The translations under genes and the position numbers were made by a program. This document shows positions 1-64,000 of a stretch of 64,000 nt of DNA, in pieces (within the stretch, counting starts at the first letter, position 1; every line of letters starts with the position of its first letter). Location: the NCBI GenBank assembly GCA_964016885.1, contig CAXHJY010000419.1, positions 2,046-66,045 of the forward strand. Reading direction: 5' to 3'. Source of the DNA: Eledone cirrhosa. Lineage: Eukaryota. The notes beneath the pieces are model-generated. The model did not search any database, was not told the origin of the DNA, and worked only from the letters and a program-made list of their open reading frames with translations.

Positions 1-3000
1 TAGAATAGGTATATTGTATATCTGGTTTAGAATAGGTATACTGTATATCTGGTTTAGAATAGGTATACTGTATATCTGGTTTAGAATAGGTATACTGTAT
101 ATCTGGTTTAGAATAGGTATATTGTATATCTGGTTTAGAATAGGTATATTGTATATCTGGTTTAGAATAGGTATATTGTATATCTGGTTTAGAATAGGTA
201 TACTGTATATCTGGTTTAGAATAGGTATACTGTATATCTGGTTTAGAATAGGTATATTGTATATCTGGTTTAGAATAGGTATACTGTATATCTGGTTTAG
301 AATAGGTATACTGTATATCTGGTTTAGAATATGTATATTGTATATCTGGTTTAGAATAGGTATATTGTATATCTGGTTTAGAATAGGTATATTGTATATC
401 TGGTTTAGAATAGGTATACTGTATATCTGGTTTAGAATAGGTATATTGTATATCTGGTTTAGAATAGGTATATTGTATATCTGGTTTAGAATAGGTATAC
501 TGTATATCTGGTTTAGAATAGGTATACTGTATATCTGGTTTAGAATAGGTATATTGTATATCTGGTTTAGAATAGGTATACTGTATATCTCGTTTAGAAT
601 AGGTATATTGTATATCTGGTTTAGAATAGGTATACTGTATATCTGGTTTAGAATAGGTATATTGTATATCTGGTTTAGAATAGGTATATTGTATATCTGG
701 TTTAGAATAGGTATACTGTATATCTGGTTTAGAATAGGTATACTGTATATCTGGTTTAGAATAGGTATACTGTATATCTGGTTTAGAATAGGTATACTGT
801 ATATCTGGTTTAGAATAGGTATATTGTATATCTGGTTTAGAATAGGTATACTGTATATCTGGTTTAGAATAGGTATACTGTATATCTGGTTTAGAATAGG
901 TATACTGTATATCTGGTTTAGAATAGGTATAATGTATATCTGGTTTAGAATAGGTATATTGTATATCTGGTTTAGAATAGGTATATTGTATATCTGGTTT
1001 AGAATAGGTATACTGTATATCTGGTTTAGAATAGGTATACTGTATATCTGGTTTAGAATAGGTATATTGTATATCTGGTTTAGAATAGGTATACTGTATA
1101 TCTGGTTTAGAATAGGTATATTGTATATCTGGTTTAGAATAGGTATACTGTATATCTGGTTTAGAATAGGTATACTGTATATCTGGTTTAGAATAGGTAT
1201 ACTGTATATCTGGTTTAGAATAGGTATACTGTATATCTGGTTTAGAATGGGTATACTGTATATCTGGTTTAGAATAGGTATACTGTATATCTTGTTTAGA
1301 ATAGGTATATTGTATATCTGGTTTAGAATAGGTATATTGTATATCTGGTTTAGAATAGGTATACTGTATATCTGGTTTAGAATAGGTATACTGTATATCT
1401 GGTTTAGAATAGGTATGCTGTATATCTGGTTTAGAATAGGTATATTGTATATCTGGTTTAGAATAGGTATATTGTATATCTGGTTTAGAATAGGTATATT
1501 GTATATCTGGTTTAGAATAGGTATACTGTATATCTGGTTTAGAATAGGTATACTGTATATCTGGTTTAGAATAGGTATATTGTATATCTGGTTTAGAATA
1601 GGTATACTGTATATCTGGTTTAGAAGAGGTATATTGTATATCTGGTTTAGAATAGGTATATTGTATATCTGGTTTAGAATAGGTATACTGTATATCTGGT
1701 TTAGAATAGGTATATTGTATATCTGGTTTAGAATAGGTATATTGTATATCTGGTTTAGAATAGGTATACTGTATATCTGGTTTAGAATAGGTATACTGTA
1801 TATCTGGTTTAGAATAGGTATATTGTATATCTGGTTTAGAATAGGTATAGTGTATATCTGGTTTAGAAGAGGTATATTGTATATCTGGTTTAGAATAGGT
1901 ATATTGTATATCTGGTTTAGAATAGGTATACTGTATATCGGGTTTAGAATAGGTATATTGTATATCTGGTTTAGAATAGGTATACTGTATATCTGGTTTA
2001 GAATAGGTATACTGTATATCTGGTTTAGAATAGGTATACTGTATATCTGGTTTAGAATAGGTATACTGTATATCGGGTTTAGAATAGGTATATTGTATAT
2101 CTGGTTTAGAATAGGTATACTGTATATCTGGTTTAGAATAGGTATATTGTATATCTGGTTTAGAATAGGTATACTGTATATCTGGTTTAGAATAGGTATA
2201 CTGTATATCTGGTTTAGAATAGGTATATTGTATATCTGGTTTAGAATAGGTATACTGTATATCGGGTTTAGAATAGGTATACTGTATATCTGGTTTAGAA
2301 TAGGTATATTGTATATCTGGTTTAGAATAGGTATATTGTATATCTGGTTTAGAATAGGTATATTGTATATCTGGTTTAGAATAGGTATACTGTATATCTG
2401 GTTTAGAATAGGTATACTGTATATCTGGTTTAGAATAGGTATATTGTATATCTGGTTTAGAATAGGTATACTGTATATCTGGTTTAGAAGAGGTATATTG
2501 TATATCTGGTTTAGAATAGGTATATTGTATATCTGGTTTAGAATAGGTATACTGTATATCGGGTTTAGAATAGGTATATTGTATATCTGGTTTAGAATAG
2601 GTATACTGTATATCTGGTTTAGAATAGGTATACTGTATATCTGGTTTAGAATAGGTATACTGTATATCTGGTTTAGAATAGGTATACTGTATATCGGGTT
2701 TAGAATAGGTATATTGTATATCTGGTTTAGAATAGGTATACTGTATATCTGGTTTAGAATAGGTATATTGTATATCTGGTTTAGAATAGGTATACTGTAT
2801 ATCTGGTTTAGAATAGGTATACTGTATATCTGGTTTAGAATAGGTATATTGTATATCTGGTTTAGAATAGGTATACTGTATATCGGGTTTAGAATAGGTA
2901 TACTGTATATCTGGTTTAGAATAGGTATATTGTATATCTGGTTTAGAATAGGTATATTGTATATCTGGTTAAGAATAGGTATATTGTATATCTGGTTTAG

Positions 3001-6000
3001 AATAGGTATATTGTATATCTGGTTTAGAATAGGTATACTGTATATCTGGTTTAGAATAGGTATATTGTATATCTGGTTTAGAATAGGTATACTGTATATC
3101 TGGTTTAGAATAGGTATACTGTATATCTGGTTTAGAATAGGTATACTGTATATCTGGTTTAGAATAGGTACATTGTATATCTGGTTTAGAATAGGTATAT
3201 TGTATATCTGGTTTAGAAGAGGTATACTGTATATCTGGTTTAGAATAGGTATACTGTATATCTGGTTTAGAACAGGTATATTGTATATCTGGTTTAGAAT
3301 AGGTATATTGTATATCTGGTTTAGAATAGGTATATTGTATATCTGGTTTAGAATAGGTATATTGTATATCTGGTTTAGAACAGGTATATTGTATATCTGG
3401 TTTAGAATAGGTATACTGTATATCTGGTTTAGAATAGGTATATTGTATATCTGGTTTAGAATAGGTATACTGTATATCTGGTTTAGAATAGGTATATTGT
3501 ATATCTGGTTTAGAATAGGTATATTGTATATCTGGTTTAGAATAGGTATACTGTATATCGGGTTTAGAATAGGTATATTGTATATCTGGTTTAGAATAGG
3601 TATACTGTATATCTGGTTTAGAATAGGTATACTGTATATCTGGTTTAGAATAGGTATACTGTATATCTGGTTTAGAATAGGTATACTGTATATCGGGTTT
3701 AGAATAGGTATACTGTATATCTGGTTTAGAATAGGTATACTGTATATCTGGTTTAGAATAGGTATATTGTATATCTGGTTTAGAATAGGTATACTGTATA
3801 TCTGGTTTAGAATATGTATACTGTATATCTGGTTTAGAATAGGTATACTGTATATCTGGTTTAGAATAGGTATACTGTATATCTGGTTTAGAATAGGTAT
3901 ACTGTGTATCTGGTTTAGAATAGGTATATTGTATATCTGGTTTAGAATAGGTATATTGTATATCTGGTTAAGAATAGGTATATTGTATATCTGGTTTAGA
4001 ATAGGTATATTGTATATCTGGTTTAGAATAGGTATACTGTATATCTGGTTTAGAATAGGTATATTGTATATCTGGTTTAGAATAGGTATACTGTATATCT
4101 GGTTTAGAATAGGTACATCGTATATCTGGTTTAGAATAGGTATATTGTATATCTGGTTTAGAAGAGGTATACTGTATATCTGGTTTAGAATAGGTATACT
4201 GTATATCTGGTTTAGAATAGGTATATTGTATATCTGGTTTAGAATAGGTATATTGTATATCTGGTTTAGAATAGGTATATTGTATATCTGGTTTAGAATA
4301 GGTATATTGTATATCTGGTTTAGAATAGGTATATTGTATATCTGGTTTAGAATAGGTATATTGTATATCTGGTTTAGAATAGGTATACTGTATATCTGGT
4401 TTAGAATATGTATATTGTATATCTGGTTTAGAATAGGTATATTGTATATCTGGTTTAGAATAGGTATACTGTATATCTGGTTTAGAATAGGTATACTGTA
4501 TATCTGGTTTAGAATAGGTATACTGTATATCTGGTTTAGAATAGGTATATTGTATATCTGGTTTAGAATAGGTATACTGTATATCTGGTTTAGAATAGGT
4601 ATACTGTATATCTGGTTTAGAATAGGTATACTGTATATCTGGTTTAGAATAGGTATATTGTATATCTGGTTTAGAATAGGTATATTGTATATCTGGTTTA
4701 GAATAGGTATATTGTATATCTGGTTTCGAATAGGTATACTGTATATCTGGTTTAGAATAGGTATATTGTATATCTGGTTTAGAATAGGTATACTGTATAT
4801 CTGGTTTAGAATAGGTATACTGTATATCTGGTTTAGAATAGGTATATTGTATATCTGGTTTAGAATAGGTATATTGTATATCTGGTTTAGAATAGGTATA
4901 TTGTATATCTGGTTTAGAATAGGTATACTGTATATCTGGTTTAGAATAGGTATATTGTATATCTGGTTTAGAATAGGTATATTGTATATCTGGTTTAGAA
5001 TAGGTATACTGTATATCTGGTTTAGAATAGGTATACTGTATATCTGGTTTAGAATAGGTATATTGTATATCTGGTTTAGAATAGGTGTACTGTATATCTC
5101 GTTTAGAATAGGTATACTGTATATCTGGTTTAGAATAGGTATATTGTATATCTGGTTTAGAATAGGTATATTGTATATCTGGTTTAGAATAGGTATATTG
5201 TATATCTGGTTTAGAATAGGTATACTGTATATCTGGTTTAGAATAGGTATATTGTATATCTGGTTTAGAATAGGTATATTGTATATCTGGTTTAGAATAG
5301 GTATACTGTATATCTGGTTTAGAATAGGTATACTGTATATCTGGTTTAGAATAGGTATATTGTATATCTGGTTTAGAATAGGTGTACTGTATATCTCGTT
5401 TAGAATAGGTATACTGTATATCTGGTTTAGAATAGGTATATTGTATATCTGGTTTAGAATAGGTATATTGTATATCTGGTTTAGAATAGGTATACTGTAT
5501 ATCTGGTTTAGAATAGGTATACTGTATATCTGGTTTAGAATAGGTATACTGTATATCTGGTTTAGAATAGGTATACTGTATATCTGGTTTAGAATAGGTA
5601 TATTGTATATCTGGTTTAGAATAGGTATATTGTATATCTGGTTTAGAATAGGTATATTGTATATCTGGTTTAGAATAGGTATACTGTATATCTGGTTTAG
5701 AATAGGTATACTGTATATCTGGTTTAGAATAGGTATATTGTATATCTGGTTTAGAATAGGTATACTGTATATCTGGTTTAGAATAGGTATATTGTATATC
5801 TGGTTTAGAATAGGTATATTGTATATCTGGTTTAGAATAGGTATACTGTATATCTGGTTTAGAATAGGTATACTGTATATCTGGTTTAGAATAGGTATAC
5901 TGTATATCTGGTTTAGAATAGGTATACTGTATATCTGGTTTAGAATAGGTATACTGTATATCTGGTTTAGAATAGGTATACTGTATATCTGGTTTAGAAT

Positions 6001-8550
6001 AGGTATATTGTATATCTGGTTTAGAATAGGTATATTGTATATCTGGTTTAGAATAGGTATACTGTATATCTGGTTTAGAATAGGTATACTGTATATCTGG
6101 TTTAGAATAGGTATGCTGTATATCTGGTTTAGAATAGGTATATTGTATATCTGGTTTAGAATAGGTATATTGTATATCTGGTTTAGAATAGGTATATTGT
6201 ATATCTGGTTTAGAATAGGTATACTGTATATCTGGTTTAGAATAGGTAAACTGTATATCTGGTTTAGAATAGGTACATTGTATATCTGGTTTAGAATAGG
6301 TATACTGTATATCTGGTTTAGAAGAGGTATATTGTATATCTGGTTTAGAATAGGTATATTGTATATCTGGTTTAGAATAGGTATATTGTATATCTGGTTT
6401 AGAATAGGTATACTGTATATCTGGTTTAGAATAGGTATATTGTATATCTGGTTTAGAAGAGGTATACTGTATATCGGGTTTAGAATAGGTATACTGTATA
6501 TCTGGTTTAGAATAGGTATACTGTATATCTGGTTTAGAATAGGTATACTGTATATCTGGTTTAGAATAGGTATATTGTATATCTGGTTTAGAATAGGTAT
6601 ATTGTATATCTGGTTTAGAATAGGTATATTGTATATCTGGTTTAGAATAGGTATACTGTATATCTGGTTTAGAATAGGTATATTGTATATCTGGTTTAGA
6701 ATAGGTATATTGTATATCTGGTTTAGAATAGGTATACTGTATATCTGGTTTAGAATAGGTATACTGTATATCTGGTTTAGAATAGGTATATTGTATATCT
6801 GGTTTAGAATAGGTATACTGTATATCTGGTTTAGAATAGGTATACTGTATATCTGGTTTAGAATAGGTATACTGTATATCTGGTTTAGAATAGGTATATT
6901 GTATATCTGGTTTAGAATAGGTATATTGTATATCTGGTTTAGAATAGGTATACTGTATATCTGGTTTAGAATAGGTATACTGTATATCTGGTTTAGAATA
7001 GGTACATCGTATATCTGGTTTAGAATAGGTATATTGTATATCTGGTTTAGAAGAGGTATACTGTATATCTGGTTTAGAATAGGTATACTGTATATCTGGT
7101 TTAGAATAGGTATATTGTATATCTGGTTTAGAATAGGTATATTGTATATCTGGTTTAGAATAGGTATATTGTATATCTGGTTTAGAATAGGTATACTGTA
7201 TATCTGGTTTAGAATAGGTATATTGTATATCTGGTTTAGAATAGGTATATTGTATATCTGGTTTAGAAGAGGTATATTGTATATCTGGTTTAGAATAGGT
7301 ATATTGTATATCTGGTTTAGAATAGGTATACTGTATATCTGGTTTAGAATAGGTATACTGTATATCTGGTTTAGAATAGGTATACTATATATCTGGTTTA
7401 GAATAGGTATATTGTATATCTGGTTTAGAATAGGTATACTGTATATCGGGTTTAGAATAGGTATACTGTATATCTGGTTTAGAATAGGTATATTGTATAT
7501 CTGGTTTAGAATAGGTATATTGTATATCTGGTTTAGAATAGGTATACTGTATATCTGGTTTAGAATAGGTATACTGTATATCTGGTTTAGAATAGGTATA
7601 CTGTATATCTGGTTTAGAATAGGTATATTGTATATCTGGTTTAGAATAGGTATACTGTATATCTGGTTTAGAAGAGGTATACTGTATATCTGGTTTAGAA
7701 TAGGTATACTGTATATCTGGTTTAGAATAGGTATACTGTATATCGGGTTTAGAATAGGTATACTGTATATCGGGTTTAGAATAGGTATATTGTATATCTG
7801 GTTTAGAATAGGTATACTGTATATCTGGTTTAGAATAGGTATACTGTATATCTGGTTTAGAATAGGTATACTGTATATCTGGTTTAGAATAGGTATACTG
7901 TATATCGGGTTTAGAATAGGTATACTGTATATCGGGTTTAGAATAGGTATACTGTATATCGGGTTTAGAATAGGTATATTGTATATCTGGTTTAGAATAG
8001 GTATACTGTATATCTGGTTTAGAATAGGTATACTGTATATCTGGTTTAGAATAGGTATACTGTATATCTGGTTTAGAATAGGTATACTGTATATCGGGTT
8101 TAGAATAGGTATATTGTATATCTGGTTTAGAATAGGTATACTGTATATCTGGTTTAGAATAGGTATATTGTATATCTGGTTTAGAATAGGTATACTGTAT
8201 ATCTGGTTTAGAATAGGTATATTGTATATCTGGTTTAGAATAGGTATACTGTATATCTGGTTTAGAATAGGTACACTGTATATCTGGTTTAGAATAGGTA
8301 TATTGTATATCTGGTTTAGAATAGGTATACTGTATATCTGGTTTAGAATAGGTATATTGTATATCTGGTTTAAAATAGGTATACTGTATATCTGGTTTAG
8401 AATAGGTATACTGTATATCTGGTTTAGAATAGGTATATTGTATATCTGGTTTAAAATAGGTATACTGTATATCTGGTTTAGAATAGGTATATTGTATATC
8501 TGGTTTAGAATAGGTATACTGTTTATATGAAGTAGAATAAGTATACTGTA
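1..8550. repeat. 27-bp tandem satellite (GGTTTAGAATAGGTATA[C/T]TGTATATCT), about 315 copies in window, inside a CYFIP intron
   Basis: Directly visible periodicity, substitutions only, decays at about 8520-8550. Confidence 0.99.
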
Positions 8551-8564
8551 TAAGGATTAACTCA

Positions 8565-28249
<19,685 letters not shown>

Positions 28250-30328
28250 CTAAGCGCGCCTCCTCACTCACACGTGATGCTGCTGCTTCCTGAAAGACAC
28301 ACACAAGACACCCTTATTTTCTCAACAATTACATCGTAGAAGGGTCACTTTAGTCAGAAAAGAAAGCACTAAAAAAACTGATATCCCTTTTTTTATACTA
28401 AACCACCTGAAACCTCCTCTGGTTTTATGATGCAAAACTGTTTTGTTTTAAAGTATTTGTTATATTCATCTAAAAATTTTCTATTAAAATTTTGTGTAAG
28501 AACCTTGGTTAAGTTATGTTCCAAACACCATTTTATTAATGAGAAAGTTATATTACATAATCTACCAAATTCTCAATTATTTGAAAATTATATATATGAC
28601 AAAAAGCACCCAGCCCACAATGTAAGAGGTCGTAGAAACCAAGCCACTGTCACAACTTGCCTCAAATGGGACAGCTCATCTAACCCATGCTAGCATGGAA
28701 AATAGAACTTAAATGATTCATCATTATCATCATCGTCATGCTAGCATGGGTTTAGACGGGAATTGTCCCACTTGAGGCAAGATTGGTCGGGAGACCGTGT
28801 CTCGCTCGTATAGGACTGTCTGGCAGGTTTTCTACGGCTGGATGCCCTTCTTAACACCAACCACATGTGTGTGTGTATATATATACACATATATTTTATG
28901 AATAATTAAAATGTTAGGTGATGGTTTGAAAATTGAAAATACGTGAATATCAAATGCAGAAAATAACTGTAACAATTAACCTCTATAAATAATATCTTAG
29001 AAAATTGGGCCACCACCCACTACAGAGAATCAAACTCCGTATCTCTCAAATAATTACATGACATATATAATCATTTATTTATTTATAGTTATCTATATAA
29101 TGATTCAAATATTTAACTTATTTAGAGAAAACCTTTTTTTGTAAAATTTCCACTCCACACTTCATTTTCAGTCTCACATTATTACTTTCTTTTTTAGTGA
29201 TAACACACAAAACAAGATGATGTAGGACAGAACAAAGGAGAGACACAAAATGACAAATTAGTCACCGAGGAGGTCGCAGAATGTGTGACGAAAGAGCTTT
29301 GACAATAAATAAACAACCATCCGGATATTAGACCAACCAACTGGAAATTTATAATAAATTGAAGTGAAAACCAACAGGTGCATGTGTTTTTATTGGCAGC
29401 ATGACCCTCCCAAAGTATAACAATATCTGTTTCAACACACATTTTCAGATAAGAAATCTTGCAAAAGAAATATAAAAATGAAATACATATATTGCAAATA
29501 TACAAATGAGAAATTTGATGATTTTGATTTTATTTTAAGTAAATAACTATTTATATTTATTATATTATATTCATTTCATTATTGTGTATAACCACCATCA
29601 AATTATAATCACTTTACCTATGTAATATTAACTACACTGGAAAATGTAAATATAGTTCCCAAATTACTCGGCATATGAAATGAAATTTACAGCTCATACA
29701 TACCTACGCAGGCTGAGCTGGCCTCCTTCCAAGTAGCATCTGATAGGAATATTTGTTTTATTTGGGAGAAGGGGGGGGGGGGATTTAATGATCAGGACCA
29801 TAGTTCTATAAAGGAAATGAAGTATCTTGCTCAAGAACACAATGCACCAACAGGTCCAGGAATCAAACTCATGACCCTATAACCATGAGTCCAGCATCCT
29901 AACCACTAGGTTACACATCTTCACTGTCATATGATAGGTGAAACTAGTAAATAAATAAATAAAAATAGGCAATGACAGTGCCCAAACATGGCCTCAGTCT
30001 GTGGGCTAGAAGACGTAATAGGATAATAGAGTGTTTCCCAGGCAAAAATAAAGTATTTTAAACTGTTTAGAAACAGTCTTTAGTTAAGACTAGACAGAAC
30101 AAAATGGTTTGTTTTCTACTTAGTTTTTCATCTTCACTAATACATGAAGACAAGACATAGCTGTTGTAATTTCCACTAGTTAGTATTAAGTAAAACAACT
30201 TAGTAGCAGTAATAATAATAGTACTGTGTGGTAGTGTTTCATTATTGGTATGTCAATTGACCCATTTTCACTATGTTAAAATATAGTTGTACTGCAGCAA
30301 TAATACGACACGCTCATATATATATATA

Positions 30329-30407
30329 CAGAATGTCTCCCAAAAATGTATACACACTTTAACAGCATTCTAATAAACATGTGTTTACATTTTTTTGTGA
30401 CACCCTG
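30329..30407. mobile_element. Tc1/mariner-type MITE of about 80 bp in a TA tract
   Basis: Ends ...gacaccctg|ta; reverse-orientation relative of 54223-54301. Confidence 0.75.
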
Positions 30408-32659
30408 TATATATATATATATATGTGGTTGGCGTTAAGAAAGGCATCCAGCCATAGAAACCAAACCAGAATCAGTTCTGTATGAGCAAGACATGGTCAT
30501 CTGATCTGACTTGTCACAATGAGACAACTCATCTAATCCATATATATATATATTTTAATGAGGTAAAGGTCTGACCATGAGCTCTGCAGTTTCAGTTTGT
30601 CATCTCCGCAAACTTGAATAGATAGAGGAAGGAAAAAAAACCAACCGAGACGCCTAGTGGTTTTGGCTGTATTCAGCAAGACTTTTCAATGGTTTTTATC
30701 TTCCCATTTACTCACTCTGCTTATTCCCATTCCTAGAACACTTCCTTGATTTGTGGTCTTCAAAATAGGGGGTTACACAGGACAAAGACAATGGAAAAAT
30801 AATGGAAAAACAGATAGTCCCATCTCCTCAGCCAATCTCTGGAAATCACAATAGTTTCAGTACATTAAGGCAGATACCATTCATTCCAGTGTACATTAAG
30901 GCAGATACCATTCATTCCAGTGTACATTGGGACATAACAAAACAGCTAGATACAAAGACAGGACAATTTAAACATTTTGGTGAATTACACAAAGATACAT
31001 GACAAAGTATCCCAAGTGTGTCAACTGACAAAGAAAGGAGAGAACGGTGTGCGAGGGCTTAGACAAAGGAGAAAAAATATACAAAAGAGAGAAATAGAAA
31101 AACAAGAGAATAATATGGACTGCAGTCCAATGTGCAGACAAAGAAAAATGAAACAGAAGTAGAAAAGGTAAGAAAGGAGAATAGAGGAAGACAGACTGGG
31201 CTGTAGTCTGCGGGAGATTCTTCCTATTTTCATTAGAAGCGGTGGATTGCCGTGACCTGCTGGATAGCTAACACTGCATGGACCTATCGTATGATTCAGG
31301 CAGCCTGCTGAAGACATGTAATAGCCCAATTATGTAAATATTTTACGTGATTTTCTGAATATTGCAGACGTAATATCTGCATTTGTAAAGTTATATTACA
31401 AAGAAACGATCATCCAGGAAATGAGATATTTACATCTATCTCTACCTAAACACAACCAGTGTATCTAGTTAACTGAATGTGTGCACTCTGAACAGTTGAT
31501 TGCAGCTATATTACTGCAATTCGCCAGATTCATTGAGTAAGGTAGACGTTGGCTGGAGGACGCTGAATTTATACCAACGATCTTCATTACTTTTATTATA
31601 TATATATCGCATACCACTCTGATTTGTGGTTTTCCCACATATATATATATATATACATATATATATATCCGTGTGTGTGCGTGTGTATATACACACATAC
31701 AAACACAAAATCGCCACTCCTAACTAAATGACCAAGTTCCGTTCCACTGATATTGTCACAAAGTTAACCAGTCAGTAAATGAATTCTTGAGTTATCAAAT
31801 AAGTTCTAATCCACCAATCCAATGAGCGAGTCACAAAACATCTTCAGATATTGTTTTACTGTTACACAACAGATGATACAGTCCAAGAGAATAAGAAATA
31901 TTACCAAATATCAGTGGAAGCACTAACATAGTAACTGTGAATTTGTTTTGTTTTACAAAGCTCTTACAAAAATTAAAACAAAAGGGTCTTCAAGTGAGAA
32001 ATTGGTGTGTGTGTGTATATATATTCACTGAGATGGGTTTGGTGCAGTCAACTGGCCTGTCCCCCTCATAATGGTGCCATCCTGTTCCACACTGTAAATG
32101 TGGTTGGTGTCAGGAAGGGCATCCAACTGTAAAAACACAGCCAAATTTAGAGTCCTCGTTGGAACAAGGTATGACGAGGCCAGATTTGGCCAGATTTGTC
32201 TCCCAACATGGCGATCCGTCTAACCCATGCAAGCGTGGAAAATGGACACTAAACAATGATGATGATATATATGTATATATATGTTCATCAACATGATAAA
32301 CACAAACAGTGTACTATGTAATGCGGTTAGTAATAGGAAGGGCATCCAGCAATAGAAAACCAGACAAACAAAGGGTTGAGATGACCCTTCCGCTGTGTCA
32401 ATAACATGACAACCTTCCTAGTGATGGTGCCACAATAAAATGCACTCGACAGCAAATGAGAACTTATGTAAGTGAGAGGTGAGCTCTCTCTCTCTCTCTG
32501 GTCTGTTTGATACTTGCTTGGTAGGACACAAAAAAGTATCTAAGCGAGATGTAAGCTTCTGACACACTTGAGAAGTTGGCAGCTCTGCTTGAGTACTGGC
32601 TTTGTCTGTGAAGGTTCATCCAACTTACAGTAGCAGGGAAGAACTTTAAATGATGGTGA

Positions 32660-32715
32660 TTATATATATAATTTATATATATAATATATATAAATATTAT
32701 ATATATAATATATAT

Positions 32716-32757
<42 letters not shown>

Positions 32758-32830
32758 TTATATATATAATATATATATATATATAATTTATATATATAAT
32801 ATATATAAATATTATATATATAATATATAT

Positions 32831-32862
<32 letters not shown>

Positions 32863-33362
32863 AATATTATATATATAATATATATATATATAATTTATAT
32901 ATATAATTTATATATATAATATATATAAATATTATATATATAATATATATATATATAATTTATATATATAATATATATAAATATTATATATATAATATAT
33001 ATATATATAATTTATATATATAATATATATAAATATTATATATATAATATATATATATATAATTTATATATATAATATATATAAATATTATATATATAAT
33101 ATATATATATATAATATATATAAATATTATATATATAATATATATATATATAATATATATAAATATTATATATATAATATATATATATATAATTTATATA
33201 TATAATATATATAAATATTATATATATAATATATATATATATAATATATATAAATATTATATATATAATATATATATATATAATTTATATATATAATATA
33301 TATAAATATTATATATATAATATATATATATATAATTTATATATATATATATATATATATAT
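32660..33362. repeat. AT-only compound microsatellite with recurring aaatatt/aattt interruptions
   Basis: About 700 nt with no G or C. Confidence 0.97.
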
Positions 33363-33475
33363 AGGAACCAGTAAGACCCCGACAGCTGAGCTCAAGCCGT
33401 TTCGACGGCTAATTCCCCCAGAATTAGCCGTCGAAACGGCTTGAGCTCAGCTGTCGGGGTCTTACTGTTTCCTAT
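33361..33475. repeat. Near-perfect 55-bp inverted repeat containing a hammerhead 3' half
   Basis: Arms 33361-33415 and 33421-33475, one mismatch, loop CCCCA. Confidence 0.9.
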
Positions 33476-33591
33476 TACCCACTCTACTACCTCAAGTATT
33501 GAGTACTTTGGTGCGTTATGGTCCACCTGGTTCCTTACCACATTTCCTTCGTTATATATATATATATATATATAATATATATATATAATAT

Positions 33592-33640
<49 letters not shown>

Positions 33641-33952
33641 TATATAATATATATATCATCATCATCATCATCACCGTTTTACGTCCGTTCTTCCACGCTA
33701 GCATGGGTTAGACGGGTTGTCCTGTTGTGGGCAGTGTCTGGTCGGCTGACCATGCCTTGCTCATACAGGAACTGATCTGGCTTGATTTCTACAGCTGGAT
33801 GCCCTTCCTAACACCAACCTCATTTACAGTGAGTGCTGGGTGCTTTTTCGTGGCGCCTACACGTATAATATATATATATATATATTATATATATATTATA
33901 CATATAATATATATATATAATATATAATATATATATATAATATATATATATA

Positions 33953-33986
<34 letters not shown>

Positions 33987-36586
33987 CCCATTCTAGCGTG
34001 GAAGATAGACGTTAAACAATGATGATGATGATATACATATATACACCACAAATAAAGCTTTGTTAAAGTATGGTGAAGAAACTGAAAGTTCTATATTTTG
34101 ACAACTATGTAATAGTAATAGTAGTATTAGTAATACACTTACCTCCTTAGTAGATAAAATCATATAAATTGAGAGAATGTTAAAATGTATAGAGCAGTGA
34201 AGTTGAGGATATGAGAAATGTAATGGTTATTTCAGAGAATGTGAAAGAGAGACTAGCTAAACACAGTGAGAGTATGTAGGAGGGGGGGGGGGGGGGATAT
34301 GCTTGAGAGAGACAGAGAGGGTGTGGGTGTGATCTAGAGATAGAGAATAGAGCTGAATGAGTGAGCAGAGAGGGTGTGTGTGTGTATGAGAGAGAGGGAG
34401 TGATTATCTGAACAAGTGTGTGTGCTTGTTTTTCTTTTTTTGTTATTTTTTCTTTGTTAGTTTTTTTTTCTCTGACTCTCAGTATTTCTCTCTCTCTATC
34501 TTTCACCCACTGACAATTTCTCTCTCTCTCTTCTCTCTATATCTTGCACACAACAGACAATTAGTCTAATTAGCCTCTCCTCTAACTACACCTCCTCCTT
34601 CAATTCCACCACCACCACCTCCATCACCAAAAAACACTTTAAAATATTTTCTTTTTCCTACTACATGTCTCTCTCTCTGACACAACAGACATGGCCAACA
34701 AGAGGCACACACTTCATCATCAGAATTTTCTATATCTGTGATAGAAGACAAACAAGACAGGCAAGTCATGAAGAGAGAAAGAAGTTGACATCAGCATCAA
34801 AACTTTCATCACAATATCACTTAGCCACCAATACTATGATGAGGGAAGGGGGGAGTTTTCCAGCCCACAAGAAATACAAAAACAAACCATGAGCACCCCC
34901 AACCACCTAACCCAACAACCAGCCATCATTATCATTGTATAAAATTTTAAAATTAAAACCATGTGATGGTACTTCCAACTTTAGAAGGTAGAAAGAATGA
35001 ATTCTATAGAACCAAAATATATTCTTTTATTTCTTTTTACAGATTTTAGTCATTAGACTGCAGTGACCCTGGGGCTCTGCCATGGAGGTATTTAGCTGAT
35101 TGTATTGACTCTAATACTTATGTATAGATATGACAGTCATATGCACAGTTTCCCACCACCAAATTCCATCCACAAGGCTTTGGTCAGACCAAGACTATAG
35201 TAAAAAACACTTGGCCAAGATGCCACTCAGTGGAACTGATTCCTAAACCATGCAGTGGTGAAACTAACTTCTTAACAACACGACCGACCATACCTATATA
35301 TATATATATATATGTAAAAGGTAAACAGAAATAACAGAAATAACAAAAATAACAAAACGACACACTACATGAAAGAAATATATTAGTTTAACGCTTGAAA
35401 TAGCAGGAAGAGATTTAACGTTTTGGACACTAGTCCTCCATTAGAAGATAGAGTGAGAAACAGAAGATAAATAGAAAGTAAAGTGATGAGAGGAAGTAAC
35501 GAGGAAAATGAGAAAAAAAACATGCTTATTCAGTAGGCCATCTTTATATATATATATACACACATACATAGCAGGGAAAGGGAACATTAAAACGATGATA
35601 ACGATATATATAAAGATTTGTTGGTGCTTATTATACAGTGTTTCAAAACTGTGAAGATAGAGGAAAAAAATATATCTTCATGAACATTTAAAATGATTAA
35701 AATTGCAGGAGGTATACGAGATTGCATTGCATTGCAACTACATGGTTTTAGGCATAGTCCTACTGCACAGCTACTTTGGGCAAGTGCAACTGTTTTCTGT
35801 CATAATCCCAGGTTGACCAATGTTACAGTCCAAGACTAAAGAAGTCGGGCGGCGTCTTGCTCATACGTTCCACCTTTGGCTTGGTTTCTATAGCTGGATG
35901 TGCTTCTTAACACTAATCACGTTACAGACTGTTCTAGGTGCATTTTATGATGGTACCAGCAATACCACTTGTACAGTGTACAGGGTGCGTTTTATCATGG
36001 TACCAGTACTATGACTTTATAGAGTGTACTTAGTGCATTTCATGATGGCACCAACACTACCACTTCACACAGTGTACTGGGTGCATTTTATCATGACACC
36101 AGCACTAGCACTTTACAGAATGTACTGGGTGTATTTTATTATGATACCAACACTACCACTCAATATAAATGTATACGTGTGTGTATGCCTACATTTACAG
36201 TTCAACAAATAGAAATAAATAAAATAAGTACCAAACCTGAAAAGAAAACCCTGCTACTAGTGATATGATCGACTAAAACCCTTCAAAAGTGGTGCCCCAG
36301 CATGACCACATTCTAATAAGAGAAACCAGTAAAAGAACAGGACAAATTCTCTAAGCTACCATAAAGCTACTGTTAACTTTAACTTCTTTTTAGCTGTTTC
36401 ATGTGCACCAAGATCTTTTGGTTGCAAGCTCTAATTAAAGACAGAAAAGCTGTTGTCTAACGAAATGATTAATGACTTAAATAACGGTCTTTCTTTGACC
36501 TTTAATTAATTAACTCTTTTCTTTTTTGCAAATTTCCCTAAACCCACACAATGAAATTTGTTAACTAATTAAACTAAAACAAAATC

Positions 36587-39500
36587 GCAGTCATGGCTGT
36601 GTGGTTAAGAGATTTGCTTAGCAACCATGTGGTCTTCAGTTCTATCCCACTGCATGACACCTTGGGAAAGTGTCTATCACCACAGCCTCAGACAGACCAA
36701 ACCATGTGGTCTTCAGTTCAATCCCACTGCATGGCACCTTGGGAAAGTGTATCACCACAGCCTCAGACAGACCAAACCATGTGGTCTTCAGTTCTATCTC
36801 ACTGCATGGCACCTTGGGAAAGTGTCTACCACTACAGCCTTAGACTGACCAAACCATGTGGTCTTCAGTTCTATCTCACTGCATGGCACCTTGGGAAAGT
36901 GTCTATCACTACAGCCTTAGACTGACCAAACCATGTGGTCTTCAGTTCTATCTCACTGCATGGCACCTTGGGAAAGTGTCTACCACTACAGCCTCAGACT
37001 GACCAAACCATGTGGTCTTCAGTTCTATCTCACTGCATGGCACCTTGGGAAAGTGTCTATCACTACAGCCTTAGACTGACCAAACCATGTGGTCTTCAGT
37101 TCTATCTCGCTGCATGGCACCTTGGGAAAGTGTCTACCACTACAGCCTCAGACTGACCAAACCATGTGGTCTTCAGTTCAATCTCACTGCATGGCCCCTT
37201 GGGAAAGTGTCTACCACTACAGCCTCAGACTGACCAAACCATGTGGTCTTCAGTTCAATCTCACTGCATGGCACCTTGGGAAAGTGTCTACCACTACAGC
37301 CTTAGACTGACCAAACCATGTGGTCTTCAGTTCTATCTCACTGCATGGCACCTTGGGAAAGTGTCTACCACTACAGCCTTAGACTGACCAAACCATGTGG
37401 TCTTCAGTTCTATCTCACTGCATGGCACCTTGGGAAAGTGTCTACCACTACAGCCTCAGACTGACCAAACCATGTGGTCTTCAGTTCTATCTCACTGCAT
37501 GGCACCTTGGGAAAGTGTCTACCACTACAGCCTCAGACTGACCAAACCATGTGGTCTTCAGTTCTATCTCACTGCATGGCACCTTGGGAAAGTGTCTACC
37601 ACTACAGCCTCAGACTGACCAAACCATGTGGTCTTCAGTTCTATCTCACTGCATGGCACCTTGGGAAAGTGTCTACCACTACAGCCTCAGACTGACCAAA
37701 CCATGTGGTCTTCAGTTCTATCTCACTGCATGGCACCTTGGGAAAGTGTCTATTACCACAGCCTCAGACTGACCAAACCATGTGGTCTTCAGTTCAATCT
37801 CACTGCATGGCACCTTGGGAAAGTGTCTATCACCACAGCCTCAGACTGACCAAACCATGTGGTCTTCAATTCTATCTCACTGCATGGCACCTTGGGAAAG
37901 TGTCTATCACCACAGCCTCAGACTGACCAAACCATGTGGTCTTCAGTTCTATCTCACTGCATGGCACCTTGGGAAAGTGTCTATCACCACAGCCTCAGAC
38001 TGACCAAACCATGTGGTCTTCAGTTCTATCTCACTGCATGGCACCTTGGGAAAGTGTCTATCACCACAGCCTCAGACTGACCAAACCATGTGGTCTTCAG
38101 TTCTATCCCACTGCATGACCCCTTGGGAAAGTGTCTATCACTACAGCCTTAGACTGACCAAACCATGTGGTCTTCAGTTCTATCTCACTGCATGGCACCT
38201 TGGGAAAGTGTCTACCACTACAGCCTTAGACTGACCAAACCATGTGGTCTTCCGTTCTATCTCACTGCATTGCCCCTTGGGAAAGTGTCTACCACTACAG
38301 CCTTAGACTGACCAAACCATGTGGTCTTCAGTTCTATCTCACTGCATGGCACCTTGGGAAAGTGTCTACCAATACAGCCTTAGACTGACCAAACCATGTG
38401 GTCTTCAGTTCTATCCCACTGCATGGCACCTTGGGAAAGTGTCTACCACTACAGCCTTAGACTGACCAAACCATGTGGTCTTCAGTTCAATCCCACTGCA
38501 TGGCACCTTGGGAAAGTGTCTACCACTACAGCCTTAGACTGACCAAACCATGTGGTCTTCAGTTCAATCCCACTGCATGGCACCTTGGGAAAGTGTCTAT
38601 CACTACAGCCTTAGACTGACCAAACCATGTGGTCTTCAGTTCTATCCCACTGCATGGCACCTTGGGAAAGTGTCTACCACTACAGCCTTAGACTGACCAA
38701 ACCATGTGGTCTTCAGTTCAATCCCACTGCATGGCACCTTGGGAAAGTGTCTATCACTACAGCCTTAGACTGACCAAACCATGTGGTCTTCAGTTCAATC
38801 CCACTGCATGGCACCTTGGGAAAGTGTCTATCACTACAGCCTTAGACTGACCAAACCATGTGGTCTTCAGTTCTATCCCACTGCATGGCACCTTGGGAAA
38901 GTGTCTATCACCACAGCCTTAGACTGACCAAACCATGTGGTCTTCAGTTCTATCCCACTGCATGGCACCTTGGGAAAGTGTCTATCACTACAGCCTTAGA
39001 CTGACCAAACCATGTGGTCTTCAGTTCTATCTCACTGCATGGCACCTTGGGAAAGTGTCTACCACTACAGCCTTAGACTGACCAAACCATGTGGTCTTCA
39101 GTTCTATCCCACTGCATGGCACCTTGGGAAAGTGTCTATCACCACAGCCTTAGACTGACCAAACCATGTGGTCTTCAGTTCTATCCCACTGCATGGCACC
39201 TTGGGAAAGTGTCTACCACTACAGCCTTAGACTGACCAAACCATGTGGTCTTCAGTTCTATCTCACTGCATGGCACCTTGGGAAAGTGTCTATCACTACA
39301 GCCTTAGACTGACCAAACCATGTGGTCTTCAGTTCTATCCCACTGCATGGCACCTTGGGAAAGTGTCTACCACTACAGCCTTAGACTGACCAAACCATGT
39401 GGTCTTCAGTTCTATCCCACTGCATGGCACCTTGGGAAAGTGTCTATCACCACAGCCTTAGACTGACCAAACCATGTGGTCTTCAGTTCTATCCCACTGC

Positions 39501-39830
39501 ATGGCACCTTGGGAAAGTGTCTACCACTACAGCCTTAGACTGACCAAACCATGTGGTCTTCAGTTCTATCTCACTGCATGGCACCTTGGGAAAGTGTCTA
39601 TCACTACAGCCTTAGACTGACCAAACCATGTGGTCTTCAGTTCTATCCCACTGCATGGCACCTTGGGAAAGTGTCTATCACCACAGCCTTAGACTGACCA
39701 AACCATGTGGTCTTCAGTTCTATCCCACTGCATGGCACCTTGGGAAAGTGTCTATCACCACAGCCTTAGACTGACCAATGTCTCGTGAGTGAAACTGACA
39801 GACGGAAACTGTATGAAGCTTGTATGTGTA
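36587..39830 (+). repeat. 77-bp tandem satellite (about 41 copies, 36622-39777) amplified from inside a tRNA-derived SINE
   Basis: SINE head TGGCTGTGTGGTTAAG precedes the array, each unit has a B-box-like GTTC(A/T)ATC(C/T)C, and SINE-like 3' sequence follows the last unit. Confidence 0.92.
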
Positions 39831-41324
39831 TGGTAGCTGTTTATATCACCCATAAACAATATCCTGGAGTGTAGCCAGGGTTGGATTTAGAAGGGGGAGG
39901 AGGGGCCTCATACAAAAAAAAATTAGAATACACAGCACCCACCACAACCACCACCACCACCACCACCACAATTTTACATATCAAAGTTAGCTTGGCGCAA
40001 ACGGAAGAAATCGGGTGTGTTCAGATCTGGAGAAGATGAACTCCACAGGCTTTTTTTAAATGTCTCAAATGCCTAAGGCACGTAAAATGTCACTACAGCA
40101 CTCCGATGACTCCATCAGGAGTTATAGGTCCATACATGAATATCAAAAATCACAATATAGGGTGGTTGTTGTTACTCATATATGTTTTGTAAGTATGGTA
40201 ATAGAACAGGGAAATGGAGGAATAGGGTAGTAACAACATTTTTGTTTTATTTAAATCAATGAAACATATTCTTTGGTGGATATACTCCAGTTGAAATGAG
40301 ATATGATGTAATACATGACAGATGGAGAGGATGGGATATAAAAAAATACATACATACACACACACATATTAATGCTTGATATAGTAGGAAAATAGTCTTT
40401 GCTTCAAACACTAGTGATTCATCAGAAGATAGAATGTGAATTAAAGATGAAACAGAAAGATAGAGAAGAAGGGGAAGAGGAAGGAATGGAAATAAATTTG
40501 TTAAGAAAAGGCATATATATATATGTACAGGTGCCGACCGTTGAAGAAACAACATGAGTTCAGCCGACGACCCCGGTATTAAGAAAAAAAAAATCTTTTT
40601 TGAGGAAGTTATTGGATTTCTTTTTAGGAACTTTCAATGTTTTCAAGCTTTTATAGGTTTTGCCATCTGAAGAGCTCAGGCTATCATAACTGATAGTCCT
40701 CAGTAAAATCTAAACTATAATAAAGTAAGGACTGCGGAACTCCGTATGGTTTATTTCTTTTAAGCCAGTTAGTAAAATAAGTTGGATTACTTTGAATAAA
40801 TAATTGTTTCTACGTTAGGCACAAGGCCAGCAATTACTCAGTGTATTACTGGTACTTTATTACATAATTTATGTCCTAAATTTCAAAAACATAAATAATT
40901 TAAAATTGACTTTTCAAATTTTCATTCACATTTCTACACTTCCGGTATATCGTCGCCACCACCACCACTTCAACTAACATATATATAGAAAGAGAGAGTG
41001 TGTGATTGAGGGAGAGAGTGAGAGATAGATTATGATTTTCTACATGCTGACGCGTATGAGTGTGCACATACATACATCTATATGTATGAGTATATAGCTA
41101 TAATCGCGCAAACACAAACTTATAATAATACACGCTCACAGACATTCATGCAAATAAACATACAATCACACAAATATACATACATTCACACATACTTTTA
41201 CACAAACACACACATACAGTCATGATAGCAGCGTTCGGTGAATTGGAAATGGGAGGGTAAAACAAATACGTTTTATTTATTTATTAACTTTTTTTTAAAG
41301 TTCATTTAATATAATGGTTACAGA

Positions 41325-41625
41325 TGAAAGGCAATATTAACCTCGGTGGGATTTGAACTCAGATCGTAAAGGGCCGTAACTCTATGCTGCAAAGCATGGC
41401 ATCCGAACCTCTACCGATACTGCCAATCCACCACCATTTTAATAATTGTTTCTACTTTTGGCACAAGGCCAGCAATTATCCCAGTGCATTACTGGTACTT
41501 TATTTTATCGACCCCGTAAGGATGAAAGGCAAAGTTAACCGTGACAGGATTTGAACTCAAACCGTAAAGGGATGTAACTATGCAGGAAAGCATGGCGTCC
41601 AACCCTCTACCGATACTGCCAATTC
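41325..41625 (-). mobile_element. Two tandem family A SINEs
   Basis: Same sequence as 11537-11715. Confidence 0.85.
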
Positions 41626-41809
41626 AATATAATATATACAAAGGAAAGAGAAAGGAAAAAAAGAAAGAGAAAAAATACGCAAGCACGTAAGACACACATC
41701 TTAGACTACATAGAACAAAATGCAGACGAAAGAGTGGGAAAACGAGCCACTACCAGAGCAAAAGTTAGCAATATAGCGAGGAGCACTGGGAAATCTTTCT
41801 AATAATTTT

Positions 41810-42250
41810 TGAGGCAGGCCAGCACGTTCGCAGCATTACCCGGGGTGATGGCGACGCTGAGGCGCTGGAACAATCAAGTGCCCTCACAAGCATCACCAGT
41901 TACCTATGTTTGGCGAGCCGCCAGTGAAGATAAGAATCTTAATGTCAGTAGCCCGACTCCCCCAAACGTCTTGAACGCCGCAGGCTGGATAATGTAGTTA
42001 GCTGACAGAACACGCGATTTTAGGATTTTGTTCCGTTCAGCTGCGGATGCTGTAGCTCTCCAGAATATAGCTTTCAGAATGTGGGAAGAAGCAAAAAAGT
42101 CACTAACTGTGACGTCCCAGGTAAGGCACCAGCCTCTTGACCAGGAGCACAGAGTAAGACCATCAAGTTTTTTCCCATCAATTCAGGACAACCCAGATGG
42201 TTCCAAAATTGAGGGGATATTTGCCCGGGCCAAAGCTCTTAAGTGGTAAT
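41810..42250 (-). mobile_element. CRE-clade (restriction-like endonuclease) non-LTR retrotransposon 3' fragment, decayed
   Basis: Manual translation RALARANIPSILEPSGL*IDGKKLDGLTL...WDVTV...AERNK...FKTFG...QRLSVAITPGNAANVL. Confidence 0.75.
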
Positions 42251-43274
42251 AGGACAGTGTGTGTATGTGCGCGCGCATGAGTATGAACATTTTATAAAGG
42301 GCAGTTTTTTTAATCATAAAACTAGGGTGGTTTGGGACAGACTGGTAGCAAAAGGGTTAAAAAAGAAGTGAAAGTTGGCATTAGGAAGGGTATCTGGTTG
42401 TAGAATTCTGCCTCAAAAGATTGCATTAAATCCAGCCAGTGTGGAAAAACCACGATGTAAAACTGATGACAATGATGTTGGTCTATTTGAATCAATTCAT
42501 TAACATGTTTTCTGTAACATAACATTAGCAGTGTTGAAGAAGCCACTTAAGACATAATAAGTGCAAACATTTCCTCATTTAGTGCCATTATTGTTGTATT
42601 TCTCTCATATTTCAACTTGTCATTTGCTCGTTGGCACATCCTCCTTGTAAATAGCAAAATGCCTGATAAACTTTTCTTGCTCCTCTGTTAATACTCTACC
42701 ATAATCTAGTCCATTCAATGAGGAAGAAGAGTCATGTATGAGTGGAATAGGATAGTTGTCTGGAACAGTGTGAGAATTTCCCTAAGAAACTATGTGGGGA
42801 GAATGTCAATCATTTACTGCCTCCATCTCTAATCATCCAAGCTAAAGTGTTTTCTTATTTCAAATTGATATATCCATATTTCTAATGAAACACACTGTCT
42901 ATAGTTTTCAAATAATTTCGAAAATAATCAAGAATTTGTAGGAATTAAGTAACATAACTAACTTTCTGAGTTTGGTGGGTCTCGCTTGGGGATCCAGCCG
43001 GATCAGTTGGAAACATTTGCTTCTGACAGGATCCACTGGAAGGAGTGTTTGAAGAATCTTCCCCCACAGTCCTCTCAGAAATAAGTGGGTGAAGAAGAAC
43101 TAACTTTCTCATTATCTATCTGATGTCTGAAATATTACTTATCAAATTATGATTTAAATTTAGCTATTGTCAATTTTTAAACTTTTCGTTATTATATTCC
43201 TAATGACATACACTGCAATGGATTAACTAATGAAGAATTTGGACAGATTTACTAATATTATTATTTATTTCATT

Positions 43275-43465
43275 GGCGGGGATTGGCAGTATTGGTAGAG
43301 GGTCGGATGCCATACTTTGACGCATAGAGTTACGGCCCTTGCCATTCTGAGTTCAAAACCTGTCAAGGTTAACTTTGCCTTTCATCCTTACGGGGTCGAT
43401 AAAATAAAGTACCAGTAATACACTGGGTAATTGCTGGCCTTGTGCCAAAAGTAGAAACAATTATT
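43275..43465 (+). mobile_element. Family A SINE, full length, with TSD ttattatttatttcatt
   Basis: GGCGGGGATTGGCAGTATTGGTAGAG head, GAGTTCAAAACC B box, direct repeats on both sides. Confidence 0.88.
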
Positions 43466-44442
43466 ATTTATTTCATTAAGATATTTGTAACTTAACAAAA
43501 GGTCCTTTATCAAATTATGTTGGAAATCTTAATTTAAATAGGAATCCTTTAAAATGAGAGGATTTGTTTCACAGAAGCAGGGGCGGTTTTGGAGAGGTCG
43601 GTATCAAAAGGGTAGGATATGAGGGAGAATTTGCTGCTATTTCTAGCTAATTATGCAACCAAGTAGAAACTTTCCTTCCTTTCAAATTATGATTGTGTTC
43701 AATCTCTCAGACAGATACTGTATTGTTATACTATTTTACTCAGAGCATTTTCTTCTTTTTTTACTGCTTAGGCATGGAGAAAAAGCTTTTCCTCCATGCC
43801 TAAGCATGTGACTGCTTGGGGGAAGAGAAGAAAGTAACCTCAATTTGAAGACCTGGCAGGAACTTACCCTCAAACTGGAGACCCAATCCAAAATGCTTGC
43901 AACAAAGAGGACTCTGTTAAATGCAACCAAGGACCAGGAGATGGTGTTAAACTGGGTAACATTTTAAGTCTATTTCCCACTGGCTTCACTATTAGTCCTG
44001 GTGAGGGTGGCATGTTTGTGTTGAGTATCATTCAACTATAAACACAAAGACTTCTTGCAACAGAGTGGAATCTGCTAAATGCAACCACGGACCAGGTGAT
44101 CGTGTTAAACTGAGCAATGGATTAAGTCTATAACACATTTGTCTTACTATTAGTCTTGGTTGGAGGGTGAGGGGGTCTGTGTTGAGTATTATTCAACTAT
44201 AGACACAAATACCTCTTTTATAGAGATGTACTCAGTCAAAGAACCAAATTATTAAAAAATACAAGAGTACTGCTGCTTATGTTATTTTCAAATTGTCTGC
44301 ATATCATTGTCCACAAATGATCTTTAGCGACCTAATTCTCTCTTTATTAGCTCAACAAGTAAAATTCATGGTATTAATTTATTTTTCCTCATCACTACAT
44401 TCTCAACACACAAATTATCCCTCCCTCCGCTTTCTCTCTTGT

Positions 44443-45594
44443 GCTGTCAGTAAAGTGAGAATAGGAATGTAGTTTAGTGAGGAATTCCAGATACAAGTAG
44501 GTGTACATCAGGGTTCGGTCCTCAGCCCACTCTTGTTCATTATAGTCCTCCAAGTCATAACAGATGAGTTTAAGATTGGCTGCCCATGGGAAGTTCTCTA
44601 TGCTGATGATCTGGTTCTTATAGCAGAATCAGTAGAGGAGCTAGAGAATAAATTCTGGCTATGGAAACAGCAGTTGGAATCAAGAGGCCTGAGAGTGAAC
44701 AGAGCTAGAACAAAAGTGTTGATAAGTAGAAGAGAGGACAATACTCTAATTCCATCGGGGAAATGGCCATGTTCGATATGTAGGAAAGGAGCTGGCATAA
44801 ATTCCATAAAATGTACACAATGCAGATCTTGGGTACACAAGAGATGTAGTGGGATAGCAGGCAAACTAACAGGTAGGGAAAACTACGTATGCAGTAGATG
44901 TACAGGGAAAATTGGCAGTAGTAATTGCAGTGATAGACACATTTTTCCATTGCGGGTGGGTTCTATAGAAGTGGTTGATAGCTTCCAGTTCCTAGGTGAT
45001 CAGATTAGCATGGGAGGGGGCGGGGTGTGTTCCAAGGCCATAGTATCTAGAATAAGGACGGGTTGGAAGAAGTTTAGGGAGCTGCTTCCTCTGTTGACAA
45101 AGAAAGGTTTCTTCCTGCATACGAAAGAACGGTTATATGATGCCTGTGTGAGATGTGCGATGCTGCATGGTAATGAGACATGGGCAGCAACTGCAGAAGA
45201 TATGCGACGGCAGGGAGAAATGAAGCCAGTATGCTCCGTTGGATGTGCTATGTCAATGTGCATGAACGACCAAGCATAGATGAGTTGAGAAAGAAACTGG
45301 GTATAAGAGGGATAAGTTGTGGTGTGCAGGAGAGAAGGCTGAGATGGTATGGACATGTGATGCGCATGGAGGATTACCGCTGAGTAAAGAAGTGCCAAGA
45401 AATCTCAGTAGAAGGAAGACGCAGTAGAGGTAGACCACGAAAAACATGGGCGGTGGTGGTGAGAGCAGACATCAGATCGCTGAATCTCACCGAGGAGATG
45501 ACAAAGGACCGTGATAAGTGGAGAGATGCTGTGCTGAATAGGACCCGTCCAACCCTTACAAGCAGGGAAAAGCAGGCGTAAAATGATGATGATA
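44443..45594 (+). mobile_element. RTE-clade LINE, 5'-truncated, frameshifted, different subfamily from 20591
   Basis: GVHQGSVLSP, VLYADD, PHD-like WPCSIC...WVHKRC...CSRC, RLRWYGHVMR, (GAT)n tail. Confidence 0.9.
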
Positions 45595-45968
45595 TATATA
45601 TGGGGGGGGGGGGAGAACATATCATAAATACTGCATAGTCTTCAGTTCTATCTCAATACACAGCACTTTGGACAAGTTTTTTCTATGTGTGAGGTGAAGA
45701 AATTTGGTAGACAAACTGAAAGGAAGCCCACCATCTACATACACTGTGAGGCAATGGTGCTGGTGCTACAACAAATAGTACCCAGTTCATCCAGTAGCAT
45801 GATAAAATACACCCAGTACCTGCTGTATATTGATTGTCATTAGGAAGGGAGTCAGCTGTAGAAACTAAGCCAAAAACTGAGTGTTGATTAAGATGTGGTC
45901 ATCTTCAAGTCTAACCTCAGGACATGACAGCCCTTCTAATTCATGTAAGCAAAGAAAATGGACATTAA

Positions 45969-46176
45969 CTCTTTAGCATTTAAACTGGCCATATCCGGCC
46001 AGAATTTTCTCACCTCTTTCTGTCCAGACTGGCCGTAACAGGTTAATCATACCAACGTTAAGGTATTGTTCTCAAAATAAATAATATCAAATCTCATAAA
46101 TTCGATATTATGTGAGAGTAAAGCCTTTACATTGAAAATACAATAGTAAATATAAAGTTATGTAAATGCTAAAGGG
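45969..46176. mobile_element. piggyBac-type MITE
   Basis: ttaa|ctctttagcattt...aaatgctaaaggg|ttaa. Confidence 0.8.
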
Positions 46177-46835
46177 TTAAACAGTGATAATGATGATATA
46201 TGTGTGAGAGGGATTTTTGTTTATATTCCACATAAACAGAGGCAAAGCTGTTTAGAGGTTCGTTGTACAAAGATCTATACCTTACTTTAAAATTAAAATA
46301 AACAATTGTCTCAAAAAATGTTTCATTCAACCCATGCCAGCATGGGAAAAATATACATAAAATGATGAAGATGATAATGAAACACACACAATTGGAAAAC
46401 AATGGTTTAGTTTTACAGACATGATTGAAAATAACAATTCCTGGAATTTGTGTAGGAAACTAACAATTGTCCACAGTTAATACATCTTGTCCTGTTTGAT
46501 AGTACTGTATGCTTAACTATGTGTGTACACACACATATTTGAGAGAGAGAGAGAATCGGAATTTACATATATATATGTGTTTATGTTCACATGCACCTAC
46601 TGCATTGTTTGGCAGTATATTTTAAATACAGATAGATATTTTCAATAAATAGGTTTACTCTCAGCATGTGCCTATAGCCTAGGGGAATATACTTAAGAGA
46701 AAGCACTTTTATGAGATCAAACAGCCTGAAAGCGCCCTTCAATCTATGACACAGAACTATTTGTTTTAAAGTGATTAAATTTATCTAAACAAATAGTTTA
46801 ACATTTTTTAAAGTTATGGTCCAGAGACCAGCTTA

Positions 46836-47022
46836 ATAATTGTTTCTACTTTTGGCACAAGGCCAGCAATTATCCCAGTGCATTACTGGTACTTTATTTT
46901 ATCGACCCCGTAAGGATGAAAGGCAAAGTTAACCTTGGCAGGATTTGAACTCAGATCAGGAAGGGGCGTAACTCTGTATTGCAAAGCATGGCGTCCGACC
47001 CTCTACCGATACTGCCAAACCA
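46836..47022 (-). mobile_element. Family A SINE
   Basis: Same sequence as other copies. Confidence 0.85.
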
Positions 47023-47049
47023 CCAAATGGTTTCTGATTTAGACACAGG

Positions 47050-47850
47050 TGATATGAATCTAAAACCTCTACTTGTGTATCATTCGAAGAATTCAAGGGT
47101 TATCCAGAATCTAATCTACTTCTGATTTTGGCATTCAAATAAGGCATGGATAACAAAGAGTCTTTTCAAAGAATGTTTTATAAACATTTTGTTTTACTGT
47201 AGAAAGGTACAGTACCAGACTAATGTTTCCAACAAAACATTGCTCGTTTTAGACAATGCACTAGGCCACCCAGTGAACTTAAATGATCTTTCTGAAAATG
47301 GGAGAGTAAAATATATCCCCAAGAACACAAGTTCTTTGTTCCAGTCTATGGATCAAAGTGAGATAGTTAGCTTCAAGGCATATTGTCTGAGAACTTTGAA
47401 ACAACTTATGAAAGTAATTAACAGGAAGAATAAACCTACACCTGGAAAAAAAAGCTCAACATTGTGGATGCTAAGAATAACATAACTGAGATAAGGGATG
47501 AAATGAAACCCTCAGCTATGAATGGTGCTTAGAAAAATATATGGATTTACAAGTGTTCCACTAGCAGAAAATTTGGAAAGATATTACATAGGCAAATGAT
47601 GGAGGGATTGAAGAATTCATAGAGGATGATGTGGTTGAGTTGTGGTAGTCCCAGAGAGAAAGTTTAATTAATGAGGAGATGATGCTGTTAAAAAATGAGC
47701 AAGCTGCATGGCAAAGGAAAATATGTAAATTCCATCAACTCTTTAAATTGACTGTAAAGAATATTGCTAAAGGGTTGGTACTTATAGATGAATGTCTACA
47801 AGCTTTTCCTGATAACAATCCTAATTTTTCATGACTGTATAACAGAACAA
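47050..47850 (+). mobile_element. Tigger/pogo-like DDE transposase remnant
   Basis: NKAWIT, LLVLDNALGHP, YIPKNTSSLFQSMDQSEIVSFKAY motifs with stops and frameshifts. Confidence 0.8.
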
Positions 47851-48192
47851 TACTGAAAAATGTGTGCATTGATGTTCTCTCTCTTTCATTCACTACCTCC
47901 ATCTCTCTCACTATTATATGCAAATGGGAGCCCACATGCTGGCCGCTCCACGGTCCTGGTGGACAGGATAGAGAAGGCAATCATAGTAGTGGACATAAAC
48001 ATAAAAATGACAAAAATTGGGTTTATAATGAGTTGAGTTCCTATGCCAAGTTGTACAAAGAGATGATGCACCATAAACATCAAACAACTTCACCTCTCAA
48101 GCAGATGTTGATAATTGTTGATCAACTATAGTGGAGAAGATAGTGTCCCTCCTCCTCCTCCTATACTTCTTGTAGTGAGAATGTAGATTGAT

Positions 48193-48408
48193 ACGCTGTA
48201 ATGTGGCCGTGTAGGCAACACGGTAAAAACCTCCCAGCCCCACACTGTAAATGTGGTTGGTCTTAGGAAGGGCATCCAACTGTAGAAAACCCGCCAGACA
48301 GTCCTATGCGAGCAAGACAACCACTCTTGCCTCAAGTGGGAAAACCCCCGTCCAAACCCATGCAAGCGTGGAACACGGACGCTAAACCTGATGATGATGA
48401 TGATGATT
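48193..48408 (+). mobile_element. Solo 3' end of the young RTE family
   Basis: Nearly identical to 22680-22906, including the (GAT)n tail. Confidence 0.9.
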
Positions 48409-50100
48409 ACAATTCTTAAATATTCCCTCATGTATTTCATTTTAATTTTTATGTATACATACAGTTGTGTGTGTGTTGAAAAATTATTATTTCTATGCAT
48501 AAAAGTAATTGTATTACTTGTGTGTTCTCTTTTTTCCAGAAGAATTCTGTTGGAATATGTCATGATAACATTGTGGATTGGCAGTATTGGTAGAGCGTCA
48601 GACACCATGCTTTGCAGCATAGAGTTATGGCCCTTTATGTTCTGAGTTCAAATCTCACCGAAGTTAGCTTTGCCTTTCATCCTTATGAGGTCAATAAAAT
48701 AAAGTTGTATTTGCTGCACTTCTAGAAAAGTGCAGTTTCTTCAACATTGTATACTTGTTCTACCCCTTCAGCTCTATGAGGTTATTAGTAGTAGCCTCCC
48801 CATCAGCACTGCCAGGTTCAATAATCTTTTAATGTTATGCAAATTACTTCTTACCAACCTGTTCTAGCTAGAAAAGATCTTTCATTAGAAGTTTCCCCAT
48901 CTTTCCCCACAAATTGTCATATAAACTAGCTTTCACTTCAATAACTATCATACTTAGTGGTACATTACATACAGTTTTTTTCATCAACTCACACACTCAA
49001 GTGTTGTTCCATATCAAACATCATATCTGATCTTTTACAAAAAATAATGTCCAAGCAGTTACCAGAGTAATTGCTTGAGCACATAATTTTCTCTTTACTG
49101 TCAAGTATTGTTCCCACGGTAGATGTTGCAAGATTTAATGTTTTAAAACATAGTTGAATTGTTTCCCTGCATCAAGACATTTTTAAACATGTCAGCCTGG
49201 AATATTTCATTTTATTGACCCTGAAGGGATGAAAGTAAAATTAACCATAGCAGGATTTAAACTCAAAATGCAGAGAGTTAGAGACAATGAACGATGGGTG
49301 AAGAAATGTCAGGAAATCCTAGTGGAAGGAAGCCACAGTAAAACGACTAAGAAAGACCTGGGCAGAGGTTTTGAGAGCTGACCTCAAATCACTAAGATTG
49401 GCAGAGGAGATGACAAAGGAATGCAGCAAGTGAAGAGATGCCATGCTGAGAAGGACCTGTCCAACCAATGCAAGCATAGAAAAGCAAACGTAAAAAACGA
49501 TGATGATGATGACAACTGCAAGAAAATTTGACCTACACTCTCATGATTCTGAAGTAAATGAAAATAGCAAGTATGATGTGTTTGAATGATTTTTAATCTT
49601 TCAGACCTATAGGCTGAAGAAAATAGATATAATTCAACCAGAGCAGAGATGTCTGGGGTACTATATAACTTGAATAGATATAGCCTAATAGATTTATTTA
49701 TACTTTAAGGGTTGAGAAAACCCTTTAGTCCACCTAGTGTTGATGCCACAAAAACATGCACTCAGTAGACATTGTAAAATGGTTGAAGTAAGGAAAGGCA
49801 TTCAGTCAAAAACTATGACAAATGAGAAAGATATGATTCTCTGACCCATGTGGTCTTAGACTGTGATCGCCTGCCCAAGCCATGACGGCATGGAAAACAT
49901 ACAATGATGATGATGATTAGAGATGGAACTAAGGTGTAAATATTAAAAATTATCGCTAAGACTGGCAGAAGAGATGACAAAGGAACGTAAGGAGTGGCGA
50001 GATGCCATGCTGAAAAGGACCTGTCCAACCCATGCAAGTGTGGAAAAATGGATGTAAAAACAATACTGATGATGTCTCATCTCTAAAGAGAAGATTTCAT

Positions 50101-50288
50101 AATTGTTTCTACTTTAGGCACAAGGCCAGCAATTACCCAGTGCATTACTGGTACTTTATTTCATCGACCCCGTGAGGATGAAAGGCAAAGTTAACCTCGG
50201 CAGGATTTGAACTCAGAATGGCAAGGGACGTAACTCTATGCGTCAAAGCATGGCGTCCGACCCTCTACCGATACTGCCAATCCCCCGC
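50101..50288 (-). mobile_element. Family A SINE with 14-bp TSD agagaagatttcat
   Basis: Direct repeats at 50087-50100 and 50289-50302. Confidence 0.9.
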
Positions 50289-50369
50289 AGAGAAGATTTC
50301 ATCATAGTCTGTAAAATGATAAGTGTATACTGTCTTTATAGATTTATAGTCTTGTGCTTATGTTATTAT

Positions 50370-50760
50370 TATCATCTATCTGGCAACTGACTTGGTAGAC
50401 ACCCACAACATTATTAACCATCTGAGCACCTTTTTGAATTCCATGTGTCTAACATCAGTGGACATGCTTTCAAAACCAGAAAACAGTACAGCTCCCATTT
50501 TTTCATGCTCAGAGTTGCTGAAGCATCGAACAAACTACCAGCATCAGTTGTTAGATGTCAGGACACTGCATCCTTCAAAACTTCCATGCTTCCCATAACA
50601 CTACACCTGATATTCCCCTTCCATACACACGCACGTGCATATATATCATGACTCATACACTGTTCACTTTCCTGACTTTTGTATATTATCCTATGTACTA
50701 TACATGCACTTTTGATGAGTTGTAGTGCACCTGAGCACTGTACACAATAATTTCATTATT
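50370..50760 (+). mobile_element. CR1/L2-type LINE 3' end
   Basis: HFFMLRVAEASNKLPASVV...SFK; same family as 19580-19995. Confidence 0.75.
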
Positions 50761-51621
50761 GTTAGCATTTGACTACAGTAGCAGATGGTCACAATCGTTC
50801 TTTACTCATTGCAACTTTCATAATCAGTTGTGGTCCCAAGGTCAACTAATGGTATTCAAGTCTCTGGACAGAATTTCAATCTGGAGAAGCTTTAGGTCGA
50901 GCCCATAGCAGTGGGGACTTTTGGTGTCCTTGGCCCTAGGACCACCATCAGCATGGAATTGGCTACCCGCAAGTGTGAGCCTCATGAGCTAGAATGGCCC
51001 TTCCAATGCGTTTCCCTCACCATCCTCCAGGGAAACATCTTCTCTATTCTCTCTGCTGGGACTGCAGGGCGGCCAGCACGTGGGCCCCCATTTGCTTATA
51101 ATAGTGAGAGATGGAGGCAGTGACTATACTAGCATTGCTGAATTATTTTGCAGAGTTTATGCACCCGTCTTCCCAGGTCAGTTACCTGTAGGGTACATTT
51201 CTCACCTTCTTCAGAATTACTTCCATCCAGATATCTGTTTCTCTACCTCAACTGATGGCAATAATTGTAAATGGAATTTTTAATAAAAGACACTGCCTAT
51301 GATTTTCAAACTATTTTGCTATAGAGATATGTGACAACAGTGAAAAGAAGAGAAAAAAAGCAGATGTCTGCTTCCTCACATAGAAAACTAAAATAAAAAG
51401 TACATTTTATGAACTGTGTGGGTTACTGTATGTTGGAGTAATAGTAAGCAATTCGGGTGGGTGTGGTTATGTACTTGGGATAGGAAATGAACACTAGTCT
51501 CTTGTATGATTATTATGAGTTGCAGCTGAGCGGCTGTGGCCATGCTGGGGCACCGCCATGTGTTATTCTGCCTTATCTTTATTAGATATTATGTATGTAT
51601 ACATTTATATATATATATATC

Positions 51622-51656
<35 letters not shown>

Positions 51657-51674
51657 ACGTATGTGTCTGGGTGT

Positions 51675-51741
<67 letters not shown>

Positions 51742-51892
51742 AGTGACATTACATCTCTACATATACAAACACCCATTAAAAACTACAACCCTCACTTATA
51801 ACAGGCTCATTTACACACTGACACACTCTATACACACTTCATATATACAACAAGCACATACATCAAAACTACAATCCTCATTGAATCTTAGT

Positions 51893-51958
<66 letters not shown>

Positions 51959-52831
51959 TTCACACAGAGAAATACATATATTCATATTAGTAGAACGGTC
52001 TTTTCCCTTTGATGCTGCTTAATATTTCCACTAGTGGTAGTAGTAGTAGTGGTTGAAATAGTACGGTGACGAAAGCAGTGGTAACAACAATTGTCTTAAA
52101 ACTTGAAGTCTAATATTTTAAGGAAGAGTGAGGACGAACGGATGTGGTAGCATTTATGCCTCTCCCAAAATTATTTAGCAACGTAAACGAATAAACGAAG
52201 GAGGTTATTTAAATTTATTTAAGATAATGAATATCGAAGCAAGAATATTCATAATCTCGGCTCGCCAGGGAATTTACCATGGAAAGGAAAATACGAACCA
52301 ATAATAATTACAACATCGATAATAATAATAATTTGGTTTTAATGAAATTTGGATGAGAAAGCGTCAAAAGCAATCGCGGTATTAACAACTATAACTTACA
52401 GATCTATCAAAAGAGGAAATTCTTTAAATTTGAACGACAAAAAAAAATTCTTGTAGAGGAGTAGATATTTATTTGATGAAATGTTTCAAAAATGGGCCTT
52501 AAATAACATACACACCCTCGTTTAAATATGTGTGTGTGCGCACATAGATGTGTGCATGTGCGCGCAGACGTGTGTGTGTGTGCATGTGAAAGTGCGTACA
52601 TATATAAATGTGTGTGTGTGTAGACACAGACAAAGATTTCTAGATAGAGACAAACAGACAGACACACAAATAGACAGTAAGAGAGACATATAGAGAGATG
52701 GGGGGGGGGGAGATGAGAAGCGTGTAGTAGTATTTATAGTTCGTCAAAATATCTTTTCCATAAAATACAAGATATTTTTCGGAGATAAGAGAACATATAT
52801 ATAGAGAGAGAGATAGAGGGGGAGGGGGAAT

Positions 52832-52883
52832 GGCTTCTACAGGACTAGAACTGTTTCATTCGAAGGAAATCATCAGGAAAGCC
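52832..52883 (-). ncRNA. Solitary type I hammerhead ribozyme motif
   Basis: Minus strand ggctttc CTGATGA tttc-cttc-gaat GAA ACAG-ttctagtc-CTGT A gaagcc; complete core, all three helices can form. Confidence 0.75.
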
Positions 52884-54222
52884 TGCTATGTATTGAGTAC
52901 CTTACTTACTGTGGTTACCCCCATTGAACCCAGGATACACACACACATATATATATATATAGTCTATCGATTCTTGATGATCGATCAAAGCTAGATTTTG
53001 AACCCACAACGATAAGGTGCAGCAAATGAAAATAAGTCTGACATACCGGGCTTCTAAGAGCCTTTATTATACGGTATTTAAGATAGTCATAATATATATC
53101 ATAACAATAGCTTCATTTTAACAGCCACATAGCATCGTTTTCCTATAGGGGGTGGGGGTAGGATCAGATATGATGTTCAGGATTTTAAAAAAATATTTTA
53201 TTTCAGAGGAAAGAAAGCTTAAATAGGTGCCGTAAGTGAAAACGGCATTTGAATTTTGACTTAAGAATCGAATGAAGTGATAATAAACTGAAACGTTCAT
53301 GGCTTTCCCCCATCACTAGTAGTGGCTAGGAATCGAAACCGCCTCACTAATCAGAGAGGGGGGGGGGGGCATAAAAAGCGAAGGATTGTGTTGTAGCATT
53401 CATGCATTTCCTACGTCTATTAATGATGCGGAGGCGACGAAAAAACTAGGTGAGCTCACAGAATCTGAAAAGTTAATTCATACAACACCATATACAGTCA
53501 GACAAATAGATATATATACAGAGAGAGAGAAAGTTAGTTAGATAGATATATAGATAGATACATAAATATTGAGGGGGATGAGACAAACACTATATAGATA
53601 GATGGAGACGATAGAAGAGGGAAAGAGAGGGAGTCTCTATTGCATTTAGACAAGTTAACCCACTTTTGGAATCAAAATAAATCAGCAGTGGAAAGGAGGT
53701 GAGAAGTGGAGATGAACGAAATATTTTTACGACAGTCCTAATCAAAGACCAACATTTTAACAATTTGGTAGAATATAGTGTATGTATATATGTGCCTATG
53801 TATGTATGGGCATATATATATATGTGTCTGTGTATGTATGTAATACTATAATGGACTATTCTATATATAGAATGGTTTAATACATACATCTATGTGAATG
53901 TGTGTATGACAAGAGAAAGCGACATAGAAAGATATATAGCTGTATATGAGAGATGAGCAGACATATAGATTGACAATACTTATCAAAACAATACCAATCA
54001 GCTGTACACACACTCATTACAATCAACTATATATATATATATACACACACATAGTGTCTACAATCGTCTATATATATTCACTATTTATAATCGATTATGT
54101 ATGCGTGTATATATATACACGCATATACATATAGATAAATATGATAGCGCAAGGAAAAGGGACGCTAACTGGTGATATATATATATATAGTGTATGTGTA
54201 TATATATATATATATATATACA

Positions 54223-54301
54223 CAGGGTGTCCCAAAAATGAATACACACTTTGATTAGAATGCTGTTGAAATGTGTATACATATTTTGGGGAGACACCCT
54301 G
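54223..54301. mobile_element. Tc1/mariner-type MITE of about 80 bp
   Basis: TIRs CAGGGTGTCCCAAAA ... TTTTGGGGAGACACCCTG followed by TA. Confidence 0.8.
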
Positions 54302-54616
54302 TATATGTAATGTATGTGTGTATATATATATTTATATATATATATATACATAGCATCTATGTATGTACATACATACATAGCATCTATGTATATATATGGA
54401 ATGTACCACACCTTCAACAATAGCAGAGACAGATCAGATCACACTGAACATAAACAGCTGAAGAGAAATTCTCTCTCAATCTGTCACTAGTCAGTTAAAG
54501 CTTGGTAATAATTGTGACACATTCAGATTATATATATAAAATAATAATAATAAAGGGTTTTTTTCTAAGTATAGAGTACTAAGGTCTTACTGGTCATAAG
54601 CTATAACATTCACATA

Positions 54617-56220
<1,604 letters not shown>

Positions 56221-56224
<4 letters not shown>

Positions 56225-58092
56225 TCGCTATTTCAGAGCATTTATTCCAATTTCTAATTTCTGCCGGACCGGCAACCGCTCTTTCAAACCAGTTCCTGTA
56301 CACAGCTAAGTATTCTATAAGTCTCTAGCTGTGTCATTCTCGATAAAAGCACTGGATATGTAGTCCTGATGAATTCTAACAAGAATGAAACGCGTAGACT
56401 TACTTCCCTTGCTTTTATCGAGAATCTAATTGTAATACGTGACGTATTCTATTCTATAGCGATTAGGTCTTCAAAATGTTTATTGTAAACATACAGAATA
56501 TTTTCGAATATTCTATGTCTATATTCACATATATATCGCTATTTCAGAGCATTTATTCCAATTTCTAATTTCTGCCGGACCGGCAACCGCTCTTTCAAAC
56601 CAGTTCCTGTACACAGCTAAGTATTCTATAAGTCTCTAGCTGTGTCATTCTCGATAAAAGCACTGGATATGTAGTCCTGATGAATTCTAACAAGAATGAA
56701 ACGCGTAGACTTACTTCCCTTGCTTTTATCGAGAATCTAATTGTAATACGTGACGTATTCTATTCTATAGCGATTAGGTCTTCAAAATGTTTATTGTAAA
56801 CATACAGAATATTTTCGAATATTCTATGTCTATATTCACATATATATCGCTATTTCAGAGCATTTATTCCAATTTCTAATTTCTGCCGGACCGGCAACCG
56901 CTCTTTCAAACCAGTTCCTGTACACAGCTAAGTATTCTATAAGTCTCTAGCTGTGTCATTCTCGATAAAAGCACTGGATATGTAGTCCTGATGAATTCTA
57001 ACAAGAATGAAACGCGTAGACTTACTTCCCTTGCTTTTATCGAGAATCTAATTGTAATACGTGACGTATTCTATTCTATAGCGATTAGGTCTTCAAAATG
57101 TTTATTGTAAACATACAGAATATTTTCGAATATTCTATGTCTATATTCACATATATATCGCTATTTCAGAGCATTTATTCCAATTTCTAATTTCTGCCGG
57201 ACCGGCAACCGCTCTTTCAAACCAGTTCCTGTACACAGCTAAGTATTCTATAAGTCTCTAGCTGTGTCATTCTCGATAAAAGCACTGGATATGTAGTCCT
57301 GATGAATTCTAACAAGAATGAAACGCGTAGACTTACTTCCCTTGCTTTTATCGAGAATCTAATTGTAATACGTGACGTATTCTATTCTATAGCGATTAGG
57401 TCTTCAAAATGTTTATTGTAAACATACAGAATATTTTCGAATATTCTATGTCTATATTCACATATATATCGCTATTTCAGAGCATTTATTCCAATTTCTA
57501 ATTTCTGCCGGACCGGCAACCGCTCTTTCAAACCAGTTCCTGTACACAGCTAAGTATTCTATAAGTCTCTAGCTGTGTCATTCTCGATAAAAGCACTGGA
57601 TATGTAGTCCTGATGAATTCTAACAAGAATGAAACGCGTAGACTTACTTACTTACTTCCCTTGCTTTTATCGAGAATCTAATTGTAATACGTGACGTATT
57701 CTATTCTATAGCGATTAGGTCTTCAAAATGTTTATTGTAAACATACAGAATATTTTCGAATATTCTATGTCTATATTCACATATATATCGCTATTTCAGA
57801 GCATTTATTCCAATTTCTAATTCTGCCGGACCGGCAACCGCTCTTTCAAACCAGTCCTGTACACAGCTAAGTATTCTATAAGTCTCTAGCTGTGTCATTC
57901 TCGATAAAAGCACTGGATATGTAGTCCTGATGAATTCTAACAAGAATGAAACGCGTAGACTTACTTCCTTGCTTTTATCGAGAATCTAATTGTAATACGT
58001 GACGTATTCTATTCTATAGCGATTAGGTCTTCAAAATGTTTATTGTAAACATACAGAATATTTTCGAATATTCTATGTCTATATTCACATAT
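56221..58092 (+). repeat. Tandem array A: 6 x 311 bp units, each with a type I hammerhead ribozyme (retrozyme-like)
   Basis: tcgctatttc recurs at 56225, 56536, 56847, 57158, 57469 and 57788. Confidence 0.95.
56336..56425 (+). ncRNA. Type I hammerhead ribozyme, array A copy 1 (predicted cleavage after GUA at 56396)
   Basis: agtc CTGATGA attct-aaca-agaat GAA ACGCGT A gact, closed by the 16-bp inverted repeat attctcgataaaagca/tgcttttatcgagaat. Confidence 0.9.
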
Positions 58093-63757
<5,665 letters not shown>

Positions 63758-63759
63758 AA

Positions 63760-64000
63760 CAAGGCGGCGGTCCCTTCTGGAAATGGTCGTGCTCGGTGTG
63801 TAGGAAAGGCGTAGGTAGAAACTCCATTTTGTGTCCTAAATGCAAAGTATGGGTGCATAAAAGATGTAGTGGGATCACAGGTAAGCTAACTAAGAACATA
63901 GATTTTACATGTGGCCGGTGTTCTGGTGCAATAAGTAGCAGCAAGTGCCCACACAATACTAGCTCTTTCAATTGCGCAGAGGGTTCTATAGAAATAGTGG
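63760..64000 (+). mobile_element. RTE LINE copy, 5'-truncated, runs off the right edge
   Basis: Closely matches 21577-21815 (PHD-finger region) with a 1-nt deletion near 63780. Confidence 0.92.

Follow-up and report, generated by a model that had tools for sequence, protein, structure and literature searches.

Non-LTR retrozymes have been described as non-coding tandem repeats with units of 170–400 nt, each carrying a type I hammerhead ribozyme (PMC7229834; bioRxiv 10.64898/2026.07.22.740005), and the accessible parts of these reports further describe a GC content below 50%, a self-paired monomer, and coexisting Penelope elements. The 2020 retrozyme paper named Penelope elements as strong candidates for their mobilization, hypothesized that circles are copied, and assigned the ligation of monomers into circles to an RtcB-type ligase (PMC7229834). 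The 2026 preprint reported co-occurrence and terminal-repeat similarity, with the mechanism still to be elucidated, and one of nine Xenopus retrozyme dimers was cleaved in vitro (bioRxiv 10.64898/2026.07.22.740005). Endonuclease-positive Penelope elements are recognized by inverted 5′-truncated arms and by a tail of 30–40 bp on one side, and they insert into (TA)n (PMC8557442, PMC3846280); the origin of this inverted, tailed form is described as still unresolved (PMC8557442). The purified anole Penelope protein cuts and extends both strands, prefers AT-rich DNA, and begins at two adjacent internal sites, the interval between which is the tail; in vitro, uncleaved RNA was its main substrate and no reads started at the ribozyme cut (PMC11167929).

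We analyzed a stretch of 64,000 nucleotides from Eledone cirrhosa (contig CAXHJY010000419.1 of assembly GCA_964016885.1, positions 2,046 to 66,045), hereafter the window. An earlier note on its letters alone had described a six-unit 311-bp tandem array, and TRF indeed delimited such an array at 56218–58096 (period 311 bp, 6.0 copies, 98%), sitting between two (TA)n/(CA)(TA)n tracts. Units 1–4 are identical to each other, an 8-nt duplication lies directly 3′ of the fifth predicted cut site, and three 1-nt deletions set the last unit apart. The unit is free of protein-coding frames, as had been claimed, the longest stop-free frame being just 64 codons; an ORF for reverse transcriptase (RT) and GIY-YIG endonuclease was not found within the 311-bp element, which is thus not an autonomous Penelope-like element. 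The tandem units fall within the range of about 150–450 bp expected of retrozymes, where at least two units should carry a complete type I hammerhead and all six do so here, with no ORF and with a GC content (about 0.33 across 56001–58000) below 50%. Plant LTR retrozymes carry type III hammerheads in two LTRs, whereas the topology here is type I and the units are in tandem. The features of the array and its surroundings are as follows.

54614–56225, no strand: left (TA)n/(CA)(TA)n microsatellite target
56218–58096, plus strand: one-armed insertion of six 311-bp retrozyme units (TRF, end mapping)
56336–56425, plus strand: 16-bp perfect inverted repeat around the ribozyme, with arms at 56336–56351 and 56410–56425
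56360–56403, plus strand: minimal type I hammerhead of unit 1 (descriptor, folding, sub-threshold Rfam match)
56360–56365 and 56397–56403, plus strand: the two strands of helix I of this hammerhead
56366–56372 and 56373–56386, plus strand: its core and its helix II, respectively
56390–56395, plus strand: its palindrome, with the predicted cut after 56396
56397–56707, plus strand: predicted cut-to-cut monomer of 311 nt, a putative circle
56456–56541, plus strand: hairpin module upstream of and including site A, kept in two sister families
56524–56536, plus strand: site A (monomer 128–140), where one arm of each genomic insertion ends
56560–56569, plus strand: site B (monomer 164–173), a largely unpaired stretch where the other arm ends
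58089–58697, no strand: right (TA)n/(CA)(TA)n microsatellite target, shared with the 466-bp array
58695–60402, minus strand: second retrozyme array with a 466-bp unit and 3.7 copies (TRF, own minimal type I hammerhead)

The CUGAUGA cores begin at 56366, 56677, 56988, 57299, 57610, and 57927, and the predicted cuts after GUA lie at 56396, 56707, 57018, 57329, 57640, and 57957, a spacing of 311 nt that rises to 317 nt for the last. The complete type I hammerhead with a GUA triplet that the earlier note had read was present in all six units, with core, helices I and II, NUH triplet, and palindromic helix III, the latter limited, as stated there, to the palindrome ACGCGU. A type I hammerhead descriptor matched the unit itself, and among 20,000 dinucleotide shuffles it matched 2. 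Helix II is 5 bp long in the window haplotype, and the majority haplotype of the family has a U-U mismatch at its base; axolotl retrozyme families, as far as described, likewise combine U-U at this position with a weak helix III rescued by dimers. The expected Rfam model Hammerhead_1 was not listed for any core. Instead, all six cores matched Hammerhead_HH9 alone (17.8–19.7 bits, E 0.11–0.43) against a gathering score of 52, so that by this threshold they fall outside the Rfam hammerhead clan CL00010, mostly because helix III is missing. AT-repeat microRNA models dominated the matches in the Rfam scan of 54000–60000. The proposed extension of helix I by a 16-bp perfect inverted repeat stood as far as the repeat is concerned, but internal loops part it from the short helix I; the other self-complementary hairpins were also present in the minimum free energy (MFE) structure, except that the GC hairpin has a loop of 3 nt rather than the 1 nt claimed. 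The circular monomer folded at −67.2 kcal/mol (z −3.5; of 200 shuffles, 1 was equally stable) and was 59% paired, as in the highly self-paired monomers of retrozymes. When a two-core stretch was folded unconstrained, a double hammerhead with both palindromes paired was the free MFE structure (−110.5 kcal/mol versus −93.3 for two single ribozymes), so the computation favors the dimer-type ribozyme suggested earlier. Self-cleavage into 310–311-nt monomers and circles is predicted from this folding and from conservation. For published retrozymes circles have been shown; those of the 311-bp family are putative.

Genome-wide, exact core matches numbered 16,176 in the 3.0-Gb genome, against none for the control. 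The B end adjoined a TA run 760 times on the forward strand, against 3 for the control (counts on the reverse strand were inflated by overlaps); 39 of 40 sampled B-end sites belonged to the 311-bp family, and by our estimate the (TA)n microsatellites of this genome carry some 1,500 insertions or more. Units 100% identical to those of the window were found on at least five other large contigs, suggesting that the family is very young. The dispersed arrays anticipated by the earlier note were thus recovered as identical units on other contigs, together with Penelope-type junctions, and its retrozyme assignment with mobilization in trans gained computational support from the same copies. These copies coexist with autonomous Penelope elements, as in non-LTR retrozymes. 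Judged by its sequence, the 311-bp family is a non-LTR retrozyme, a known kind of element; the class, the Penelope link, and the rolling-circle idea are already published, and the family itself is apparently a new member. Cephalopods do not appear in the available text of the two retrozyme reports (Cervera and de la Pena 2020; Li et al. 2026), and our literature search found neither cephalopod retrozymes, nor the 311-bp family, nor retrozyme insertion junctions; Repbase and supplements may hold some.

The family was also met in public sequencing runs. No RNA run was among those listed as containing it, which has no bearing on expression. Run X1 contained a large heterogeneous family, runs X4 and X5 each yielded one 340-nt contig wrapping round the unit, and run X6 yielded one 340-nt contig spanning the stretch in question (depth 18–34 over X4–X6), all three with identical listed differences from the window unit. 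These contigs fit a circle and a tandem array equally. X4, X5, and X6 are labelled as three organisms other than that of the best-matching run and come from three studies; their contigs may reflect RNA, trace DNA, close relatives, or transfer.

To describe the architecture, we examined 70 insertions, 20 found by similarity, the first 40 B-end sites on C1, and 10 of 20 planned replication sites; 50 of the 70 had therefore been chosen for TA adjacency at the B end. Two arms were present in 63 insertions and one arm in 4 (the window, L039, L080, and the higher-order L046/L047, counted here as one insertion), leaving 3 unassigned. L088 was left out of the counts as a sister family whose match to the B pattern is unrelated. 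The two arms are inverted and meet head to head, and their RNA 3′ ends point outward into (TA)n. Numbered from the cut, the outer ends fall at two sites only, A (128–140) and B (164–173), and never at the ribozyme cut. All 56 loci with both ends resolved showed one A and one B end: 14 of 14 among those not selected by an end, and 34 of 34 and 8 of 8 among those selected by the B end, where B+B but not A+A could have been revealed. Under independent, equal-odds choice of ends, the probability of 14 of 14 is about 6e-5. The A–B interval of about 35 nt is a Penelope-like tail, and the resolved outer ends adjoin TA runs, as expected of AT-rich or (TA)n targeting; inside such tracts a target-site duplication is unreadable. 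Arms had medians of 3.4 units (A) and 4.4 units (B), the longest reaching 16, and contained 620 intact cut sites. The 128 arm 5′ ends were spread round the unit; none lay at positions 1–3, and no more than 5 nt from the cut there were 2 where 4.1 were expected.

The family therefore has the inverted arms and tail of Penelope insertions, a form that the one-armed window copy lacks. The latter is an atypical insertion that begins at monomer position 133 and ends at 140, both ends lying inside an 8-nt AT microhomology with the flanking microsatellite. Several other junctions were unusual. At L068 (854–1125), a 272-nt foreign piece lies between the arms and matches a repeat clustered on C25:19–24 Mb, which looks like a capture via template switching at the junction. 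L051 (2603–2780) has an extra short inversion between the arms, with the same join repeated twice. L046–L047 (G000:C14:25.205–25.225 Mb) form a higher-order satellite with a period of about 4.6 kb, in which retrozyme blocks and microsatellite flanks were co-amplified, demonstrating that DNA-level expansion also happens; this place (C14:25.21 Mb) had been considered as an autonomous partner and was rejected, being a higher-order array without a real ORF.

The window holds a second array on its minus strand (58695–60402), whose hammerhead has the palindrome ACUAGU, a GUA triplet, and predicted cuts at 59937, 59469, and 59003; by sequence this is a second retrozyme family, unrelated to the 311-bp one. 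It is dispersed at 100% identity, and four of six fetched loci were two-armed, with ends at 245–251 and 300–310 and a tail of about 60 nt, the other two being one-armed like the window's; the copy in the window has its 5′ end at position 2 after the cut. Older sister families of the 311-bp element (L088:3413–3975; L091–L102; L104:2432–2868) share the hairpin and A/B module at 77–80% identity, carry different hammerheads, and both show the inverted form; one has a long palindromic helix III, a U3-A8 core, and a unit of about 321 bp, with 2,978 candidates. This distribution suggests module swapping between the ribozyme and priming parts. A degenerate hammerhead-like motif at 52830–52885 on the minus strand, with similar motifs in L095 and L142, probably represents another, older family. 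The window further contains satellites of 27 bp (317 copies, 1–8552) and 77 bp (41 copies, 36623–39778), other repeats that we take to resemble octopod SINEs, two frames that presumably belong to a LINE reverse transcriptase (20591–22387 and 44473–45276), and a minus-strand piece presumably related to a CYFIP exon (27566–28249).

We then compared substitution haplotypes, skipping the indel-ambiguous monomer positions 2–4, trimming 20 nt (5′) and 16 nt (3′) from each arm, and excluding L046/L047. In 69 loci, 28 haplotypes were distinguished, of which 20 were seen once and the commonest was shared by 15 loci. Where both arms cover all 31 polymorphic sites, the two agreed in 43 of 45 loci, whereas agreement between arms of different loci was 10.8%; without the loci picked by similarity, the figures were 32 of 34 and 17%. 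Minority variants were rare (73 singletons in 191,736 nt) and had a mirror counterpart in the other arm in 2 of 39 checks, which came from a single locus. From the concordance and the rarity of mirroring we conclude that a single homogeneous template gave rise to both arms, neither being a copy of the other. For a new variant to be fixed in every unit of both arms a monomer bottleneck is needed, which a circle would provide. One mirrored variant in both arms of L181 and the mosaic L079 indicate that some templates held unlike units.

The variants that spread differ from singletons in their relation to the fold. Locus-fixed variants broke predicted pairs in 8 of 33 cases versus 37 of 73 for singletons (p=0.012). 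Within the 31-nt core, fixed variants occurred only at N7, helix II, and loop II, and the 6 varying positions miss all 16 constrained ones (p=0.007), which 3 singletons hit. These patterns suggest that core and fold are under selection among spreading variants. The site-A hairpins are kept in the sister families, where 2 of 14 predicted pairs changed on both sides, a weak indication from a five-row alignment of related rows. On the RNA strand, fixed variants comprised 9 A>G and 2 T>C changes versus 6 and 11 among singletons (Fisher p=0.024), and a predicted pair survives as G-U in 7 of the 9 A>G changes that are fixed. As the test was post hoc and most changes keep pairing, we did not accept A-to-I editing as shown; editing and selection for G-U-tolerant pairing could account for the skew about equally well. 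Another observation concerns monomer position 89 (56485), where the window has G and run X1 has A in about 99.99% of its depth. None of the 49 loci picked without regard to similarity has this G fixed. It is fixed, on several backgrounds, in 14 loci and occurs sporadically in another 4, and is thus a recurrent change that may be private to the sequenced individual.

A partner enzyme was sought among 10,597 GIY-YIG candidates in the genome, of which 47 loci were inspected. Among them were five Penelope families, in four of which the descriptor matched a hammerhead close to the ends. In the L135 family, an RT and GIY-YIG frame of 1,024 aa is open (L135:2991–6062, on G000:C1), copies are 96–100% alike, and the family's own A and B ends lie 37–38 nt apart in (TA)n. 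In the 45 nt before B, it aligned with the retrozyme at a score of 21–25, reached by none of 2,000 shuffles in an anchored test that was post hoc, and six other ends showed no match to the retrozyme tail in the same B-anchored test. The match is limited to this 45-nt tail when B-anchored: free local alignment of the retrozyme A/B region with a clean L135 copy was not significant (26 of 300 shuffles), and blastn gave no match to a pLTR among the matches listed for the 47 loci. Apparent A/B-region matches to five Penelope families in free alignment were discarded as TA-run artefacts. We therefore regard the L135 family as a candidate partner enzyme of the 311-bp retrozyme. The closest named relatives of the host Penelope protein are mostly from bivalve molluscs. 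Separately, L133 (G000:C1:145869500–145879400) has a 938-aa stop-free RT and GIY-YIG frame, flanked by two repeats that carry hammerheads and lie 4,979 nt from each other; it is apparently a complete Penelope-like element and possibly another active family.

The family thus combines traits of several systems. With endonuclease-positive Penelope elements it shares the inverted 5′-truncated arm, the one-end tail of 30–40 nt, the (TA)n or AT-rich target, a minimal hammerhead upstream of two start sites, and little need for priming homology (PMC8557442, PMC3846280, PMC11167929, as far as described there). Unlike those elements the 311-bp retrozyme lacks an ORF, and each of its arms consists of up to 16 or more identical short units, whereas theirs are partial tandems of an element of several kb. 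The available descriptions of retrozymes mention neither inverted insertions with two arms, nor a pair of fixed 3′ ends, nor (TA)n targeting (PMC7229834; bioRxiv 10.64898/2026.07.22.740005). Chlamys elements such as MRC1 are alike in being non-autonomous Penelope derivatives with multicopy head-to-tail insertions, but canonical hammerheads are reported to be missing from their clade, which depends on a clade with an N-terminal endonuclease (PMC8557442, in the part available).

In LINE-1 twin priming, both ends of the target start synthesis on a single RNA, which produces an inversion, the first primer using the poly(A) end and the second priming anywhere; the retrozyme, in contrast, has two fixed internal start sites, and both of its arms are multimeric.

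That the 311-bp family is a Penelope-mobilized retrozyme appears highly probable to us, and the whole chain, a young non-autonomous Penelope-dependent retroelement with a circular RNA template, is on balance the likelier course of events. Arrays would be transcribed on the hammerhead strand, and neighboring units would pair their ACGCGU palindromes into the double hammerhead seen in silico, releasing 310–311-nt monomers; with a helix III of 1 bp at most in a lone monomer, the ligated circle would be nearly inert. An endonuclease-bearing Penelope-like protein would then cut both strands of a (TA)n tract, and the two DNA 3′ ends would prime on the same RNA at A and B, about 35 nt apart and with 0–8 nt of microhomology, as the observed junctions suggest. 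Both reverse transcriptions would continue past the ribozyme site through as many as 16 units or more, the simplest way being to roll round a circle, and joining of the two cDNAs at arbitrary positions would yield the observed order of (TA)n, inverted arm, arm, and (TA)n. Occasional annealing of one cDNA back to (TA)n may produce one-armed copies like the window's.

Against this chain speak the U-U mismatch in helix II of the majority haplotype and the templates with unlike units (L181, L079). Moreover, long homogeneous arrays are already present, as the 15 loci with the commonest haplotype show, and their uncut transcripts might serve as linear templates that leave an identical footprint. The same two-site Penelope priming might thus act on an uncut multimeric transcript, with a slow or dispensable ribozyme and arrays homogenized and lengthened at the DNA level. 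The dominance of uncleaved RNA as the substrate of anole Penelope (PMC11167929), the eight of nine Xenopus dimers left uncleaved (bioRxiv 10.64898/2026.07.22.740005, as far as available), the lack of a 5′ pile-up at the cut, and the mirrored variant of L181 all speak for it. Linear templates, however, predict variants fixed in one arm or mosaics at founder loci, and only 2 of 45 full-length pairs were discordant despite 20 of 28 haplotypes being seen once; the apparent selection on core and fold also argues against them, and linear copying alone could presumably only shorten arrays. We consider this account rather unlikely. A single priming event followed by fold-back and self-priming of the cDNA, with the endonuclease resolving the second end at the other site, as proposed in PMC3846280, would explain the identical haplotypes in both arms, the head-to-head inversions, and a few near-palindromic junctions such as L037, where both 5′ ends lie at 193. 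Variants were mirrored about the arm junction in just 2 of 47 checks, from one locus, however, most loci have arm 5′ ends that lie far from each other, the longer arm may be either of the two, and both strands were extended in vitro (PMC11167929), which together make self-priming improbable.

Local mechanisms fared worse still. Unequal crossing-over expanding the leftover terminal repeat of a Penelope element into a satellite, a scenario discussed in bioRxiv 10.64898/2026.07.22.740005, would suit the L046/L047 array amplified with its microsatellite and the one-armed window copy with its matching ends. As a general mechanism it is already contradicted by 100% identical units on at least five other large contigs, by fresh A/B ends at each locus, and by inverted arms that are both multimeric with one haplotype, and we judge it very improbable. 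Expansion of a single copy by misassembly is hardly credible: although the window is on a minor satellite-rich contig and units 1–4 are identical, units 5–6 differ, multimeric arrays with locus-specific haplotypes occur on chromosome-scale contigs, and contigs from the public runs join unit end to unit start. Returning to Penelope-driven copying of a circle, we suggest only tentatively, and with some doubt, that the loci may record a Penelope enzyme copying an RNA circle from both ends of a break at once, with changes in a single RNA, possibly by A-to-I editing, written into every unit of both arms. A circle travelling between hosts is a weaker possibility, raised by a 310-nt sequence that is the same in three runs labelled as other organisms and closes on itself there as one clean contig.

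How animal retrozymes move is an open question, and the 311-bp family bears on it directly, as it offers a very large number of young insertions, an A+B pattern to which our sample has no exception, and a template of 311 nt, together with an open frame for a candidate enzyme. Its value would lie in this two-site, one-template footprint together with the candidate enzyme, which may make an open mechanism testable, retrozyme mobility and Penelope insertion both coming within reach of a single in vitro reaction. Should the template be circular, nature would offer a compact model of RNA-to-genome writing, in which a small ribozyme-made circle directs the integration of multimers into (TA)n.
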